Part shown: in pieces, positions 1-64,000 of the stretch
Position numbering within the stretch: position 1 is the first letter of the stretch
Layout: the number at the start of each line of letters is the position of its first letter
Assembly: GCA_035257485.1 (NCBI GenBank)
Contig: DATEWZ010000092.1
Span: 4,399-68,398, forward strand
Direction: 5' to 3'
Source of the DNA: Chthoniobacterales bacterium
GTDB taxonomy: Bacteria > Verrucomicrobiota > Verrucomicrobiia > Chthoniobacterales > UBA10450
DNA length: 64,000 nt
The notes under the pieces: model-generated
What the model was told of the DNA's origin: nothing
The model's database searches: none
Seen by the model: only the letters and a program-made list of their open reading frames with translations
Position numbers and translations under genes: made by a program

Positions 1-156
1 GTCGTTCTCGGAATTCAAGGCGGCAATATTCCGCTTCTTGTTCTCACCTTGGGCGTGACCATGATCACCTTCAGCAGCGGCAAAACCAACGTGTTGCAGG
101 GATGCGTTCATCTGCTGCTTTTCGCGGTTTTTTTGCTGCTGATCTTCGCTCCCTAA
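1..156 (+). CDS. 3' end of a cation/proton antiporter (CaCA/ChaA-like); 5' part lies outside the window
   Basis: Frame 1 is open from nt 1 to TAA at 154-156. The product ends ...ITFSSGKTNVLQGCVHLLLFAVFLLLIFAP, a terminal TM helix resembling the C-terminus of Ca2+/H+ exchangers. No start codon lies in the window, so it is absent from the ORF track. Confidence 0.5.
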   Translation, partial: VVLGIQGGNIPLLVLTLGVTMITFSSGKTNVLQGCVHLLLFAVFLLLIFAP

Positions 157-162
157 AACTCG

Positions 163-1077
163 CTACGCTGACGATGTCGATTTTCGTTCGATGATGACGA
201 GGAAAATCCCGCCGAGAACGGCGATCGACGCGATGATGTAACGCAGACTAATTGGCTCGCTGAGAAGGAGGATTCCTCCGGTCGCGACAAGAACGGGCGC
301 GCTCAATTGCACAACCGCCGCGCTCGTAGCTTTGATTTGCGGCAGCACCGTGTACCAAATCACATAACCGAGACCGGAAGTGATTGCGCCGGAAATGGCG
401 GCGTACGCAATGCCTAAAGCGTCGAGCTGCATTTGGCGCATCGCCAGGACGCTGACGAGCGCGGCGAATGGAACTGCGCGCAGAAAATTTCCCGTGGTCG
501 CGGCGATTGCGTCGCTCGCTCCTTTACCACGGATCGAATAAACGCCCCAGGCCAGGCCGGCGCTTAGCATCAGAATCGAACCGAGTAACGGCGGCGCTGA
601 GATTCCTGGAAAGACGAGGACAACGAGTCCACCGATCGCGATGATGAGACCCTCAATTTGAATTGCATCGAGTCGTTCGCCTTTCTGAAATCCCCAGAGG
701 ATCATCGTTGCCTGGACCGCGCCGAACAAAAGCAGCGCGCCAGTGCCCGCCGCGAGCGTGTTGTAAGCAAAGGAGAACGCAGCCGCGTAAGCGAACAGCG
801 CGAGCGCGGAGATCCAGTCGCCGCTCTCAAGTGACGAGTGACGTGTGACGGGTGACGAGCGAGCAGAACTATCAACTAAAGGCGCAGCCGTTCTATCAAC
901 TCTCAACCCTCTTGTTTGGAGAATTAGCCAGAGCGTGATCGCGCCTGAAAAAATGCGAACGAAAGTGAATGTCGCGGCGTCGATGCCAGTGTCGCGAAGC
1001 GCGGCGCGACAAAGGAGCGAGTTGCTCGCGAACGCGATCATCGCGAGCAGCGTGAGAATGAAGACGCGCGCTCTCAT
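163..1077 (-). CDS. EamA/DMT-family transporter
   Basis: 304-aa ORF with about 10 hydrophobic helices in two homologous halves, typical of the DMT superfamily. It carries an atypically long TM2-TM3 loop (RTAAPLVDSSARSSPVTRHSSLES) encoded by a heptamer repeat. Confidence 0.85.
   Translation of the reverse strand: MRARVFILTLLAMIAFASNSLLCRAALRDTGIDAATFTFVRIFSGAITLWLILQTRGLRVDRTAAPLVDSSARSSPVTRHSSLESGDWISALALFAYAAAFSFAYNTLAAGTGALLLFGAVQATMILWGFQKGERLDAIQIEGLIIAIGGLVVLVFPGISAPPLLGSILMLSAGLAWGVYSIRGKGASDAIAATTGNFLRAVPFAALVSVLAMRQMQLDALGIAYAAISGAITSGLGYVIWYTVLPQIKATSAAVVQLSAPVLVATGGILLLSEPISLRYIIASIAVLGGIFLVIIERKSTSSA
831..858. repeat. (GTGACGN)x4 tandem heptamer array lying in-frame inside the DMT transporter CDS
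   Basis: Direct read: GTGACGA GTGACGT GTGACGG GTGACGA. The same word array occurs intergenically at 18073-18100 and, inverted, at 28967-28987. Confidence 0.85.
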
Positions 1078-1090
1078 GCAAACGGCGTTG

Positions 1091-1513
1091 TCACTCGGCG
1101 TCGAATTTTGGTTTCTTGGATGATGTGCGTTTGTAGGTGCCGTCGGCCCTCACGTTGAATCCAAAACCGCACATCCCGTCTTGCGTCACGACTAATTTAC
1201 CGCCGGTGAACTTGAGCGTGATCTTGCATTCCTCTTCCGCGCCGTCCGGTTTGAAGGTCGCGGTATCGCCTTCGATTTTCGCAATTCCGCTGCCTTCGCC
1301 GGTATTGGCTGTTCGCTCGCCATTCCCGGTCTTGTATTCGTAAACTCCGGAGAACTCGATCTGCAATTTCTGTTGTCCGAGCGCCAGAATTTTGAATTCG
1401 TTGTTCCGATATTGCCAGGTTCCGTTCACTTGCGCGGCGGTCACCTCGTTTCCCGCCTCGACTCGCGCGATGATGGTGGCGCAGGCCGCGAGCGCGAACA
1501 GCATTTGTCTCAT
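1091..1513 (-). CDS. secreted hypothetical protein
   Basis: 140-aa ORF with an N-terminal signal peptide (MRQMLFALAACATIIARVEA). No family recognised. Confidence 0.6.
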   Translation of the reverse strand: MRQMLFALAACATIIARVEAGNEVTAAQVNGTWQYRNNEFKILALGQQKLQIEFSGVYEYKTGNGERTANTGEGSGIAKIEGDTATFKPDGAEEECKITLKFTGGKLVVTQDGMCGFGFNVRADGTYKRTSSKKPKFDAE

Positions 1514-1528
1514 AACATCGACATCGAA

Positions 1529-2266
1529 CTATTTCGCAGGCGAGATGAGGTAGATCACGTGAGCCTCTTGGCTGATGCTAACAGGTGCGAGGCGATATTC
1601 TGGCGGTGGTTCCGCTCGCGCCGCCGCCTCGGAGCCGCGGACACCTAGTCTGGTGATTTCGCCGAAAATCTTGCCTTCTATCTCTGCTGGGGAGATCGGT
1701 GTAACGGCGAATACAGCATCGATCTTCAGGTTCATTGGCTTGAGACTCTTTTCGGCCTTCGCGCGAGCATCTGCGAGAGCTTTGTCCCATAATTGCTCCT
1801 GTAGCTCCTTCTCTTTACTAAGGCCGCCCTCGACGCCTGAAAATTCCGCACCTTGAACACGAATCAGTTCGTCAGCGAGCTTAGGAAACGTCGCAACATC
1901 TCGGATCTTTATCTCAAAAGGGCGCGTCACTTTATAGCCAACAAGTTTGCCGTGGCCGCGTGAGTAGCCTTCCTCCTGCTCGAATTCGGGCTCGGAGCGA
2001 AGGTCTTCCGCAATAACATCGTTGTCCGCGATCTTTCGCTCCTTCAGCAAAGCGAAGATCTTGTTTGCTTTTGATTGCACGTCTTCGTTCGCTTTTGCTT
2101 GCTCAGGCGCGCGGCCGACGAGATCGAACTTGAGCGTCACGACGTCCGGTGACTTTTGCATTTCCGCTTTGCCCACCACGTAAATGTACGGTTTGTCCGG
2201 CACCCCGCCTTCGGCGAAGAGTGAAGTTGGAAGAACCAGCAGGAGGGAAAGAAGTAAACATTTCAT
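1529..2266 (-). CDS. periplasmic SIMPL/DUF541-like protein
   Basis: 245 aa with signal peptide MKCLLLSLLLVLPTSLFA. Size and alternating beta/alpha pattern resemble SIMPL-domain proteins. Family call is from memory only. Confidence 0.55.
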   Translation of the reverse strand: MKCLLLSLLLVLPTSLFAEGGVPDKPYIYVVGKAEMQKSPDVVTLKFDLVGRAPEQAKANEDVQSKANKIFALLKERKIADNDVIAEDLRSEPEFEQEEGYSRGHGKLVGYKVTRPFEIKIRDVATFPKLADELIRVQGAEFSGVEGGLSKEKELQEQLWDKALADARAKAEKSLKPMNLKIDAVFAVTPISPAEIEGKIFGEITRLGVRGSEAAARAEPPPEYRLAPVSISQEAHVIYLISPAK

Positions 2267-2312
2267 ACTTACGAGCGTGAACTAAGCGAAGCAGATCGAC
2301 AAGAACGGAGGC

Positions 2313-3692
2313 TCAAGTCGCGGCCGGTTTCTCGTCGGTCGGCGCGAGGAGATGACCGAAAATCTTGCCGGCGAGAAGAAAGATGATGCCCGCGACGCCG
2401 GCCAAGGCCGCGTGCAACAGCCAGAACCTCGGCGCCGGCATTGTTTCGAGGAAGCCGCCGATCCAGCCGACAAGGTTGTTGGCCGCGAAAAACGCCAAGT
2501 AATAAATTCCAATGATCGTCGCCGAGAGCGCGGCGGGAGCGACACGCGCGTAAAGGGCAAGTGAGACCGGAAACACGTTGGCGAATCCCGCGCTATTCAA
2601 AACGTGAAACGCAATCAGCCAGCCGATCGAAACATTTTTGCCAGTCTGGGCGGCGATGGTGGATCCGATGAAGAGCGAAAGCATTCCGGCCACGGCGATC
2701 AGACTGCCAATCGCGATCTTCATGATCTCCGCCGGTTCCCGGAATTTTTTCGCCCACAAGCGCCAAAACACGACCGCGATGAAAAGGAAACTGACCGAAA
2801 TGATCGAGTCGAGCGTGATCAACCACGTGGTCGGCATTTTCTTTCCGAAAAACGTGAGATCGGCGTGGTCCTGCGCCCAAACCAGATAAGCGTTGAAGAT
2901 TTGCTGATTGGGAATGATCGAGATGGTGAGAACCGGCAGGAGCACCAGCAAAATGACGATCGCCATTTTTTCCTGACGCATCAGCTTCGGTTTGGCGGCA
3001 TGTGCCGCTTTCTCTTCAACGACCGGCGAGTCCGGCGGCAGATATTTTCGGCCTAACAAATAGATCGCGAGACCGATCAACATTCCGACTCCGGCGGCAT
3101 CGAAGCCCCAGGCCCAGCCGACTTTTTCGCCGAGCGTGCCCGCGATGAGCGGCGCGGCAATGACGCCGGCGTTGATGAAGATGTAATAGATTTGAAACGC
3201 GTCCGCGCGGCGGTTGTCACCCGTCGCGTAGAGCGATCCGACCTGGCTGGCGAGATTGCCTTTGAAACAACCAACGCCGACCAAAAGGCAGACGAGTCCC
3301 AAAAGAAAGCTCACATCGAGCCCGACCAAAAATTGTCCGACTGCCATGAGACACGCGCCGATGGTGATGGTGAGGGTTCGACCGAGCCAGCGATCCGCGA
3401 TTAATCCGCCGATGATTGGCGTTAGATAAACCAGACCGGTGTAGAGACCGAAGATGGTCGAAGCGAGTGGTTGAACGTCGAGCGGTCCACGCATCCTTTC
3501 GAGCAAATGGCGAAGCGGACCAAAGCCGGCGATGTGTTCGATGTGGCCGGGATGCAGGACATAATTGACCATGAACAGCACCAGGAGCGCCTGCATTCCG
3601 TAATAGGAAAATCGCTCCCACGCTTCGGTGAACGCGATGTAACCGAGCCCGCGCGGATGTCCGAGAAAACTGCGGTCCTCTGGATTGTGCAT
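2313..3692 (-). CDS. POT/PTR2-family di-/tripeptide:proton symporter
   Basis: The N-terminal FLGHPRGLGYIAFTEAWERFSYYGMQALLVLFM is the PTR2 signature. 459 aa polytopic membrane protein. Confidence 0.9.
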   Translation of the reverse strand: MHNPEDRSFLGHPRGLGYIAFTEAWERFSYYGMQALLVLFMVNYVLHPGHIEHIAGFGPLRHLLERMRGPLDVQPLASTIFGLYTGLVYLTPIIGGLIADRWLGRTLTITIGACLMAVGQFLVGLDVSFLLGLVCLLVGVGCFKGNLASQVGSLYATGDNRRADAFQIYYIFINAGVIAAPLIAGTLGEKVGWAWGFDAAGVGMLIGLAIYLLGRKYLPPDSPVVEEKAAHAAKPKLMRQEKMAIVILLVLLPVLTISIIPNQQIFNAYLVWAQDHADLTFFGKKMPTTWLITLDSIISVSFLFIAVVFWRLWAKKFREPAEIMKIAIGSLIAVAGMLSLFIGSTIAAQTGKNVSIGWLIAFHVLNSAGFANVFPVSLALYARVAPAALSATIIGIYYLAFFAANNLVGWIGGFLETMPAPRFWLLHAALAGVAGIIFLLAGKIFGHLLAPTDEKPAAT

Positions 3693-3813
3693 TTAGCGAA
3701 AATTAGAATGGAGCAATGGGAATTGCGACATAGAAGGTAAAGCTGCGAGGGTAGCAGCGAGCGAGCATGGGAAGCGAGCGAGTTTCAAAGTAGAAAACCG
3801 CGAAAGACGACCG

Positions 3814-4530
3814 ATGTTATCGACGACCATGAAACTTCCAGCAATCAAGGAGCGCAAAAGAATTCCGTCGCCGACAGTCACACCGCAAGCATTGGCTTGG
3901 GACGGCAAACAACTTTGGGTCAGCTCGCGCGATCTCGGTTTTATTTTCAAACTCAACTCCGACGGGTCGAAAATTGTCGAGGAAGTTGATCCACCGGGAG
4001 TCGTTTGGGCGGCGGTGGCGACGAATGGCGCATTGCAGGTCACGATCGGCAAAGGCACGAACGACGACCGCTACGTTTATCGTTACGACGCAAAAAGCGG
4101 CTTCACGAAACTGTTTGCCTGCCCGGATCTCACCGGTTCGTATGTGAGTTACGACGGAAAGAATCTTTACCTGAGCCAATGGTATCAGCAGCGCATTTTA
4201 AAAATGGATAAGGATGGCAAGATCGTCGGAAAGATTGGCATAGGCGCAGAAATTTGCGGTCACACATTTGCCAACGGCGCGCTTTACGTGTTACGCGGAA
4301 CGGAAAACGTCCCGCGTCCGCAGTACGCCAATGGTCCGGCGACGGCGGAGCGATTCCGAAGTGGAGCGAAGCCGGGAGAAGAACAGTGGTGGATCGCGCG
4401 CGTCGACACTGCCGGCGTTGCCGACGTTGCGAAGGTCCCGTTTGCGGCGCGCTCGTTAACGTTCGACGGAGAAAATTTTTGGTCGAACCATCGCGCGGCC
4501 AATGAAACGATCTGTTTCTCGCTGAGCTAA
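3814..4530 (+). CDS. beta-propeller-like hypothetical protein (glutaminyl-cyclase-like repeats)
   Basis: Repeated blade-like motifs: AWDGKQLWVSSRD, SYDGKNLYLSQW, FDGENFWSN. 238 aa. Confidence 0.5.
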   Translation: MLSTTMKLPAIKERKRIPSPTVTPQALAWDGKQLWVSSRDLGFIFKLNSDGSKIVEEVDPPGVVWAAVATNGALQVTIGKGTNDDRYVYRYDAKSGFTKLFACPDLTGSYVSYDGKNLYLSQWYQQRILKMDKDGKIVGKIGIGAEICGHTFANGALYVLRGTENVPRPQYANGPATAERFRSGAKPGEEQWWIARVDTAGVADVAKVPFAARSLTFDGENFWSNHRAANETICFSLS

Positions 4531-4531
4531 A

Positions 4532-4915
4532 TCAGGGACTCAAAATTCCCGCGAAGCGGGCCCGGTAGCTCCAGATCAGGAAAATCTCGAGCACGGCCAC
4601 GACGATGCCTGGTCCGATCCCGGCCGGCGCCATCAGAATATGAATCACCAGGATGTTGAAGATCATACCGGCCAGCATTGTTAAGGCGAGCGGAACAAAA
4701 CGGCCGATCAACAATAGCAATCCAGCCAGGAGTTGAACGCCGCCGATCACGTGGGCCCAGCCGCTCGTCGTGAATACCTTAAAGAAATCGGCCGCGAGTC
4801 CTGGCTCTGGCGGCGGTTGGGGAATGAAGTTGAGAAAGAAGTTCAACCCAAACACGGTAAACGCGAGGCCAAGAAGCAAACGCGCGATGATGGTGGCGAT
4901 TTTCATGGCGCGCAC
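4532..4915 (-). CDS. DoxX-like small membrane protein
   Basis: 127 aa with four hydrophobic helices. The pattern ARLLLGLAFTVFGLNFF...GGVQLLAGLLLLIGRF is typical of the DoxX family. Confidence 0.65.
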   Translation of the reverse strand: MRAMKIATIIARLLLGLAFTVFGLNFFLNFIPQPPPEPGLAADFFKVFTTSGWAHVIGGVQLLAGLLLLIGRFVPLALTMLAGMIFNILVIHILMAPAGIGPGIVVAVLEIFLIWSYRARFAGILSP

Positions 4916-4987
4916 GTTATCAAATCAGAGCGGAGAAGAAAGAATTAAGAAATCGTCGCGTCGAGATTTCTGAGTAAGGTCGAGATC

Positions 4988-5692
4988 ATGCGCATCAGCG
5001 AGATGAATTGGATGATGGTGGAAGAGTATTTGAAGCGCGACGATCGTTGTGTGCTGCCGCTCGGCAGCACGGAGCAACACGCGTATCTCAGCTTGAGCGT
5101 GGACAGTATTCTTGCGGAACGTCTCGCTACTGAAGTCGGCGAACTTGCGAAGGTGCCGGTCTTTCCGGTCCAGCCATACGGAATCACGCCCTACTTCCGC
5201 GCCTTTCCTGGAACGATCACGCTGCGGGTGCAAACTTTTCTCTCGATCGTCCGGGAGATTCTCGATGGGCTGTGCGAGCAGGGATTCAAGCGCATCTTGA
5301 TCGTGAATGGTCACGGCGGAAACGCGCCGGCGCGGAATTTGGCCGGCGAATGGATCGCAGACCATCCGGGCGTGCGCGTAAAGTTTCATGATTGGTGGAA
5401 CGCGCCGAAAACCTGGGCGCAGGTCACGGCGATCGATCCGGTAGCGTCCCACGCCTCGTGGATGGAAAATTTTCCGTGGACGCGGTTGCCGAAAATCAAA
5501 ATGCCGACCGGACAAAAGCCGGAAGTGGACATGAATCACCTTCGCCAGCTGGATTCCAAAGCGCTCCGCGCGTATCTGAAGGATGGGAACTGGGGCGGCG
5601 TTTATCAGCGAAGCGATGAAGAAATGATGAAAATCTGGGGTGTCGCCGTCCAAGAAACATTAGAGTTGTTGGACAACGACTGGGCGAAATGA
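4988..5692 (+). CDS. creatininase-family amidohydrolase
   Basis: Motifs LPLGSTEQHA and ILIVNGHGGN are characteristic of the creatinine amidohydrolase family. Confidence 0.85.
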   Translation: MRISEMNWMMVEEYLKRDDRCVLPLGSTEQHAYLSLSVDSILAERLATEVGELAKVPVFPVQPYGITPYFRAFPGTITLRVQTFLSIVREILDGLCEQGFKRILIVNGHGGNAPARNLAGEWIADHPGVRVKFHDWWNAPKTWAQVTAIDPVASHASWMENFPWTRLPKIKMPTGQKPEVDMNHLRQLDSKALRAYLKDGNWGGVYQRSDEEMMKIWGVAVQETLELLDNDWAK

Positions 5693-6171
5693 AAAAGGCG
5701 CGACGGCTTTGGCGAAAGGGACTCGTTTTGACAATATCGATCTTATTGATCGGTGCGGAGACTGTCCCGGCCGAACCAGGACCGTTCGAGAAATTTTTTC
5801 GTAGCGTCAAGCGGGCGTTCACCGGGCCCCAGCAGCCGCAGCACAAATCAACGCGTCACAGCGGTCACAAGCAATCGACATCCACCGAAAACCCCTCGAC
5901 TACCGCATCAAACAACCAGACTCAGGGATCGAATACTCCTGATGCGAGCGCGAGTGGGCTCGGCGCGCCAAATCAACAGAATACCCGAACGGCCAGCCGC
6001 GCGACCTCTAAAAAAGGAGACGATCTTCCCTACGGAACGCCCGTGCCCGGCAAACAAGGTTTTGTGATGAGTCCTTTCTCGCCCAACAGCGGTTACATCG
6101 ATGTGCGCGGTTTTGCGCCCGGCACACCGGTGAAAGATCCTTACACCGGAAAAGTTTTTCTCACGCCGTAG
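5689..6171 (+). CDS. membrane-anchored/secreted low-complexity protein
   Basis: ATGA overlap with the upstream gene. N-terminal hydrophobic segment, S/T/N/Q-rich linker, conserved-looking C-terminal GFVMSPFSPNSGYIDVRGFAPGTPVKDPYTGKVF. Confidence 0.6.
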   Translation: MKKARRLWRKGLVLTISILLIGAETVPAEPGPFEKFFRSVKRAFTGPQQPQHKSTRHSGHKQSTSTENPSTTASNNQTQGSNTPDASASGLGAPNQQNTRTASRATSKKGDDLPYGTPVPGKQGFVMSPFSPNSGYIDVRGFAPGTPVKDPYTGKVFLTP

Positions 6172-6241
6172 AGCGGGAGCGCGGAGCCACGAGCGCGCAG
6201 ACGATTTGAAATTTCGCGCGACGGCGTAAAATGCGAGCAGC

Positions 6242-6775
6242 ATGCCGAAATATCTTGTCGTCAGTACCAGCGGAAATCCCGACAGCAACAGCCGCCGGAT
6301 GGGACGCGTGGCGTTCAAGCATCTACAAAAGCGCAAAGTCGATTGCGAGTGGATCGACCTCAGCGAGCTGGACCTGCCGCTCTGCGACGCGGACAAATGT
6401 TATCTCAATCCAGCGGCGCAAAAGTTGAACAAAGCGATTGAATCGGCGGACGGGATCATGATTGCGGCGCCGGTTTACAATTACGACGTGGCGGCGGCGG
6501 CGAAGAACATGATCGAGCTCACCGGCAGTTCGTGGGAAGAAAAAGTGGTTGGCTTTCTTTGCGCGGCCGGCGGAGATAGCAGCTACATGGCGGTGATGGC
6601 TTACGCGAACAGCCTGATGCTCGATTTTCGGACGATCATCGTTCCGCGGTTCGTTTATGCAACCGGCGACGCGTTCGACGGCGACGAAGTGACGGACAAA
6701 AAGGTTGCGTCGCGAATCGAGCAGGCCGCTGACGAGTTAGTTCGATTTACACAGGCACTGCGCGGCGGCCGTTGA
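6242..6775 (+). CDS. NAD(P)H-dependent FMN reductase-family oxidoreductase
   Basis: 177 aa. Flavodoxin-like pattern YLVVSTSGNPDS...ADGIMIAAPVYNYDVAAAAKNMIEL. Confidence 0.8.
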   Translation: MPKYLVVSTSGNPDSNSRRMGRVAFKHLQKRKVDCEWIDLSELDLPLCDADKCYLNPAAQKLNKAIESADGIMIAAPVYNYDVAAAAKNMIELTGSSWEEKVVGFLCAAGGDSSYMAVMAYANSLMLDFRTIIVPRFVYATGDAFDGDEVTDKKVASRIEQAADELVRFTQALRGGR

Positions 6776-6844
6776 TCTCGATCCATTCGACTCGCTCAGG
6801 ACAGGCCTTGTGGAATTGCTGGCTCGCATGCTAAAGATCACAAC

Positions 6845-7564
6845 GTGCGCTCCCTCCAGATTATTGCGATTGTCTTTGCCCTAAGCGCGGTTTCGGCACG
6901 CGGAATGGAATTGAGCGACTTTGTCGGCGGTCGCGGTCGCAATTGGGACGCAATCAAAGTCCTGGAACAGGGAGACGCGGAGATGCGGGCCGGCAATTTT
7001 CAAACTGCTCGTCGCGACTTCGATAGCGCGATCCGAAGCGACCCAACTTTGTGGGTGGCAATTTTTTGGCGCGCGAGATTATCAGCCGGGGAGCGTAAAT
7101 GGCAGGAAGTGATCCGTGATTGCAATGAAGTTTTGCGTCAGGAATCAACTTTTGTGGAGGCAGCGGTCTTGCGAGCGAGTGCGAACAGGCACCTCGGAAA
7201 TTATTCGGCGAGTTTACGGGACCTGGACAACGTGATTCGTCTGCAACCCGTGAGGATCGAGGCCTTCGCCTTCGCGCTGGACACGCGAGCCTGGATTCGC
7301 GCAACGTGTCCCGATCCTTCCTTGCGCAATGGAAAACTCGCGATCACTGACGCGACGAAAGCGTGCAACATGATCAAGTGGCAAAGCTCGGGAATGATCG
7401 ATACGCTCGCGGCGGCTTACGCCGAGTCGGGCGACTATGATTCGGCAATTCGTTATCAGGAGAAAGCGATGAACGCTGCGGGTGCTGGGCAGAATTCCCG
7501 GGAGCTGCAGGATCACATGGCGTTGTTCAAACAACACCGTCCCGTCAGATCGTCCGGGAAATAA
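6845..7564 (+). CDS. secreted TPR-repeat protein
   Basis: Signal peptide followed by several 34-aa TPR-like units (e.g. GNFQTARRDFDSAIRSDP, GDYDSAIRYQEKAMN). Confidence 0.75.
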   Translation: MRSLQIIAIVFALSAVSARGMELSDFVGGRGRNWDAIKVLEQGDAEMRAGNFQTARRDFDSAIRSDPTLWVAIFWRARLSAGERKWQEVIRDCNEVLRQESTFVEAAVLRASANRHLGNYSASLRDLDNVIRLQPVRIEAFAFALDTRAWIRATCPDPSLRNGKLAITDATKACNMIKWQSSGMIDTLAAAYAESGDYDSAIRYQEKAMNAAGAGQNSRELQDHMALFKQHRPVRSSGK

Positions 7565-7568
7565 AGAA

Positions 7569-7644
7569 GCAAGGCCTTCGCTATCTTGCCCTGGTGAGAC
7601 GTAATTCCGTCGGACTGTCGTAACGGAACTAACGAAAGCCTTGC
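7569..7644 (+). other. 76-nt nested stem-loop just downstream of the TPR gene
   Basis: GCAAGGCCTTCG (7569-7580) pairs with CGAAAGCCTTGC (7633-7644) with one mismatch. An inner hairpin joins TTCCGT (7605-7610) and ACGGAA (7623-7628). Confidence 0.35.
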
Positions 7645-7720
7645 CTAAGAAGTATTCGCGCCTACTCGATAGATCACGCTGGTCTTTTTTTTGCGACTTC
7701 CGTCTCAGGTCAAAACAAAA

Positions 7721-8305
7721 CTAAGCTGCCGTGCCCGCCAGGCCGAGTCGAGCGGCGTCGGACTTGAGGGCGGCGATCACATTGGTGATCACTTCTTCGA
7801 GCGGCATGCCGAGTTGTTCCACGCCGTGAACGATCTCTTCGCGGTTGACCGCGCGGGCGAACGCCTTGTCTTTCATTTTCTTCTTCACTGAAGAAAGTTC
7901 AACGTCGTTGATGTTCTTGCTTGGCCGGACGAGCGTGACCGCGACGACAAAGCCGCTGAGTTCGTCGACCGCGCGCAACGTTTTCTCCATCTGACTTTCT
8001 GGAACAACGCCAGAATAATCGGCGTGGGAAAGAATCGCGTGGCAAACTTCTTCGCTCCAACCGTTCTCGCGCAGCCATTTCACGCCGACGAAGGGATGAC
8101 CTTCTGTTGCGCTGCGTTCGAGGTTCGGATGCTTTTCGTAATCCATGTCGTGCAAAAGTCCGACCGCCTCCCAAAGATCGACATCTTCGCCGCGAAGTTG
8201 TGCGAAATGTTTCATCGAATCCGCCACCGCGTAGCAATGCTTGCGCAAGCTTTCGGATTTCACCCATTCGTGAAGGATCGACAACGCGCGTTCAGCCTGG
8301 CTCAT
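7721..8305 (-). CDS. HD-domain (HDIG-like) phosphohydrolase
   Basis: KHCYAVADSM...GLLHDMDYEKHP contains the H...HD motif. 194 aa. Confidence 0.8.
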   Translation of the reverse strand: MSQAERALSILHEWVKSESLRKHCYAVADSMKHFAQLRGEDVDLWEAVGLLHDMDYEKHPNLERSATEGHPFVGVKWLRENGWSEEVCHAILSHADYSGVVPESQMEKTLRAVDELSGFVVAVTLVRPSKNINDVELSSVKKKMKDKAFARAVNREEIVHGVEQLGMPLEEVITNVIAALKSDAARLGLAGTAA

Positions 8306-8309
8306 GAAA

Positions 8310-8337
8310 GGATGAAGGATGAGGGATGAAGGATGAA
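8310..8337. repeat. (GGATGAR)x4 tandem heptamer array in the 5' leader of the HD-domain gene
   Basis: Direct read: GGATGAA GGATGAG GGATGAA GGATGAA, starting 5 nt from the start codon of the minus-strand gene. Confidence 0.85.
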
Positions 8338-8393
8338 AGGCCGAGAAAAAAACGCGCTGTGGGCAAGCCTTTTCAATTGCGAATCGATAAAAG

Positions 8394-8873
8394 ATGCGCG
8401 AACTGCTGTTCTATCACGGAATGAGACGCGCCTTGTGTATTGCGATGTTTGGCGTCCTAGCTGCCTCTGGCGCGCCCGAACTTTGTGCGCAAAAGAACCT
8501 CAAGCTGATTAAGGCGTTTTTGTCGACGAATAAAGAGCACACGCCGATGACGCAATTCTCTTCGGAGGTCCCGAAGATCAACGTCTTCTGGAAAGGCGAA
8601 GGGCTCGAGGTCGGCGATAAGATTCGTGCGGTTTTTGTCGCGGAAGACGTTGGCGAAGCCAATCCGAAAGAAACCAAAATCAGCGAGAAGGTGGTGATGG
8701 CTTTAAAGCAAAACCAGGAGAGTTCATTTTTTTTAGCGCGACCGGGCGGACGAACCTGGCCAATTGGCAAATACCGGCTCGATTTTTTTATCAATGATAA
8801 ACTCGCCCAAGTGGTGAAGTTCACCATCGCGCAGGGTCCGGCAATCGAGACTAAACCTCTCGGTTCGCCCTGA
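8394..8873 (+). CDS. secreted hypothetical protein
   Basis: 159 aa with an N-terminal hydrophobic signal-like segment (ALCIAMFGVLAASGA). No family recognised. Confidence 0.55.
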   Translation: MRELLFYHGMRRALCIAMFGVLAASGAPELCAQKNLKLIKAFLSTNKEHTPMTQFSSEVPKINVFWKGEGLEVGDKIRAVFVAEDVGEANPKETKISEKVVMALKQNQESSFFLARPGGRTWPIGKYRLDFFINDKLAQVVKFTIAQGPAIETKPLGSP

Positions 8874-8902
8874 CTTTTCAACGCCGCGACGTTGCGCTAG
8901 CT

Positions 8903-9802
8903 TTGTTGCCGATGTCCTGCGCAAAAATCGATCCAGCCCTGCATCAGCCGCACAAGCCGTCCTGGATCAAGGTCCGCTTGCCGTCGAATCCGGTTTTCTT
9001 TTCGACCAAGGCGCTGATTTCCGATCTGCGCCTGCACACCGTTTGTGAAAGCGCGCAATGCCCGAATCGCTGGGAATGTTGGAGCCAGGGCACAGCCACT
9101 TTCATGATCGCGGGCGATCGTTGCACGCGTGCCTGCGGATTTTGCGCGGTGACAACGGCGAAGCCGTTCGCGCTCGAAGAGGACGAACCGCAACGCGTCG
9201 CCGAAGCCGTCATGCGGATGAAATTGAAGCATGTTGTGATCACTTCTGTCGCGCGGGACGATTTGCAGGACGGCGGCGCTAACCATTTCGCGCGCGTTAT
9301 CACCGCGATTCGAAAAGCGGATCCGTCGATTGTTATAGAGGTTCTGGTTCCGGATTTTCACGCAGACGACGCGTGCATTCAGGCGGTGCTCGATGCCGGA
9401 CCCGAAATTTACAATCACAACATGGAAACGGTTGAGCGACTGACGCCGCTCGTGCGCTCACGCGCGAAATACCGGACTTCGCTAAAGGTTTTGGGACGCG
9501 CGAAAGGACTTTCGCCAAAAACGGTCACGAAAAGCGGCATCATGCTCGGGCTGGGCGAAACCGAACCGGAAATTTTCCAAACGATGGACGATTTACGCGA
9601 GGTCGGGTGTCAGGTCCTGACAATGGGCCAGTATCTGCGCCCGACGCCGAACCATTTGCCGGTGGTGGAATTCATCACACCGGAGCAATTCGATCTCTAC
9701 GGCGAGATCGCGCGCAAAAAGGGATTCGAACACGTCGCATCGGGGCCGCTCGTACGCAGCTCCTATCACGCGGCCGATTTTCATCCGGTTGTCCGCGATT
9801 GA
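8903..9802 (+). CDS. lipA: lipoyl synthase
   Basis: CESAQCPNRWECW and the radical-SAM motif CTRACGFCAV are the two LipA Fe-S cluster motifs. Confidence 0.95.
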   Translation: MLPMSCAKIDPALHQPHKPSWIKVRLPSNPVFFSTKALISDLRLHTVCESAQCPNRWECWSQGTATFMIAGDRCTRACGFCAVTTAKPFALEEDEPQRVAEAVMRMKLKHVVITSVARDDLQDGGANHFARVITAIRKADPSIVIEVLVPDFHADDACIQAVLDAGPEIYNHNMETVERLTPLVRSRAKYRTSLKVLGRAKGLSPKTVTKSGIMLGLGETEPEIFQTMDDLREVGCQVLTMGQYLRPTPNHLPVVEFITPEQFDLYGEIARKKGFEHVASGPLVRSSYHAADFHPVVRD

Positions 9803-9918
9803 TTGTCCTTCTGAGAGAAGCGAAGAATCTCTGGCCGCTTTTCTGCTTCGTTAAGGAAAACTAAATGATCAGAGATGTTTCGCTCCGCTCAATATGACAG
9901 CATTGAAAAAGGAGATCG

Positions 9919-10593
9919 GTGTTGAATAAGCCACGCGTCGCGGCGGTCATTCCCGCTTACAACGAAGAGAAGCACATCGGCGACGTCGTTCGCCGAACGA
10001 GGCAGCAGCTCGACGACGTTTTGGTGGTTGATGATGGATCGCAGGACAAAACGGCCGATAACGCGCGCGCGGCTGGCGGTGAGGTGATTGTTCACGAACA
10101 GAACCACGGCAAAGGCGAAACGATCAAGACTGGATTGCGCCATTGGTTAGATCGACAATTTGATTTCGTGATCATTCTTGATGCCGATGGTCAGCATCCA
10201 CCGGAAGAAATCGATCGCTTCGTTACGGCGGCGCTGTCGGCGAAGGAACCGAAACTAATTCTAGGCACGCGGATGAACGATCTTTCATCGATGCCATTCG
10301 TGCGACGAGTTGTGAATCGCTGGATGAGCAATCGCATCAGCGCGGTTTGCGGTCAGGAAATTCCGGACACGCAATGCGGTTTTCGCATGCTGCATCGACA
10401 ATTGATCCCCGAATTGCTCGGCGGCGCCGCGCGTTTTGATTACGAAACCGAGATGTTGATCATCGCCAGCCGCAAAGGTTTCAGGATCGCGTCGGTCCCG
10501 ATCAGTACCGTTTACTCCGACGAGGTGAGCAGCATTCACCCGGTGCGCGACACGATCCGGTTCTTCAAACTGATGCGACGGTATTCCCGCTAG
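9919..10593 (+). CDS. family 2 glycosyltransferase
   Basis: AVIPAYNEEKHI...VVDDGSQDKT...ILDADGQH (DxD) is the GT2 GT-A fold signature. Confidence 0.85.
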   Translation: MLNKPRVAAVIPAYNEEKHIGDVVRRTRQQLDDVLVVDDGSQDKTADNARAAGGEVIVHEQNHGKGETIKTGLRHWLDRQFDFVIILDADGQHPPEEIDRFVTAALSAKEPKLILGTRMNDLSSMPFVRRVVNRWMSNRISAVCGQEIPDTQCGFRMLHRQLIPELLGGAARFDYETEMLIIASRKGFRIASVPISTVYSDEVSSIHPVRDTIRFFKLMRRYSR

Positions 10594-10630
10594 ATCAGGA
10601 AACGAAGAGATGTCGCTTCACGGGTGTCGT

Positions 10631-11170
10631 TCAGCGAGAGTCGTATTGCAGGGAAGATGTGATCTGGTCGAAGCCAGCGACAACAAGATCTTCTTCGCTG
10701 GCAACCTGAGACACAACGTAGATCATTTTGCTGCCAAATCGCTTCTGTTTATAGATACGTGTATGCGGAACACCTTCGCCGACAGCTTTGATTGAAAATT
10801 GTTCGCTCACCGATTTGTATCCATCGCGTTCCTCCGGCTCTCCAAACGTCGACGCGGTGCTGGTTGCAAAACGTGGAAGCTTTTGTTGCGCGTTTGATGA
10901 GAATTCACGCACGAAATCGCTCATCGGAACAGAATCGTCAGCGGTGAAAACTTGAATGATTAAAATCGCTTCTCCCGGTGTTTCGATTACAAGGTGGCGC
11001 ATCGATTCGTTTTGTGAATCTGCGGTGACTTTCCAATTGTCAGGGTATTGGAATTGAATCCCGTCTTTATTGTATGCCTTCGGCTGCTTGACGTTGGCTG
11101 TTCGTTCACAGCTTACCAATGCAAAGGAAATTATCCCCGACAGCAGCGTCGTTGCTACAAGGGGATGCAC
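10631..11170 (-). CDS. hypothetical lipoprotein
   Basis: Lipobox-like N-terminus (LLSGIISFALVSC). 179 aa. Confidence 0.55.
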   Translation of the reverse strand: MHPLVATTLLSGIISFALVSCERTANVKQPKAYNKDGIQFQYPDNWKVTADSQNESMRHLVIETPGEAILIIQVFTADDSVPMSDFVREFSSNAQQKLPRFATSTASTFGEPEERDGYKSVSEQFSIKAVGEGVPHTRIYKQKRFGSKMIYVVSQVASEEDLVVAGFDQITSSLQYDSR

Positions 11171-11171
11171 T

Positions 11172-11693
11172 TCAAATCAGCCCGCGCTTGCGGAAGTCGC
11201 CGATGTTGCCGCCGCTGGAGCGCTCGATCATGTCGATGGTGAACTTCAGGAGGCAAACTTCCCACGCGTCGTCCACCCCCTGAATTACTGCACTGAGCGG
11301 ATCGTCGCGATGTTGGACGTACGATTTCGTGCGCTCGATCACGTTCTCGATCGGATCGCGAAACATTTGTTCGCTTACATCGGTCTTGCGGAATTGAAAT
11401 CCGTAGCGCAGCACGGCCATGTTATGGAACCGCTCGCGAAGTTGATCGGCATAGCGCTGCGCTTTCTCGCCGAAACCTTCGAGCAGGAGGCGACTCAAAT
11501 GTTCGGGCGTGAGAATTTGTGGTCGATCGGCGTGAATTTTTCCGTCGCGGACGCGGACTTCGTTGGCGCGGTCCATTAGTTCGGAGATGAGATAGAACCG
11601 AAAACTGGTGGTACCGAAGGTGGCGATCTTCTGCTCAGGAGCGAGGATCACCTGCGTGTTTTCAATCGCGTATTGGAAATCGTCTTCCTTCAT
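11172..11693 (-). CDS. cytoplasmic hypothetical protein
   Basis: 173-aa ORF with protein-like composition, 1 nt from the downstream lipoprotein gene. No family recognised. Confidence 0.55.
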   Translation of the reverse strand: MKEDDFQYAIENTQVILAPEQKIATFGTTSFRFYLISELMDRANEVRVRDGKIHADRPQILTPEHLSRLLLEGFGEKAQRYADQLRERFHNMAVLRYGFQFRKTDVSEQMFRDPIENVIERTKSYVQHRDDPLSAVIQGVDDAWEVCLLKFTIDMIERSSGGNIGDFRKRGLI

Positions 11694-11742
11694 TTGGGTA
11701 GCGAAAGGTAGCGGCGCTTGACCTCAATCGCCAATGGCTACC

Positions 11743-12696
11743 TCAATCGAGGGCCGAAGCTTCGAACGCGATTGTGTCGATCTCGCGCACTCGCGCCGAA
11801 CGCCAGCGCAATACCGCTTCGGCGGTGAAAATGACGAGGGCGATCCAGATCACGACGAACGTGACCAAGTGTTCACGCGTGAACGGTTCGTGATACAGGA
11901 ACACGCCGAGAAAGAACGAGCCGATTGGGGAGAGATATTGAAGGAACCCGACGGTGATCAGCCGCAGATGGCGCGTCGCGTAGCCGAACCAAAAAAGCGG
12001 AAGGGCGGTGACGACGCCGGTGCTGACGAGCAAGATCGACAACCACCAGCCGGCGCGGCGGAAATTGAGCGCGCCTGAATGTTGGAGATAAAAAAGAAAA
12101 ATGACCGCGAACGGCACAAGCAGAATTGTTTCGATGAACAGGCCGGGGATCGCAGCGGTGCCGGATTGTTTTCGAAGCAATCCGTAAAGTCCGAAGGTGA
12201 GGCACAGCGAAACCGCGATCCACGGAAAGCGGCCGTAACCGAAAGTCAGATTCAGAACACCAAGCGCGGCGAGGAGGACGGAGGCGAGTTGCGGGCGCGT
12301 TAATCGTTCGCGCAGGAAAATCGCACCGAAGAGGACGTTCATCAGTGGAGTCATGAAATAGCCGAGACTGGTTTCGACAACGTGGCCGATGTTGACTGCG
12401 TAAATAAAAAGGAACCAGTTCGTTGCGATCGCGAGTCCGCCGGTCAGGCAAAAAATTCGCGCGCGCGGCGAACGCGCGTTGGCGATCAGCTCCGGCCAGC
12501 GCCGCTGCCAGGTCAAAATGGTGGAGAAAAAAATCGTCGTCCAAACGAACCGGTGGGCAAGAATTTCAGTGGCCGGGACAGCGGCGATGAGCTTCCAGTA
12601 AACGGGAATCAATCCCCACGTCGTGAAGCACGCGATCCCGGCGATGAGGCCTAAGGTCTCGTGGGATTTTTCGCCATCCGTCCGGCGGATCGACAT
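11743..12696 (-). CDS. rarD: RarD-type EamA-family transporter
   Basis: GLIAGIACFTTWGLIPVYWKLI...ILAHRFVWT matches the RarD N-terminal pattern. 10-TM layout. Confidence 0.8.
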   Translation of the reverse strand: MSIRRTDGEKSHETLGLIAGIACFTTWGLIPVYWKLIAAVPATEILAHRFVWTTIFFSTILTWQRRWPELIANARSPRARIFCLTGGLAIATNWFLFIYAVNIGHVVETSLGYFMTPLMNVLFGAIFLRERLTRPQLASVLLAALGVLNLTFGYGRFPWIAVSLCLTFGLYGLLRKQSGTAAIPGLFIETILLVPFAVIFLFYLQHSGALNFRRAGWWLSILLVSTGVVTALPLFWFGYATRHLRLITVGFLQYLSPIGSFFLGVFLYHEPFTREHLVTFVVIWIALVIFTAEAVLRWRSARVREIDTIAFEASALD

Positions 12697-12755
12697 CGTG
12701 AAACTGTAGCGATGATTGCGAGTGTCGCACCAAGCGTTTACGCGTTGGCGCCGAA

Positions 12756-13358
12756 TTATTTCTGGGCGCTCTGCGGCACCGCCGATTTGTAAGCCGCGTA
12801 GCCCGCGCTTTCCATCTCTTCGGTCGGAATAAAATACAAGGCGGCAGAATTCACGGCATAACGTTGGCCCGTTGGCGAGGTGGGATCCTGAATCAAATGG
12901 CCGAGATGTGCGTCGCTGCGCTTCGCCCGCACTTCAATGCGATGCATGTCGTAGGAATTGTCATCGCGCTGGACGATCGAATCATTCGAGATCGGCTTGC
13001 TGAACGTCGGCCGACCGGTGCCGCCGTCGAATTTGTCGGCCGAGGAAAAGAGCGGCTCGCGGGTGATGATATCGACATAGATGCCCGGGCTGAACTTGTC
13101 CCACAATTTATTTTTGAATGCGGTCTCCGTGCCGTTCTCGCGCACGATGTGATATTGTTCCGGGGACAAGCGTTTGCGCAACGTTGCGTCATCAGGGACC
13201 GGACGGTTTGGATCGAATCCGGTCATCGTTTCCTTCACGCTATGCGCGAAAAAAACGAAATATAGAACCACGGCCGTCGCAATAACCGCAATGATGATTC
13301 CGATGACGATGCTTACGCGTGAAGCGTCGCCGGGTGTGATTCGAGCGCCTTCGTCCAT
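12756..13358 (-). CDS. membrane-anchored MsrB-like protein, cysteine-free (predicted non-catalytic)
   Basis: N-terminal TM helix plus a SelR/MsrB fold (GIYVDIITREPLFSSADKFDGGTGRPTF; HLGHLIQDPTSPTGQRYAVNS). The catalytic RYCxNS Cys is Ala and the protein contains no Cys at all. Confidence 0.8.
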   Translation of the reverse strand: MDEGARITPGDASRVSIVIGIIIAVIATAVVLYFVFFAHSVKETMTGFDPNRPVPDDATLRKRLSPEQYHIVRENGTETAFKNKLWDKFSPGIYVDIITREPLFSSADKFDGGTGRPTFSKPISNDSIVQRDDNSYDMHRIEVRAKRSDAHLGHLIQDPTSPTGQRYAVNSAALYFIPTEEMESAGYAAYKSAVPQSAQK

Positions 13359-13400
13359 GCCTACCTCGCTTCAGAGTGAAGCAAAAAGGCGCGAGCGAAG

Positions 13401-14030
13401 TCACTCCTTTTTTTCGAACGGAGAGAGGTATTCGGAATAACCTTCGTCCTGCATTTTGTTCGTTTGAATGAAACGCAAGGCGGCGGAATTAATGGCAAAC
13501 CGTTGACCGGTCGGCGAGGTGGCGTCCTGGAAAACGTGACCGAGGTGCGAGTTGCTCAATTTTGCTCGCACTTCGGTGCGTTGCATGTTGTGAGAATTGT
13601 CGGCCTGCTCGAATACTGCGTCCGGCGTAATCGGTTTCGTGAACGTCGGCCGGCCTGTTCCGCTGTCGACCTGATCGCGCGAGCTAAAGAGGGGATCGTT
13701 GGTGATCGCGTCGACGTAGATGCCGGGCTTGGTGTTGTTCCAATATTTGTTTCGAAACGCGGTCTCGGTTTCACCCAGCCGCATGACGCGATATTCCTCG
13801 TCTTTTAACTTCGCGTGCAACACGGATTCGCTCGGGACCGACTTGAGATAATTGTAATCGCCCGATTTCTTTTTTCCGGCGAGGATGCTGCTGTAATGCA
13901 GAAATCCAGCCATTACGACAATGGCTGCGGCCAAGCCGAGCCATAAGGTTAAATGCGACGAGCGCTTCTGTCGGATCCGATGCATTGCCGCGAAAATCCC
14001 TGAAATGTTCCTAGTGTTTTGACGGGCCAA
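13401..14030 (-). CDS. membrane-anchored MsrB-like protein, cysteine-free (predicted non-catalytic)
   Basis: TM anchor plus GIYVDAITNDPLFSSRDQVDSGTGRPTF and HLGHVFQDATSPTGQRFAINS. No Cys anywhere in the protein. Confidence 0.8.
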   Translation of the reverse strand: MARQNTRNISGIFAAMHRIRQKRSSHLTLWLGLAAAIVVMAGFLHYSSILAGKKKSGDYNYLKSVPSESVLHAKLKDEEYRVMRLGETETAFRNKYWNNTKPGIYVDAITNDPLFSSRDQVDSGTGRPTFTKPITPDAVFEQADNSHNMQRTEVRAKLSNSHLGHVFQDATSPTGQRFAINSAALRFIQTNKMQDEGYSEYLSPFEKKE

Positions 14031-14114
14031 GCACCGCCCATCTTCAAACTTTCCTTAAATAATTCGCAGCCAAACGCGGAAACGGTTTGGCGTGAATCGG
14101 TTCGTCGTGTGAAA

Positions 14115-14804
14115 TTATTTTTTCTTTTCGAACAGCGGAAGGTATTGGCCATAGCCTTCTTCCTTCAATTTCTCCACCGGGATGAACCGGAGCGAGGCGG
14201 AGTTGATGCAATAACGCAGGCCGCCCTTGTCGGTCGGGCCGTCATCGAAGAGATGGCCGAGATGCGAATCGCCTTTGTTGCTGCGCACTTCGGTCCGCTC
14301 CATTCCAAACGTGCGGTCCGATTTTTCGGTCACGTTGTTCTTGTCGATCGGTTTGGTGAAACTGGGCCAGCCGCTGCCGCTGTCGAATTTGTCGAGCGAA
14401 GTAAAGAGCGGTTCGCCGCTGACAACATCGACATAAATGCCGGCGCGATGGTTGTCCCAATACTCGTTGCGAAACGGCGGCTCGGTCCCGCATTGCTGGG
14501 TCACGCGATATTGTTCGGGCGTAAGTTTCTTTTTCAAATCGTCAGCGGACGGTTTGGTCGAACTTTGATCAGTGGATGATGGAGTTGTCATAGAAGTCGA
14601 TGGGGCAGGTGAAGCGCTCGGCGCCTGACCGCGAGCGCGGTTGAGAAAAATCAAGACCGCGACCAACGCAACAAATATCACCGCGCAGAATACCAACATT
14701 CCACGCGAGGAAGGCGGCGGACGCTTTGGTAATTGAATCACAGGTGAAAATACGACAGCCCATGGCTGAGGAAAGTTCAATTTGGAAGCGCGCGGCTCAG
14801 TCAC
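14115..14804 (-). CDS. msrB: membrane-anchored peptide-methionine (R)-S-oxide reductase, zinc-less type
   Basis: TM anchor and S/T/P linker, then [28 protein letters not shown] and [22 protein letters not shown] with the catalytic Cys retained. Confidence 0.85.
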
Positions 14805-16248
14805 TGCGCCCGGCTTCGTGGACCTCGATGTAACGGCGGAAAATCAGCAAACCGACCGGTGCGACCGATGCGGCGCAGGCAAAGATGAACCACATCATTC
14901 CGGAATGGCGCGGTCCGGTTTCCGGGCAAAACGTGGCCAGCAACCAGCCGCTGCTGGTGATAAGAAGTTTTCCAAACAGGAACGGAAGGTAAGCGAGCGA
15001 ACCGTATGACGCTTCCTGGCCCGGCGGCGCGATCGATGCCGCATATTCATAAACCCGCGGTGAGTAGAATGCTTCGCCGATGGAAAAGATCGTCAGGTAA
15101 ATCGCGGACATGACGTAATACGGATGAACCATTCCGGTCAGTCCTAGGTACCCGTGGCCGAGCCAGCCGCCAACCAGTCCGTTCGCAGTCGGCACGAACC
15201 AATCCGTCGGCAATGCCATTATAAAAACACCCGCCGCGCAAATAATACTGCCGATAATGACCATACGATACGAGGCTATGCGTTGAGTCATAGCGCCGAC
15301 GATCGGAGCGAGCACAATAATAATAAGGGCGTTGATTCCGACCAGTTTGCCAACCGGTGCGTGCAATCCCATCTCGCGATCCCCAAATTTTGGGAAGACG
15401 TAATCCGCCAGCAGGAAAATCATTTTAAGAAATCCGATGAAGAGGAAGAACACGAGCAGGCGATAAAATGCCGATTGCCGGAGCAAACGGCCAAAGAGAT
15501 CGATCGTTTGCTTCGCGCTCGCGCGCACGGTCGCCATAATTGTCGGATGCGATTCACGCTGCCGCTCTTCACGTTTCCGCAGGAAATAAATCGTGGGAAA
15601 AAGCAGGATCTCGAGCGCCAGACTTACCGCAAAGAGTTGTTCGTGTACCGTCGGCTCAAACCCGGCGATATTCACGTGCAGGTCGAGCGATCGAACAAAA
15701 TCGAAAACGTAACCGGCGACCCAATAGCCGACGTTCATGAGCGCGTAGATGATCGAGAATGCGATCGAACGTTGCGCGGTCGTGGAATAAACTCGCGTCG
15801 CGGCCAGTAGAACCGGAGTGCCCAATGCTTCGCCGACTGCAAGCGGCAGCAGGCCGCAAACAAACGCCAGCGCTGGATTCGTGGTTAATACCATCACGCT
15901 GCGCGCGAACGTGCAGATCGCGACACCGATAAAAAAAGTGCGGCGTAAACCGATCGCGTCCGTCACCGAACCGGCCAGCAAAATGAAGATGGTCATGGCC
16001 GGCGCCCAAATCGACCCGATCATCACGCTCGCCCCCTGATCGCTGAATCCAAGGTCTTTCGACAACCAAAGGATCAATGTTTTATTCGTGATCGAATACG
16101 CGGTGTATATCAGGAGCTTGATCAGGAAGGTGAGCCAAAGCTCGCGCCGCGCGCTCTTGAGCACGGTGAACTTCGCGATGAATCCGCTGATTCCTCCCGG
16201 CGCGACGTGCTCCTCGCCTGCGGCTGTTTCTCGTATTGTTCCTGGCAC
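14797..16248 (-). CDS. MFS transporter
   Basis: 483 aa with 12-14 hydrophobic helices in an MFS-like two-half arrangement. Confidence 0.75.
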
Positions 16249-16263
16249 GATGTCGATCTTGGC

Positions 16264-17130
16264 TTACAACATTTCGACTACAAACTTACGCGCGTCGAAT
16301 GGTGCGAAGCTTTCTATCCTTTCGCCGGTGCCGATGAAGCGGGTGGGAATTTTGAGTTCGTCCTGAATTGCAACCACGATTCCGCCTTTGCCGCTGCCGT
16401 CGAGCTTGGTCACGATCAAACCGGTCAATCCGAGCGCTTGATGAAATTCGCGCGCCTGACTGAGTGCGTTGCCGCCAGTTGTCGCGTCAACCACGAGTAA
16501 AATCTCGTGCGGTGCGGTTGGATCGTTCTTCGCGAGCGTTTGTTTTATCTTTTGAAGCTCGGCCATCAGATTTGTTTTGGTGTGTAAACGTCCAGCGGTA
16601 TCGCAGATCAAGAAATCGATCTTGTCGCTGACGGCTTTTTGATGCGCGTCGTAACAAAGCGCAGCGGGATCGGCCCCGTACTGACCGGCGACCATCTCAA
16701 CACCAAGCTGTTTCGCCCAAATCCCAAGTTGCTCGATCGCTGCAGCGCGAAAGGTGTCCGCGGCCGCGAGAAGAATTTTTTGGGACGACTCGGAGGAGGT
16801 CCCTCCATTCTTTAAATAATGCACGAGTTTGGCGACTGAAGTTGTTTTGCCCGTTCCGTTCACACCAACCACGAGGATGACAGTTGACTTTCCGGAAGCG
16901 CGCTGGATCGACTTTGTTTCTTTCGGCAGGATTTTCGAAATTTCTTCGCGCGCGACTTTGATCACATCGGAAATTCCAAGCAGCGACCACGCTTCGCGTT
17001 CTTGAAGCTGTTCGATGATTCGCGTTGTGAGAGGCACGCCGAGATCGGCGCGAATGAGCGCATGCTCGAGCTCATCCCAATCAATCGGTTTGCCGGCGAA
17101 CTGCTGCGCCAGCGCTTCAAGAAGCTTCAT
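16264..17130 (-). CDS. ftsY: signal recognition particle receptor FtsY (short form)
   Basis: SRP-GTPase motifs GVNGTGKTTSVAKL, DTAGRLH and TKLDGSGKGG. Confidence 0.95.
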   Translation of the reverse strand: MKLLEALAQQFAGKPIDWDELEHALIRADLGVPLTTRIIEQLQEREAWSLLGISDVIKVAREEISKILPKETKSIQRASGKSTVILVVGVNGTGKTTSVAKLVHYLKNGGTSSESSQKILLAAADTFRAAAIEQLGIWAKQLGVEMVAGQYGADPAALCYDAHQKAVSDKIDFLICDTAGRLHTKTNLMAELQKIKQTLAKNDPTAPHEILLVVDATTGGNALSQAREFHQALGLTGLIVTKLDGSGKGGIVVAIQDELKIPTRFIGTGERIESFAPFDARKFVVEML

Positions 17131-17561
17131 TCCTTGCGAACAGGCTCGCGCGCGGGGCGGTCGAGATCTTTGCGAATGCGATCGAGAATTCCGTTCACGA
17201 AAGCGCCCGACTCAGCGCCGCCAAATGTTTTCGCGAGCTCGATCGCTTCGTTGATTGAAACCACGGGCGGAATGTCGTCGCGATAGAGCATTTCGTAGAT
17301 CGCGAGCCGGAGGACGTTGCGATCGACCGCCGAGATGCGGTTCAAGTTGTAGTTCTCGCAATATTTTTTGATCCGCTCGTCGATCTCGGCGAGGTGCTCG
17401 ACCATGCCCTCGATCAGCGGTTGGGCGAATTCGCGCACGCCCGGCTTCACGGGACAGAATTCCCAAAAATCGTCGATCCGTTCCGGAGTTTCGCCGCGCT
17501 GGAGATCGCGCCAGAAATGATATTGAATGGCCGCTTCTCGCGCGCGATGCCGCTTTCCCAT
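17127..17561 (-). CDS. nusB: transcription antitermination factor NusB
   Basis: 144 aa. LRLAIYEMLYRDDIPPVVSINEAIELAK is NusB-like, and the gene sits in the conserved ribH-nusB pair. Confidence 0.9.
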   Translation of the reverse strand: MGKRHRAREAAIQYHFWRDLQRGETPERIDDFWEFCPVKPGVREFAQPLIEGMVEHLAEIDERIKKYCENYNLNRISAVDRNVLRLAIYEMLYRDDIPPVVSINEAIELAKTFGGAESGAFVNGILDRIRKDLDRPAREPVRKE

Positions 17562-17562
17562 A

Positions 17563-18051
17563 CTATTTGTTCCGCAGTTTCGCGATCACATTGGAAATCT
17601 CGACTGCGGCCCGCGCCGCTTCGGTGCCGCGATTGATTTCATTTTCCAAGCATCGCGCGCGCGCCTGCTCTTCATCAGCGAAGTTGAGGACGACATTGAT
17701 AACGGGAAGGCCGTGAGTGATTGCGATGCGCTGAAGCGCGTCGGTTACAGATCGGCTGAGATTTTCGGCGTGATTGGTTTCGCCCTGCAAGATAACGCCG
17801 ATGGCGATGATAACGTCGCCACGTTTTCGCGAGGCGAGCTCGCGAACGACGACCGGAATTTCGAACGAGCCCGGAACTTGGATGAGCGAAGTGGTGACGC
17901 CGGGCGCGAGCAGCCGTAGCTCCGCGGTGACGTGATCGATTAAACCCTGGACGTAAGCGGCGTTAAATTGACTGGCGACAATTGCGAAATGTTTTTTCGA
18001 TCCGCCGGAACCAATAACGGTGCGCGGACGAGGGACGATCAAGTTCGACAT
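17563..18051 (-). CDS. ribH: 6,7-dimethyl-8-ribityllumazine synthase
   Basis: FAIVASQFNAAYVQGL...VPGSFEIPVV...GVILQGETNH is the lumazine synthase pattern. Confidence 0.95.
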   Translation of the reverse strand: MSNLIVPRPRTVIGSGGSKKHFAIVASQFNAAYVQGLIDHVTAELRLLAPGVTTSLIQVPGSFEIPVVVRELASRKRGDVIIAIGVILQGETNHAENLSRSVTDALQRIAITHGLPVINVVLNFADEEQARARCLENEINRGTEAARAAVEISNVIAKLRNK

Positions 18052-18072
18052 CGCCCTTTAATGCTTCAACAA

Positions 18073-18100
18073 GTGACGAGTGACAAGTGACGAGTGACGA
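18073..18100. repeat. (GTGACRA)x4 tandem heptamer array, intergenic
   Basis: Direct read: GTGACGA GTGACAA GTGACGA GTGACGA, between the ribH start and the upstream lipoprotein stop. Confidence 0.85.
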
Positions 18101-18117
18101 GGGAGACCCCGCCAATG

Positions 18118-18786
18118 CTACAAACGAGAGAGCGCCTTTTCGGCCAACGCCTTGGAATGGTTGATCTTCGATTCTTCGCTCTCCGGTCCGCCGACGCTGA
18201 TGCGGATGAAGACGTCGTTTTTCAAAACATAGATCGCGCCGCCCATACGGTTCGCGGTCCAATAGGCGGCATCGCCAACACCGTCGATCTTCTTCGGCGG
18301 TTGATCTCCCTCGCGTTCTTCGTGCTCTTCCAAACTCTCCTTCTTTCGCTTGTCGCCCTCTTCCTCTTCTTCTTCTTTTCCGCCTGCGGCCGCATCCGCC
18401 CAACGCGCGAACGAATGCTTCCAAAAGTCCCGCGGGTTTTTCGCCTTTGGCGAACCGGGATTGCTTTGGGTCACGGCGAGGCTAACTGATTTATTGAACG
18501 TCTCGGCCGTGTAAAAACATTGCGCGATCCGATAACTATTATCGGAATTCTCGCTGCCTTTGACGTCCTTGATCGGCGAACCTTGAATTTTCTCGATCTC
18601 GTCCTTGGTGATCAAACCGCAGGCATCGATCTTCGGACGGTTCGAGGGTGGGGAAGATTCGTTCTCCGCTGTCCTAGGTTTTTTGCACCCGGCGGTAGCG
18701 CCGAGGGAAATGATTGCCAGAGAAATCGTCAGGACCTGTGAGGTCGATCTGAGAAAAGGCGTAATCATAAAGTTAAGTTCGTTCAC
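18118..18786 (-). CDS. hypothetical lipoprotein with an acidic/Lys-rich insert
   Basis: Lipobox (SLGATAGC). 222 aa with a GGKEEEEEEGDKRKKESLEEHEEREGD low-complexity stretch. Confidence 0.6.
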   Translation of the reverse strand: MNELNFMITPFLRSTSQVLTISLAIISLGATAGCKKPRTAENESSPPSNRPKIDACGLITKDEIEKIQGSPIKDVKGSENSDNSYRIAQCFYTAETFNKSVSLAVTQSNPGSPKAKNPRDFWKHSFARWADAAAGGKEEEEEEGDKRKKESLEEHEEREGDQPPKKIDGVGDAAYWTANRMGGAIYVLKNDVFIRISVGGPESEESKINHSKALAEKALSRL

Positions 18787-19234
18787 CCGCCGGACGCGCC
18801 ACGACCAAACCTGTCAGCAGAAAAATGAGCGCTGCGGAAAACAAACAGTAGCGGCAGAAGGCGTGGAGCCGGAAAGCCTGGACGTAAAGCAGCCAAAGAG
18901 TCATGCAGAACATCGCCAGAACCGCCCAGTTGAAAAATCTTCGCGCGAGCGCGTAACCGAAAACGGCAAAGATGGCGAAGCTGAAAACGCTAAAATAGGC
19001 TAACGCGCCGAGCCCGCTCAACGGAATCGGACCGATCTTTGCGTAGGAGCTGCCCAAAACTTGCGAGCAATCCGAGGATCCGCCGCAAACCGCCGTTTCG
19101 CCGGACAAAAACATCACCGTGAGGTAAGTCGCTTCGGCCACGCCGACGAGCGCGATCAGCGCGGCGATGGTGTAGAAAATTGTCTGAACACGCGAAGGGT
19201 TTGATGTGGATCCTGCCACGGCCTGTGATTTCAC
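18773..19234 (-). CDS. vitamin K epoxide reductase (VKOR)-family membrane protein
   Basis: Loop cysteines CGGSSDC plus the active-site CRYC in a TM helix. I place the start at GTG 19234 (GTGA overlap with the dsbA-like stop), because the upstream part of the 241-aa ORF overlaps the DsbA-like gene and is Arg-rich junk. Confidence 0.75.
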   Translation of the reverse strand: MKSQAVAGSTSNPSRVQTIFYTIAALIALVGVAEATYLTVMFLSGETAVCGGSSDCSQVLGSSYAKIGPIPLSGLGALAYFSVFSFAIFAVFGYALARRFFNWAVLAMFCMTLWLLYVQAFRLHAFCRYCLFSAALIFLLTGLVVARPAGERT

Positions 19235-19887
19235 GACGATGGCTTCGTGTTCTTGACCAGGTTCTCGACCAACTCCGGCAACTTGTCCGGGTTGGTGTTC
19301 TCCGGCGAAACCGCTTCGTCGTTCAGGAAAATTGTCGGCGTCGTTTTCACGCCGATGGCCGTGCCGCGTTGCTGATCTTTGTCGATCTTCTCCAGAACGT
19401 CGGGACTTTCGAGATCGCTTCGAAAACGGCTTAGATCGAGCCCCATCATTCCGGCGTAAGCGTTGAAGAGGGCCTTCGCATCGTTCGAACGGCTCCAAAC
19501 TTCCTGTTCTCTATAGAGCAGGTCGTGCATCTTCCAAAATTTTCCCTGCCTGCCGGCGGCTTCGGCGGCGCAGGCGGCTTCGCGCGCGTGGGCGTGCATC
19601 GGCAACGGAAAATTTCTATAGATGAGACGGAGGTTGTATTTCTTTTGGAGATCGTTGAGCGGCTCGGAAAGCCTTCCGCAGGGCGGGCATTGGAAATCCC
19701 CGAACTCTTCAATGGTGACGGTCGCTTTTTCCGGCCCGAGAACGTGCACGGTGGCGCCCGACGCGTCCTTTTCAGTAATCTTCAGCGGCGTACCGCCGGG
19801 ATGTTTCGTTTTGTAAAAATACGCGGCGCTGCCAAGCGTGATCAGGCCGACTCCGATAACGATGATAAACGGAAGGGCTCGTTTCAT
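19231..19887 (-). CDS. DsbA-family thiol:disulfide oxidoreductase (membrane-anchored)
   Basis: The thioredoxin-fold motif FGDFQCPPCGRL follows an N-terminal TM/signal anchor. Confidence 0.85.
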   Translation of the reverse strand: MKRALPFIIVIGVGLITLGSAAYFYKTKHPGGTPLKITEKDASGATVHVLGPEKATVTIEEFGDFQCPPCGRLSEPLNDLQKKYNLRLIYRNFPLPMHAHAREAACAAEAAGRQGKFWKMHDLLYREQEVWSRSNDAKALFNAYAGMMGLDLSRFRSDLESPDVLEKIDKDQQRGTAIGVKTTPTIFLNDEAVSPENTNPDKLPELVENLVKNTKPSS

Positions 19888-19952
19888 GAAACAGGTCGGA
19901 AGATATAGCTCACGTGTCCCGTCTCATCAACGCGGGTCTGTTTATGTCGATC

Positions 19953-20234
19953 TTACGGTAGGCCGGTGCCCGACTTGGATTGCACAAACGAGATGTCCGA
20001 GCTGTTGATCTGTCCGTTGATGGTGACGTCCTCGCGGAAGTTGCTTCCCGTTACCGGCTGGCCCGATTGCGATTGGGTCTGGGAAATATCGCTCGAGTTG
20101 ACCAGGCGGTTCGCCGTTGTGCGGTTTTCCGCGGGCAAATCGGAAATTGCCATAGTGAGCAGGAAGAGACTGACCAAGAGAAACGGCAGGCCGGTCAGGA
20201 CACGGGCCGCCGAGGTGCGGGAGTTTTTTTTCAT
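19953..20234 (-). CDS. small secreted protein with two dockerin/EF-hand-like repeats
   Basis: Start moved to the internal ATG (MKKNSRTSAARVLTGLPFLLVSLFLLTMA signal/anchor). Internal duplication: LVNSSDISQTQSQSG / QINSSDISFVQSKSG. The longer 157-aa ORF overlaps ribBA. Confidence 0.45.
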   Translation of the reverse strand: MKKNSRTSAARVLTGLPFLLVSLFLLTMAISDLPAENRTTANRLVNSSDISQTQSQSGQPVTGSNFREDVTINGQINSSDISFVQSKSGTGLP

Positions 20235-20356
20235 AGGTAGGTTGAGGCGTCGGTAAATGAGAAATCGGAAAATCTTCGATTTCTGGACGCCGAAGCTCTC
20301 TAGATAATGGGCGAAAGCCCCCTTACCTGATGTTGGCAGGGCGGTTCCTGATTTGA

Positions 20357-21574
20357 TTAGAGCAAGTGACCCAGCTTGGTCTTCTTGGTTGCGAGATACT
20401 TCTCGTTGTGCGGGTTCGATTCGCACCGAATCGGCACCTGCTCAACCATCTCCAGCCCATAACCTTCCAGGCCAACGACTTTCTTGGGATTATTCGTCAG
20501 GAACCGAAATTGTCTGACGCCGAGATCGAAGAGAATTTGCGCGCCCAATCCGTAATCGCGCAGGTCGGCCGGAAGCCCGAGCTTTGTATTGGCTTCAACC
20601 GTGTCGAGTCCTTGCTCCTGCAATTTGTAGGCGTGGATTTTTGCCGCCAGCCCAATCCCACGACCTTCCTGACGCATGTAAACCAGCACGCCGTTGCCTT
20701 CCTCGGAAATTTGGCGCAGCGCCGCATGCAATTGATTCCCGCAATCGCACCGTCGCGAACCGAACACATCGCCGGTGAGACATTCGCTGTGCACCCGCAC
20801 CAGCGTCGGCTTGTCCTTGTCGATCTTACCTTTCACGAGCGCGAGATGATGCATCCCGTCGAGCAGCGATCGATACATGTGCAAATCGAAATCGCCGTAA
20901 TCGGTCGGCAGTTTAATAATCTGCTCCAGCTCGACCAGCTTTTCCCGCTGACGTCGATACGCGATCAAACTTTGGATCGTGCAAATCTTCAGCGCGTGTT
21001 TCTTGCGGAATTCCATCAGCTCCGGCAAACGCGCCATCGTTCCGTCGTCGTGCAAAATTTCACAAAGCACGCCTGCCGGTTGGAGTCCGGCCATGCGCGC
21101 AAGATCGACCGCCGCTTCCGTGTGACCCGCGCGTCGCAACACGCCGCCGTCTTGAGCGCGCAACGGAAAAATGTGGCCGGGCTGCGTGAGATCTTCCGGC
21201 GATGAATGCGGATTCGCGAGCGCGAGAATTGTCGTCGCGCGATCGTAGGCGCTGATGCCCGTCGTCACTCCACGCGCTGCGTCCACCGAAACGGTGAAAT
21301 CGGTCCGCTGCGATTCGCGATTTCGCGTCACCATTCGTCTCAATCCGAGCTGCTCCGCGCGCTCGTTCGAAATCGGAACACAAATCAAACCGCGACCGTG
21401 CATCGCCATGAAGTTCACCGCTTCCGGCGTCACTTTCTCGGCCGCGATCACCAGATCGCCTTCGTTCTCGCGATCGGCGTCGTCAGTCACGATGACAATG
21501 CGGCCCTTGGCGATATCGCTCACGACATCGTCAATCTGGTCGAATTGAAACGTCTCGTTCGCTTTCGTGATCAT
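20357..21574 (-). CDS. ribBA: bifunctional 3,4-dihydroxy-2-butanone-4-phosphate synthase / GTP cyclohydrolase II
   Basis: [11 protein letters not shown] (DHBP synthase) and [18 protein letters not shown] (GCH II zinc site). Confidence 0.95.
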
Positions 21575-21824
21575 TCAGGGAAGCAATATCTTACCGTTCT
21601 CTCGGAGCGTCAGCAACCGCGGTAATCGATCGCTTCTCTCTTAATCTCAATCAATTTTAGCCGCGAATTACACGAATTCTTGAATCGTAGGGCAGGCGTT
21701 GCTGATCACAAAATCCGACAAGCGATTTCAGCAAGATCAAAGAGACTAGGAATTTGCTCGACCGTCAGCGATCGAAAGGCGTATTGATAGCGGCAAGCAC
21801 TCCCCCGACTGAAATATCTCCCCT

Positions 21825-22574
21825 ATGAAAAAGAACTTTGTCCTCCTCGCGATTGTTCCCTTGTCTCTCGTCGGTTGCGCCTTCGATTCCGAAATGCCCG
21901 ATTATCAGTCTGCAATTCGGAGGCAGGGTTATGTCGCTTATTACCAGCCGGTCGGAAATCCGCGCAATGTGAAGGACTGGGACAAATTCGGGCCGGGAAC
22001 AATTCTGCGCGCCAGTAAAACGCAGGAGTATTATTATCCCGCCAATAAGTTGATCGGACCGGCCGGTGTTCGCGCCGCAATGGAGCGGAAGAACGCATCG
22101 CCGGTCAGTTTGTTCAGCGGCAAACGAGTTTCCGGTTACGACATTGACGGCAAGGGCGGCTGGACTTTGGACGCGGCCAACAAAATCGGAGCGTCTTTGA
22201 ATTTGAAGAGCGTGACGAACGTGGACATTCAATTCGGCAACGCTTGGAAAGCCAATCCGAAAGGCGAGGGGGATTGGCACCGCCTCGTCGCCGCAAAGCA
22301 AGGGAAGTTCGATTCGAATTGCCGCGAATCGTTGCGCAAAGGCAATTTCGTCGTCGTTCAGAATGCGATCTGGACCGACAGCATCCGTTATTACTTCAAA
22401 CAAAACAAAGAAGGCGGCGGCTCGGCCGATTATAAATTATCCGATCAAGAGATCGCCAACTTGAGCGCGAAAGGATACAAAGTGATCGAGGGCGGCGTGC
22501 AGGTCGATCAGCCGCGCTTTATCGCTTTCACCCCGCTACCGGGCGTAGACAACGATCTTGAAGGCGGCCGGTAG
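21825..22574 (+). CDS. beta-rich lipoprotein, possible gasdermin-like pore-forming protein (cassette gene 1)
   Basis: Textbook lipoprotein signal MKKNFVLLAIVPLSLVGC (lipobox LVGC, Cys18). The mature ~230 aa are Gly/Asn/Lys-rich with alternating hydrophobic strands. Segments KGNFVVVQNAIWTDSIRYYF and PRFIAFTPLP, plus a short acidic tail, resemble the gasdermin N-domain layout as I remember it. The fold call is unverified. Confidence 0.7.
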   Translation: MKKNFVLLAIVPLSLVGCAFDSEMPDYQSAIRRQGYVAYYQPVGNPRNVKDWDKFGPGTILRASKTQEYYYPANKLIGPAGVRAAMERKNASPVSLFSGKRVSGYDIDGKGGWTLDAANKIGASLNLKSVTNVDIQFGNAWKANPKGEGDWHRLVAAKQGKFDSNCRESLRKGNFVVVQNAIWTDSIRYYFKQNKEGGGSADYKLSDQEIANLSAKGYKVIEGGVQVDQPRFIAFTPLPGVDNDLEGGR

Positions 22575-22588
22575 AGCGCCGATTTTCT

Positions 22589-23551
22589 ATGCCTCCAGCA
22601 TCTCGCGGAAAACTAAAAGTCACGGTCGATGGACTGAATGTTAGAAAATCAGGTTCGATAAAGGGTGCGATCATCGGTTCGCTTAACCAGGGCGACGTTG
22701 TTGATTGGATCGGCTCCTCCAAAGATTCGAACTGGTACAAAATCAAAACGAATGGACTGACCGGATGGTCGTCGCATCGCTTTTTGTTGCCGATTGCTGC
22801 GCCGGCTGCGCCGCATGCTTACGACGCGATCGTTCAGATGGCTGGCAATTCGGCGATCGCCGGTTACTCCTGGAAAAACCGCGGAACGGCTCCTCGCGGC
22901 TACATCAAAGGGATGGCGCTCGTTTATGCGAGAGTCTATTGCAAACTAAAGGCAGGCGATCCATTCGCGCTCGAAATGGCCAAAGCGAATACCGGGAACG
23001 CGGCAAAAGATGCCCTCGCGTGGTATGCGCAAATTTTCCAAAGCGTCGGCATGAGCAACGAAGCCGACGGTGTAAACACATTGCGACACTTGTTCGTTCT
23101 GCTCATTGGGCTCGGTATGCGTGAAAGCTCGGGCCGATATTGCGAAGGCCGTGACCGGTCGGCCAGCAACACCGGCGCCGACACCGCGGAAGCCGGAATG
23201 TTTCAAGTCAGCTTTGATGCGCGCGTCGCGAGCCCGCTTCTTCCGCAACTTTTTCAGCAATACCTGCCTAAACGCACGAGCGGCTTTGTCGAAGTGTTCC
23301 GGGAAGGCGTTCCCTGCACCGCGAAAGATTGGGAATACTTTGGGACCGGTCCCGGCAGAGATTTTCAACAGCTGTGTAAGGAATGTCCCGCCTTTACCGC
23401 GGAATTCACCGCTGTCGGCTTGCGCAACATTCGCAAACATTGGGGACCAATCATCAATCGTGCCGCTGAGGTTCGGCCGGAGGCGAATCTGATGCTCACG
23501 CAAGTCGAGCACATTGTTGATAGCGCGAACCTTTGTCCGGCGGTGACATAG
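22589..23551 (+). CDS. SH3b-domain plus lysozyme-like (E-S motif) protein, no signal peptide (cassette gene 2)
   Basis: The N-terminal GLNVRKSGSIKGAIIGSLNQGDVVDWIGSSKDSNWYKIKTNGLTGWSSHRFL is a bacterial SH3 domain. The C-terminal domain has GLGMRESSGRYCEGRD...AEAGMFQVS, reminiscent of GH23/GH19-type lysozyme-like catalytic motifs. Confidence 0.7.
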   Translation: MPPASRGKLKVTVDGLNVRKSGSIKGAIIGSLNQGDVVDWIGSSKDSNWYKIKTNGLTGWSSHRFLLPIAAPAAPHAYDAIVQMAGNSAIAGYSWKNRGTAPRGYIKGMALVYARVYCKLKAGDPFALEMAKANTGNAAKDALAWYAQIFQSVGMSNEADGVNTLRHLFVLLIGLGMRESSGRYCEGRDRSASNTGADTAEAGMFQVSFDARVASPLLPQLFQQYLPKRTSGFVEVFREGVPCTAKDWEYFGTGPGRDFQQLCKECPAFTAEFTAVGLRNIRKHWGPIINRAAEVRPEANLMLTQVEHIVDSANLCPAVT

Positions 23552-23587
23552 CCCCCAGCGAACGGCCGACGAAAAGGGATTTCTTCG

Positions 23588-24367
23588 ATGCCTAGGATCA
23601 ACACTCGCTCACAAAAATGGTACGGTTGGTTGCCGGATCTTCCCGACCAGCGCGATTTCGCTTACTCAGTCATCAAACCGCGGATCGCGAAATTGCCGAG
23701 CAAGGTCGATCTCCGGAAAAAATGTCCGCCGATTGAAAATCAGGGCGACATCGGGAGTTGCACCGCGCACGCGCTCGTCGGCGCGCTCGAGTTTCTCGAG
23801 CTCAAGGACGGCGGCAAGTTTGTCGATCTTAGCCGGCTCTTTGTTTACTACAATGAGCGCGCGATCGAAGGAACGATCAAACAGGACAGCGGCGCATTTC
23901 TGCGCGACGGAATCAAATCGCTCGCCAAACAAGGCGTTTGTCCGGAAGCGGATTGGCCGTATCACGCGAGACAGTTTACCAGAAAGCCGGCGGCAAAATG
24001 TTACTCCGCCGCTAAGAAACATGTGATCATTTCCTATCATCGCCTTAGCTCGCTCAATGAAATGCGCACCTGTCTCGCCGACGGATTTCCGTTCGTGTTC
24101 GGCTTCACCGTTTACGCGGGGTTCGAATCGGCCGAGGTCGCGAAGACCGGCGTTCTCAATCTGCCTGTCCCAAAAGAAAAAGTTCAGGGCGGCCACGCCG
24201 TCATGGCCGTTGGTTACGATGACTCAGCGAAGCGATTCATCATCCGCAATTCGTGGGACACCGATTGGGGAATGAAAGGCTATTTCACCATGCCCTACGA
24301 TTATCTCGATCCCGACCACAACCTCGCCGACGACTTCTGGACTATCCGTCTGTGCGAAGACGAATAA
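23588..24367 (+). CDS. papain-family (C1) cysteine peptidase, no signal peptide or prodomain (cassette gene 3)
   Basis: NQGDIGSCTAHA (oxyanion Gln52, Cys58), GGHAVMAVGYD (His203) and IIRNSWDTDWGMKGY (Asn221). N-terminal WLPDLPDQRDFAY as in bacterial C1 peptidases. Confidence 0.9.
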   Translation: MPRINTRSQKWYGWLPDLPDQRDFAYSVIKPRIAKLPSKVDLRKKCPPIENQGDIGSCTAHALVGALEFLELKDGGKFVDLSRLFVYYNERAIEGTIKQDSGAFLRDGIKSLAKQGVCPEADWPYHARQFTRKPAAKCYSAAKKHVIISYHRLSSLNEMRTCLADGFPFVFGFTVYAGFESAEVAKTGVLNLPVPKEKVQGGHAVMAVGYDDSAKRFIIRNSWDTDWGMKGYFTMPYDYLDPDHNLADDFWTIRLCEDE

Positions 24368-24414
24368 CAATTTGTGCTAGACGAAAAACCTTTGCCTAAT
24401 TCTCGTTAGACGTA

Positions 24415-24834
24415 ATGCGCGCACCGATTGTGTTCCGCGGATTACTTTTGCTGCTCGCCATGTTTGAGCTTCTTCTTCTCGTGTTGGCACTACCTCAGCT
24501 TGGCGCCCTCGATACTACTATACCGCATGCCGCTGTTCTTGGAATGGCGATTGCCGTTTGTGTTTTGCTGTTAGTGCCATTGATCGGCTTGTGGTTTTAT
24601 CAGCGGTGGGCGCGAATGGCCTTCCTAGTCATCCTTGTAATCGCTGTTTTGGACAGTTTTCATAGGAGCCGTCTTCATCTCAGCGTTCACCTTCCATTCT
24701 TCTTTGGAGCGATACGCTTTTTGCAACACGGCTTCTACGGTGCAGTCACAGCTATGATGTTTTTACCACCCACCAGCGAGTTGTTTAGCAGGCGGTCTAA
24801 CCAGTCGCTCGAGCCAATGTCTGACCCGCGGTAA
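24415..24834 (+). CDS. small 4-TM membrane protein (cassette gene 4)
   Basis: 139 aa with four hydrophobic helices and a hydrophilic C-tail. No family recognised. Confidence 0.6.
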   Translation: MRAPIVFRGLLLLLAMFELLLLVLALPQLGALDTTIPHAAVLGMAIAVCVLLLVPLIGLWFYQRWARMAFLVILVIAVLDSFHRSRLHLSVHLPFFFGAIRFLQHGFYGAVTAMMFLPPTSELFSRRSNQSLEPMSDPR

Positions 24835-24869
24835 AATTTCCAGATGATGACTTCAACACTGCCCTATGG

Positions 24870-24894
24870 CGGCTGATCTCGGTTCCGTCAGCCG
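24870..24894. terminator. stem-loop between convergent cassette gene 4 and deoA
   Basis: CGGCTGA (24870-24876) pairs with TCAGCCG (24888-24894), with an 11-nt loop. No clear U-tract. Confidence 0.3.
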
Positions 24895-24912
24895 TGGCTC
24901 AGCTTGTTCTCG

Positions 24913-26151
24913 TTAGCCCACTTCGACCGCTTTTTCGAGAAGGGGAGTGATGTTCACGATCGACCGCTCGTTGCGCGCGTGGATCATGAAGAGCGGCTCA
25001 TCAAGATCGACAGCCTCGCCGACTTTTTTGATTTTCGAAAAGCCGACCGCGAAATCAATTGGATCGTCTGTTCTTTGACGACCCGCGCCGAGTTGAACTG
25101 ACGCGCGACCAATCAATTCGGCGTCGATTTTCTTCACCTTGCCCGCAGATTTCGCCTTCCACGGTTCGATGATTATCGCGCGATGTTGCTCGAGAAGTTT
25201 TTCGAGCAGCGTGGCATCGCCATCCTGGGCGTAAACGAGCGAGACAAATTTCTTCCACGCGGTTCCGTCCTTCAGGCGTTTCTCCAGTTGCGCTCGCGGC
25301 GTCTCCGAGACTTTCTCGGCAAGATCGACAATTAACTTGATCAGGTCCGGTGGACCGCCGCCCTGCAAAATTTCTACGCACTCGGCAATCTCGAGCGCGT
25401 TTCCAACGGTGCGCCCGAGCGGCTCGTCCATCGGATTGAGGAGATAGGACGTCTTCACTTTCATCGATTCGCCAACGCTCTTCATAGCGTCGGCCAGCTT
25501 TTGCGCGTCCTCTTTCGTTTTCATGAACGCCCCGCTGCCGAATTTCACATCGAGCACCAGCCGATCGAGATTTTCCGCGAGCTTCTTGCTCATGATGCTC
25601 GCCACGATGAGCGGTTGGGACGGCACGGTGCCGGTCACGTCGCGCAACGCATAAAGCTTTTTGTCGGCCGGACAGATGTCCTCGGTCTGGCCGATCATGA
25701 AGAGGCCGATCTTTTCCAGCTGTTTGAGCGCGCGCTTTTCGTCGAGATGAACGTTGAAACCGGGTATGCTTTCGAGTTTGTCCAACGTTCCGCCGGTAAT
25801 TCCGAGACCACGTCCGGAAATCTTCGGCACCCAGACTTCGTCGCAGGCCAGCAACGGCGCGAGCACAATCGAAACTTTGTCGCCCACGCCGCCCGTCGAG
25901 TGCTTGTCGATCTTTGGTGGCGAATCTTCCGGATATTTCAACACCCGGCCGCTGTGCATCATCGCGTCGGTCAGGTGATACGTTTCCGTGGGGGACATTC
26001 CCTGGAAATAAACCGCCATCGCCAGCGCGCTCATCTGGTAGTCCGGGATCTCGCCGAGCGTGAATTCTTCGACCAGGCTCTTGATTTCCTTGGTCGTCAG
26101 CGGATGGCCGTCCCGCTTTTTCTCGATGAGCGAAGAAACGTGCATTGGCAA
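24913..26151 (-). CDS. deoA: thymidine/pyrimidine-nucleoside phosphorylase
   Basis: IEKKRDGHPLT...DYQMSALAMAVYFQGM...KHSTGGVGDKVS are classic motifs. Confidence 0.93.
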   Translation of the reverse strand: MPMHVSSLIEKKRDGHPLTTKEIKSLVEEFTLGEIPDYQMSALAMAVYFQGMSPTETYHLTDAMMHSGRVLKYPEDSPPKIDKHSTGGVGDKVSIVLAPLLACDEVWVPKISGRGLGITGGTLDKLESIPGFNVHLDEKRALKQLEKIGLFMIGQTEDICPADKKLYALRDVTGTVPSQPLIVASIMSKKLAENLDRLVLDVKFGSGAFMKTKEDAQKLADAMKSVGESMKVKTSYLLNPMDEPLGRTVGNALEIAECVEILQGGGPPDLIKLIVDLAEKVSETPRAQLEKRLKDGTAWKKFVSLVYAQDGDATLLEKLLEQHRAIIIEPWKAKSAGKVKKIDAELIGRASVQLGAGRQRTDDPIDFAVGFSKIKKVGEAVDLDEPLFMIHARNERSIVNITPLLEKAVEVG

Positions 26152-26184
26152 AATGTCAGCGCGAGGCGTGCCAAAACCGGCCGT

Positions 26185-26649
26185 TTATCGCCGCTTTGTT
26201 CCGCTGTACAATCTTTTCGCGAGGTTCACAACATAACTGCGCGAAACGGTCTGCCGCCGGTCGTGCTCCAGGATGTCGATGAAATTTTGAAAAGCGTCGA
26301 GCGCGGCATGCGGCGTCGGCTTTTCCCGCGCGGTATAAAGATGACGCGAGGCGTCAATCGCGCGTTGCATGGCCGTTTTCGAAATGCTAAGCGCCCGGCC
26401 GAGGCGTTCGAGATGCTCCGATTTAAATGCCTTGGGATGGGGGAAACCGTTCTCGTTATGAAGCCAAATCCAAAGCGTGGACTGCGAAACTCGGATTCGG
26501 CGGGCGAGTTCGCGCACCGAAATTCGCCGCCGGTGGCGGGCGGAATCGATCAGTTTCTGAAAAGGGGAATGCGGCGCGCGATAATGAATTAATCGGCCGC
26601 ACGGCGGGACCGGGCGGCGCGATTTCCGCTGGGTAATTAGCCGCGGCAT
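26185..26649 (-). CDS. helix-turn-helix DNA-binding protein
   Basis: ISVRELARRIRVSQSTLWIWL is an HTH-like segment. 154 aa, basic. Confidence 0.55.
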   Translation of the reverse strand: MPRLITQRKSRRPVPPCGRLIHYRAPHSPFQKLIDSARHRRRISVRELARRIRVSQSTLWIWLHNENGFPHPKAFKSEHLERLGRALSISKTAMQRAIDASRHLYTAREKPTPHAALDAFQNFIDILEHDRRQTVSRSYVVNLAKRLYSGTKRR

Positions 26650-26855
26650 TTGCGAGGACGCTTACCCCGTTTTTCAAGGAAAGGCAAGAATCTCATGCGA
26701 AGGTGTCTTTCAGTGAAAGGCGACGCAATATTCGCGCCTGTCATTGTGCCTTTCTAAGAAAAGATATCATATAGGTCTGTAGCGTGGAATTTGTGCTGGT
26801 CGGACTTGGATGTGTGCCGTTGGGAGTCCGTGTGGGTAGGACGGCTGCCCTTAAT

Positions 26856-26873
26856 CGCCCGCAAGTGCGGGCG
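26856..26873. terminator. GC-rich hairpin 20 nt downstream of the ALDH-like gene
   Basis: CGCCCGC AAGT GCGGGCG (7-bp stem). No strong U-tract. Confidence 0.3.
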
Positions 26874-26893
26874 AAAGGCCAGCCCGGCTCGGA

Positions 26894-27775
26894 CTACAGC
26901 CCAATCGGGTGCCAGGCCGTTTTCATCTCGACCGTGTCGAGAATCCAGTAGGGATTTTCGGCGTCCGGACCGCGCCAGGCATTTTCGGAAAGGTCGCGGC
27001 GGGCGTAACGCTTCACGTTCAATTCGCCGCCGCGTTGCAGCGCGGCGCCGATCTTCGGGTCGCCACTTCCATCAACAATTGCGTTAACGTCCATGTGAGT
27101 CGCGATGTGCGGCGCGAGCTCGGCGCGATCGCCCGCCAGCACGTTAATCACGCCGCCCGGCAAATCGCTCGTGGCGATGATCTCCGAAAAGGTGAGCGCC
27201 GGCAGCGGTTTGGTCGGGGAAACAAGCACGATCGCGCAATTGCCGCTCAGGATTACCGGCATGACGAGCGACACGAACCCGAGCAACGGCGGTTCGTCGG
27301 GACAAATCACAACGACGACCCCGGTTGGTTCCGGCGTGGTAAAATTAAAGTGCGAGCTGGCGACCGGATTCACCGCGCCAAAAATCTGGGTGAACTTGTC
27401 GGTCCAGCCGGCGTAATGCACCAACCGGTCGATCGCGAGCGTCGTCTCCGATGACGATGTCGATCTTGTGTTGCTGTTCGAGCGCGCGATCTCGCTTTGC
27501 AACTCGCTGCGGCGCATCTCGAGCATCTCGGCCGCGCGATAGAGGATCTGGCCACGCAAGTAGGCGCTTTGTTTCGACCAGTTCGGAAAGGCCGCCCGCG
27601 CGGCGACGACGGCATCGCGCAAATCTTTCTTCGACGCGCGGCAGAAATTGGCCAGCAACGCGCCACCCTTTCCGCGCGCCGGAAGAACGCGGCCATTCTC
27701 ACCGCGGACGAACTTGCCGCCAACGAAAAGTTTGTAAGTCTTTTGGACGGCCAGTCGGGTTTGCTTTCTTTGCAC
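26894..27775 (-). CDS. aldehyde dehydrogenase-like protein lacking the catalytic (Cys) domain; possible pseudogene
   Basis: The ALDH N-terminal/NAD-binding region (TYKLFVGGKFVRGENGR...PEPTGVVVVICP...DVNAIVDGSGDPKIGAAL...GELNVKR) stops about 25 aa after the ELGGK-equivalent motif. Start placed at GTG 27775, because the upstream ORF part overlaps the fcl remnant on the other strand. Confidence 0.6.
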   Translation of the reverse strand: MQRKQTRLAVQKTYKLFVGGKFVRGENGRVLPARGKGGALLANFCRASKKDLRDAVVAARAAFPNWSKQSAYLRGQILYRAAEMLEMRRSELQSEIARSNSNTRSTSSSETTLAIDRLVHYAGWTDKFTQIFGAVNPVASSHFNFTTPEPTGVVVVICPDEPPLLGFVSLVMPVILSGNCAIVLVSPTKPLPALTFSEIIATSDLPGGVINVLAGDRAELAPHIATHMDVNAIVDGSGDPKIGAALQRGGELNVKRYARRDLSENAWRGPDAENPYWILDTVEMKTAWHPIGL

Positions 27776-27823
27776 GGACTGAGGATTGCGTAAAACTGCG
27801 GGAAAGGAAATGCTAAAGCGCTG

Positions 27824-28042
27824 ATGCCGATTCAAAAGACAGATAAGATCTTCATCGCCGGCCACCGCGGGATGGTTGGTTTCGATGGCGATCTTACCTG
27901 GGACAAGACCAAACCGGACGGGACGCCGAGAAAACTTCTCGATGTTTCCAAGTTGCGCGCGCTCGGCTGGACACCGACCATTCCGCTTCGTGACGGCATC
28001 GCGCGCACCTACGACTGGTTTCTGAAAAACATCGCCCAATGA
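27824..28042 (+). pseudogene. fcl: GDP-L-fucose synthase remnant with a large in-frame internal deletion
   Basis: The 72-aa ORF joins the Fcl N-terminus (KIFIAGHRGMVG) directly to the Fcl C-terminus (DKTKPDGTPRKLLDVSKLRALGW...TYDWFLKN). About 250 central codons of a normal Fcl are absent. Confidence 0.8.
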
Positions 28043-28959
28043 ATAAACTTCGCGTCGGCGTTGTCGGCGTCGGCCACATCGGAACCAATCACGCTCGAAT
28101 TTATTCCGAGATCGCGCCGGTGGCGGATTTCACCGCGATCTACGATGTCGATCCTGGCCGCGCGAATTCAATCGCGCGAAAGTACGGTGGCACAGCCGCG
28201 AAATCGCTCGACGAATTTGCGGAGATGGTGGACGCAGCATCGATTGCCACGCCGACGAACTCGCACCACGAAATCGCGCTGCCGCTGCTGCAGCGGGGCA
28301 AGCATTTGCTCGTCGAAAAACCAATCGCCGAAAATCCGCAACACGCGACCGAGCTGGCCGAACTGGCGGCGAAAAATCAATTGATCCTGCAAGTCGGCCA
28401 CGTCGAGCGGTTCAATCCCGTTTTGAGCGCGCTCGAATCGCGCCTAACCCATCCGCGATTTATCGAGGCGCATCGTCTTTCGCCTTATCCAAATCGCAGC
28501 ACCGACATCGGCGTCGTGCTCGATCTGATGATCCACGATCTGGAAATCATTTTGCATCTCGTCAGCTCCTCCGTGCAAAGCATCGATGCGGTCGGCATTC
28601 CGGTTTTGAGCAAGAGCGAAGACATCGCCAACGCGCGGATTCGTTTTGAAAACGGCTGTGTCGCGAACGTGACTTCCAGCCGGATCAGCCCTGAGCGAAT
28701 GCGCAAGATCCGCGTTTTCCAGGAAGACGCTTATCTCTCGCTCGATTACGAAAAACAAAGCGGCGAGATCTATCGGCGCGAGGGCGGCAAGATCACGCGC
28801 GACAAAGTTCCAATCGAGCGCGACGAACCGTTGAAGCAACAGCTCGTGTCGTTCATCGAATGCGCCAGCACGGGGCGACAGCCGAAGGTTTCCGGATTTC
28901 AAGCGACGGCCGCGCTCGAGCTGGCCGTCCAGATTACGAAGAAGATCCAAAATCCGTGA
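28039..28959 (+). CDS. Gfo/Idh/MocA-family oxidoreductase (possibly UDP-GlcNAc 3-dehydrogenase, GnnA-like)
   Basis: The Rossmann motif LRVGVVGVGHIGTNHA and EKP motif (LLVEKPIA) are present. The gene sits immediately upstream of lpxB. Confidence 0.8.
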   Translation: MNKLRVGVVGVGHIGTNHARIYSEIAPVADFTAIYDVDPGRANSIARKYGGTAAKSLDEFAEMVDAASIATPTNSHHEIALPLLQRGKHLLVEKPIAENPQHATELAELAAKNQLILQVGHVERFNPVLSALESRLTHPRFIEAHRLSPYPNRSTDIGVVLDLMIHDLEIILHLVSSSVQSIDAVGIPVLSKSEDIANARIRFENGCVANVTSSRISPERMRKIRVFQEDAYLSLDYEKQSGEIYRREGGKITRDKVPIERDEPLKQQLVSFIECASTGRQPKVSGFQATAALELAVQITKKIQNP

Positions 28960-28987
28960 CTCTTGCTTGTCACTCGTCACGCGTCAC
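28956..28987. repeat. inverted copy of the GTGACGA word array (TTGTCAC TCGTCAC GCGTCAC) plus a GTGAC/GTCAC hairpin
   Basis: Direct read. It overlaps the stop codon of the oxidoreductase gene. Confidence 0.8.
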
Positions 28988-29029
28988 TTGCCTGCCACGC
29001 CGTAGCGGAGCGAAGGCGGGTCACTGGCT

Positions 29030-30196
29030 TTGAAAATCATTTACTTCGTCGCGGGCGAGGCAAGCGCGGACAATCACGGAGCGGCGTTGATGCGGGCGTT
29101 GCGCGGCGCGGATGCCGATCTTCGATTCATTGGACGGGGCGGACCGCAAATGAAATCGGTCGCGGGTGCGGATTTCAATAACTGGATCGACAAGTCGGGC
29201 GTGCTCGGACTTTGGGAGGTGATCAAGCATTACGGTTATTTCCGAAAACAATTTCAAGAAACACTGCGCGAAATCACGGAAAGCAAACCGAACGCGGTTG
29301 TGCCGATCGATTACCCGGGATTTAACTTGCGACTCGCACGCGCTCTCCGAAAAAGATCACCTTCACAAAAAATAATCTACTACATCAGCCCGCAGGTTTG
29401 GGCCTGGAACCGCGGCCGAATCAAGAAGATGGCGCGCTGGCTCGATTTGATGCTCTGCATTTTTCCGTTCGAAGCTGATCTCTATAACGAAAGCGGGTTG
29501 CGCGCGATTTTCGTCGGGCATCCAATGATCGAGCGCTTGGCCGCGAAGAAGGTCGGCCCGCCTTCGCCGAACGTCAGTCCGGCTCGGACCTCCGGCGTCG
29601 CAGGCATTCAGCGAGACGCGAACCTGGTCGGGTTGTTTCCAGGAAGTCGCGCGCGCGAGATCCGAAAGATTTTTCCGATCCTGATCGAGACCGCGCGGGT
29701 GTTGCGAAAATCAAAACCGAATCTGCGTTTTGAAATTGCGGCCGCATCTGAAGATCTCGCGCGGCAAATCGATTCGATGTTGGATCCGCACGATCCATCT
29801 TTGTTCAAGATCAAGGTGGGCGAGGCGTCTGAAATCATGCAGCGCGCGTTCGTCGGAATCGTTGCATCCGGAAGCGCAACGCTCGAGGCGGCATATTTTC
29901 GAATGCCTTTCGCGCTGATTTACAAAGTGGCGTGGCCCACTTACGTCGCGGGGCGGCTTTTGGTAAAAGTGAAATTTCTTGGAATGCCGAACGTTCTTGC
30001 GAACAAAGAAATGGTTCCCGAATTCATCCAACATCGCGCCCGGCCGACCGAGCTTGCCAAAGCGGTCGCGCAATTGATCGACGATTCACACGTCCGTCAG
30101 CAAATGATCTGGGAGTTCGACAAAATCGAGAAATTGCTCGGCGAATCAGGCGCGAGCGCGCGGGCGGCGCAGGCGATTCTCGCGGAAATCGCTTAG
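29030..30196 (+). CDS. lpxB: lipid-A-disaccharide synthase
   Basis: IYFVAGEASADNHGAALMRAL...YYISPQVWAWN...GSRAREI is the LpxB pattern. Confidence 0.9.
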   Translation: MKIIYFVAGEASADNHGAALMRALRGADADLRFIGRGGPQMKSVAGADFNNWIDKSGVLGLWEVIKHYGYFRKQFQETLREITESKPNAVVPIDYPGFNLRLARALRKRSPSQKIIYYISPQVWAWNRGRIKKMARWLDLMLCIFPFEADLYNESGLRAIFVGHPMIERLAAKKVGPPSPNVSPARTSGVAGIQRDANLVGLFPGSRAREIRKIFPILIETARVLRKSKPNLRFEIAAASEDLARQIDSMLDPHDPSLFKIKVGEASEIMQRAFVGIVASGSATLEAAYFRMPFALIYKVAWPTYVAGRLLVKVKFLGMPNVLANKEMVPEFIQHRARPTELAKAVAQLIDDSHVRQQMIWEFDKIEKLLGESGASARAAQAILAEIA

Positions 30197-30202
30197 ATCG
30201 AC

Positions 30203-31666
30203 ATGAACCTGCTCGAAGATCGCCGAACATTTTGGACGCTCGCTGCGATCATGATCGTTTTGTTTTCGATCACGAATTTGCCGTGGCAGCTCGACGATTA
30301 CGACCAGGCGAAGCAAGCCTGGACCTCATACGAAATGGTGACCGAGGGGCACTGGTTTTATCAACGCACCTCGGACGACCAAGGTCTTGCCACTAAACCG
30401 CCGCTGACCGGTTGGATGTCGGCCGCGGTTTTTGAGGTCACGCGATCGTGGGACATCGCGTGGCGATTGCCGTCATTTGTCTGCGCCGCGCTGATTGCTT
30501 TCCTGCTGTTTCGAAATGGCTCGCGTGCATACGGAAACGTTGCGGGGCTCATCGCGTTCGCGGCGTTCGGGTTCAACTTGTTGAGCGCGCGGCTCGCAAC
30601 CCTCGTGCGCTCGGACATGCCGCTCGCGCTCGTTATTTTTCTGATCGGACTTTTGATTTGGGAAAAAACTCGCACGCGTGAACCGTGGTCGAGACGCGAG
30701 CGCTGGATCATGTTCGGTCTGCTGACGGCCGGGATGTTGATCAAGGGTCCGATCGTTTACGCATTTCTGTTGCCGGGAATTGTCGCGTGTCAGTTTATCC
30801 TTCGAAAAAGCGAAAACGCAAAAGCGTGGGGCGCTTGGTGGCCGTGGTTCGCATCGCTCGCGATTTTTTTGATGTGGGTCATCGCCGGCTGTCTTTGGGT
30901 GCCGCGGTTCTACGAGCTCGTCGTGGTCCGTGAATTTCTCGCGCGCTTCAGCGAAGTCGGCACTCATGTGCACCGCGCGCAATCGTTTTTCTTCTACATC
31001 CCGCACCTGCTTCACAAATTTTTTCCGTGGAGCGCGGTCCTGATCGGATTGGCGGTTGTCGATCTTCGCGCGCGCCGCTGGAGTTTACGCAACGCGTTGC
31101 GTGAGATTTCTCCGGAAACGCTTTGGCTAATTTGTTGGAGCATCGGCGGACTCTTATTGATGTCGATCATTCCATCGAAACGAGTCGATCGGATTTTCTC
31201 GATCATTCCGCCGCTTTGTTTGCTCCTTGCCGCACAAACGGCCGGATTTCTGAGCCCAGTTGAATCGCGCGCGCGAAACTCGAAATGGATCGTCGCCACA
31301 TTATCGATCGCGATTTTGTTTACGATTGGTTATGCATCAAGCAGAGTTTTCGGCGGTTACCGCGACCATCGCGACGCGTTGTCGATCTTCGGACGGCAAG
31401 TGCGCGAAGAAGCGGCAAGAAACCATTGGCGGTACGAAGCGGTCGGCTCAACGGACGAAGGACTGCCGCTTTATTTGACGCGTCCGCATTTTCTAAAACC
31501 CGACGTGGCGATCGCGAAATGGAACAAGGGCGAGATCGATGCCCTGGCAATCCCGGCAAATCAGACCCTCGATTTCATTCGTGAATTGCACGGCGTCTCC
31601 AAACGTTTCGAGTCCGCTCCGCGCAAGCATCTGCGTCGGCCGAATTACGTTTTGTTGACCCGCTAA
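30203..31666 (+). CDS. GT39/GT83-type (ArnT/PMT-like) membrane glycosyltransferase
   Basis: 487 aa polytopic protein. An N-terminal loop with DDYDQAKQ (DxD/E-like), followed by multiple TMs, is typical of ArnT-like enzymes. Confidence 0.75.
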   Translation: MNLLEDRRTFWTLAAIMIVLFSITNLPWQLDDYDQAKQAWTSYEMVTEGHWFYQRTSDDQGLATKPPLTGWMSAAVFEVTRSWDIAWRLPSFVCAALIAFLLFRNGSRAYGNVAGLIAFAAFGFNLLSARLATLVRSDMPLALVIFLIGLLIWEKTRTREPWSRRERWIMFGLLTAGMLIKGPIVYAFLLPGIVACQFILRKSENAKAWGAWWPWFASLAIFLMWVIAGCLWVPRFYELVVVREFLARFSEVGTHVHRAQSFFFYIPHLLHKFFPWSAVLIGLAVVDLRARRWSLRNALREISPETLWLICWSIGGLLLMSIIPSKRVDRIFSIIPPLCLLLAAQTAGFLSPVESRARNSKWIVATLSIAILFTIGYASSRVFGGYRDHRDALSIFGRQVREEAARNHWRYEAVGSTDEGLPLYLTRPHFLKPDVAIAKWNKGEIDALAIPANQTLDFIRELHGVSKRFESAPRKHLRRPNYVLLTR

Positions 31667-31721
31667 AAGCGCAAAAGGCTCGACTTTCGCGGGCAGCATT
31701 TTACTCTCGCGCGCACCGCAG

Positions 31722-32249
31722 ATGGCTGAGGAATTCCCGAGAGAAGAGATCGAAAAGCTTTGGGCGCCATGGCGCGTGGAATATTTCGAGAAGGAACCGC
31801 GTGACATGGAATTCCTCATGGCCGCGGCGCGAGCGAGCGATGACGCCGCGCACCTGGTCGTTACGCGCCGAAAGACGGCGTTCCTGATGATGAATCGTTA
31901 CCCGTACTCAGTCGGCCATCTCATGGCGGTGCCGTACAAGAAAACGGCCGATCTCGCGTCGTTGGGCGAAAACGAAATCGTCGAGCTTTGGGAATTGGTT
32001 GTGCACGCGCAAGCATTGCTGCGCGCAGTCGCGCGAGCGCAGGGATTCAATATCGGATTGAATCTCGGCGAATCAGCCGGCGCGGGAGTGGCCGATCATT
32101 TGCACATTCACATCGTGCCGCGTTGGAGAGGCGACACGAATTTCATGCCGGTGATCGCCGGAACGAAAACAATTTCAGAAGGACTGCGGGCGCTTTACGA
32201 CAAACTGATGTCGGCGCAGGAAAAAATCGAGAAGGAGAAGAAACGATGA
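31722..32249 (+). CDS. HIT-family nucleotide hydrolase/transferase
   Basis: Histidine triad HLHIHIVPRW. Confidence 0.88.
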   Translation: MAEEFPREEIEKLWAPWRVEYFEKEPRDMEFLMAAARASDDAAHLVVTRRKTAFLMMNRYPYSVGHLMAVPYKKTADLASLGENEIVELWELVVHAQALLRAVARAQGFNIGLNLGESAGAGVADHLHIHIVPRWRGDTNFMPVIAGTKTISEGLRALYDKLMSAQEKIEKEKKR

Positions 32250-33004
32250 ACAGCACCTCGTCGTGGATCGAACCGCCGCCGCAACGTCACGGAGTCGGCT
32301 GCTTCGTGAAAGGGTGTCTGATCCTCGTCGTCTTCGTGATCCTCCTCGCGCTCTCTTTTGTCGCGGGATATTATTTCGCGCAGAAGCACGAATATTTTTC
32401 GACGCACCATGAACCGCTTCCGACAAGCCACGCCACCGTTGAAGAGGAAAATGAAGTTCGCGCCCGATGGGACACTTTTGACAAAGCGGCAAAAGCAAAC
32501 GAGTCCGCGCGCATTGAGCTGTCGGTTGACGATGTCAACGCGTTGATCGCATCCGAGCCGAAATTGCGCGGCAACGCCTACGTGGCGATCGACGGCAGCA
32601 CCGGCCATTTACAAATCAGCATGCCGTTGGCGAAAGGGCGCTGGTTCCGCGGCCGCTACCTCAACGCGCAATGCTCCGTCCAATCAGGAACCGATGGAAG
32701 ACCGCAAGACGTGCGCATTACCAGCATCATGGTTAATGGCCGGCCGGTGGGAGACGAAGTCCTGGAATGGAAATACGGACGGCTGCCATCGTTCAGAAGT
32801 CTTATCGCCAGTTGGTTTTGGGAAACGAATCTCAAGACCTTGGAGATCTCTGACGGGAAAGTGATTTTGGAATCGAAGAGCACGACCAACGAAGATCCCT
32901 TCGCGTTAGAATCGCTATCGCCGTCGCCATCATCAACTCAATCACCAACGCTGAGACTGGCAACCACGCCAACGCCAACGCCAAGCTCTCCGGCGACGCC
33001 GTAA
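32246..33004 (+). CDS. membrane-anchored hypothetical protein
   Basis: Start at the ATGA overlap with the HIT stop. TM anchor GCLILVVFVILLALSFVAGYYF and a C-terminal S/P/T tail. The upstream part of the 338-aa ORF lies out of frame inside the HIT gene. Confidence 0.6.
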   Translation: MNSTSSWIEPPPQRHGVGCFVKGCLILVVFVILLALSFVAGYYFAQKHEYFSTHHEPLPTSHATVEEENEVRARWDTFDKAAKANESARIELSVDDVNALIASEPKLRGNAYVAIDGSTGHLQISMPLAKGRWFRGRYLNAQCSVQSGTDGRPQDVRITSIMVNGRPVGDEVLEWKYGRLPSFRSLIASWFWETNLKTLEISDGKVILESKSTTNEDPFALESLSPSPSSTQSPTLRLATTPTPTPSSPATP

Positions 33005-33012
33005 CGGTCGAG

Positions 33013-34623
33013 CTACTGCATAATTTCGCGCGCGAAAACGTTGAGCTGACCGTCTTCCTGTTTGCGAACTTCCGTGATTTCGAGCGGGCGCGCTTCGTCG
33101 CGACTGAAGGTCGATCCTCGCGTCGGCGGCGTGTAGCCGGCCGGAAACTCAACGATGATTCGCGTCGGGGCAGCGCCGAAATGCAAAACCGAATCGGTCA
33201 GCTTGCCGCGCGGACGCAACACCGCGCGGTTGGCATCCGAAAAATTCACGACGAACTGTCCTTTCAGATAAATTCGCTCGCCGCCCGTTCCTTGATCAGC
33301 AATCTCTTTGAGATCGCTCGTCGCAATCAATCGACCGAGCGGCATTTTCCCGGCCGGAAAAGTTTTCCACGTTCCACCGCCGGTCGTTGAAGCCAAAGTT
33401 CCGACGTCGTTCTGGGGCGGTTGAACTGGTTGGGCGCGGACCGGAGTTTGCACGGCTTGCGCGACTGCGATCTGTGGAGGCGACGATTGCGCCGACGCGG
33501 GTTGCGGCGGCCGACTCTTGGTCGGAGCCGGAGGCGGTGAATTCTGCGCGATTGGCGCTAAACCAACCGGTGCCGGCGGGGGTGGAGAGGCTTGCGCGAC
33601 AGCGGACGCGCTCGCGGCCGGCGAAGGAGAACCCTTTTTGCCTTTCGCGAGTTTTCCTTTCGGCGTCGGCGTCGCCTTGGCCGATTTGTTTTTTGCCTGT
33701 GCCTGAACAATCGGCGGCGGTGTGACCGCTTTTGCCGGTTCAACGCGCACGAGCTGATTTTCAGGTGGCGGCGGCGTTCCTGCCGGAGCAAAACCGGGGA
33801 CCGTAACTTGCGCGGGGGTCTGCGGTTGACCACGTCCCTCCTTGAACTGCGCGAAATGCATTTCCGCACGCGTTCGGGATTGTTCTTTAAATAACGGCCA
33901 ACCGGCGTCGAGATTCAGACTCAGCGGTGGCTCAAGGCTGAATGTACCAGTGCCGCGCATCACGGTGTAAGTTCCATAAAGCAACGGGATCGCGGTCAAC
34001 ATGACGCGGCCATCGGGAAAGCGCTCGACATGAATCACTGCCGACAAATCGTGGGCGCGATCGAGTTTTAATTCCAGGCCGGTGGTGAGCGTTTGCTTGA
34101 TCAATGGGACCGTTGGCGGTTCGGACGGATAGATGTGCTCCATCAATAGCTCCGGATCTTCGATTGAATTCGTCAGTGCAACCATTCCCGACGTGAAGAT
34201 GTCGCTTGAGCTCAGATCACGCGCTTCCTCGATCACGTAGCGGCCGACGACGTAGGGAACGAGTCCGCGCACTTGTTGAAAATTGCGGATGTAATTGCGC
34301 GCCAGCTCGGCGTTCGTTTTGGCGAACTCGGCCGAACCCATTGTGTTGTAGCGATCGTAAAGTTGTTTCGCGCTGAGAAATTCTCCGGCCGGTGCGGCCG
34401 TTAACTCGAAACGCTTCGGCGGCTCGACCTTATGGAGCTTTTGCAAAATCCGGTAACTGTCCGGCCGCTCCGGTTGGCTGAAGATGTAAAAACTGCCGAG
34501 CCAGGCCGCGAACGCGAAGCCGGTCAGCAACAAAATCGCAACCGTCCACGCGAAATAATTGATCCGGCGCCGGACCGGGCGCGAGTACGGTTCGTCGTAG
34601 CGATAAAGTCCGTAGTCTGCCAT
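33013..34623 (-). CDS. membrane-anchored protein with a long Pro/Ala-rich linker
   Basis: 536 aa. N-terminal TM (FAWTVAILLLTGFAFAAWLGSFYIF), folded domains at both ends, and a central PPPAP-type low-complexity segment. Confidence 0.65.
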   Translation of the reverse strand: MADYGLYRYDEPYSRPVRRRINYFAWTVAILLLTGFAFAAWLGSFYIFSQPERPDSYRILQKLHKVEPPKRFELTAAPAGEFLSAKQLYDRYNTMGSAEFAKTNAELARNYIRNFQQVRGLVPYVVGRYVIEEARDLSSSDIFTSGMVALTNSIEDPELLMEHIYPSEPPTVPLIKQTLTTGLELKLDRAHDLSAVIHVERFPDGRVMLTAIPLLYGTYTVMRGTGTFSLEPPLSLNLDAGWPLFKEQSRTRAEMHFAQFKEGRGQPQTPAQVTVPGFAPAGTPPPPENQLVRVEPAKAVTPPPIVQAQAKNKSAKATPTPKGKLAKGKKGSPSPAASASAVAQASPPPPAPVGLAPIAQNSPPPAPTKSRPPQPASAQSSPPQIAVAQAVQTPVRAQPVQPPQNDVGTLASTTGGGTWKTFPAGKMPLGRLIATSDLKEIADQGTGGERIYLKGQFVVNFSDANRAVLRPRGKLTDSVLHFGAAPTRIIVEFPAGYTPPTRGSTFSRDEARPLEITEVRKQEDGQLNVFAREIMQ

Positions 34624-34652
34624 CTAAATCGAAGAGGTTCGCGGTTGCGAGT

Positions 34653-35006
34653 TCACGATCCGGGGCGGACTGGCGTTTCTTTAGCCGCTTCGAATGAGGT
34701 TCCGCATCCGCAAGTGCGGCTCGCGTTCGGATTCGTGATTTGGAACCCCGTTCCAGTCAGACCGTCGCGAAAATCGAGCGTTGCGCCGCGCAAATACTCG
34801 GCGCTCTCGTTATCGATGAAAAACTCAACGCCGTCGCGCTCAACCACTTCATCGCCGGTTTTCTTTTCGTCCAGCGTCATCTCGTAGTGCAGACCCGAGC
34901 AACCGCCTTTGGTGATCTGCACACGCAAACCTTTCCCGGCGTTTTGCTTTTGCGCTTCGAGCAACGCGCGCAACTGCCGCGCCGCGTTCTGGGTGACGTT
35001 TATCAT
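34653..35006 (-). CDS. erpA: iron-sulfur cluster insertion protein (HesB/IscA/ErpA family)
   Basis: GGCSGLHYEM... and a C-terminal CGCGTSF motif. Confidence 0.9.
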   Translation of the reverse strand: MINVTQNAARQLRALLEAQKQNAGKGLRVQITKGGCSGLHYEMTLDEKKTGDEVVERDGVEFFIDNESAEYLRGATLDFRDGLTGTGFQITNPNASRTCGCGTSFEAAKETPVRPGS

Positions 35007-35052
35007 CGGCCTACAAATTACGATCTGGGCGCTTTAAGTCAAAAGAGCGCCG

Positions 35053-35122
35053 GTTGAGAAGTTGAGCGGTTGAGCCGTTGAGAGGACGCTGATTAAGCGT
35101 TGAGCTGTTGAGAGGTTGAGCG
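35053..35122. repeat. (GTTGAGNN) octamer word arrays, 4+3 copies, upstream of four-helix-bundle gene 1
   Basis: GTTGAG starts at 35053, 35061, 35069, 35077 and at 35099, 35107, 35115. Confidence 0.85.
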
Positions 35123-35134
35123 GAAAATGCATAC

Positions 35135-35512
35135 ATGAAAACGCCCCACCAGTATTCATTTGAGAAGCTTCGTGTCTGGCAAGCCGCACGACACCTCGCC
35201 AAACAAGTTTACATTACAACTGCAACTTTCCCGCAGCGCGAGATTTACGGGCTGACGAGTCAGTGTAATCGTGCATCGGTTTCGGTGGCGGCAAACTTGG
35301 CAGAAGGAAGTTCTCGTCGCAGTCGGAAAGATCAGGCGCATTTTTCTGAAATCGCTTATTCATCGCTACTGGAACTTGCGTGTCTGCTCGTTCTTTGTAG
35401 CGACGTTGGCGTGTTGAACGCCGAATCCGAACAGCGGTTGCGCATTTCCATTGAGCAGCTTTCGGCACAGATAAACGCGCTGCACTGCAGTCAACGCGGT
35501 GGAACTGTATAA
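35135..35512 (+). CDS. four-helix-bundle protein (23S rRNA IVS-protein / Avd-like family)
   Basis: FEKLRVWQAARHLAKQVY...QCNRASVSVAANLAEGSSRRSRKDQAHF...SLLELACLL is the family pattern. Confidence 0.85.
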   Translation: MKTPHQYSFEKLRVWQAARHLAKQVYITTATFPQREIYGLTSQCNRASVSVAANLAEGSSRRSRKDQAHFSEIAYSSLLELACLLVLCSDVGVLNAESEQRLRISIEQLSAQINALHCSQRGGTV

Positions 35513-35515
35513 CTC

Positions 35516-35547
35516 CTCAACCACTCAACGTCTCAACTCCTCAACTT
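35516..35547. repeat. (CTCAACNN)x4 octamer array, inverted partner of 35053-35122
   Basis: CTCAAC starts at 35516, 35524, 35532, 35540. The array fills the spacer between the four-helix-bundle gene and mutL. Confidence 0.85.
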
Positions 35548-35551
35548 CCGC

Positions 35552-37366
35552 ATGTCTCGCATCCGCTTATTGCCCGAAACCGTGGCCAGCCAGGTCGCGG
35601 CCGGGGAAGTGATTGAGCGACCGGCGTCCGTCATCAAAGAGCTGGTCGAGAACAGCATCGACGCCGGCGCGCGCAAGATCGACATCTTCATTCGGCGCGG
35701 CGGTGTCTCCTACCTGCGGGTGATCGATGACGGTTGCGGCATGGATCGCGACGACGCGCTGCTCTCACTCGAGCGGCATGCCACGAGCAAGATCCGCTCG
35801 GTCGCGGATCTCGAATCGGTCGGAACGTTGGGTTTTCGGGGCGAAGCGTTGCCGAGCATCGCCAGCGTCTCGCGATTTCGCCTAACGACTCGCGAAGCGA
35901 ACGCGGTGGCCGGCACCGAAATCGTCGTCAACGGCGGCAAGATCGACATCGTGCGCGATGGCGGCGAAGCGCCGGGCACACAAGTGGAAGTACGCTCGCT
36001 TTTTTACAATGTGCCGGCGCGGCGAAAGTTCTTGCGCTCCGAAAATACCGAGAGCCGCAACATCGAACATCAACTTCATTTGCAGGCGATCGGGCACGCC
36101 AACGTCGCGTTTACCTTTGCGCGCGATGATCGCATTGTCTTCCAACTTCCGGCTACTGGAACGCTCACCGATCGTATTCGCGATCTTTACGGGAAGGATT
36201 TGCTCGACCAGTTGCTTTCGATCAATGGCGCCGACTCATCGCAAATCAAAATTAGCGGATTGATTGGGCAGGCGGGGCTGAGCCGCCAAACTCGCTCGCA
36301 GCAATTGGTCTTCGTGAACGGGCGCGCGATCGAAAGTCCAGTGATCACGGGCGCCATCCGCGAGGGTTATCACACCGCGCTCATGAAGGGGCAATACGCG
36401 GTCACATTTCTTTTTCTCGAGCTCGATCCCGGCACGGTGGACGTGAACGTGCATCCGGCGAAACGCGAAGTGCGCTTTCGGGATCCGAACGGAGTCCGCG
36501 AAGCAATCGTGCGCTCGATTCACGAAACATTGGCGGGCGGTCGTGCGGATTGGCAGGAGAAATTCCGCGCGCCGATTTCTGAATCTGGAGGGACACGCGC
36601 CGTCGTGTCCCAAAATGAAAAACTCGGCGGAAGCCCACCATGCGAATTGCCCCAATTCGAAACCGAATTCGGATTGCGCGGTGAGCGTTCAATCGAGAAA
36701 ATTGGAGGGACGACCTCCGTATCGTCCCAAAATTTTTCACCAACCGATGAATTCGTCGGACGGGACAGAGCCCGTCCCTCCAGTCAGCAGCAATTTCAGA
36801 TCATTGGCGTCCTCAACAAACTTTACGTGTTGATGGAAAACGCAGACGGTCTCGTCCTTGTCGATCAGCACGCCGCGCACGAGCGGATTTTGTTCGAAGA
36901 ACTGCGGCGTCGCATGGAAGAGCAGGGGGTCCCGTCGCAAAAACTTCTCATCTCGCAAACTTTTGAGCTCCCGCCGCGGGATGCCGATTGGATCGAACAG
37001 AACATATCGATCTTGCAGAAAATGGGAATCGGGATCGAAAACTTCGGGCCGAACACCTTCAAGATCGACAGTCTGCCCGGATTTCTCAACGTGACCGACG
37101 GCGCGCAGTTCATGCGCAAAGTGATCGATGATCTCAAGAGCGCGAGCGATCGCAGCTCGCCGCTTCGGCTCGGCGAGGACATGATCGCGAGCACGGTTTG
37201 CCGGCACGCAGTGAAAGCAAACGATCCGTTGCGTTATCTCGAAGTGGAAAAGCTGATCCAGGATCTGCTCGATTGCGAATTGCCTTACTGCTGCCCGCAC
37301 GGTCGGCCCACGATGATCCAGATCTCGCACGCCGAGCTGGAAAAGAAGTTCGGCCGCAAGGTTTGA
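35552..37366 (+). CDS. mutL: DNA mismatch repair protein MutL
   Basis: AAGEVIERPASVIKELVENSIDAG (GHKL ATPase) is present, and the C-terminal dimerisation domain carries CPHGRP. Confidence 0.95.
   Translation: MSRIRLLPETVASQVAAGEVIERPASVIKELVENSIDAGARKIDIFIRRGGVSYLRVIDDGCGMDRDDALLSLERHATSKIRSVADLESVGTLGFRGEALPSIASVSRFRLTTREANAVAGTEIVVNGGKIDIVRDGGEAPGTQVEVRSLFYNVPARRKFLRSENTESRNIEHQLHLQAIGHANVAFTFARDDRIVFQLPATGTLTDRIRDLYGKDLLDQLLSINGADSSQIKISGLIGQAGLSRQTRSQQLVFVNGRAIESPVITGAIREGYHTALMKGQYAVTFLFLELDPGTVDVNVHPAKREVRFRDPNGVREAIVRSIHETLAGGRADWQEKFRAPISESGGTRAVVSQNEKLGGSPPCELPQFETEFGLRGERSIEKIGGTTSVSSQNFSPTDEFVGRDRARPSSQQQFQIIGVLNKLYVLMENADGLVLVDQHAAHERILFEELRRRMEEQGVPSQKLLISQTFELPPRDADWIEQNISILQKMGIGIENFGPNTFKIDSLPGFLNVTDGAQFMRKVIDDLKSASDRSSPLRLGEDMIASTVCRHAVKANDPLRYLEVEKLIQDLLDCELPYCCPHGRPTMIQISHAELEKKFGRKV
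36586..36611 (+). repeat. GGAGGGAC hairpin element (solo half) in the mutL linker
   Basis: TGGAGGGACACGCGCCGTCGTGTCCC with an 8-bp stem GGGACACG/CGTGTCCC. 25/26 identical to 52937-52962. Confidence 0.85.
36703..36782 (+). repeat. 80-bp double-hairpin element with TGGAGGGACG / CGTCCCTCCA termini in the mutL linker
   Basis: The left half TGGAGGGACGACCTCCGTATCGTCCC and right half GGACGGGACAGAGCCCGTCCCTCCA each form a hairpin. 10-bp terminal inverted repeat. Confidence 0.8.
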
Positions 37367-37552
37367 TCGATGAAATTTCAGACGATCGACATTCTCGGAA
37401 CTGCAATTTGCTGTTTGTTTTTTATCTTTTGCGTGACGCGATCTTCGGCCGGCCGGCGGCGCCGCGCGCCGAGGAGGGCGTATAATTTGCTTCAGTTGAA
37501 GCCGCGCGCTTTCCCGGTAAAGTGCCGGGCTCATTCGGGCGCCTGATTTGAA

Positions 37553-38560
37553 ATGAAATCTGAAAAAATTGTGGTTTGCGGAGGAGGCGGATTCATAGGC
37601 GGTCACCTCGTGGCCGATCTCCTTCGCCAGGGTAAAAAAGTCCGCTCGGTCGATGTGAAACCGTTTTCGGAATGGTTTCAAATGTTTCCCGAGGCGGAAA
37701 ATTTGCAGCTTGATCTGCGCGAAAAGGAAGCGTCCGAGCGCGCAGTCGCTGATGTCGTTCTTGTCTACAATTTGGCCGCCGATATGGGCGGAATGGGTTT
37801 TATCGAGAACAACAAAGCGCTCTGCATGCTGACCGTTTTGATTAACACGCATTTGCTCATGGCCACGAAGGATGCCGGTGTGAAGCGATTTTTTTACGCG
37901 TCGTCCGCTTGCGCTTATGCGGCGGACAAACAAACCGATCCGAATGTCACCGCGCTCAAAGAAGAAGACGCGTATCCGGCAATGCCGGAAGATGGTTACG
38001 GTTGGGAAAAATTATTTTCCGAGCGCATGTGCCGGCATTTTCTCGAAGACTTTGGCCTGGCCACTCGGACGGCGCGTTTCCACAACGTTTACGGCCCGCA
38101 CGGGACTTTTGAGGGCGGTCGCGAAAAGGCGCCCGCCGCAATCTGCCGGAAGGTGATCGAGGCGAAACTTTCCGGAAAACACGAGATCGAAGTTTGGGGT
38201 GACGGGCATCAGACGCGCAGCTTCATGTGGATCGATGATTGCGTGAAAGGCACGCAAATGATCATGAACGGCGACTTTGCCGAGGCGCTAAACCTCGGCA
38301 GTAGCGAACTCGTTTCCATTAATCAACTGGTCGATATCGTGGAAGACATCGCCGGCGTGAAGTTGAAACGTCGCCACAATCTTTCGGCGCCGAAAGGCGT
38401 GAACGGCCGCAACAGTGACAACACGCTGATCAAAAAAGTTTTCGGTTGGGAGCCGTCCACCAAATTGCGCGACGGTTTGGAGCGCACCTATCGCTGGATT
38501 TATGATCAAATGGCGCCGCGTTCGGCGAAGCAGGCGGCAAAGGCGCAGGCCGTTCGCTGA
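37553..38560 (+). CDS. GDP-mannose 3,5-epimerase-like SDR
   Basis: Strong resemblance to plant-type GME: CGGGGFIG, NLAADMGGMGFI, FFYASSACAY, GWEKL, RFHNVYGPHGTFEGGREKAPAA. Confidence 0.85.
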   Translation: MKSEKIVVCGGGGFIGGHLVADLLRQGKKVRSVDVKPFSEWFQMFPEAENLQLDLREKEASERAVADVVLVYNLAADMGGMGFIENNKALCMLTVLINTHLLMATKDAGVKRFFYASSACAYAADKQTDPNVTALKEEDAYPAMPEDGYGWEKLFSERMCRHFLEDFGLATRTARFHNVYGPHGTFEGGREKAPAAICRKVIEAKLSGKHEIEVWGDGHQTRSFMWIDDCVKGTQMIMNGDFAEALNLGSSELVSINQLVDIVEDIAGVKLKRRHNLSAPKGVNGRNSDNTLIKKVFGWEPSTKLRDGLERTYRWIYDQMAPRSAKQAAKAQAVR

Positions 38561-38593
38561 GATTCCAAACCGCGATTTCCGGGCCGCGAGTTC

Positions 38594-38830
38594 ATGAATT
38601 CGATTAAATCCGTTTCGGTTTGCGGTCTCGGCAAGCTTGGCGCCTGCATGGCCGCCACCTTCGCCGCGCGCGGACTCAATGTTATCGGCGTCGATATCGA
38701 TCCGGAAAAAATCCGGAAGGTAAACGCGGGCGAGCCGCCGGTGGACGAACCGTCGCTCGCGGAAACGATCAAGGAAGGCGGCGAGCGCCTGCGCGCGACT
38801 GACGATCCGGCGGAAACGGTGAAGACGACT
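38594..38830 (+). pseudogene. N-terminal remnant of a UDP-glucose/GDP-mannose 6-dehydrogenase-family gene
   Basis: The first ~79 codons (VSVCGLGKLGACMAATFAARGLNVIGVDIDPEKIRKVNAGEPPVDEPSL...LRATDDPAETVKTT) match the NAD-binding N-terminus. Similarity ends where the convergent methyltransferase gene begins, and the rest of the 156-aa ORF is antisense read-through. Confidence 0.7.
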
Positions 38831-39576
38831 CAACTCCTGCTCACCCACTCAACGAGTCCGGTCCCGGACCAATGGCCGAATGAAGTGAGATCGAGTTTCG
38901 GCCGCGCGATGTCGTGCCAAGTCGCGAGCATGTTCCAGAATCGAATATCGTCGAGCACGAGGAAAAGCGGTTTTCGAAATGAAAGCGTTTCGAGTTGTCG
39001 CAGAAACTTTCGCTCGAAGATGCCGTCCTTCGGTCCATCGATGAACAGGAGCTCAGTTTCCTGAATCAGCGCGCGGTGTGATTCAAAGACTGCCGGCTGC
39101 GACAAATCCCCAATTTGCTGCCGCAAACGATCGTCGGCGAAATCCTCCGCGCGCAGAGAGGTGTCGGGAATTGAGTCCCATGGCACAAGGTCGAACGTTG
39201 TAATTTTTCCATCGATCGGCAGGAATTGTTTGAGGGCAAGCGCGGAGATCCCCCGAAAGGTTCCAATCTCGACGACGCGTTTCGGTTGCAGGATTTTCAC
39301 CAGCGCGGCGAGCAACCGATAATGCTCGCCCGGCCAGATCGGCGTGAAATCGGTGCTCGCTGCATCCACGCGACGGCTAACCTCAGGCAATTGGGTTTGC
39401 CACGCTTCCTTCGCCGCGCGCAACGCGAGATCGATCAAGTAATCGCTCGGTTTGCCGGTGGTATTCAGCGTGTCGTAAATCATTGAATACTCGCCGTAAC
39501 CCGGACGCGGATTGGGCAGCACGAATTTCACCGCGCGACGCTGAAACGAGCGAACTGCTTTGCGGACAAAGTTCAC
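38830..39576 (-). CDS. class I SAM-dependent methyltransferase
   Basis: VVEIGTFRGISALAL (motif I) followed by FIDGPKDG. Confidence 0.7.
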   Translation of the reverse strand: MNFVRKAVRSFQRRAVKFVLPNPRPGYGEYSMIYDTLNTTGKPSDYLIDLALRAAKEAWQTQLPEVSRRVDAASTDFTPIWPGEHYRLLAALVKILQPKRVVEIGTFRGISALALKQFLPIDGKITTFDLVPWDSIPDTSLRAEDFADDRLRQQIGDLSQPAVFESHRALIQETELLFIDGPKDGIFERKFLRQLETLSFRKPLFLVLDDIRFWNMLATWHDIARPKLDLTSFGHWSGTGLVEWVSRS

Positions 39577-39665
39577 AATCGACGGGTTGGTTTAGAATTT
39601 TGTGCAGGTCCGAGCAATCGATGTCGATTCAAAACCGGCATGGGGTATCCGATTTGCTCATATGA

Positions 39666-39701
39666 TTTCAGCGTTTCAGTTTTCAGCGTTTCCGCTTTCA
39701 T
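39666..39701. repeat. TTTCAG-word array (period 7-8) immediately upstream of gmd
   Basis: TTTCAGCG TTTCAGT TTTCAGCG TTTCCGC TTTCAT. It contains the 13-nt TTTTCAGCGTTTC (39680-39692), which is perfectly complementary to 40671-40683. Confidence 0.85.
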
Positions 39702-39707
39702 TAACAT

Positions 39708-41106
<1,399 letters not shown>

Positions 41107-41113
41107 AAACGGG

Positions 41114-41139
41114 AAAACTGACAACTGAAAGCTGAAATC
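41114..41139. repeat. CTGAAA-word array between glnB and four-helix-bundle gene 2
   Basis: GAAAACTGACAACTGAAAGCTGAAATC. It contains the complements of 40725-40737 and of 41621-41635. Confidence 0.85.
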
Positions 41140-41207
41140 TAAAATACAGAAGTCTGGCATTTGTCATCGACGCCAGCTACGCTCGGTGCCGAGTTTGAGT
41201 TCCCCCA

Positions 41208-41576
41208 ATGAGTCGAGTTTCAGGAGAGTTGCGCAGACGGACGAGAGACTATGCTTCATTGATCGTTCGGCCGTTCGTTGCTCTGCCAAAGCAGCGACCT
41301 GAAGCGCAAGTTCTCGGCAGACAGTTGTTGCGCTCCGGCACGTCTGTCGTCGCAAATTTTCGTGAAGCATCGCGCGCCCGAACAACCTCCGAATTCATTT
41401 CAAAGTTGGAGGTTTGCATTCAGGAAGCGGATGAAACCGATCTTTGGTTAGAACTCCTGCGCGACGACTGCGCTATCAGGGACAAAAAGATTGAGGACCT
41501 TCTAATCGAAAGGAACGAGCTGATTTCGATATTCGTTACAATGGCAAAGCGAAGCAAGAGAAGCTTGGAAGCCTAA
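41208..41576 (+). CDS. four-helix-bundle protein (23S rRNA IVS-protein / Avd-like family), second copy
   Basis: LGRQLLRSGTSVVANFREASRARTTSEFISKLEVCIQEADETDLWLELL is the family pattern. Confidence 0.8.
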   Translation: MSRVSGELRRRTRDYASLIVRPFVALPKQRPEAQVLGRQLLRSGTSVVANFREASRARTTSEFISKLEVCIQEADETDLWLELLRDDCAIRDKKIEDLLIERNELISIFVTMAKRSKRSLEA

Positions 41577-41580
41577 TTTC

Positions 41581-41655
41581 CGTTTTCAGATTTCCGTGTT
41601 TCAGCTGTCCGCTTTCACCCTTTCAGCTTTCAGTTTTCCGCGTTTCAGTTTTCTA
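41581..41655. repeat. TTTCAG/TTTCCG-word array downstream of four-helix-bundle gene 2
   Basis: CGTTTTCAGATTTCCGTGTTTCAGCTGTCCGCTTTCACCCTTTCAGCTTTCAGTTTTCCGCGTTTCAGTTTTC. Confidence 0.85.
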
Positions 41656-42324
41656 GGCGCAGTCCAGTAAAAGATTCGGCAATCCTTTGTGTTTCCCCCA
41701 ATAGAGTCTTCGCAAGAGCCAGCTGATTTGGCCTAACAAATTTCTGCGGCGACCATCGAAGGCTTTCCAGGTGGCGCGTTGAAATCCCTGACTCTGCGCC
41801 ATCGCGACGAGCAATTTGCCGGGATACAGCCGGCGATGGGTCAGATCCATCCAGAAGTTGTGACCGAGCGCGCCAAGATCTTCGGGATTGTTGGTGATGA
41901 ACCGGCAGCGAACGTTCGGGGCGCAGTTTTCCTTCACGCGCCGGAATAGTTCGAACAACTGCGCCGGCTCGAGATGCTCGAGGAGATGACAGCAATAAAC
42001 TCCGTCGCATTGGCGGGCGATCGCGCGCATCTCCTTCCGCCGCACAAATTGGAAGATGTCGATCTTGAGATACTCAACGCCAAACTTTTCGCCGGCGGCG
42101 ATCGATTCGGCGTGGCTTTCAACACCGATCCCAGCGATTCCATTTTCCTTGAGCGCACGCAAAAAAAATCCGCGGCCCGCGCCGAGATCGAGAACTTTCG
42201 AGCAACCGGCAAAGTAGGAAACGTGTCGGCGATGAAATTCGAGCATCTCATCGTCCGAAGAACTGAATTGATACGGATTGAAGCCGTAAGTTTCGAAAAG
42301 GTCCGATTCAGGCGAGTGAAGCAT
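41653..42324 (-). CDS. class I SAM-dependent methyltransferase
   Basis: VLDLGAGRGFFLRAL (motif I) and DGVYCCHLLEHL (motif II-like). Confidence 0.8.
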   Translation of the reverse strand: MLHSPESDLFETYGFNPYQFSSSDDEMLEFHRRHVSYFAGCSKVLDLGAGRGFFLRALKENGIAGIGVESHAESIAAGEKFGVEYLKIDIFQFVRRKEMRAIARQCDGVYCCHLLEHLEPAQLFELFRRVKENCAPNVRCRFITNNPEDLGALGHNFWMDLTHRRLYPGKLLVAMAQSQGFQRATWKAFDGRRRNLLGQISWLLRRLYWGKHKGLPNLLLDCA

Positions 42325-42329
42325 TGGCT

Positions 42330-43691
42330 TTACGATGAGAAAGCGGTGACTTGATCGGCTTCAACTGGCGATACATTCGCAGCCGACGGTTTGATCGCGG
42401 CCTGGTGTTTTCGATAAAGCGTGACCGGCATGATCCAGGAAACGGTGCAGAGATAGGCAACGATCAGCGCCGCTGGAATTCCCAGTGGACCGAATTGACG
42501 GACAAAAACGATTTGGAGCGCGACCGCGATCGCCGCTTCGATCGGGACCGCGATTAGAAAAATTTTCATCGCGCTGATGCTTTGCAAAATCATTCCGAAG
42601 GTATCGGTCCAAACCCGGATGACGAAATAAACGCCGAAGAGCGAGATCAAGCCAAGGCCTAACGAGACTGGCGTTTTCGGGGAGAGGAGCTGCAAAATTT
42701 GCGGACGCAGGAACGCGATCAACAAAGTGGAAAGGACGATCAGGATCGCGCCAAGCGAAATGTAGCGGCGCAGATATCCGCCGATCTCGTGCCACTGATT
42801 GCGCGCGATCGCTTCGGCGCAACTCGGCCAAAGCGCGGCCAGAAGCGCGGCATAGATGAAAAAGATGCTCGTGAAAATCATGCTCGCTATGTTGTAGGAA
42901 ACAATGTCGCTCCCGCGCAAGGTTTGCGACATCACGATGTAATCGATCTTGAGCGTGATCGCGGCCAGCACGGCGAAGAGCCAATGGCCACGTCCACGTC
43001 GAAGAATGAGCTTGATGTTACGCCAAAGCGTTTCGAACCGTTGTCCCGCGATTGACGGCACCAATGTCGAGGCCGCGATCAGCATCAGAATCGCCGGCGG
43101 CGCAAAAAAAGCGACGCAGCTCCAATAAAGTTTGTTCGAGACTGTGCTCGCGGCGACAAATTTGATGAGAACGAATCCGATCACCGGTCCAATCGCCGGC
43201 GCGACGTTGGCGAGGAACCCGAGTTGGCGCGCGTACCAAACCTTGTTCACGAAACCAGCGAGCGCGACCACGCTGCTGAAAAGTCCGACGACGAGGAAGA
43301 GATCGCGTTTCTGCGCGGACGAAAGATCGACATATTGCGCGAAAAGAAAATTCGCGATCGGCGTTGCGACCAGGAGCAGGAACAGGACGGCAAAAACAAG
43401 AAGCGCGAGCGAGAGAAACGCTCCGGCGGCGATGAAATCGGAATACGGCTCGCCTTTTGCGCGTCGCTCAGAAATGTAATTTTGCGCGGCGAATCCGCCG
43501 CCGAGATCGAACAAGAGAAACCACGCGGTCAATCCGCTGAGAATTGCGAACACGCTGTATTGTTCGGTGCCGAGCGTTTGAAGAAGAATCCGGATCGCGG
43601 CCAGCGAAACGATCGCGACGAGCGCGCGACTGATCCAGGCGCTGATCGCAACCCAAACGTGACGCGGGATTGATTGCGTCAGGTTTTGCAT
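42330..43691 (-). CDS. polysaccharide/oligosaccharide flippase (Wzx-like, MOP superfamily)
   Basis: 453 aa with about 12-14 TM helices. It sits adjacent to sugar-nucleotide and methyltransferase genes. Confidence 0.75.
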   Translation of the reverse strand: MQNLTQSIPRHVWVAISAWISRALVAIVSLAAIRILLQTLGTEQYSVFAILSGLTAWFLLFDLGGGFAAQNYISERRAKGEPYSDFIAAGAFLSLALLVFAVLFLLLVATPIANFLFAQYVDLSSAQKRDLFLVVGLFSSVVALAGFVNKVWYARQLGFLANVAPAIGPVIGFVLIKFVAASTVSNKLYWSCVAFFAPPAILMLIAASTLVPSIAGQRFETLWRNIKLILRRGRGHWLFAVLAAITLKIDYIVMSQTLRGSDIVSYNIASMIFTSIFFIYAALLAALWPSCAEAIARNQWHEIGGYLRRYISLGAILIVLSTLLIAFLRPQILQLLSPKTPVSLGLGLISLFGVYFVIRVWTDTFGMILQSISAMKIFLIAVPIEAAIAVALQIVFVRQFGPLGIPAALIVAYLCTVSWIMPVTLYRKHQAAIKPSAANVSPVEADQVTAFSS

Positions 43692-43797
43692 GACGAGCGA
43701 ATGGCGGCGTTCATCGAGTTGAGGGTTGAGAAGTTCTCTTTAAGAGGTCACACTGGCAAATCCGCAAAACCGACGCGCGGTTTAACTGCTCCACTAC

Positions 43798-44667
43798 ATG
43801 AATGATTTCTTATTGTCGATCTTGCTCGGCATCGTCGAAGGCCTGACTGAATTTTTGCCGGTGAGCTCGACGGGGCATCTCCGCATCGTCGAAGCACTCT
43901 TCAACCTCAATCTCCACGACAGCTTCTGGAAAATGTACACGATCGTGATCCAGCTCGGCGCGATCCTCGCCTTGCCGGTTTATTTTTGGAACCGGATCCT
44001 GAAATTTCTCGGAACGTTTCCAAAGGGCGAGCGCGGCGACCGCAATTTTCTCACGCACCCGCTCAGCTTGACGATGGTCGCGTTCGTCGTGACCGCGGTG
44101 CCATCGTGGGCGTTGACGAAAGTGATCGGGAAAAATTTGGAGAGCTTGTGGGTGATTAGTCTCGCGCTGCTCATCGGCGGCATTGTGATGTGGATTGTCG
44201 ATGCAATGTTCACGCGACCGCGCGTGACGCACATGGAAGAAATGAGCCTGCCGCAAGCGGTCTGGATCGGCGCCTGCCAGATTTTGTCCGCGGTTTTTCC
44301 CGGAACGTCGCGCTCGATGAGCACGATCGCGGCCGGACAAATCGCCGGACTGTCACGGCCGGCCGCGCTCGAGTTTTCGTTTTTCCTTTCGATGCCGACG
44401 ATGGCGGTCGCGGTTTTGTACGATCTCTACAAAACGCTCAAGCCGAGTCACGACGCGGCAAGTGAAGGCAATCTCGCTCCACTCGCGATGGACTCGCATG
44501 GCTGGCTCATTCTCGCGATCGGGTTCGTCGTTTCATTCATCGTTGCGTGGGCGGTGGTGGCGTGGTTCATGAACTGGGTCCGGTCGCGCGGATTTACACC
44601 GTTCGCAATTTATCGGATCGTGCTCGGGCTCGTGCTGATCGTATTCCTGATGCGCGGTTCGCCTTAA
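43798..44667 (+). CDS. uppP: undecaprenyl-diphosphate phosphatase
   Basis: GIVEGLTEFLPVSSTGHL and PGTSRS motifs. Confidence 0.95.
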   Translation: MNDFLLSILLGIVEGLTEFLPVSSTGHLRIVEALFNLNLHDSFWKMYTIVIQLGAILALPVYFWNRILKFLGTFPKGERGDRNFLTHPLSLTMVAFVVTAVPSWALTKVIGKNLESLWVISLALLIGGIVMWIVDAMFTRPRVTHMEEMSLPQAVWIGACQILSAVFPGTSRSMSTIAAGQIAGLSRPAALEFSFFLSMPTMAVAVLYDLYKTLKPSHDAASEGNLAPLAMDSHGWLILAIGFVVSFIVAWAVVAWFMNWVRSRGFTPFAIYRIVLGLVLIVFLMRGSP

Positions 44668-44676
44668 TCGACAATC

Positions 44677-45081
44677 ATGGAGCCGACGGAATCAATTTTG
44701 CCCGACTTGCAAAGCTGCGTGCTGTGCGAAGACGTGCGTTGCGAATTCAACGGCATGAACACGCTCGTTGGCGTGTTGAATGTCATCGCCGCGCCATCGC
44801 TGCCGATTAATTATCTGCGGCTTTGCATTTGGACGCGCTGGTGCAGCGGCACGGGAAAGTTCAAACAACGCTCGCGGATCGTTGGCGTGGATGAACAAAA
44901 TGTTTTGGCGCAGGCCGAGGTGGAATTTGTGCTCAAGGAGATGGAAGGGCACGCGACCAACGTGCATTACTTTGGCGGCGTTCAGTTCCAGCAATTCGGG
45001 CTGCATCATGTGGAAATTTATTTGCAGGACGAACTTCGGCTGCGCTTTCCGCTTCCGGTCGTCCGCATTCAACGTAAGTAG
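44677..45081 (+). CDS. hypothetical cytoplasmic protein
   Basis: 134-aa ORF with good coding composition. No family confidently recognised. Confidence 0.55.
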   Translation: MEPTESILPDLQSCVLCEDVRCEFNGMNTLVGVLNVIAAPSLPINYLRLCIWTRWCSGTGKFKQRSRIVGVDEQNVLAQAEVEFVLKEMEGHATNVHYFGGVQFQQFGLHHVEIYLQDELRLRFPLPVVRIQRK

Positions 45082-45117
45082 CTTAGCCGCCAACTTCTGT
45101 TAATAACTGCTTGCCAC

Positions 45118-46215
45118 GTGCGCGCCGATTCGGTTATCAAGGACGCGCACATGGGCCCAAAGGTCGCCATTTGTACTTTGTCTTGTGCAGTCGTCGCGAC
45201 GACCTACGGGCAACAAGTGGAGGTTCCGCGCGAAAAGGCCGGCGCCGTTGTCTACGTAAAACGCGCCGCCGCGCAGCCAATGGTTGAAGGTCGATCTCAA
45301 ACCGTTTCCTTCACCGAAACCCCAAGCGTGGTCGCGCCGAGACTCAGTGTTGAGGACATGCGAAAAGCCGGCGCGATGGCCGCGCGAAGAGTTCAGGAAG
45401 AAGAGCACGATCTCGACACTGATTCCGATCCAGATCCTGCTCCTCCGCCGTCCGCGCCGAAAAAGCGGGTCGCCGCGAATGCAGTTCGACCAGTTGAAAA
45501 AGTGCCACGCGCAAGCGAACCGCCGCCGCCCGCGGCGACAATCACTTTCACGTCACAAACCGCGTTTACGAGATTGGCCGACGGTTTCGATTTTCCGGTC
45601 GGCAAAGGCGAAGCGCGTGGTTACTACAAAGCGCGCGGGTATCGAGCGCACGGGCATATGGGTGAAGATTGGGACGGAGTTGGCGGCGGCGATACCGATC
45701 TGGGCGATCCGGTTTACGTCATTGGCGATGGCGTTGTTGTTTTCGCACGCGATTGCCACCAAGGCTGGGGGAACGTGATCATTGTCCGACACGCCTACCG
45801 CGAAAGCGGAAGCGTGCGCACGGTCGATTCGCTCTACGGGCATCTCGGCAACATCCTGGTCCATCGCGGACAAACGGTCCGGCGCGATCAGCAGATCGCG
45901 ACGATCGGCAACGCGCATGGTCTTTACGACGCGCATTTGCATCTCGAAGTGCGCAAGAACATCGCGATCGGGATGAGCCGGAATAAGTTCGCGCAGGACT
46001 CTAGCAATTATTATGATCCGTCCGATTTTATCGCGTCACATCGACATCTCCAAACGAGCGGCGCGAGCACGCGCGTAGCGATGAACACATTCACCTACGA
46101 TGCGAAGATCAACTGGGACAAGCTCCGGAATTATTCGCATGCGCGCACCGGCGGCGGCTCCAGTGAATCCGCTTATGCGCTAAAGAAAGCGCTCGCGACC
46201 CAAAACGCGCAGTAA
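45118..46215 (+). CDS. M23-family metallopeptidase (secreted)
   Basis: HGHMGEDW and NAHGLYDAHLHLEV (HxxxD / HxH motifs). The start may instead be ATG 45151 (MGPKVAICTLSCAVVATTYG signal). Confidence 0.85.
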   Translation: MRADSVIKDAHMGPKVAICTLSCAVVATTYGQQVEVPREKAGAVVYVKRAAAQPMVEGRSQTVSFTETPSVVAPRLSVEDMRKAGAMAARRVQEEEHDLDTDSDPDPAPPPSAPKKRVAANAVRPVEKVPRASEPPPPAATITFTSQTAFTRLADGFDFPVGKGEARGYYKARGYRAHGHMGEDWDGVGGGDTDLGDPVYVIGDGVVVFARDCHQGWGNVIIVRHAYRESGSVRTVDSLYGHLGNILVHRGQTVRRDQQIATIGNAHGLYDAHLHLEVRKNIAIGMSRNKFAQDSSNYYDPSDFIASHRHLQTSGASTRVAMNTFTYDAKINWDKLRNYSHARTGGGSSESAYALKKALATQNAQ

Positions 46216-46252
46216 CGCGTCTGCGGTCGCGGTTCGTTCTGCTTTCGAACGT

Positions 46253-46399
46253 TTACGCGCGCCAGAGCAGAAATATCAGAATGATGACCACCAGCAATCC
46301 GCCGCCCGGGAAGTAACCCCAACCACTTGGCGCGAATCCGAGCGGAGGCAAGCTGCCGATCAACAAGAGAATCAGGATGATAAGGAGAATGGTGCGCAT
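46253..46399 (-). CDS. DUF3309-like small membrane protein (48 aa, below the ORF-track cutoff)
   Basis: Manual translation of the minus strand gives MRTILLIILILLLIGSLPPLGFAPSGWGYFPGGGLLVVIILIFLLWRA, matching the DUF3309 pattern (two TMs flanking WGY.P.GG). Confidence 0.65.
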   Translation of the reverse strand: MRTILLIILILLLIGSLPPLGFAPSGWGYFPGGGLLVVIILIFLLWRA

Positions 46400-46563
46400 T
46401 ACCCTTCCTACGCGGGCGCATCGCGGGCTGGTTTGCTTTTTTTAAATTGCTCCCTTCGAAAACCGCTTGCGCGCTTGATCGGCCTTCATATCATTCGTGG
46501 GCAAGTCCCGACTGCGTCTTGCCGGATGCGTCGGGAAAATTTTTTGCCCGAACGTGAATTGAA

Positions 46564-47832
46564 ATGGCAAACACGATTTTAATTGGCGCGCAGTGGGGCG
46601 ACGAAGGGAAGGGGAAGATCATCGACGTGCTGACCAGCAACGCCGATGTGATCGTGCGCAGCCAGGGTGGAAACAATGCCGGTCACACAATCGTTCACGG
46701 CGGCTCCACTTACATCCTCCATTTGATTCCGTCCGGGATCTTGCGCCGCGGAAAAGTTTGCGTCATCGGCAACGGCGTCGTTGTCGATCCAATCGCGCTC
46801 GTGAGCGAGATCGAGCATTTGCGAAAGCTCAGCGTGAAGATCGGCAAGAATCTGCTCGTTAGTAGTTGCGCGCATCTTGTGATGCCGTATCACCGCCTGC
46901 TCGACGAACAGCGCGAGCTTCGACAAGGTCGCGCGAAAATTGGAACGACCAAACGCGGGATCGGTCCCGCTTACGGCGACAAGGCCGCGCGAACCGGATT
47001 GCGCATGTCCGATTTGATGCAGCCGCGACTGTTCGCAAAAAAACTGCAGGCAAAGATCCGCGAGAACAACGCGATCCTTCGCGCGCTCGGCGCCAAGCCG
47101 ATCAATTACGACGAAGTGAATACCACATATTTGAAAGCGGGAGAAAAATTGCGGCCGTTCGTCACGAACACGGTCGTTTATCTGCATCAGGCGATTGAGA
47201 AAGGAAAAGGAATCCTGTTCGAGGGCGCGCAGGGAACGTTTCTCGATATCGATCACGGAACTTATCCATACGTGACCTCGTCGAACACGACCGCTGGTGG
47301 CGCCTGCACCGGCACCGGTGTGCCGCCACATCGAATGGATCGCGTAGTTGGTGTGATGAAGGCCTACACGACCCGCGTGGGCGAGGGGCCGTTGCCGAGC
47401 GAAGATCGACATCTCTCCGATTTGCTTCATTCCCTCGGCCGCGAGTTCGGCGCGACCACCGGCCGAGCGCGCCGTTGCGGCTGGTTCGACGCCGTCGCAA
47501 CCCGGTATTCGACTATGATCAACGGGATCGATGAACTGGCGATTACCAATCTGGACGGTCTGGACACCGTTGATCCCATCCGGATATGCGTCGGCTACCG
47601 GCTGAACGGCAAACGGCAGTCGGTTCCGCCTTGTGACGCGATCCAACTGGACAATTGCGAGCCCATTTACGAGCAGATGCCGGGTTGGAAAACGTCTACG
47701 AGTTCTGCGAAAAAACTTTCGCAACTCCCTAAAGCGACAAGAAATTACGTGAAGCGTCTCGGCGAGCTCACTGGCGCCAAAGTTTCCACCGTCAGCGTCG
47801 GACCGACTCGCGCTCAAACAATCTTTATCTAG
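46564..47832 (+). CDS. purA: adenylosuccinate synthase
   Basis: GAQWGDEGKGK, GGNNAGHT and GTTKRGIGPAY. Confidence 0.97.
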   Translation: MANTILIGAQWGDEGKGKIIDVLTSNADVIVRSQGGNNAGHTIVHGGSTYILHLIPSGILRRGKVCVIGNGVVVDPIALVSEIEHLRKLSVKIGKNLLVSSCAHLVMPYHRLLDEQRELRQGRAKIGTTKRGIGPAYGDKAARTGLRMSDLMQPRLFAKKLQAKIRENNAILRALGAKPINYDEVNTTYLKAGEKLRPFVTNTVVYLHQAIEKGKGILFEGAQGTFLDIDHGTYPYVTSSNTTAGGACTGTGVPPHRMDRVVGVMKAYTTRVGEGPLPSEDRHLSDLLHSLGREFGATTGRARRCGWFDAVATRYSTMINGIDELAITNLDGLDTVDPIRICVGYRLNGKRQSVPPCDAIQLDNCEPIYEQMPGWKTSTSSAKKLSQLPKATRNYVKRLGELTGAKVSTVSVGPTRAQTIFI

Positions 47833-47834
47833 CA

Positions 47835-48554
47835 ATGGCCGCTGCTGCCAAAGCCGTTCCGCGCCATATCGCAATTATTATGGATGGGAATGGTCGCTGG
47901 GCGAAGGAACGCGGTCTGCCTCGGATCAAGGGCCACGAGGAAGGTGCCCGGGCCGCGCGCGAGTGCGTTGAGGCCTGTGCCGAGCTGAAAGTCGATTTCC
48001 TCACCCTCTACGCGTTCTCGGCCGAGAATTGGCAGCGGCCCAAAACCGAGGTCTTTGCCCTGATGCGGCTTTTGGAAAAATTCCTCAAAGAGAAAACGCC
48101 GGAGCTCATGAAAAAAAACGTGCGCCTCCAGGCGATCGGACGCCTGACCGATTTGCCAGACGCGTGTCAGAAGCAGCTGCACAAATCGATCGAAGAAACG
48201 GCTGGCAACACCGGCGTCACGTTGATTCTCGCGCTCAGCTACGGCGGCCGGCTCGAGATCATCGATGGAATCAAAAGCCTGCTCCGCGCGATCGAACTCG
48301 GCCACATCGACAAGGGCATGATCGACGTCGCGATGTTCAGCAAACATCTATACACGCGCTACTACCCCGATCCGGATTTACTGGTCCGGACCTCCGGCGA
48401 AATGCGATTGTCGAATTTTCTGCTCTGGCAGGTTTCCTACGCGGAAATGTACGTGACTCCGAAACTCTGGCCCGACTTCACAAAGAAAGATTTGTACGCC
48501 GCGGTTGAAGAATACGGGCGGCGCCAACGGCGTTACGGACGTTCGAGCGATTAA
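47835..48554 (+). CDS. uppS: di-trans,poly-cis-undecaprenyl-diphosphate synthase
   Basis: HIAIIMDGNGRWA and RTSGEMRLSNFLLWQ. Confidence 0.95.
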   Translation: MAAAAKAVPRHIAIIMDGNGRWAKERGLPRIKGHEEGARAARECVEACAELKVDFLTLYAFSAENWQRPKTEVFALMRLLEKFLKEKTPELMKKNVRLQAIGRLTDLPDACQKQLHKSIEETAGNTGVTLILALSYGGRLEIIDGIKSLLRAIELGHIDKGMIDVAMFSKHLYTRYYPDPDLLVRTSGEMRLSNFLLWQVSYAEMYVTPKLWPDFTKKDLYAAVEEYGRRQRRYGRSSD

Positions 48555-49747
48555 ACAAACGCTTCCGCCACCGAGTCGGCCAGCGCTTTGCCCGCGCGCG
48601 TGAGAATAAAGTTTCCATTCACGCGTTGAAGCAAACCCAGCCGCACGAATTCGCGCGTCTCGTTTTGAAACGTCTCGAGCAGTTTTGCTGGCGCGCCGTC
48701 GTTTGTTCTCAATGCGAGGGCGATTTTCTCCGCGCGTTTCATTTCCGGAGTTAAATCCTCGCCTGAGTTGATCGGAGATTTTCCAGCAAGGACCGCGTCG
48801 GCGTAACGGCGAAAGTCCGGAACGTTTTGCCGGCGTTTCATTCCGATCGTTGAGAAGGCGCTCGGTCCAATGCCGAGATAATCCGCTCCCGACCAGTAGG
48901 CGCGGTTGTGCGCTGATTGAAAACCGTGCCGTGCGTAGTTTGAGATCTCGTAGTGTTCGTAGCCGGCCGCTTCCAGGATCGACATCGTAGTCTGGAAAAA
49001 TTCCGCGTCCGAATCGGAATCCTGCCGGAATTCGCCGCGCGCGTGCCGCAGGAAAAATTCCGTGTCCTCCTCGTAAGTCAGGCAGTAGGTCGAAATGTGG
49101 TCCGGTCCGAGGGCGACCGTTTTTTTTAAGGTGGTTCGCCATTGCTCGAGGGTTTGGCCCGGCAATCCGAACATTAGATCGACATTCACGCTCGCAAATC
49201 CAACCTCGCGCAAAATTTGGAACGACTCGCGCAAATGCGTTTCCCGATGATCGCGCCCGAGCAGCTTCAACAAATCGTCGTCCCACGATTGAATGCCGAG
49301 GCTGATCCGCGTGACGCCAAGTTTTCTCAGCAGAGCCGCTTTTTGTGCCGAAACGCTTCCCGGATTCGCTTCCATCGTCCATTCGACGAGCTCCGCCAAA
49401 TCCAGCTCCTTCCGAAAACCGCCGAGTAGAAATTCCAGTTGCTGCGTGGTCAGCGCGGTCGGCGTTCCTCCGCCAAAATAAATTGTCGAGGGTCGAAGCG
49501 GGCGCTTCTTGGCCTCTTGCCTCAGCTCGGCCAGGATCGCTTCGCAAAAGCGTTGCGTCTGTGATCGATCGAGCAGCTCCTTGTAAAACGCGCAGTAGGG
49601 ACAAATCCGCGCGCAAAACGGAATGTGCACGTAAAGGTGTCGGACTGTGTCTTCTGTAGGGGAAGCTGTCAGCTTCCCGTTTCTGCCAGGTGAGACGCTA
49701 ACAGCGTCTCCTACAGTTCGAGGGTTGTGATTCGCGGCTTCGCCCAT
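48551..49747 (-). CDS. hemW: radical-SAM heme chaperone HemW (HemN-like)
   Basis: LYVHIPFCARICPYCAF (CxxxCxxC). The start is uncertain: ATG 49747 puts a double-hairpin element inside the N-terminal extension. Confidence 0.85.
   Translation of the reverse strand: MGEAANHNPRTVGDAVSVSPGRNGKLTASPTEDTVRHLYVHIPFCARICPYCAFYKELLDRSQTQRFCEAILAELRQEAKKRPLRPSTIYFGGGTPTALTTQQLEFLLGGFRKELDLAELVEWTMEANPGSVSAQKAALLRKLGVTRISLGIQSWDDDLLKLLGRDHRETHLRESFQILREVGFASVNVDLMFGLPGQTLEQWRTTLKKTVALGPDHISTYCLTYEEDTEFFLRHARGEFRQDSDSDAEFFQTTMSILEAAGYEHYEISNYARHGFQSAHNRAYWSGADYLGIGPSAFSTIGMKRRQNVPDFRRYADAVLAGKSPINSGEDLTPEMKRAEKIALALRTNDGAPAKLLETFQNETREFVRLGLLQRVNGNFILTRAGKALADSVAEAFV
49654..49716. repeat. 63-bp CTGTAG...CTACAG double-hairpin element
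   Basis: CTGTAGG termini (49654-49660 / 49710-49716). Hairpins GGGAAGC-TGTCA-GCTTCCC and GAGACGC-TAACA-GCGTCTC. Confidence 0.8.
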
Positions 49748-49761
49748 AAAATCAAAGGCCC

Positions 49762-50835
49762 GTGTCGATCCGAAACGTAACGCTGGTTTTCTTTTCCGCC
49801 ATCGCGGCCGCGTCGGCTCAAACGCCGGCTCCGGACGAGACGGGGCCACCCACGCCAACTCCGGCGCCGGAAAGATCGATCGTCTATGCGGCGCACGACG
49901 AAAACGCGATCACCGACTACAACACCGACTCGCGCGTGGTGAAAAAGATGGTCGATCGGCTCGTCTTGGCGGTGACCGGTCAACCGGACGTTGGCAAAGC
50001 GTGGGGTTCGCTGGTCGCGCCTAACGACAAGGTTGGAATCAAAATCTCGGCCGCGGGCGGCGAACTGTTTACCACCCATCACGACATTGTGACCGCGATC
50101 GCGGACGGATTGGTCGCGGCCGGTCATCCGCGCAGCAGCATTGTCGTTTGGGACCGATCGATCGATGGAACGAAAGGCGCCGGTTACAAAAAGGCTGACG
50201 GCTTCGCATTGAAATCAATCACGCCCCGCACCGGCTACAATCTGAAGGAGACGATCAGCGCGCCGCTCCTCGGCAAATTGGTCTGGGGCGATCTCGAGTA
50301 TGAGCCCGAGGGCGGAAAAAGCGTTCCGCTCTCTGACACCGAGAACACGAGCAACGTCAGCCATTTTTCGAACATTCTCGCGACCGAGGTAACAAAAATC
50401 ATCAACGTCCCGGTGATGAGCAGCACCACCGCGAATGGCATCGCCGGTTGTCTTTACAACGTGACCATCCCAAACCTCGACAACTGGCGGCGCTTCTCCA
50501 TGGGCACGCCGTTCGGCGCCGAGAGCATCGCGATGATTTATTCCAATCCGATGATCTCGCAAAAGGTCGTGCTCAACATCATGGACGGGCTCGTCGCGCA
50601 ATACGGCGGCGGCCCGGAATCGCAGCCGAATTTCGCCGTCCATCACGACACGATTTACGCGAGCAAGGATCCGGTCGCGATCGATACCGTCGCGCTCAAA
50701 CGCTTGGAGGAATGGCGCAAGAAAGGAAATTTTCCGCCAATTGGCCGGCTCGCGAGTTATGTCCAAACCGCAACTGCCATGGGCCTCGGCAATTCGGACA
50801 TGAGCCACATTGAGGTGAAACATGTCGGTCAGTGA
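49762..50835 (+). CDS. secreted DUF362-like protein
   Basis: Signal peptide (VTLVFFSAIAAASAQ). VGIKISAAGG...IVVWDRS resembles DUF362 proteins. Family call from memory. Confidence 0.6.
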   Translation: MSIRNVTLVFFSAIAAASAQTPAPDETGPPTPTPAPERSIVYAAHDENAITDYNTDSRVVKKMVDRLVLAVTGQPDVGKAWGSLVAPNDKVGIKISAAGGELFTTHHDIVTAIADGLVAAGHPRSSIVVWDRSIDGTKGAGYKKADGFALKSITPRTGYNLKETISAPLLGKLVWGDLEYEPEGGKSVPLSDTENTSNVSHFSNILATEVTKIINVPVMSSTTANGIAGCLYNVTIPNLDNWRRFSMGTPFGAESIAMIYSNPMISQKVVLNIMDGLVAQYGGGPESQPNFAVHHDTIYASKDPVAIDTVALKRLEEWRKKGNFPPIGRLASYVQTATAMGLGNSDMSHIEVKHVGQ

Positions 50836-51808
50836 CGAGATTCTCTCGCGCGTTTCGCGTTCGTTTTATCTTTCGATCCGCGTTTTGCCGAGAAGACTGC
50901 GCGATCCGGTTTCGCTCGGTTATTTGCTCGCGCGCGCGTCGGACACAATCGCCGACACGGCTAACATTCCAATCGAGCTGCGTGCGGAAAATTTAAATAA
51001 GGTCGCGCGCGGAATTCAGGGAGAAGCGCTCGGGGACGCGATTGTCGATCTAAGCGCAACGATCGCGCCGCTCCAAAAAGATGAAGCCGAACGCGCGTTG
51101 ATCGAATCGCTTCAACCATTGCTCGATTGGCTCGAGCAGAGCGAAGTTGAAGATCGCGAAGATGTGCGCGGCGTTCTTGAGAAGATTAATCGCGGCCAGC
51201 TTCTCGACTTGCAACGTTTTCCAGATCCAAAGCGGATCGTCGCGCTCGAAACCGCGGCCGAGCTCGATGAATACACTTACCTCGTCGCCGGCAGCGCCGG
51301 AGAATTTTGGACGCGGCTTTGCTTTCGACATTTGCCAAAGTTCACGAGCCATAGCGAAACGGAAATGCTCGACCTGGCGAAGCGTTACGGAATGGGTCTG
51401 CAGTTGATCAACATTTTGCGCGATGCCGGCGCCGATCTTCGCGCGGGCCGCTGTTATTTTCCAAACGAAGAGCTCGCGGCGATCGCGATGGAGCCGTCGC
51501 AGACTGTGCGCGAGCCCGAACGTTTTCTGGCGATTTATCGAAAGTGGCGAGAGAAAGCGGAGCGGGGGATTGCTGATGGAATGAAATACGCCGACGCGGT
51601 CCGCAATCGCCGTGTGCGTATCGCGACCGCTCTTCCCGCGCTCATCGGCGCGCGCACGCTCGCGCTTTTGCGCGAAGCCGGCGCGACCGCGCTTCATCGC
51701 CACATCAAAGTTTCGCGGAAAGAAGTTCGCTCAATCACGAGCTCGCTCGCGCTCAGTCTCGCCTCGCGCTCGCGCATCAATTCGCTCTACCGCGAACTCT
51801 CGCGCTAA
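50822..51808 (+). CDS. squalene/phytoene synthase-family protein (HpnC/HpnD-like)
   Basis: SFYLSIRVLP...LLARASDTIAD (first Asp-rich motif)...YTYLVAGSAGEF...LINILRDAGADL (second motif). Confidence 0.8.
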   Translation: MSVSDEILSRVSRSFYLSIRVLPRRLRDPVSLGYLLARASDTIADTANIPIELRAENLNKVARGIQGEALGDAIVDLSATIAPLQKDEAERALIESLQPLLDWLEQSEVEDREDVRGVLEKINRGQLLDLQRFPDPKRIVALETAAELDEYTYLVAGSAGEFWTRLCFRHLPKFTSHSETEMLDLAKRYGMGLQLINILRDAGADLRAGRCYFPNEELAAIAMEPSQTVREPERFLAIYRKWREKAERGIADGMKYADAVRNRRVRIATALPALIGARTLALLREAGATALHRHIKVSRKEVRSITSSLALSLASRSRINSLYRELSR

Positions 51809-51855
51809 AAAGCGCGTACATCTGACTGCTTGTTGCTCTAATTCTCGTTAGGCGT

Positions 51856-52329
51856 ATGTCGTTCGAGCAGCTGTCCTATCTCGCTCAAATCATTGCCTCG
51901 GTTGGCTTCATCGTCTCGTTGGTCTTTGTCGGTCGACAGATCAAACACAACACGAGCGCGCTTCAGCGCAACGAACACAATTCCACGATGTCGCAGTGGA
52001 CGGTGCTTCGTCAGGCGATCGCGCAAAATCGCGACATAGCCGAGCTCATGACTGCCGGCCTTGATGCCGATCGCGACCTCGATGCTGCTGATCAGTTGAG
52101 AATGGAGCAGATGTTGCAGGAATATGCGTGGGCCTCTTTCCATATTTGGGACCGAACGCAACGCGGTGTTTTTCCAAAGGGAACTTTCGAAGCGACTGCT
52201 GGGGCGTTCATGTCCGGTTTGCTCACGACGCCCCGTGGCGAATCGTGGTGGCGCACAGCAAAAGGTATTGGTTTCGTTCCCGCGTTTGTCGCAGACGTCG
52301 ATGCCGTGCTTGCCAATCAGAGAAAATAG
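51856..52329 (+). CDS. hypothetical membrane-anchored protein
   Basis: 157 aa with one N-terminal TM (LAQIIASVGFIVSLVFVG). No family recognised. Confidence 0.5.
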   Translation: MSFEQLSYLAQIIASVGFIVSLVFVGRQIKHNTSALQRNEHNSTMSQWTVLRQAIAQNRDIAELMTAGLDADRDLDAADQLRMEQMLQEYAWASFHIWDRTQRGVFPKGTFEATAGAFMSGLLTTPRGESWWRTAKGIGFVPAFVADVDAVLANQRK

Positions 52330-53180
52330 TTTCGCTGTTTCTCGCTGATCGGTTTCTCGAGGCGCTCGAGGACTTGCATCATGTCTTCCCAGACTTTGCG
52401 TTTTTCCGACGGCGCTTGGTTTCGCAGCAAATACGCCGGGTGATACGTCACCATCAACGGCGTGCCGTTGAATGAATGCCAACGTCCGCGGAGCTGATGC
52501 ATTGGCGCGCGATTCCCGAGAAGTCCTTCCACCGCCGTTGCGCCGAGCGCAACGAGCACCTTCGGCTTGATGATGTCGATCTGCTCCATCAAATACGGCC
52601 GGCAGGTTTGCATTTCGCTCGGCGTCGGCGGCCGATTGCCGTACGCGCTTCCCGGCGTGTCCGGCCGGCATTTCAAAATGTTGGCGATGTAAACTTCTTC
52701 GCGCGCGAACCCCATCGCCTTGATAATCTTGGTCAATAATTGACCCGCGCGGCCGACGAACGGTTCGCCTTGCGCGTCTTCATCCGCGCCCGGTGCTTCA
52801 CCGACAAACATGAGATCGGCGTCCGGATTTCCGACGCCGAAAACGGTTTGCGTGCGCGAGCTCGCGAGGTTTGGACATTTCACGCACGCAGCCACGCGCT
52901 CCTTAATCGCGGCGAGCTTGCCGGCGTTCTGACCTTTGGAGGGACACGCGCTGTCGTGTCCCATTAATTCGACCGGGACTGGCGCCGACGGCGCGGCGCC
53001 CTCCAGTACGTCGGCGCGGGTCGCTACCGGAATTCCCTTCAGCGCATCGATCACGCTGCGCGACGCGCACGGTTGGCGCGCGCCTTCGTTGCGCATGCGC
53101 TCGAGAGTTTCCAAAACGGTTTCGAGCGCATGCGGGAACTGCATCAACCGCATATTGGGAAGTTTTGCGCGAATCGGCAA
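52317..53180 (-). CDS. family 4 uracil-DNA glycosylase
   Basis: CVKCPNL...[12 protein letters not shown]...[10 protein letters not shown]...HPAYLLR. Confidence 0.9.
52937..52962 (+). repeat. GGAGGGAC hairpin element inside the udg N-terminal region (read antisense by the gene)
   Basis: TGGAGGGACACGCGCTGTCGTGTCCC, 25/26 identical to mutL 36586-36611. Confidence 0.85.
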
Positions 53181-53198
53181 ATGATTTGATCATGCGCG

Positions 53199-54227
53199 GT
53201 GAGCTCAAAGCTGAGCGATTACGATTATCCGCTGCCGAACGACCTCATCGCGAAACGCCCGGCGGCGCGCCGCGATGAATCGCGCATGATGGTTTTGCAT
53301 CGCGATTCGGAGAGGATCGAGCATCGGCAGTTTCGTGATCTGAAATCTTTTCTGCGCACGGGCGACTTGCTCGTGCTCAACAACACTCGCGTCCTTCCCG
53401 CGCGCAGATTTTCCGACGATCACGCGATTGAGTTCTTGTTCCTGGAAAAACTCGGAGCCGCACGCTGGAAATGTTTGATCACACCGGGGCGCAAAATGCG
53501 CCTCGGCGCGACGACAAAGATCGACAACGTCACGTTGCGCGTTGAAGAAATTCTGCCGGACGGCGAGCGAATCATCGCGCTCGAGGCAGATGTCGATCCT
53601 TACGCGCACGGATCGATGCCGTTGCCGCCTTACATCGGCCGCGAAAGCGATCTCGCAGACAGCGAGCGCTATCAAACCGTCTTCGCAGAACAACCGGGCG
53701 CGCTCGCCGCGCCGACCGCGGGTCTGCATTTCACGCCCGAGATTTTGTCCGAGCTCCCGCACACGTTCATCACGCTCCATGTCGGGCCAGGAACGTTTCG
53801 GCCGGTTCATTCCGAAAATGTTGCCGAGCACAAAATGCATTCGGAATCATTTTCCATTTCCGCCGAAGCCGCGGGAAAGATCGACAACGCGCAGCGGATC
53901 GTCGCCGTCGGCACAACCACTGTCCGCGTTTTGGAAGCGGCCATTCGATCTGGAGGGACGACCTCCGTGTCGTCCGAAGAAAATATATGGGACGCGACGG
54001 AGCGCGTCCCTCCAATTAAAGATGGGTCAACCGATTTGTTTATTTATCCGCCATTCGAGTTTCGCGTCGTCGACGCGCTGCTCACCAATTTTCATCTCCC
54101 GCGTTCGACCTTGCTTATGCTCGTGAGCGCGTTTGCCGGCCGCGAATTCTTGCTGCGCGCCTACGCGGAAGCGATCCGCGAGCGCTATCGCTTTTACAGT
54201 TACGGCGATTGCATGTTGATCTTATAG
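53199..54227 (+). CDS. queA: S-adenosylmethionine:tRNA ribosyltransferase-isomerase
   Basis: YDYPLPNDLIA, LPPYI, TAGLHFT, HVGPGTF and NFHLPRSTLLMLVSAF. Confidence 0.95.
   Translation: MSSKLSDYDYPLPNDLIAKRPAARRDESRMMVLHRDSERIEHRQFRDLKSFLRTGDLLVLNNTRVLPARRFSDDHAIEFLFLEKLGAARWKCLITPGRKMRLGATTKIDNVTLRVEEILPDGERIIALEADVDPYAHGSMPLPPYIGRESDLADSERYQTVFAEQPGALAAPTAGLHFTPEILSELPHTFITLHVGPGTFRPVHSENVAEHKMHSESFSISAEAAGKIDNAQRIVAVGTTTVRVLEAAIRSGGTTSVSSEENIWDATERVPPIKDGSTDLFIYPPFEFRVVDALLTNFHLPRSTLLMLVSAFAGREFLLRAYAEAIRERYRFYSYGDCMLIL
53951..54014 (+). repeat. 64-bp double-hairpin element with TGGAGGG / CCCTCCA termini inside queA
   Basis: TGGAGGGACGACCTCCGTGTCGTCC...GGGACGCGACGGAGCGCGTCCCTCCA. It encodes the extra loop GGTTSVSSEENIWDATERVPPI. 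Confidence 0.8.
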
Positions 54228-54228
54228 T

Positions 54229-54296
54229 CTTCCTCTTCCCCTTCGTCTTAATCTTAATCTCAACCGCCGAAGACGAAGATTAAGAGGAAGAGGAAG
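54229..54296. repeat. imperfect palindrome built from CTTCCTC / AAGATTA-type words after queA (terminator-like)
   Basis: CTTCCTCTTCCCCTTCGTCTTAATCTTAATC...GAAGACGAAGATTAAGAGGAAGAGGAAG. CTTCCTCTT pairs with AAGAGGAAG and CTTCGTCTT with AAGACGAAG. Confidence 0.7.
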
Positions 54297-54308
54297 TCGC
54301 TGAGCGTT

Positions 54309-54713
54309 GTGCTATCCTCCGCGAAAATGACTGACACAACGAAACCAAAGGGCGAGCTTGTCATTCAAACCATCGCGATGCCGAAAGACACGAACCGTGA
54401 TGGCGACATTTTCGGCGGCTGGCTCGTGTCGCAAATGGATCTCGGCAGCGCGATCCTCGCCGGACAAATCGCAAAGTGTCGCGTGGTGACGGTTGCGATC
54501 GAAGGGATGGCGTTTCTGAATCCGGTGCGAGTCGGCGACACTGTTGCGTGCTATGCGTGGCTCGAAAAAACCGGGCGAACGTCGATGAGAATCTGCGTCG
54601 ACGTGTGGGTGACTCGTTATCGCACGGGCGAGCGCGTGAAAGTCACGAGCGGCGTTTTTACTTATGTCGCGCTTGGACCGGACGGAAAACCGTGTCCAGT
54701 TAAGCCCGCCTGA
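54309..54713 (+). CDS. acyl-CoA thioesterase (hotdog fold)
   Basis: MPKDTNRDGDIFGGWLVSQMD is typical of YciA-type thioesterases. Confidence 0.8.
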   Translation: MLSSAKMTDTTKPKGELVIQTIAMPKDTNRDGDIFGGWLVSQMDLGSAILAGQIAKCRVVTVAIEGMAFLNPVRVGDTVACYAWLEKTGRTSMRICVDVWVTRYRTGERVKVTSGVFTYVALGPDGKPCPVKPA

Positions 54714-55133
54714 TCAGGGCGGCGACGGCTGGTCGGGATTCTGCGTCGCCATGATTTCGGTTGACGCGGAAACGGTGACCGGCGGCGCAATTGAATCGGT
54801 CGGCTTTGCGGGCGGTGGGGCGGATTTCGTGGAGCTGGCGACCGGCGCCGGCGGCGGAGTTGGGGCTGGGGCATCGAACACGGAAGGCATTCCGAAATCT
54901 TGCACGCTGGTTGTCACGATCGGCTCGCTTGGCTGAAGATTTTTCGTTTTCCGCTTCCACTCGCGATTGGCTTCCTTTTGCGCGCGCGCCATCTCTTTTT
55001 GCTGCTGCTTCTTTTGCTTTGCGACGTAATGCCGGTAGGCGCGTTCGCGGCGTGCTTGTGCGCTCATCGCGCAGCCGGTGAAATCGAACAGGACTGCCGA
55101 AGCAAGAACGAGGAGCAGGGTTTTCTTAAGCAC
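54714..55133 (-). CDS. hypothetical lipoprotein
   Basis: Lipobox (FDFTGC), a basic Lys/Gln-rich region, and a Pro-rich C-terminus. Confidence 0.6.
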   Translation of the reverse strand: MLKKTLLLVLASAVLFDFTGCAMSAQARRERAYRHYVAKQKKQQQKEMARAQKEANREWKRKTKNLQPSEPIVTTSVQDFGMPSVFDAPAPTPPPAPVASSTKSAPPPAKPTDSIAPPVTVSASTEIMATQNPDQPSPP

Positions 55134-55162
55134 GCCCTGTTTAGAGCAGAAGGCGTGCTAAC

Positions 55163-55222
55163 TGTAGCCGCCTCGCTCTGTCGAGGCGTTCTTCAACACG
55201 GCGACAGAGCGCCGTGGCTACA
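55163..55222. repeat. 60-bp CTGTAG...CTACA double-hairpin element, intergenic
   Basis: TGTAGCC (55163-55169) / GGCTACA (55216-55222). Hairpins CGCCTCG-CTCTGT-CGAGGCG and ACGGCG-ACAGAG-CGCCGT. The right end overlaps the opcA stop codon. Confidence 0.8.
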
Positions 55223-56270
55223 ACAAACCGCGAACGCAATTGACCGCGCGCAGATAAACTTGATGCGGTCCGCCGCGAAGAAGTTCCTGCGTCATCAAAT
55301 CGACCGGGTCGTTGCTTTGGGCCGGCATCATTTGCGGCTGCGCCGTTTCCTTGTCGCTGCTGCGCGAAATTTGGAGCAGATCGCCACACTTTGCCGGCGC
55401 GACGCAGAACTTCACTTCGCTCGAGTTAATAACCACGTCGCCAATCGGCGTGCTTCCGCGCTCGCGCAGGTCGATGTCGATCTTGCGTTTGTTCGCGTCC
55501 AAGAATCGACAACTGCCGTTCATCGATTGCTGGTTCGTCCTCCATTTCAATTGCGCGGCCAGCCAGCCGACTAACAAGATCGCGGTCGATTTGAAACCGG
55601 GCGCGAAATCGATCGTCACGTTTCCCATTTTCGAGAAATGATGATGCGACGCCGGGTGATCGAAAAATTGCGCGATCGCGTAGCGCACTTTGTCGAGCCG
55701 CGTCCAATTCAAATCGCAGAGGACGATGCGCTGTTTCGCTTCCTGTTGCGCGGTTTCGACGCGGCCCATCTGCCCTGCGAAATTTTTCCAGGTGTGGCTG
55801 TCGAAGATCAAGCGATCGACCCAGGTCCAAAGCTGCGGGTCCATCGTCTCGGGAAAATCGTCCTGCCACCAAAGATAAAGCGGCAGGTCGGAATCGAGAT
55901 GGGAGAAAACGATGCTCGGCAAAAATTTCACGCACGGTCCTTCGAGCAGAAAGGAAATTTGCTCGGAGCAAACTTGTTTGCCGCCCGCCCGGCCAACATG
56001 GCAATGCGCGTTGATCCACGCTTCGACCTTGTTCTCTTCCGAGTTTGGATTCGCGCCGATGACCAATGCGCGGCAAGCGTGGTCCTCAGTGATCCGCGCG
56101 ATCAATTGTGTGTTCCGTTCGAGCGAGCCCGGTTCTTCGCTGTAGATCGCGAGGTTGATCAGCGATGCGCGCGCCATAGCGCCTTCGCCTTCCTGCCAAA
56201 GTTTTTTCAACTCGCGGCCAATCGCGTTGAGCTCGACCGATGCGCCTAATGAAAAAGTTTCGGTCGGCAT
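55218..56270 (-). CDS. opcA: glucose-6-phosphate dehydrogenase assembly protein OpcA
   Basis: Lies immediately downstream of zwf. Start moved to ATG 56270, 2 nt after the zwf stop. 350 aa with an OpcA-like pattern (ELKKLW..., INLAIYSE). Confidence 0.8.
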   Translation of the reverse strand: MPTETFSLGASVELNAIGRELKKLWQEGEGAMARASLINLAIYSEEPGSLERNTQLIARITEDHACRALVIGANPNSEENKVEAWINAHCHVGRAGGKQVCSEQISFLLEGPCVKFLPSIVFSHLDSDLPLYLWWQDDFPETMDPQLWTWVDRLIFDSHTWKNFAGQMGRVETAQQEAKQRIVLCDLNWTRLDKVRYAIAQFFDHPASHHHFSKMGNVTIDFAPGFKSTAILLVGWLAAQLKWRTNQQSMNGSCRFLDANKRKIDIDLRERGSTPIGDVVINSSEVKFCVAPAKCGDLLQISRSSDKETAQPQMMPAQSNDPVDLMTQELLRGGPHQVYLRAVNCVRGLL

Positions 56271-56272
56271 GA

Positions 56273-57811
56273 TCAAAGTCTCCGCCAGGCGCGATCGTCG
56301 CGCGCGAGAAGTTCGTCCGCTTCGTCCGGTCCCCACGAACCGGCCGGATAAAAATACAAATCGGGCGCATTCTTTTTCGCGGCCCACGCTTCTTCGATCT
56401 TGTCGATGAACGCCCAGGCTTCTTCGACTTCGTCGCGTCGCGCAAACAAGGTCGCGTCGCCGCTCATCGCGTCGAGCAATAAACGCTCGTAGGCTTCCGG
56501 GCTCGCTTTCCCGAACGACGTTCCGTAATGAAAATCCATTTTCACCGGTTCGATCCGGAAACTGGTGCCCGGCATTTTCGCCTGGATGCGCAACGAAATT
56601 CCTTCATCCGGTTGGATTCGAATCACGAGCACGTTCGCTTCGTTGGTTTCCTTGTTGAACAAAACCATCGGCGCCTTTTTGAAATGAACCGAGATCTCAG
56701 TGGCTGATTTCGGCAAACGCTTGCCGACGCGCATGTAAACCGGGACATTCCAAAACCGCCAGTTGTCGATGTGAAGCCGGAGCGCGACGAAGGTGTCGGT
56801 CATCGACTTCGGATCGATCTTTTCTTCTTTCCGATAAGCCGGGACCGGTTTCCCGTTAATCGCGCCGTCGGCGTATTGACCGCGCACCACGTTGACCGCG
56901 ACCTGGTCCGGCGTGAAATGACGCAGCGAGCGCACGACCTTAACTTTCTCATCGCGAATGCTGTCCGCGCTCAAATCGGTCGGCGCTTCCATCGCGACCA
57001 GACACAAAAGTTGGAGCAAATGATTTTGCACCATGTCGCGCAACGCGCCGGCGCCTTCGTAATAACCGGCGCGTCCTTCCACGCCGAGCGTTTCCGCGGC
57101 GGTGATTTGGATGTGATCCATGTAACGCCGGTTCCAGAGCGGTGCGAAAATCGCGTTCGCGAAACGCAGCACCAAAATGTTCTGCGCGGTCTCTTTGCCA
57201 AGAAAGTGATCGATCCGGTAGGTTTGTTCTTCGCTGAACGAACTGTGGATGACGCGATTGAGCTCGCGCGCGGAATCGAGATCGCTTCCGAACGGCTTTT
57301 CCACGATGACGCGCGCCCAGCTTCCTTCCTTGGCTTGGTTCAAACCGGCGGTCTTGAGATGTTTCAGGATCGGTTCGAATTGGTCCGGCGCGACTGCGAA
57401 ATAGAAAAGCCGATTGCCGCGCGTGCCGCGTTCCTTGTCGATCTTGTCGAGGCGCTCGGCCAAAGTTTTGAAGCCGGACTCGTCGCTAAAATCGCTTTGA
57501 TGATAAAGAATCGATTGGCCGAAAGTTTTCCAGATTTCGTCGCGGACGGTTTGGCGGGAGAATTTTTTTACCGCTTCCTCCATTTCCTTGCGAAAATCGT
57601 CATCGCTCTTTGGACGGCGCGCGAAACCGATCACGGTGACGGCGGGCGGCAATTCGCCATCGGCCGCGAGATTGTAGAGAGCGGGAAGAAGTTTTCGGTG
57701 CGCGAGATCGCCGGTCGCGCCAAAAATCACGATGCTGCACGGCTGCGGCACCGCGCGCGCGGAAAGTCCTTCGCGCAAAGGATTCGTCTCTTGCTCAGCC
57801 TCGCGGTTCAT
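56273..57811 (-). CDS. zwf: glucose-6-phosphate 1-dehydrogenase
   Basis: IFGATGDLAHRKLLPAL and RIDHFLGKE. Start moved to ATG 57811, because the upstream ORF extension (PICEICVICG) is encoded by an intergenic repeat. Confidence 0.95.
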   Translation of the reverse strand: MNREAEQETNPLREGLSARAVPQPCSIVIFGATGDLAHRKLLPALYNLAADGELPPAVTVIGFARRPKSDDDFRKEMEEAVKKFSRQTVRDEIWKTFGQSILYHQSDFSDESGFKTLAERLDKIDKERGTRGNRLFYFAVAPDQFEPILKHLKTAGLNQAKEGSWARVIVEKPFGSDLDSARELNRVIHSSFSEEQTYRIDHFLGKETAQNILVLRFANAIFAPLWNRRYMDHIQITAAETLGVEGRAGYYEGAGALRDMVQNHLLQLLCLVAMEAPTDLSADSIRDEKVKVVRSLRHFTPDQVAVNVVRGQYADGAINGKPVPAYRKEEKIDPKSMTDTFVALRLHIDNWRFWNVPVYMRVGKRLPKSATEISVHFKKAPMVLFNKETNEANVLVIRIQPDEGISLRIQAKMPGTSFRIEPVKMDFHYGTSFGKASPEAYERLLLDAMSGDATLFARRDEVEEAWAFIDKIEEAWAAKKNAPDLYFYPAGSWGPDEADELLARDDRAWRRL

Positions 57812-57819
57812 GGAACATC

Positions 57820-57912
57820 CGCAGATTACGCAGATTTCGCAGATGGGATAAGATGAATTTTTCGACTCAGGATTGCTTTGAACGAATCTGCGCAAATCTG
57901 TGAAATCTGTGG
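57820..57912. repeat. inverted pair of (CGCAGATNN)x3 and (ATCTG-word)x3 arrays in the zwf/HAD divergent intergenic region
   Basis: CGCAGATTA CGCAGATTT CGCAGATGG (57820-57846), a 37-nt spacer, then GAATCTGCGCAAATCTGTGAAATCTGTGG (57884-57912). Confidence 0.8.
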
Positions 57913-57923
57913 ACGAGCAAACA

Positions 57924-58601
57924 ATGACTGAACGAATCCGGGCGGTGATCTTCGACCTCGATGGCGTCCTCGCCGATTCCGAACCGTGGTGGAACCAGAT
58001 CGATGCGCAGCTGCTGAGGGATTACGGCGCGACTTACCACGGCGAATATCATCGCGAAGTGCTCGGCGTCAGCTATCCAATCGCGATCGAGTTTTACAAA
58101 AAGAAATTTGGAATCTCCGCGCCGACGGGAGAGATGATGAAACGCCGTGGAGAGATCGCGACCGAGTTCTTCGCCAATCGTATTGGTCTGTTTCCTTCGA
58201 CCAAGAAAGTTTTGGAAGAACTGCGCGAAATCCGCCCGTCCGGCTCGGACAAACTACGTCTGGCGCTGGCGACGAGCTCCGTCAGCGCGTCGGCCCGGCC
58301 ATTCTTAGATCGACATCAGATGACAGAGTTCTTCGACGTGATAATTACCGGCGACGAAATCGAACACGGCAAACCGGAACCCGACATCTATTTGCACACC
58401 GCCGAGAAACTCGGAGTTGCCGCAGACGATTGTCTCGTGATCGAAGATTCACTTTCTGGCATTGCCGCAGCAAAAGCTGCAAAGATGCGCGTCGCCGCCA
58501 TTCCCGATCGCCGCTTCGTCGATCCGCGCGATTACAAACAAGAATCGGATTACCTGTTGAACGATCTCTCAGAAATTCCCGCGCTTGTTCTCATAGACTA
58601 A
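57924..58601 (+). CDS. HAD-superfamily hydrolase (beta-phosphoglucomutase-like)
   Basis: VIFDLDGVLADSE (motif I), ATSS (motif II), GKPEPDIY...IEDSLSG. ATG 57924 preferred over GTG 57900, which lies in the repeat. Confidence 0.85.
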   Translation: MTERIRAVIFDLDGVLADSEPWWNQIDAQLLRDYGATYHGEYHREVLGVSYPIAIEFYKKKFGISAPTGEMMKRRGEIATEFFANRIGLFPSTKKVLEELREIRPSGSDKLRLALATSSVSASARPFLDRHQMTEFFDVIITGDEIEHGKPEPDIYLHTAEKLGVAADDCLVIEDSLSGIAAAKAAKMRVAAIPDRRFVDPRDYKQESDYLLNDLSEIPALVLID

Positions 58602-59067
58602 TTGCGCGCTCCATGATCGTCACTTGCTGATCTTTCCAGAGCGGTCGGTAAAACGTGCGTTCGACGACACTCCAACCAAGCCGGCGATATAAAGTGCCGG
58701 GACCGGGGGTATAAAGATAAATGCGCGGGATACGGAGCGTTTGCGCTTCTTCAACCACCCGCATGATGAGCGCAGTGCCAATTCCCCGGCCGCGGTAGGC
58801 CGTTGGAACAAACACACCAGCGAGCCATGGCGACAATTCAGGTTTCGTTTCCATGTCATTTTCGATAAGGCTCGCGCAACCGATTACATCATCGACCTCA
58901 GTCGCGACAAACGAAGTGGGAATCTCACAATGTCCGCAATTTGTTTCGATGCGCGCCGCTCGAGTTTCAATGGTGTCGTCTATTCGAAGATGACCCCACT
59001 CGTTGTGCAGCCATTTGGCGACAACCGGAACGAACTCTCGCCGATCAGCCAAATATTCGATCGTCAC
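58591..59067 (-). CDS. GNAT-family N-acetyltransferase
   Basis: The acetyl-CoA binding motif AYRGRGIGTALIMRVVEEA. Confidence 0.85.
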   Translation of the reverse strand: MTIEYLADRREFVPVVAKWLHNEWGHLRIDDTIETRAARIETNCGHCEIPTSFVATEVDDVIGCASLIENDMETKPELSPWLAGVFVPTAYRGRGIGTALIMRVVEEAQTLRIPRIYLYTPGPGTLYRRLGWSVVERTFYRPLWKDQQVTIMERAISL

Positions 59068-59073
59068 GGCCGC

Positions 59074-60930
59074 TTAACACGGCAATGGGAAGCGACGCGT
59101 CAGGTCGCGGACTTTTTCGCGGACGCGGTTGAGGGCGGATTCGTCGGTGCGGTTTTGCAACGCTTCGGCGATGAGATCGGAGATCTCGAGCATGTCTTCT
59201 TCTTTCATCCCGCGCGTGGTGACGGCCGGCGTGCCGACGCGAATGCCGCCGGGTTTGAACGGCGAGCTGGTGTCGAACGGAATCGCGTTCTTGTTCACGG
59301 TGATGCCGGCGCGATCGAGCGTTTCCTGCGCTTCTTTGCCGTTCACGTTCTTCGGGCGAAGATCGACAAGCATGAGGTGATTGTCGGTTCCGCCGCTGGT
59401 GATGCGGTAACCGTGTTTCGTTAGACCGGCGGCGAGCGCTTTGGCGTTGATCACAACCTGACGTTGATAATCGCGGAAGCCGGGTTGAAGCGCTTCATGA
59501 AAGCAAACTGCTTTCGCCGCGATGACGTGCTCGAGCGGTCCGCCTTGAACGCCCGGAAAAACGGTGGCGTCGATTTTTTTCGCGAAATCCTGCGTGCACA
59601 TGACAATGCCGCCGCGCGGGCCGCGCAAACTTTTATGCGTGGTGGTAGTGACGAATTGCGCGTGCGGGATCGGACTCGGATGCTGGCCGCCGGCGACGAG
59701 ACCGGAAATGTGCGCCATGTCGATGAACAAGAGCGCGCCGACTGAATCGGCGATTTTGCGCAGCCGCGGAAAATCGATGACGCGGGGATAGGCCGATGCG
59801 CCGGCGGTGATCATCGCCGGTTTCACTTCTTCGGCCTGTTTTTGCAGGGCGTCGTAATCGATCGTCTCCGTTTTTTCAGAAACGCCGTACTGCGAGACGT
59901 TGTAAAACTTTCCGGAAAAATTCGCGGGATGTCCGTGGGTGAGGTGACCGCCGTGCGCGAGATTCATCGCGAGAATCTTGTCGCCCGGTTTCAGGACGGA
60001 AAAATAGACCGCCATGTTCGCCTGCGCGCCGCTGTGCGGTTGCACGTTCACGTGCTCGCAACCGAAAAGCAGTTTCGCGCGATCGATCGCGAGCTGTTCG
60101 ACCACATCGATGTACTCACATCCGCCATACCAGCGCTTCTTCGGCAGACCCTCGGCATATTTGTTCGTTAAACATGAGCCCTGCGCTTCCATCACCGCGC
60201 GGCTGGTGAAATTTTCCGACGCGATGAGCTCGATGTTTTCGCGCTGGCGTTTTTCTTCGGCGCGAATCGCGTCGTAAATTTCGGGATCGACTCTGCGAAG
60301 CGCTTCCATCGCGCTGCCGCCGTAGGATGTCGATCCTGCGCTGGTTTGAACGGGATGCGGATTTTCGCTCATCGGGAACGAAGATATTCCGCGATTTCGC
60401 GCCGCACCAGGAGGAACGAGCTCACTTTGCTCGACAAACGCGAGCACGCTCGGCAAGGCATTGCTGATTGTGCGCGCGCAAGTTTCGTAAACATCGCGGC
60501 CCATGCCGATCGGGTCCGGCACGTCGCGCCAGCAAGTTGCACCGGCCTCTTCGAATTCGCGGAGCAGAAAAGTCTTCTCGGCGCCGTGAGGGAAAAGCAT
60601 GTGGATCGTTTCCAAATGCGCGCCGGTCATCGCGAAAATATGCGTCGCGCGTTCGACCAGGTCGGGCGTGAGCGGTTGGCTGCGTTGATTGCTGATATCG
60701 ACGCCGTCGGCTTCGCAAACCTGCACCGCGTAAAGACTTGGCGGTTGACCGCGAACGGCATGCACACCGGCCGATGCGACCTCGATGTCCTTGCGATTCC
60801 CGATCAACCGGCGAAACAAACCCTCCGCAATCGGGCTGCGACAGATATTGCCGGTGCAAACAAAGAGGACGCTTTTCACGGTGGGCGCCGCGCTCGCGAA
60901 CGCATGAACAGAGTAAGTTTGAACGCGCAC
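59074..60930 (-). CDS. glyA: low-molecular-weight protein-tyrosine/arginine phosphatase domain fused in-frame to serine hydroxymethyltransferase
   Basis: N-terminal [13 protein letters not shown]...DVPDPIG (LMW-PTP), a ~40-aa linker, then a complete SHMT ([23 protein letters not shown]...[13 protein letters not shown]). No stop codon lies between the two domains. Confidence 0.85.
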
Positions 60931-60996
60931 AAGGTCAATCCAAGTGGCGAGGCGTGGCGCGTTTGTAGCTTGCTACCGCTGTCGATCTTTCGATAA

Positions 60997-61347
60997 ATGT
61001 TCGCAGTGGACTTGGCTCCGCAGGAGCAATCGGTCGTTCGAAAGTTGGGTGGAACGAAAACGAACGCGGTCAGCATTTTGTTGCGCTCGTCGATTTATTG
61101 CACCGCGCTGGCCGGACTTTTCCTTTATCTTGCGCTCGCGCGCAACGAACCGCGCTACGCCATCGGCATTTTTGGAATGTTCGTGCTGTATCTCGCGATC
61201 CGCATCTATAGCGCGCGCCGCGTTTCCGGAATCATGCCGCGCGTTTTGCAGCGCTACGAATTCCGGATCGCGGAATTGGAAGCGCGTTTGAAGAAGTACG
61301 CGGGCGAGAAGCCAGCCGCGCCGACCAACGAACCGCCGACGACTTAG
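60997..61347 (+). CDS. small membrane protein, hypothetical
   Basis: 116 aa with two TM helices and a C-terminal coiled/Pro-rich tail. Confidence 0.5.
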   Translation: MFAVDLAPQEQSVVRKLGGTKTNAVSILLRSSIYCTALAGLFLYLALARNEPRYAIGIFGMFVLYLAIRIYSARRVSGIMPRVLQRYEFRIAELEARLKKYAGEKPAAPTNEPPTT

Positions 61348-61354
61348 CTCGCGC

Positions 61355-62086
61355 ATGCGAAGAGCCCCGCAGATGTCGATCCTCTGGGCCGGCTTCTCCG
61401 TGTTCGCAATTTTCTTCGCGACCGCGGAGGATGAAACTCCGGCGGATGAGTGCATCGTCGGCAAGCAATTTCCGGAAGGCTTCGGTGTTGAGAAATCAAG
61501 CGTTTCGCCGGATGGCCGTTATGGAGTTCTCGTTCCACTTGATTTCGACCATTTCGACGAGGACGCGCACCAGAATAAACTGGTCGAAATTAAAACCGGT
61601 CGCTCATTGGGAGTAATTGATGGCCGAACAGGGAAGGCCGGCTACTTGAATCACGGCGGGATCGCACCATCGCGTTGGTCGGCCGACGGATCCTATCTGC
61701 TCTGGAAAGTTTACGGCAAATGGTCGCCACGTGCCCTGGTCTTGCTCAAGATCGACAACGGGAAATTGGTGTGGCAGCGCAATCTACTGAAGCTGATGCA
61801 ACAGGAAATCCTGGCGCGCACCCGCAAAGCCGACTCGAAAAGTTACGCTGCCGCTAAAAAGCGGAACGCTGGTGACGCGGGCGACTACTACCCGGAAGGA
61901 TTCACCATTGATGTGAGTGCGGAGGGCGAAGCCGAGGCTCCGTTGTCGCTGCCTTTGGATCTGACGGCCGAGCTTACATCCAATCCCAAAGCAATAGAAG
62001 ACTTTCCAAAAGATGCTGAAGTGAACACCAAGATGGAAGCGAGCGTCGACGCAGATGGAAAATTAACGGTGAAGAATTTCCAGTAG
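61355..62086 (+). CDS. secreted hypothetical protein
   Basis: 243 aa with a signal-like N-terminus (MSILWAGFSVFAIFFATA). No family recognised. Confidence 0.55.
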   Translation: MRRAPQMSILWAGFSVFAIFFATAEDETPADECIVGKQFPEGFGVEKSSVSPDGRYGVLVPLDFDHFDEDAHQNKLVEIKTGRSLGVIDGRTGKAGYLNHGGIAPSRWSADGSYLLWKVYGKWSPRALVLLKIDNGKLVWQRNLLKLMQQEILARTRKADSKSYAAAKKRNAGDAGDYYPEGFTIDVSAEGEAEAPLSLPLDLTAELTSNPKAIEDFPKDAEVNTKMEASVDADGKLTVKNFQ

Positions 62087-62104
62087 CCCTGCTAAGTTCG
62101 GCGG

Positions 62105-63091
62105 GTGCGCGCGCTTTGGAAAAAATTCCGGCACCGGCTTGAGTTCGCCGGATTGCTGCTCGCGACGAAGCTCATTCCGCTTTTGTCGCGTCAAGGTTGT
62201 TACCGGCTTGCGCTCGCAGTTGGCAAGTTGATGTCGATCTTGGATTCGCACGGACGCAGAGTTGCGATCAGCAATCTTGAAGTGGCGTTTGGCGATCGAT
62301 TCACGCCAGAAGAGCGCGAACGAATCGCCAAGGAATCGTATCAACATTTCGCGCGGACGATGCTCGATTTGTTGTGGAGCCCGCGATTAACTCGCGACAA
62401 TTTTCCAGACTACATCGAGTTCGAAAACCTGGAAGAAATCGATCGCGCGGCCCCTGAGCGCAGCTTCCTCAACGCTTGTTATCACTACAGCAATTTCGAG
62501 TGGTTCAGTCTGGCAAGTGGATATTCGGGCTTAGCGGGCACGATCATTTCCCAGGAATTCAAAAATTCTTTGCTCGATCCAATCTTCAGGAAATTACGCG
62601 AGCAATCGGGGCACGAGTTGATTCGGCAGCAAGGCGGGATCGTGCGTCTCTATAAAGTACTGCGACGAAAAGGGCGCACGGCGTTACTGGTCGATCTTAC
62701 CTTGCATCCCAAGATGCCGTCGGTAGTGATCGATTGTTTCGGTTTGAAAACGAGCGTGACTTCTGCCCACGCGTGGTTGAGCGATCAAACTGGCGCGCCA
62801 ATTATTCCGGCGCACACCGAGCCGCTGCCGAAGGGGCGCTATCGGGTAGTGTTTCATCCGAAAATTGAAACTGAGGGCCGTACTTATCAGCAGATCGCGC
62901 AAGCGTGTTGGGATTCATTCGAGCCCTACGTCCGAAAAAATCCCGCGCCGTGGCTTTGGATGTATAAACATTGGCGCTACAAACCGGCGAACGTGCACCG
63001 GCCATATCCGTTTTACGCGCGGCCGCATTCGCGGTTTGACAAAAGGATCGCCGGCTTGCCGGAAAATAAGCCGAAGCCGGCTAAGATGTAG
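62105..63091 (+). CDS. lipid A biosynthesis (Kdo)2-lipid IVA acyltransferase-family protein (LpxL/HtrB-like)
   Basis: N-terminal TM, then the HtrB-like pattern (VAISNLEVAFGD..ERERIAKESYQHF) with CYHYSNFEW (Hx4E acyltransferase motif). Confidence 0.75.
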   Translation: MRALWKKFRHRLEFAGLLLATKLIPLLSRQGCYRLALAVGKLMSILDSHGRRVAISNLEVAFGDRFTPEERERIAKESYQHFARTMLDLLWSPRLTRDNFPDYIEFENLEEIDRAAPERSFLNACYHYSNFEWFSLASGYSGLAGTIISQEFKNSLLDPIFRKLREQSGHELIRQQGGIVRLYKVLRRKGRTALLVDLTLHPKMPSVVIDCFGLKTSVTSAHAWLSDQTGAPIIPAHTEPLPKGRYRVVFHPKIETEGRTYQQIAQACWDSFEPYVRKNPAPWLWMYKHWRYKPANVHRPYPFYARPHSRFDKRIAGLPENKPKPAKM

Positions 63092-63128
63092 CGTTGACAA
63101 AAGTCCGGCCTCCTTTTCAAGTACCGTC

Positions 63129-63746
63129 ATGAAAATCGTCTCCCGCTTAGCTTTTCTGGCCGTCCCTGTCTCGCTCGCGATGCTCTCCGGTTGCGCCACC
63201 GGAGGGGGAGCAGCTTACAAAGGCGGACGTGCTTATCACGTGGTTGCTTACAAACCACACGATCAGTCGATGGTCCAAGTTAAACTCTCGAAAGGCACGC
63301 AAACCGTTTACGTGATGGAAGGCGACCGATTGCTGATGGCGGCGCAGGCGAATGTTGGCCGCTCAGGCGCCGTGACGCCCTCGGGTAATTTTTCGATTAT
63401 CAACAAGGACAAAACGAAACGTCGGGTTTCCGAACCGGACGCGGGTTATCCGATGGCATATTGGTGCGAGTTCGCGCCGGCGTACGGATTCCATGAAGGC
63501 TTCGTCTGGTCCTCGCCGCGGACGCACGGTTGCGTGCGAATGCATAAAGAAGCGGCCGCTCGTCTCTACGCGCTCGTGCGGATCGGAACACCGGTCCATA
63601 TCGCTGAATCGTTTCCCGAAGACGCGAAATACGCGAAGGACGTGATGCGAATCGATCAAAGCCGCGATCCCGATCCGCCGCGTTCGTTCATGATGTCGTC
63701 CGAGTGGTTCAAGGATCCGCCCGGACCGCTCCTGGTTGATCAATAA
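63129..63746 (+). CDS. L,D-transpeptidase (YkuD-domain) lipoprotein
   Basis: Start moved to the internal ATG giving MKIVSRLAFLAVPVSLAMLSGC (lipobox). The catalytic motif is GFHEG...SPRTHGCVRM. Confidence 0.85.
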   Translation: MKIVSRLAFLAVPVSLAMLSGCATGGGAAYKGGRAYHVVAYKPHDQSMVQVKLSKGTQTVYVMEGDRLLMAAQANVGRSGAVTPSGNFSIINKDKTKRRVSEPDAGYPMAYWCEFAPAYGFHEGFVWSSPRTHGCVRMHKEAAARLYALVRIGTPVHIAESFPEDAKYAKDVMRIDQSRDPDPPRSFMMSSEWFKDPPGPLLVDQ

Positions 63747-63816
63747 GATCGCCTAACAACAGGGGTGCGATTGACGGCTGAAAACCCGGCCGTGACGTGC
63801 TAGGCTTTCCGAACGC

Positions 63817-64000
63817 ATGAGCACGAACCTCATCTCCAGTGGAACGACGGCGCGCGAGAAAGTGAACTTGCGCACGCCGGACGTGATGGCTGCGGTGCAG
63901 GAACAGGTCGAGCAACATTATCGGAGCGACATTGTCGACAAGGTTCGCCGCCAAGGGGGGATCATCAAAGTCGGCGACACGACCGTACGCCTCGCGAAGC
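63817..64000 (+). CDS. ispH: 5' end of 4-hydroxy-3-methylbut-2-enyl diphosphate reductase (long N-terminal type); truncated by the window end
   Basis: ATG 63817. The N-terminus ...HYRSDIVDKVRRQGGIIKVGDTTVRLAK resembles the extension that precedes (E)FGFCWGVERAV in cyanobacterial/plant-type IspH. The diagnostic motif itself lies beyond the window. Confidence 0.4.
   Translation, partial: MSTNLISSGTTAREKVNLRTPDVMAAVQEQVEQHYRSDIVDKVRRQGGIIKVGDTTVRLAK

What the first reader, a model, noticed from the sequence alone, without database searches (positions are those of the whole stretch)
21825..24834. Four-gene cassette: beta-rich lipoprotein + SH3b/lysozyme-like protein + papain-type protease + small 4-TM protein, a candidate protease-linked pore/lysis module
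Four co-directional genes are separated by only 14, 36 and 47 bp. They sit between two unrelated housekeeping genes (ribBA and deoA) and are closed by a stem-loop (24870-24894). None is a housekeeping function, and I do not recognise the combination as a described system. Gene 1 is a lipoprotein whose mature part looks like a gasdermin-type beta-sheet pore-forming domain. Gene 2 has endolysin-like architecture (SH3b wall-binding domain plus an E-S type lysozyme-like domain) but no export signal. Gene 3 is a C1 papain-like cysteine protease with an intact Q52/C58/H203/N221 set but no signal peptide or inhibitory prodomain, so it would be cytoplasmic and constitutively folded. Gene 4 is a small 4-TM protein that could be holin-like or an immunity protein. 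As far as I know, described bacterial gasdermin systems pair the pore former with caspase-like, CHAT, trypsin-like or subtilisin-like proteases, not with a C1 peptidase or a lysozyme-like partner. This could therefore be a new variant of protease-activated cell-death or lysis machinery, for example abortive infection or controlled lysis.
Basis: partly seen in the sequence, partly recalled or inferred. Interest (0 to 1): 0.85.

Follow-up and report, generated by a model that had tools for sequence, protein, structure and literature searches.

The report
Lipoprotein gasdermin paired with wall hydrolases
A soil Verrucomicrobium encodes an exported, lipid-anchored relative of the gasdermin pore-forming proteins whose recurring neighbour across related genomes is an interchangeable endolysin-like cell-wall hydrolase, not a protease, which suggests gasdermins are also used in a protease-independent lysis or release module.

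Summary
In detail: four co-directional ORFs lie at the stated coordinates between ribBA and a thymidine-phosphorylase gene. Gene 1 is a gasdermin homolog. Its model's top ten PDB fold matches are all gasdermins, six at E <= 0.001. Relatives match the PADLOC bGSDM model, and the family profile hits bGSDM sequences in the PDB. It is atypical in two ways: every member scanned carries a lipoprotein signal peptide, and gene 1 is too short to hold the C-terminal inhibitory peptide.

Gene 2 is an SH3b domain plus an uncharacterised helical domain whose only phage homologs are in Bdellovibrio phages. Gene 3 is an ordinary xylellain-type C1A peptidase. Gene 4 is an orphan 3-4-TM protein.

The four genes are not a conserved unit. 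The peptidase sits in the ribBA-deoA locus with or without gene 1, and gene 1 mostly occurs without it. What recurs beside gene 1, in 7 of 13 independent loci, is a swappable, usually signal-less murein hydrolase (GH75-like, GH46, CHAP, Amidase_3, M15, SH3b-X), often with a conserved TM protein.

Best reading: a gasdermin-plus-endolysin lysis or release module that needs no protease and is not on a prophage. This is a new variant of a known kind. All evidence is computational.

The parts
21825..22574 (+). Gene 1: lipoprotein-type gasdermin homolog (249 aa; NCBI HJX98386.1, annotated 'hypothetical protein', Chthoniobacterales MAG)
   Evidence: The AF2 model has pLDDT 81.8 and pTM 0.78. The Foldseek top 10 PDB hits are all gasdermins: bGSDM 7n52, 7n51 and 7n50 at E 1e-5 to 8e-5, prob 1.0, TM 0.40-0.47. 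The PADLOC bGSDM HMM hits 13 of 25 extended-family members, best 2.3e-9. The family profile hits bGSDM sequences in the PDB at E 0.003-0.007.
21825..21878 (+). Signal peptide (aa 1-17) and lipobox L-V-G-C18 of gene 1
   Evidence: The Cys is invariant across the extended family, and most of the 25 members have a canonical lipobox before it. The model has pLDDT below 50 for residues 1-5 and 12-22. There is a single hydrophobic segment at residues 4-24.
22589..23551 (+). Gene 2: endolysin-like protein with no signal peptide, occupying the variable hydrolase slot
   Evidence: The gene at this position differs in close relatives. It is GH75-like+PG_binding_1+CHAP in L003, PG_binding_1+GH75 in L014 and a ~205-aa GH75-like protein in L026. 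No hydrophobic N-terminus was found.
22628..22786 (+). SH3b (SH3_3) cell-wall-binding domain of gene 2 (aa 14-66)
   Evidence: Pfam SH3_3 matches at E 1.7e-11. Fold matches are to the SH3b domains of endolysins and autolysins.
22820..23548 (+). C-terminal all-alpha domain of gene 2 (aa ~78-320), a putative muralytic domain of unknown family
   Evidence: It matches phrog_33367 at E 3.3e-51. There is no Pfam or PDB match. The motifs GLGMRES (E179-S180) and E-x-G-x-F-Q are invariant in 30 homologs. Homologs are fused to Amidase_2 or Amidase_3. The only phage homologs are in Bdellovibrio phages, at the end of the late operon.
23588..24367 (+). Gene 3: xylellain-type short C1A cysteine peptidase, a resident gene of this locus and probably not a dedicated part of the module
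   Evidence: Peptidase_C1 matches at E 3.3e-21. PDB 3ois matches at E 4.5e-66 over residues 6-255. There are more than 8000 homologs. Orthologs sit in the same ribBA-deoA locus without gene 1 in L011, L012 and L013.
24415..24834 (+). Gene 4: small membrane protein with 3-4 TM segments, role unknown (NCBI HJX98389.1)
   Evidence: It matches no family. It has no relatives in any fetched locus; L003 has an unrelated 145-aa TM protein at this position. Its cluster at 90% identity has 7 members.
24870..24894 (.). Weak hairpin between the convergent gene 4 and deoA
   Evidence: The stem is 7 bp (cggctga / tcagccg), the loop is 11 nt and there is no T-run. The terminator scan did not report it.

Best explanation
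Genes 1 and 2 form a two-part lysis or release module. It was inserted just upstream of a resident C1A peptidase gene, in a variable spot between ribBA and deoA.

Gene 1 is a gasdermin-family pore-former. Unlike described bacterial gasdermins, it is made with a lipoprotein signal peptide. It would be exported by Sec, lipid-anchored on Cys18 in the periplasm, and it lacks the C-terminal inhibitory peptide. It would therefore be controlled by expression and export rather than by a protease.

Gene 2 is an endolysin-like murein hydrolase made without any export signal.

Proposed mechanism (inferred, not shown): when the operon is switched on, the anchored gasdermin oligomerises and perforates a membrane of the producer cell. 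The target would be the inner membrane from the periplasmic side, the outer membrane, or both. The cytoplasmic hydrolase then reaches the peptidoglycan or the outside, as in holin-endolysin or colicin-lysis-protein logic. The result is lysis, or release of cell contents and of the hydrolase itself.

In most relatives a conserved membrane protein sits between the two genes; it is missing here. The C1 peptidase and the small TM protein are probably co-transcribed bystanders, or at most cargo.
For: Shown:
- Gasdermin fold for gene 1.
- A sequence bridge to bGSDM through relatives. P0289 is 34% identical to gene 1, scores E 2e-46 against the gene-1 profile and 6.6e-8 against the bGSDM HMM. P0301 scores 2.7e-7 and P0329 2.3e-9. 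The family profile hits Vitiosangium and Runella bGSDM in the PDB.
- The lipobox Cys is invariant in all 25 extended-family members.
- Profile positions 126-230 align to Runella residues 108-214 of 268. Gene 1 has about 19 residues after that point, against 54 in Runella.
- A murein hydrolase lies next to gene-1 homologs in 7 of 13 independent loci with enough flank. This holds down to 25-34% identity of gene 1: the window, L003, L014 and L026 (one locus lineage); L001; L027; L031; L004; L038; L040.
- Six different hydrolase families fill the slot. Four of them match endolysin PHROGs.
- Five further hydrolases checked besides gene 2 lack hydrophobic N-termini, and the two M15 enzymes show none by eye.
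- A conserved TM protein (cluster 9), or remnants of it, lies directly after gene 1 in 7 loci.
- No intergenic terminator was predicted inside the cassette.

Inferred: if about 0.5% of genes are murein hydrolases, 7 of 13 loci by chance has P of roughly 1e-10. This is my own rough estimate.
Against: - There is no experiment. Pore formation, the membrane targeted and the trigger are all inferred.
- TM-scores to bGSDM are only 0.40-0.47, and gene 1 alone does not hit the bGSDM HMM.
- The catalytic activity of the gene 2 C-terminal domain is unproven, with no Pfam, PDB or fold match.
- By the E. coli +2 rule (Ala after Cys), the lipoprotein would go to the outer membrane. That does not by itself let a cytoplasmic hydrolase out.
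- In L004 the neighbouring enzymes have signal peptides.
- Six of the 13 loci show gene 1 with no hydrolase.
- Rapid swapping of hydrolase types within one lineage fits an antagonistic arms race better than simple self-lysis.
Confidence: 0.48

Rival explanations
1. One reading: a protease-activated gasdermin death module. The C1 peptidase (gene 3) cleaves gene 1 or gene 2 to trigger pore formation and lysis, for example as abortive infection.
For: Gene 1 is a gasdermin homolog, and canonical bGSDMs are activated by a neighbouring protease (PMC10989679). A protease gene lies two genes downstream and is probably co-transcribed. The L004 cluster contains a trypsin-domain protein. Distant family members (P0289, P0314, P0328-P0331) have C-tails 20-35 aa longer, which could be inhibitory.
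Against: The C1 peptidase is present at the same locus without gene 1 in L011, L012 and L013. Its family is about 170 times larger than the gene 1 family. Outside the single ribBA-deoA locus lineage, gene 1 occurs without C1 in every locus with enough flank. Gene 1 is exported while gene 3 has no signal peptide. Gene 1 appears to lack the inhibitory tail. No PADLOC system matches.
Confidence: 0.1
2. An antagonistic weapon. The lipoprotein gasdermin is displayed on the cell surface or packed into outer-membrane vesicles and perforates membranes of competing bacteria. The interchangeable murein hydrolases are co-delivered effectors. Small TM proteins such as gene 4 or cluster 9 act as immunity or export factors.
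For: The hydrolase slot is swapped among at least three types (SH3b-X, GH75-like+PG_binding_1+CHAP, and shorter GH75 forms with or without PG_binding_1), while gene 1 stays 89-100% identical. This is a hallmark of polymorphic effector loci. Gene 4 and its L003 counterpart are unrelated to each other and change together with the hydrolase type. Gene 2 homologs elsewhere are stand-alone genes followed by a small gene. The +2 residue after the lipobox Cys is not Asp, which favours outer-membrane sorting.
Against: The hydrolases lack any export signal, and no secretion-system genes are seen next to them. No recognisable immunity families or toxin-delivery domains were found. Gene 4 has no relatives among the fetched loci, so an immunity role cannot be checked.
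Confidence: 0.22
3. No functional unit. Four unrelated accessory genes have accumulated in a recombination hotspot, and gene 1 has a function unrelated to its neighbours, such as envelope maintenance.
For: The ribBA-deoA interval varies from 2.6 to 7.9 kb, with unrelated contents in related genomes. Six of the 13 gene-1 loci have only housekeeping-type neighbours such as methyltransferases, a CDP-alcohol phosphatidyltransferase or a TPR protein.
Against: Hydrolase adjacency recurs in 7 independent loci and survives replacement of the hydrolase. L016-L018, which lack a hydrolase, keep 24-30-aa remnants of the cluster 9 gene, which suggests decayed modules. The 14-bp gap between genes 1 and 2 suggests co-transcription.
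Confidence: 0.12
4. A remnant of a prophage lysis cassette (holin, endolysin and spanin-type lipoprotein).
For: The neighbouring hydrolases match endolysin PHROGs. The gene 2 C-domain matches phrog_33367 and proteins of Bdellovibrio phages, where it sits at a lysis-like position. The arrangement of lipoprotein, TM protein and hydrolase mirrors a lysis cassette.
Against: The flanks are conserved housekeeping genes, syntenic across genomes. No phage structural or integrase genes are nearby. Gene 1 has no hit in 50,697 phage genomes or in IMG/VR. There is no tRNA in the window. Gene 1 is a gasdermin homolog, not a spanin.
Confidence: 0.05

Closest known systems
Bacterial gasdermin (bGSDM)-protease systems (Runella, Bradyrhizobium and Vitiosangium bGSDMs; PDB 7n50, 7n51, 7n52, 8sl0; PADLOC bGSDM)
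   Same: The predicted fold is the same. Homology is detectable through family relatives and the family profile. The size is similar to the active N-terminal pore-forming fragment. A lipidated N-terminal cysteine is present in both.
   Different: Described bGSDMs have no signal peptide. They are palmitoylated on Cys3/4 in the cytoplasm, are held inactive by a C-terminal peptide, and are activated by an adjacent caspase-like, trypsin-like or subtilisin-like protease (PMC10989679). Here the Cys belongs to a Sec/SPII lipobox, so the protein would be periplasmic. The inhibitory tail seems absent, and the recurring neighbour is a murein hydrolase rather than a protease.
Phage holin-endolysin-spanin lysis cassettes and the holin/endolysin-dependent type 10 secretion systems (established knowledge, from memory)
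   Same: A signal-less endolysin-like murein hydrolase is encoded next to a membrane-perforating protein, a small TM protein and a lipoprotein. Several of the hydrolases match endolysin PHROGs.
   Different: The module is not on a phage. The lipoprotein is a gasdermin homolog, not an o-spanin. No holin family was recognised.
Colicin/bacteriocin lysis (release) lipoproteins (established knowledge, from memory)
   Same: A lipoprotein encoded beside a signal-less protein that has to leave the cell. Release would be by permeabilising the producer's envelope.
   Different: Colicin lysis proteins are mature peptides of about 30 aa that act through OmpLA. Gene 1 is a 231-aa pore-former fold.
Xylellain (Xylella fastidiosa C1A peptidase, PDB 3OIS) and the 'short bacterial xylellain-type' C1A peptidases (PMC10380794)
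   Same: Gene 3 aligns over residues 6-255 at E 4.5e-66, including the N-terminal extension. The catalytic residues are intact.
   Different: Nothing notable. Gene 3 is an ordinary member of this class.

Membership tests
Bacterial gasdermin (bGSDM) | Gasdermin N-terminal-domain fold (twisted antiparallel beta-sheet with peripheral helices) | tested here: met
   The AF2 model has pLDDT 81.8. The Foldseek top 10 PDB hits are all gasdermins. The top 6 are bGSDM chains at E 1.3e-5 to 3.2e-4, prob 1.0, but TM is only 0.36-0.47.
Bacterial gasdermin (bGSDM) | Sequence or profile match to bGSDM models | tested here: met
   Gene 1 alone gives no hit at E<=1. However, 13 of 25 family members hit PADLOC PDLC02986: P0329 at 2.3e-9, P0289 at 6.6e-8, P0301 at 2.7e-7. 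The family profile hits 8sl0, 7n51, 9v2s and 7n52 at E 0.003-0.007. P0329 carries Pfam Bact_GSDM (weak). The match is therefore transitive.
Bacterial gasdermin (bGSDM) | Cytoplasmic protein without a signal peptide, with a palmitoylated Cys at position 3-4 | tested here: not met
   Gene 1 and all 25 relatives have an N-terminal signal peptide ending in a lipobox Cys. No signal-peptide predictor was available, so this was judged from the sequence pattern and hydrophobicity.
Bacterial gasdermin (bGSDM) | C-terminal autoinhibitory peptide (~20-40 aa) removed by a protease | tested here: inconclusive
   Profile positions 126-230 align to Runella residues 108-214 of 268. Gene 1 has about 19 residues beyond that point, against 54 in Runella. 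Only about 12 residues follow the last predicted strand. This suggests the peptide is absent, but no structural superposition or cleavage data are available.
Bacterial gasdermin (bGSDM) | Conserved adjacent protease gene | tested here: not met
   The C1 peptidase accompanies gene 1 only in the ribBA-deoA locus lineage, and it is present there without gene 1. Only L004 has another protease, a trypsin-domain protein three genes away.
Bacterial gasdermin (bGSDM) | Forms large membrane pores | not testable with these tools
   This needs liposome leakage assays, toxicity assays or cryo-EM.
Phage-type lysis cassette (holin, endolysin, spanin) | Endolysin: a murein hydrolase, usually without a signal peptide | tested here: inconclusive
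   Gene 2 has an SH3b domain as found in endolysins and no signal peptide. Its C-domain has no assigned catalytic family. Hydrolases in sister loci do match endolysin PHROGs.
Phage-type lysis cassette (holin, endolysin, spanin) | Recognisable holin and spanin genes, located in a phage or prophage | tested here: not met
   No PHROG lysis hits were found for gene 1, gene 4 or the cluster 9 and other TM proteins. The flanks are housekeeping genes. Gene 1 is absent from the phage collections.
Peptidase family C1A (papain), xylellain-type | Peptidase_C1 domain above the Pfam threshold, with the catalytic Gln, Cys, His and Asn | tested here: met
   The score is 76.8 bits against a cut-off of 20.7. 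Q52, C58, H203 and N221 are present. 3ois matches at E 4.5e-66.
SLT/GH23 lytic transglycosylase (gene 2 C-domain) | Match to the SLT or lysozyme-like family, or to that fold | tested here: not met
   There is no Pfam hit at E<=10, no PDB sequence hit, and only SH3b fold hits. The invariant 'RES' and 'GxFQ' motifs resemble SLT motifs I and II only from memory.
Known anti-phage defence systems (PADLOC-DB v2) | Any of the four proteins matches a defence-system model | tested here: not met
   All four proteins gave 0 families at E<=1.

The most novel reading that the evidence does not exclude
A previously undescribed clade of bacterial gasdermins works from the periplasmic side as Sec-exported, triacylated lipoproteins, with no protease and no inhibitory tail. 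These proteins act as the membrane-breaching component of a chromosomal, non-phage lysis or secretion module. The module's cargo is an interchangeable set of signal-less murein hydrolases, so the gasdermin substitutes for a holin or spanin. This would show that gasdermin pores were recruited for protein release or bacteriolysis independently of immune-type proteolytic activation.
Probability: 0.4. Interest if true: 0.85.

Novelty: new variant of a known kind. Interest (0 to 1): 0.75.

Why it matters
Every described gasdermin, from bacteria to humans, is a cytosolic protein released from autoinhibition by a protease. A gasdermin clade that is exported, lipid-anchored, apparently tail-less and partnered with endolysin-like enzymes would add a second topology and a second regulatory logic to the family.

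It would also bear on whether gasdermins began as lysis or release devices rather than immune executioners. And it would point to a new route by which Gram-negative bacteria release signal-less cell-wall hydrolases.

The family is tiny, with about 47 representatives among 1.84 billion proteins. It was found only in soil and other metagenomes and MAGs, the two named ones being Chthoniobacterales and Udaeobacter, and every copy that carries a source name is annotated 'hypothetical'. That explains why it has been missed. The idea is directly testable with four small genes.

Tried and rejected
- **Direct family searches of gene 1** (Pfam, NCBIfam, PHROGs, PADLOC, PDB sequences) gave nothing significant. 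The link to gasdermin came only from the structure model and from distant relatives.
- **The gene 2 C-domain** could not be assigned. Two Foldseek runs on the full-length model were dominated by the SH3b domain. A profile of the C-domain alone hit nothing in the PDB or Pfam.
- **Conservation of the four-gene order.** It holds only in near-identical contigs (L024, and the 7.7-kb contig holding both P0001 and P0333), so I rejected it as a unit.
- **Gene 4 relatives.** I looked for relatives of gene 4 after gene 2 homologs in other phyla (L007, L009) and in all loci and found none.
- **A partner for L003's 145-aa TM protein.** I tested whether it recurs after the homologous hydrolase in L027; it does not.
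- **Apparent gene-1 relatives in L011-L013** from single-linkage clustering were artefacts of antisense ORFs within ribBA.
- **Viral contigs.** The scan with the broad alignment failed because it had no conserved stretch. The scan with the close alignment found nothing.
- **Literature.** Searches for lipoprotein, periplasmic or endolysin-linked gasdermins found no relevant paper.
- **Rfam and tRNA scans** of the window were empty, so there is no FMN riboswitch call upstream of ribBA.
- **Short contigs.** The contigs for P0329 and P0292 were too short to give any context.

Full report
**1. The observation**

The window holds four co-directional ORFs at exactly the stated coordinates:
- gene 1: 21825-22574, 249 aa
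- gene 2: 22589-23551, 320 aa
- gene 3: 23588-24367, 259 aa
- gene 4: 24415-24834, 139 aa

The gaps between them are 14, 36 and 47 bp. The cassette lies between a minus-strand ribBA (20357-21574) and a minus-strand pyrimidine-nucleoside phosphorylase (24913-26151). Orthologs of both flanking genes in related contigs carry the expected Pfam domains.

The 'closing stem-loop' is a 7-bp inverted repeat with an 11-nt loop and no T-run. The terminator scan did not pick it up, so it is weak. GC content across the cassette (0.50-0.57) is not strikingly different from the flanks.

The sequence comes from a Chthoniobacterales MAG. Gene 1 is HJX98386.1 and gene 4 is HJX98389.1, both annotated 'hypothetical protein'. 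The named relatives of gene 1 are in Chthoniobacterales and Candidatus Udaeobacter MAGs.

**2. Gene 1 is a gasdermin homolog of an unusual kind**

Direct searches of Pfam, NCBIfam, PHROGs, PADLOC and PDB sequences found nothing. The family is tiny. There are 45 clusters among 5.8 billion proteins, and 47 representatives at E<=1e-3 among 1.84 billion when searched with a family profile.

An AlphaFold2 model built on 26 homologs is confident (pLDDT 81.8, pTM 0.78). Its ten best matches among solved structures are all gasdermins:
- Runella, Vitiosangium and Bradyrhizobium bGSDM, at E 1e-5 to 3e-4 and probability 1.0
- the bGSDM pore structures
- GSDME
- Trichoplax GSDM

The TM-scores are modest (0.36-0.47), so fold evidence alone would be suggestive rather than conclusive. 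Sequence evidence closes the gap:
- 13 of 25 members of the extended family match the PADLOC bGSDM model.
- Close-in relatives are among them. P0289 scores E 2e-46 against the gene-1 profile, is 34% identical to gene 1, and scores 6.6e-8 against bGSDM. P0301 scores 2.7e-7 and P0329 scores 2.3e-9.
- P0329 also carries a precomputed Pfam Bact_GSDM hit.
- A profile of the extended family searched against all PDB sequences returns bGSDMs as its four best hits, at E 0.003-0.007.

Two features set the family apart from described bGSDMs.

*Lipoprotein signal.* Every member scanned starts with a signal peptide ending in a cysteine. That Cys is the only invariant residue of the N-terminal region, and most members have a canonical lipobox before it, such as LVGC, LAAC or LSGC. 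Described bGSDMs have no signal peptide and are palmitoylated on Cys3/4 in the cytoplasm (PMC10989679). No member has Asp at the +2 position.

*Short C-terminus.* Profile positions 126-230 align to Runella residues 108-214 of 268. About 19 residues of gene 1 follow that point, against 54 in Runella. Only about 12 residues follow the last predicted strand. This leaves no room for a Runella-type inhibitory peptide. The point is inferred from alignment extents; I could not superpose coordinates. Some distant members (P0289, P0314, P0328-P0331) do have tails 20-35 aa longer.

**3. Genes 2, 3 and 4**

*Gene 2.* It has an N-terminal SH3b domain (Pfam SH3_3, E 1.7e-11; fold matches to endolysin and autolysin SH3b domains). 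The rest is a confidently modelled all-alpha domain (pLDDT 87) with no Pfam, PDB-sequence or fold match.

That domain matches phrog_33367, of unknown function, at E 3e-51. Its family is large: 2073 hits in many phyla at 55-60% identity, often fused to Amidase_2 or Amidase_3. Among phage genomes it occurs only in Bdellovibrio phages. In phage MAC3UK it sits at the end of the late operon, two genes after a transmembrane protein.

The motifs GLGMRES and E-x-G-x-F-Q are invariant. From memory they recall SLT motifs I and II, but this was not confirmed. 'Endolysin-like' is therefore justified by architecture and context. 'Lysozyme-like' remains a hypothesis. Gene 2 has no hydrophobic N-terminus.

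*Gene 3.* It is an ordinary short bacterial C1A peptidase:
- Peptidase_C1 at E 3.3e-21
- 4.5e-66 to PDB 3ois over residues 6-255
- catalytic Q52, C58, H203 and N221 intact
- more than 8000 close homologs

Xylellain-type short C1A peptidases are a recognised class (PMC10380794). The N-terminal ~35 residues align with the N-terminal region of xylellain.

*Gene 4.* It has 3-4 hydrophobic segments, matches no family, and has no relative in any locus I fetched.

**4. Synteny decides the interpretation**

I collected 41 loci. Three findings matter.

*(a) The C1 peptidase is the resident gene of the ribBA-deoA interval.* In related genomes it sits there without gene 1, and with unrelated neighbours:
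- L011: a chagasin-type inhibitor (I42), a lipocalin and a dockerin protein
- L012: a 285-aa lipoprotein and a 130-aa protein
- L013: 106-aa and 370-aa proteins, and DUF6632

*(b) Outside that one lineage, gene-1 homologs occur at other loci without any C1 peptidase*.

*(c) Within the lineage, the slot between gene 1 and the peptidase is swapped while both neighbours stay 87-100% identical*:
- window and L024: SH3b-X
- L003: GH75-like+PG_binding_1+CHAP
- L014: PG_binding_1+GH75
- L026: a ~205-aa GH75-like protein

The gene after the peptidase is swapped too.

So the four genes are not a conserved unit, and the protease is not a dedicated partner of the gasdermin.

**5. What does travel with gene 1**

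A murein hydrolase lies next to the gene-1 homolog in 7 of the 13 independent loci that have at least 1 kb of downstream sequence:

| Locus | Neighbouring genes |
|---|---|
| ribBA-deoA lineage | the four variants listed above |
| L001/L006/L015 | GH75-like |
| L027 | GH75-like+PG_binding_1+CHAP, 61% identical to the L003 enzyme although the two gasdermins are only ~59% identical to the window's |
| L031 | PG_binding_1+GH46 |
| L004/L005/L022 | Amidase_3, plus further exported enzymes and a trypsin-domain protein |
| L038 | Peptidase_M15_3, then GH75-like, next to a gasdermin only 34% identical |
| L040 | Peptidase_M15_3, next to a gasdermin only 25% identical |

Several of these enzymes match endolysin PHROGs. 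Except in L004, they lack hydrophobic N-termini.

A membrane protein family I call cluster 9 has the N-terminus MLxxLNLxIGLxFxYLLFSL. It lies directly after the gasdermin gene in L001, L027, L031 and L038. It survives as 24-30-aa remnants in L016, L017 and L018, three contigs from two of the loci that now lack a hydrolase. It is absent from the window, where the gap is only 14 bp.

If about 0.5% of genes are murein hydrolases, 7 of 13 by chance has a probability of roughly 1e-10. This is my own rough estimate, not a controlled test.

A response-regulator gene lies upstream of gene 1 on the opposite strand in four loci.

**6. Mechanism**

*Shown:*
- homology of gene 1 to gasdermins
- the lipoprotein signal
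- the short C-terminus
- recurrent adjacency of signal-less endolysin-like hydrolases
- a non-phage, non-defence-island context

*Inferred:* the exported, lipid-anchored gasdermin perforates a membrane of the producer, so that the cytoplasmic hydrolase reaches the wall or the exterior. The logic is that of holin-endolysin, or of a colicin lysis lipoprotein. Control would come from transcription and export rather than from a protease.

*Open points:*
- which membrane is breached (the +2 rule suggests outer-membrane sorting)
- what the cluster 9 protein does
- whether the outcome is autolysis, secretion or attack on neighbours

The rapid swapping of hydrolase types fits an antagonistic arms race. 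I therefore keep that variant as the main rival (0.22), against 0.48 for the generic lysis or release module. The protease-activation model gets 0.10, coincidental adjacency 0.12 and a prophage remnant 0.05.

**7. Comparison with what is known, and novelty**

The closest system is the bGSDM-protease pair. Gene 1 meets its fold and homology criteria. It fails the criteria of cytoplasmic location and a conserved protease partner, and probably the autoinhibitory peptide as well.

In function it resembles phage lysis cassettes, type 10 secretion and colicin lysis proteins. It is a member of none of these.

Full-text searches found no report of lipoprotein, periplasmic or endolysin-linked gasdermins. 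That library is incomplete, so prior description cannot be excluded.

I rate it a new variant of a known kind, with interest 0.75. The homology and the association are solid. The mechanism is untested.

Noticed in passing
L003, L011, L012, L013 (orthologous ribBA-deoA intervals); window 21575-24912: The interval between ribBA and deoA is a hypervariable spot of 2.6-7.9 kb, with the C1 peptidase as its only constant gene. L011 has a chagasin-family inhibitor (Inhibitor_I42) directly after the peptidase, then a lipocalin and a 697-aa dockerin-containing protein. L003 and L011 have a MjaV-like (PF27324) gene upstream.
   Followed up: partly
L001:8757-9092, L027:2706-3632, L031:891-1889, L038:5810-6110; remnants at L016:1303-1374, L017:2005-2076, L018:5907-5996: An uncharacterised membrane-protein family ('cluster 9', N-terminus MLxxLNLxIGLxFxYLLFSL, 111-332 aa) lies immediately downstream of gene-1 homologs. 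It has no Pfam or PHROG match. It decays to short remnants where the hydrolase is missing, and may be a third component of the module.
   Followed up: partly
L031:147-881 (protein P0045): A chimeric ORF: only the last ~68 residues match gene 1 (79% identity). They are fused to an unrelated N-terminal part that begins with a hydrophobic segment. This looks like a recombination product at the module boundary.
   Followed up: no
cluster of window:21825-22574 (P0341 86 aa and P0342 154 aa, both from 17,869-bp contigs): In one close relative, gene 1 appears to be split into two ORFs. This could be a frameshift or pseudogene, and would fit a toxic or dispensable gene.
   Followed up: no
L007:6001-6945, L009:6001-6945: Gene 2 homologs are 55-60% identical across Verrucomicrobia, Chloroflexota, Competibacteraceae and cyanobacteria. 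They occur as stand-alone genes followed by a small unrelated gene. The high conservation suggests horizontal spread. Some versions are fused to Amidase_2, Amidase_3 or Ig-like repeats.
   Followed up: partly
L001/L003/L014/L026/L027/L038 (for example L001:10102-10791): A 'DADGANGQ' GH75-like (fungal chitosanase family) domain with no signal peptide is the commonest hydrolase next to the gasdermin lipoprotein. It occurs alone or fused to PG_binding_1 and CHAP. Its substrate in bacteria is unclear.
   Followed up: partly
L004:9943-11770 (also L005, L022): There are four tandem or inverted paralogous copies of a ~130-155-aa protein with an N-terminal TM segment, 39-45% identical to each other. 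They lie downstream of the Amidase_3 and trypsin cluster.
   Followed up: no
L012:4692-5549 and L013:4837-5949: Other exported proteins occupy the position upstream of the C1 peptidase where gene 1 sits in the window. One is a 285-aa helical lipoprotein (lipobox LNGC). The other is a 370-aa protein with a signal peptide and a C-terminal Phe, which looks like an outer-membrane protein.
   Followed up: no
window 1-64000: There are no tRNA genes and no Rfam family at gathering threshold in the whole 64-kb window. That includes the absence of an FMN riboswitch call upstream of ribBA.
   Followed up: yes

Follow-up and report, generated by a model that had tools for sequence, protein, structure and literature searches.

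A putative lipoprotein with a predicted gasdermin-like fold encoded near cell-wall hydrolases in Chthoniobacterales

Within the window, the 64,000-nt stretch of Chthoniobacterales DNA that we analyzed by computational means throughout, an open reading frame at 21825-22574 (+) starts with ATG and encodes a protein of 249 aa, whose translation is identical to that quoted in an earlier, sequence-only reading of the locus. This open reading frame is a real gene: it has 45 full-length homologues, whereas overlapping frames on the minus strand (21765-22403 and others) found no support. It is separated from the divergent ribBA by an intergenic region of 250 nt (21575-21824, +) that presumably holds the promoter. 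A scan for sigma-70-like sites upstream returned a single match (21545-21574), which was no better than shuffled controls, no clear Shine-Dalgarno sequence precedes the gene, and promoter, terminator, and GC-profile scans of the cluster were uninformative. The GC fraction is 0.50-0.55 in the cluster versus 0.55-0.60 in its flanks. Three further genes follow on the same strand, with a spacing of 14-47 nt between the genes of the cluster. The first of these (22589-23551, +) begins 14 nt past the stop codon of the lipoprotein gene and encodes a 320-aa protein without signal peptide, in which an N-terminal bacterial SH3 cell-wall-binding domain (SH3_3, E 1.7e-11) that resembles those of autolysins is joined to an uncharacterised domain of 240 aa. 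This SH3 protein matches phrog_33367 (E 3e-51) and has homologues in Bdellovibrio phages. Its C-terminal domain matched nothing in Pfam, and BLASTP found no link to the DUF2272 protein of another locus of the family (L018) that carries a similar motif; judged solely from the motif "RESSG...AGMFQVS", the domain is possibly lysozyme- or transglycosylase-like. The next gene (23588-24367, +) encodes a xylellain-type papain-family (C1A) cysteine protease of 259 aa (Peptidase_C1, E 3e-21; xylellain 3OIS, E 4.5e-66), which shares 88% identity with its positional counterpart in a related locus (L001). For both the SH3 protein and the protease, the start codon is the earliest one available downstream of an in-frame stop, and neither has a signal peptide. 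The sequence-only reading had spoken of a neighboring protease that lacks a signal peptide; the lack of the signal holds, but the two genes are not adjacent, as the SH3 protein gene at 22589-23551 intervenes. The last gene of the cluster (24415-24834, +) encodes a membrane protein of 139 aa with 3-4 transmembrane segments predicted by a hydropathy scan, which had no match in the Pfam, NCBIfam, PADLOC, and PHROGs family libraries, and a search of PADLOC-DB with the four cluster proteins returned no defence family for any of them. The locus is set among the housekeeping genes ribBA, deoA, and lpxB.

The N-terminus of the 249-aa protein has the three parts expected of a bacterial lipoprotein signal. 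The predicted signal peptide (residues 1-17, MKKNFVLLAIVPLSLVG; 21825-21875, +) consists of a basic n-region MKKN and a 13-residue hydrophobic h-region FVLLAIVPLSLVG, and it leads into a lipobox L15-V16-G17-C18 that fits the pattern [LVI][ASTVI][GAS]C expected in the first ~35 residues. The TGC codon of Cys18 (21876-21878, +) would thus specify the lipidated residue 1 of the mature protein. Cys18 is conserved at 90% or more in both family alignments, the narrow A1 and the broad A2. By heuristic pattern scoring, 39 of the 70 full-length family members carry a strict lipobox and 61 of the 70 a relaxed one, while most of those failing the relaxed pattern still have a Cys right behind a hydrophobic stretch. 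The residue following the Cys (+2) is mostly Ala across the family and never Asp, and AF2 modelled the signal peptide at pLDDT <50, as is expected for signal peptides. By its sequence conservation across the family, the lipobox match is not a chance one. The signal peptidase II signal and N-terminal lipidated Cys that had been proposed for this protein are hence predicted here as well, with a three-part signal conserved family-wide, and every sequence segment cited in that proposal is present in the ORF. We consider it very probable that the protein is Sec-exported, processed by signal peptidase II, and anchored as a lipoprotein.

Structure prediction points to a gasdermin-like fold for the mature domain (residues 18-249, 232 residues; 21876-22574, +, including the stop codon). 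Two independent AF2 models, of the window protein (pLDDT 80, pTM 0.77) and of a relative with which it shares 25% identity (P0065, pLDDT 83), were compared with 350,542 PDB chains by Foldseek. For both models, the only significant matches were bacterial gasdermins (bGSDMs), which are pore formers that kill cells (E 3e-5 to 3e-3, probability 0.9-1.0), and every PDB match at E <0.001 was a bGSDM structure. The window model had six significant matches, all to bGSDM crystal structures (7N52, 7N50, 7N51; E 3.4e-5 to 7.5e-4, probability 1.0), after which bGSDM pores and the Trichoplax gasdermin followed in rank; the best six matches of the P0065 model were again bGSDMs throughout, with RCD-1-2, GSDME, and the GSDMA3 pore next in rank. 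By these matches, the predicted structures agree with the gasdermin N-domain, which is defined by a twisted central beta-sheet and flanking helices, with modest TM-scores of 0.34-0.45 to bGSDM structures for both models, and they lie closer to the closed, inactive gasdermin state than to the pore state. A search of the window model against the viral structure library BFVD, which served as negative control, gave no significant match. As the release of the bGSDM structures (2021) postdates the training cut-off of AF2, the gasdermin fold was not memorised.

At the level of sequence, the resemblance to bGSDMs extends over residues 98-217 (22116-22475, +), as judged from profile A2 and hhalign. When run against 177,635 PDB sequences, the broad family profile A2 ranked bGSDMs first to fourth at marginal E-values of 0.0018, 0.0024, 0.047, and 0.062 (Runella 9V2S/7N52 at E 0.002, Vitiosangium 8SL0/7N51 at E 0.05-0.06), whereas the narrow profile A1 found the Runella bGSDM at a non-significant E of 0.4-0.5, so that E 0.002 was reached with the broader profile only. 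Comparing the window family by hhalign with a 3-sequence bGSDM alignment, made up of a weak cyanobacterial plasmid homologue and two PDB-derived fragments, yielded a probability of 79% and E 1.6e-5 over window residues 126-211; against the cyanobacterial plasmid homologue as a single sequence, the probability was 5%. The helix and "KGNFVVVQNAIWTDSIRYYF" segment highlighted in the sequence-only reading turned out to be the stretch that aligns best with bGSDMs, and the human GSDMD string quoted alongside it was exact, corresponding to GSDMD residues 147-172. Neither the Pfam Gasdermin nor the PADLOC models matched the lipoprotein at E up to 1, and the family search of 1.84 billion representatives contained no known gasdermin below E 0.001. 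Other searches with the lipoprotein returned sub-threshold noise from SSB and DUF6491 in Pfam, no match in NCBIfam or PADLOC, none below E 0.05 in PHROGs, and, for the single sequence against PDB, spurious SSB and nanobody matches at E >=0.3; a search for bGSDM relatives with a 92-aa Runella fragment recovered none. With positive structure matches for two proteins that share 25% identity, a family profile pointing in the same direction, and no match to an unrelated lipoprotein family in Pfam, NCBIfam, PADLOC, or the single-sequence PDB search, the gasdermin-like interpretation first put forward from sequence has gained support. The profile and the models together make it quite probable that the mature domain is a divergent homologue of the bGSDM pore-forming domain.

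The most conserved part of the family is a Gly-rich segment, LFSGKRVSGYDIDGKGGWTLDAANKIGASLNLKS (residues 95-129; 22107-22211, +), which was delimited from alignment A1, the AF2 model, and the profile. Within it, F97, G104, G111, G112, and W113 are invariant in A1, yet it is modelled at low confidence (pLDDT 56-71, and below 50 at residues 106-112). The profile aligns it to residues 69-110 of the Vitiosangium bGSDM, and hydrophobic and polar residues alternate at positions 121-137 and 187-205. We infer from these features that the segment is a candidate membrane-inserting hairpin, and we see an even chance that the protein forms pores.

The protein ends with a tail (residues 238-249, LPGVDNDLEGGR; 22536-22571, +) that comes after the last predicted strand, in line with the acidic tail of about 10 aa that had been noted for the window protein. 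The tail has a conserved D244 and [ILV]245 and includes a short helix in the window model (241-244), the counterpart of which in the P0065 model has a pLDDT of about 87-97. Three relatives (P0051, P0071, and P0073) lack the tail and end at the last strand, and elsewhere it measures at most 12 residues. In the profile alignment, window residue 217 corresponds to Runella residue 200, and past this point 32 residues are left in the window protein versus 47 before the Runella cleavage site L247-G248; by co-linear extrapolation, the window protein would thus end short of the cleavage position. The family shows no C-terminal inhibitory peptide of ~20-30 residues of the kind removed by proteolysis, and the idea that the tail acts as such a peptide lacks support, as the Runella peptide, at 21 residues, is far longer and the tail is missing from some members. 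These features bear directly on whether the locus encodes a canonical bGSDM anti-phage system, in which a cytosolic, peptide-inhibited gasdermin would be released by a protease upon infection and the hydrophobic N-terminus would serve only for membrane targeting or acylation. While the predicted gasdermin fold, the protease genes in the window cluster and five other loci, and the conserved Asp-[ILV] pair in the tail are consistent with such a system, the textbook lipoprotein signal is conserved in the family, and the mature protein and the leaderless protease would therefore reside in different compartments, which makes the topological caveat that accompanied the earlier proposal a real one. 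Further arguments against it are the absence of a PADLOC gasdermin match, proteases that carry no sensor or repeat domains, and 11 of 17 loci that are protease-free. On the lipoprotein signal, the short or absent tail, and the protease-poor loci, we rejected the canonical cytosolic bGSDM-protease system, which we regard as highly improbable.

The lipoprotein family is small and metagenomic, with about 70 sequences and no Pfam, NCBIfam, PADLOC, or PHROG annotation. It is rare and patchy, with 47 clusters among the 1.84 billion representatives and 2 hits, both MAGs, in a scan of 185,579 species genomes with profile A1, and its mean column identity in alignment A1 is 64%. Its hosts are Chthoniobacterales / Ca. 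Udaeobacter soil bacteria. Relatives of Ca. Udaeobacter are very abundant and little understood in soil, and lytic or scavenging machinery in them is therefore of ecological interest. Searches of 2.9 million viral contigs (IMG/VR), 50,697 INPHARED phage genomes, and BFVD found no phage or viral relatives of the lipoprotein, and a phage origin was rejected on these grounds.

The genes surrounding the lipoprotein gene vary across the 17 distinct loci of the family, and the dominant neighbors are cell-wall hydrolases, which lie at most three genes away in 10 of them. They represent seven or more families (SH3 plus unknown domain, GH75 with or without PG_binding_1 and CHAP, Amidase_2, Amidase_3, VanY/M15, GH25, and DUF2272) and mostly lack signal peptides. 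Proteases are present in only 6 loci: in the window, L001, and L024, the second gene downstream encodes a C1A papain-type enzyme, as does a nearby gene in L028, and trypsin-like proteases occur in L002 and L018, the latter with a Trypco1 domain. With proteases in 6 loci versus cell-wall hydrolases in 10, the earlier idea of the protease as an activator found no support. In L002, the neighbors of the lipoprotein gene carry signal peptides, and a logic of leaderless cargo therefore does not apply there. Membrane proteins recur in the clusters as well. Members of one family are encoded immediately downstream in three loci, and in P0045 this family is fused to the C-terminus of the lipoprotein; the position of the window membrane protein is taken by non-homologous small membrane proteins in L001 and L024, and between loci the small membrane proteins for the most part share no relationship, with no match to a holin family.

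In the remaining 7 of the 17 loci, neither a hydrolase nor a protease is encoded nearby. Such stand-alone copies, like the setting of the window locus amid ribBA, deoA, and lpxB, would suit an envelope lipoprotein that forms no pores, whose gasdermin-like sheet would instead bind peptidoglycan, lipids, or an envelope partner, and whose link to hydrolases would reflect wall remodelling or housekeeping. The strong conservation of the family, including invariant Gly/Pro/Trp motifs as a potential binding site, and the proximity of the models to the closed gasdermin state fit this picture too. The rarity and patchiness of the family do not fit a core envelope function, however, and the most conserved segment is the very one that combines alternating polarity with low model confidence. 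To our knowledge, moreover, all characterised proteins with a gasdermin fold form pores. Overall, we find a non-pore role quite unlikely.

Three close relatives share the ribBA-deoA slot and have lipoproteins that are 89-90% identical and C1 proteases that are 88% identical, yet they carry three different hydrolase genes. This exchange speaks against a periplasmic immunity lipoprotein (Tai/Tsi-like) that would protect its producer from leaderless, contact-delivered antibacterial effectors, as such proteins are specific to one effector family, while here there is no one-to-one pairing with a single family and the lipoprotein remains nearly constant as the hydrolase changes. The layout itself, with leaderless peptidoglycan hydrolases beside a periplasmic lipoprotein, is that of a classical effector-immunity pair, the stand-alone copies could be orphan immunity genes, and in the closest clade the lipoprotein always accompanies the same C1 protease. 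Against this, the predicted fold is that of a pore former, 232 residues is large for an immunity protein, L028 has a separate dedicated C1 inhibitor (a chagasin-type I42 protein adjoining the C1 protease), and no type VI secretion genes occur in the loci read. We rejected effector-specific immunity because one lipoprotein family stands beside at least seven hydrolase families, and deem an immunity role distinctly improbable.

The same neighborhoods can be viewed as an envelope-degrading arsenal whose members are swapped between close relatives, as happens in arms-race loci, and the I42 inhibitor beside the C1 protease in L028 would then suggest self-protection against a weapon. The lipoprotein might accordingly be an offensive pore-forming toxin, displayed on the surface or shed on outer-membrane vesicles to attack other cells (bacteria or soil eukaryotes), with the co-encoded hydrolases, proteases, and an esterase-like enzyme acting as a lytic cocktail for competition or scavenging. 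The soil habitat of the Chthoniobacterales / Ca. Udaeobacter hosts agrees with such a role, and Johnson et al. have proposed that gasdermins descend from toxins directed against non-self membranes and reported fusions of bGSDM-like and cytolysin-type domains (PMC10153256). Beyond the lipobox, however, the protein displays no visible signal for secretion or surface exposure and no receptor-binding domain, the enzymes mostly lack an export signal, and the loci read contain no secretion-system genes. We therefore consider a toxin role unlikely.

The reading that we favor, with a probability of roughly 0.4, is that of a membrane-permeabilising lipoprotein that would act from the periplasmic side as part of a module for lysis or release. 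That it works together with the adjacent hydrolases in lysis or release is a tentative part of this proposal. Both a toxin origin of gasdermins and bGSDM-like proteins that are non-canonical and protease-free have a precedent (PMC10153256). The predicted lipidated Cys is placed only about 6-8 residues ahead of the first secondary-structure element of the AF2 model, roughly where cytosolic bGSDMs carry their palmitoylated Cys3/4, and the domain would therefore be held flat against the membrane from the periplasmic side. Upon a trigger, the Gly-rich segment (here residues 95-137) and the hairpin at 175-205 would change their fold to beta-hairpins that span the membrane, and the protein would oligomerise; breaching of the inner or outer membrane would then give the co-encoded leaderless hydrolases and proteases access to the peptidoglycan or the cell exterior. 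A holin-like role is conceivable for the small membrane proteins of the clusters, and the protease, though leaderless, might trim the short C-terminal tail after entering the periplasm. In function, such a module would be comparable to holin/endolysin/spanin cassettes and colicin lysis lipoproteins. A stand-alone, unregulated pore former would be hazardous to its host, a counterpoint given the 7 of 17 loci without hydrolase or protease. The most far-reaching version, in which an exported lipobox gasdermin builds large pores from the periplasmic side that let leaderless folded hydrolases and proteases out, and which would make the family both a gasdermin-based system for lysis or protein release and an extant intermediate linking secreted pore-forming toxins to the cytosolic, protease-gated gasdermins that serve bacterial and animal immunity, is one that we put forward as doubtful.

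Among known systems, the window family resembles the bGSDMs (Runella zeae 7N52, Bradyrhizobium tropiciagri 7N50, Vitiosangium 7N51; pores 8SL0, 9A84, 9V2S) in its size of about 230-270 aa and predicted fold, in a weak but specific profile similarity over window residues 98-217, in a predicted lipid-bearing Cys just before the fold, and in the protease gene of some clusters. It differs from them by its Sec/SPII signal, which would imply extracytoplasmic action, and by a predicted lipidation through Lgt/LspA: bGSDMs are palmitoylated at Cys3/4 (PMC13475620, PMC10153256), whereas the window protein has an export signal and its Cys is residue 18 within a lipobox rather than at positions 2-4. It also differs in having no C-terminal inhibitory peptide of 20-30 residues, in proteases that are of the C1A papain type or plain trypsins, free of sensor domains and not obligatory, in the predominance of cell-wall hydrolases among its neighbors, and in the absence of a Pfam or PADLOC gasdermin match, with TM-scores that reach only 0.34-0.45. 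The Trichoplax GSDM and Neurospora RCD-1 consist of essentially a pore-forming domain and are activated without removal of a large C-terminal domain. These short gasdermins (8JYV; 8JYY/8JYZ) were among the weaker structural matches of the window family, below significance (E 0.1-1), and in contrast to it they are cytosolic and eukaryotic and have no lipid anchor. All characterised gasdermins of bacteria, fungi, and animals that we know of are made in the cytosol and attack a membrane from its cytosolic side after a licensing step, and in the literature that we searched for gasdermins in connection with a lipobox, lipoprotein, signal peptide, or periplasm, no paper reported a gasdermin that is exported or has a lipobox. 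Our findings suggest that the gasdermin fold has a so far undescribed use beyond the cytoplasm; if true, the gasdermin pore module would also work from the opposite side of the membrane, and the standard bacterial lipidation machinery would replace self-palmitoylation.

Phage lysis cassettes and the lipoproteins of colicin lysis and bacteriocin release offer a likeness of another kind, as here too a lipoprotein stands beside leaderless peptidoglycan hydrolases and small membrane proteins, and, as in the cassettes, hydrolases of different catalytic classes are interchangeable beside a constant partner whose proposed role is membrane-active. The resemblance is functional only, with no relation in sequence or fold. 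At roughly 30-130 aa, o-spanins and colicin lysis proteins are much smaller, and they form no beta-barrel pores, while the mature window protein has 232 residues and is not flanked by phage or colicin genes. That the lipoprotein is repeatedly paired with leaderless peptidoglycan hydrolases that can replace one another suggests a new route for releasing folded enzymes that have no export signal. A further comparison is with the bGSDM-like proteins that Johnson et al. found by structure search (AF-A0A2N3PBA1; PMC10153256), which likewise have a divergent pore-forming domain, usually lie outside protease operons, and were read as a gasdermin link to membrane toxins acting from outside. They come from Gammaproteobacteria and have at their C-terminus an Ig-like beta-sandwich related to domain 4 of cholesterol-dependent cytolysins (PMC10153256), whereas the window family, compared with that description, is single-domain, lipobox-anchored, found in Verrucomicrobiota, and linked to cell-wall hydrolases. 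If our reading is true, the family would be a concrete candidate in support of the proposed descent of gasdermins from toxins that act on membranes from outside (PMC10153256).

The open reading frame at 21825-22574 (+ strand), with an ATG start and 249 aa, is, judging by comparative sequence evidence, a real gene. Among 5.8 billion proteins searched, 45 homologues of about 250 aa were found, with identities down to 48%, and a family profile matched 47 entries among 1.84 billion cluster representatives, about 30 of which were full-length lipoprotein-like proteins (identity down to about 20%) and four of which were repetitive false positives. Close relatives were found in MAGs of Chthoniobacterales and Ca. 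Udaeobacter and none in viral collections. The N-terminus consists of MKKN, a 13-residue hydrophobic stretch and L-V-G-C18 (Cys codon at 21876-21878, +), which has the form of a canonical signal peptidase II lipobox and bears out the signal proposed by the sequence-only reading, all of whose sequence segments were matched by the translation. The lipobox Cys was at least 90% conserved in family alignments, and 61 of 70 full-length members passed a simple heuristic for a lipobox preceded by a hydrophobic stretch, with most others recognised by eye; residue +2 to the Cys was Ala in most members and Asp in none. Elsewhere in the window, lipobox-like N-termini also occur in the ORFs at 18118-18786 (minus), which carries a poly-Glu/Lys acidic stretch GGKEEEEEEGDKRKKESLEEHEEREGD, and 10631-11170 (minus), and by eye the translations of 13401-14030 and 14115-14804 (both minus) appear to be tandem paralogous MsrB-type methionine sulfoxide reductases, each with an N-terminal hydrophobic segment.

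We found that the mature lipoprotein is very probably a gasdermin-fold homologue. No curated family library searched recognised it, and a single-sequence search of the PDB was empty. Upon modeling with AlphaFold2 using 37 homologues (pLDDT 80, pTM 0.77; low confidence in the signal peptide and residues 106-112), a Foldseek search of 350,542 PDB chains gave only six significant matches, all crystal chains of bacterial gasdermins (bGSDMs; Runella 7N52, Bradyrhizobium 7N50 and Vitiosangium 7N51; E 3.4e-5 to 7.5e-4, probability 1.0), followed by two Vitiosangium pore models and Trichoplax gasdermin. A replicate model of P0065, a metagenomic family protein 25% identical to the window lipoprotein (pLDDT 83, pTM 0.80), likewise had bGSDMs as its best six matches (E 3.5e-5 to 3.4e-3), with RCD-1-2, GSDME, bGSDM pores, the GSDMA3 pore and Trichoplax GSDM ranking lower. 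Such matches are not given freely by structure search, as a viral structure library yielded nothing significant with the AlphaFold2 family model. At the sequence level, the profile of a broad family alignment placed bGSDMs at ranks 1-4 among 177,635 PDB sequences (Runella, E 0.0018 and 0.0024; Vitiosangium, 0.047 and 0.062), aligning over residues 98-217 and pairing most strongly a helix plus 'KGNFVVVQNAIWTDSIRYYF' hairpin with Runella 'KKGNFFVATSLLRAKKMRMQF', and in hhalign, a small alignment combining bGSDM fragments with a cyanobacterial homologue matched at 79% probability (E 1.6e-5). Hence, membership of the gasdermin fold superfamily is supported, as is the gasdermin-like layout first proposed; the human GSDMD string quoted for comparison in that reading is exact (residues 147-172). 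The main weaknesses of this computational assignment are its marginal sequence E-values and modest TM-scores against gasdermin structures (0.34-0.45), the latter indicating a divergent relative rather than a close copy of bGSDMs. Residues 95-129 form the family's most conserved segment, yet were modelled with the least confidence, and are followed by strands of strictly alternating polarity, as one would expect where a region refolds to form membrane hairpins, though the pattern is not specific to such regions. We consider it quite unlikely that the protein is an envelope lipoprotein forming no pores.

The C-terminus departs from what had been proposed. Only 12 residues, containing a conserved Asp-[ILV] pair, remain beyond the last predicted strand (FIAFTPL), and several family members terminate at that strand. 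Extrapolating from the profile alignment (window residue 217 = Runella residue 200), the lipoprotein ends ahead of the Runella cleavage site, L247-G248, indicating that the short inhibitory peptide suggested by the sequence-only reading is missing in its bGSDM form. A canonical cytosolic bGSDM-protease system is highly improbable: the lipoprotein departs from that defence system in its location, its C-terminal peptide and the lack of model matches, whereas for the protease the evidence points both ways, one being encoded nearby here but in only 6 of 17 loci overall.

The gene lies between ribBA and deoA in a cluster of four same-strand genes spaced 14-47 nt apart. The product of the second gene (22589-23551, +) is leaderless, 320 aa long, and combines a bacterial SH3 domain of the cell-wall-binding type with a 240-aa C-terminal domain. 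The latter had no Pfam match but matched phrog_33367 (E 3e-51) and proteins of Bdellovibrio phages phi1422, phi1402 and MAC3UK, and may be an undescribed muralytic domain. The third (+) encodes a xylellain-type C1A cysteine protease, leaderless as had been noted, and the fourth (+) a 139-aa membrane protein.

Across 17 distinct loci, the window included, a cell-wall hydrolase lay at most three genes away in 10, and a stand-alone lipoprotein gene was found in 7. These hydrolases represent at least seven families (SH3 plus unknown domain; GH75-like with PG_binding_1 +/- CHAP; GH75 alone; Amidase_2; Amidase_3; VanY/Peptidase_M15_4; GH25; a DUF2272 protein) and mostly lack signal peptides, the exceptions being Amidase_3 in locus L002 and GH25 in L027. 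Proteases occurred in 6 of 17 loci, C1 in the window, L001, L024 and L028, and trypsin-like in L002 and L018, the last accompanied by a Trypco1 domain. Membrane proteins were recurrent neighbours, and one family without a Pfam match was encoded immediately after the lipoprotein in three loci (L028:5522-6730, L004:2706-3632, L005:8757-9092), making it a second recurrent partner. The metagenomic protein P0045 (244 aa) is a chimera of ~170 N-terminal residues of this membrane-protein family and the last ~70 of the lipoprotein. In L028 (1693-2463 and 8657-9790), two C1A protease genes, one apparently split, stand beside a chagasin-type Inhibitor_I42, and the end of a DUF900 alpha/beta hydrolase gene coincides with the lipoprotein gene start. 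In L018 (7307-13288), a 47%-identical family member precedes a run of leaderless genes resembling a conflict-system island in layout. They encode Amidase_2, a DUF2272 protein whose 'ESS...AGIFQVS' motif is similar to one in the window SH3 protein, then a membrane protein, a protein bearing a Trypco1 domain and a trypsin-like protease of 606 aa.

The slot between ribBA and deoA varies in content among three close relatives (window 21575-24900, L001:5843-11617, L024:3842-8890): their lipoproteins are 89-90% and their proteases 88% identical, but the hydrolase gene is a different one in each, with three architectures in all. Upstream, L001 and L024 have two additional genes, one for a membrane protein of ~400 aa and one for a secreted protein matching MjaV (PF27324), and the last L024 gene (8564-8890, 108 aa), a weak BamE-domain match (E 6e-5), takes the position held by unrelated multi-pass membrane proteins in the other two. 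Across loci, the lipoprotein is the constant partner and the muralytic enzyme the variable one, which is the logic of lysis cassettes or bacteriocin release, not of effector-specific immunity; a protective or immunity lipoprotein is decidedly unlikely.

Our observations comprise this anatomy and these gene associations. The best overall explanation, to which we assign a probability of roughly 0.4, is a gasdermin-type permeabiliser that would free leaderless hydrolases and proteases. The lipoprotein would act on the membrane from the periplasmic side, possibly in cooperation with holin-like membrane proteins, giving these enzymes access to the wall or the outside, and the protease, once in the periplasm, might trim the short tail. 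Pore formation, target membrane, trigger and functional coupling are what we infer here. An offensive toxin, surface-displayed or carried on vesicles, is unlikely, though the least so of the rivals.

A search of the full-text literature, with subscription journals thinly covered, found nothing relevant that pairs gasdermins with a lipobox, a lipoprotein, a signal peptide or the periplasm. Among known proteins, the bGSDMs come closest; the window lipoprotein differs from them in its predicted export. In both, a Cys sits just ahead of the first structural element (6-8 residues after Cys18 in our model), but lipid would be attached by the lipoprotein pathway here, whereas bGSDMs are palmitoylated at Cys3/4 (PMC13475620, PMC10153256). 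The nearest precedent for a non-canonical gasdermin branch comes from Johnson et al., who described bGSDM-like proteins with fused Ig domains of the cytolysin type and took them as evidence of gasdermin descent from pore-forming toxins (PMC10153256).
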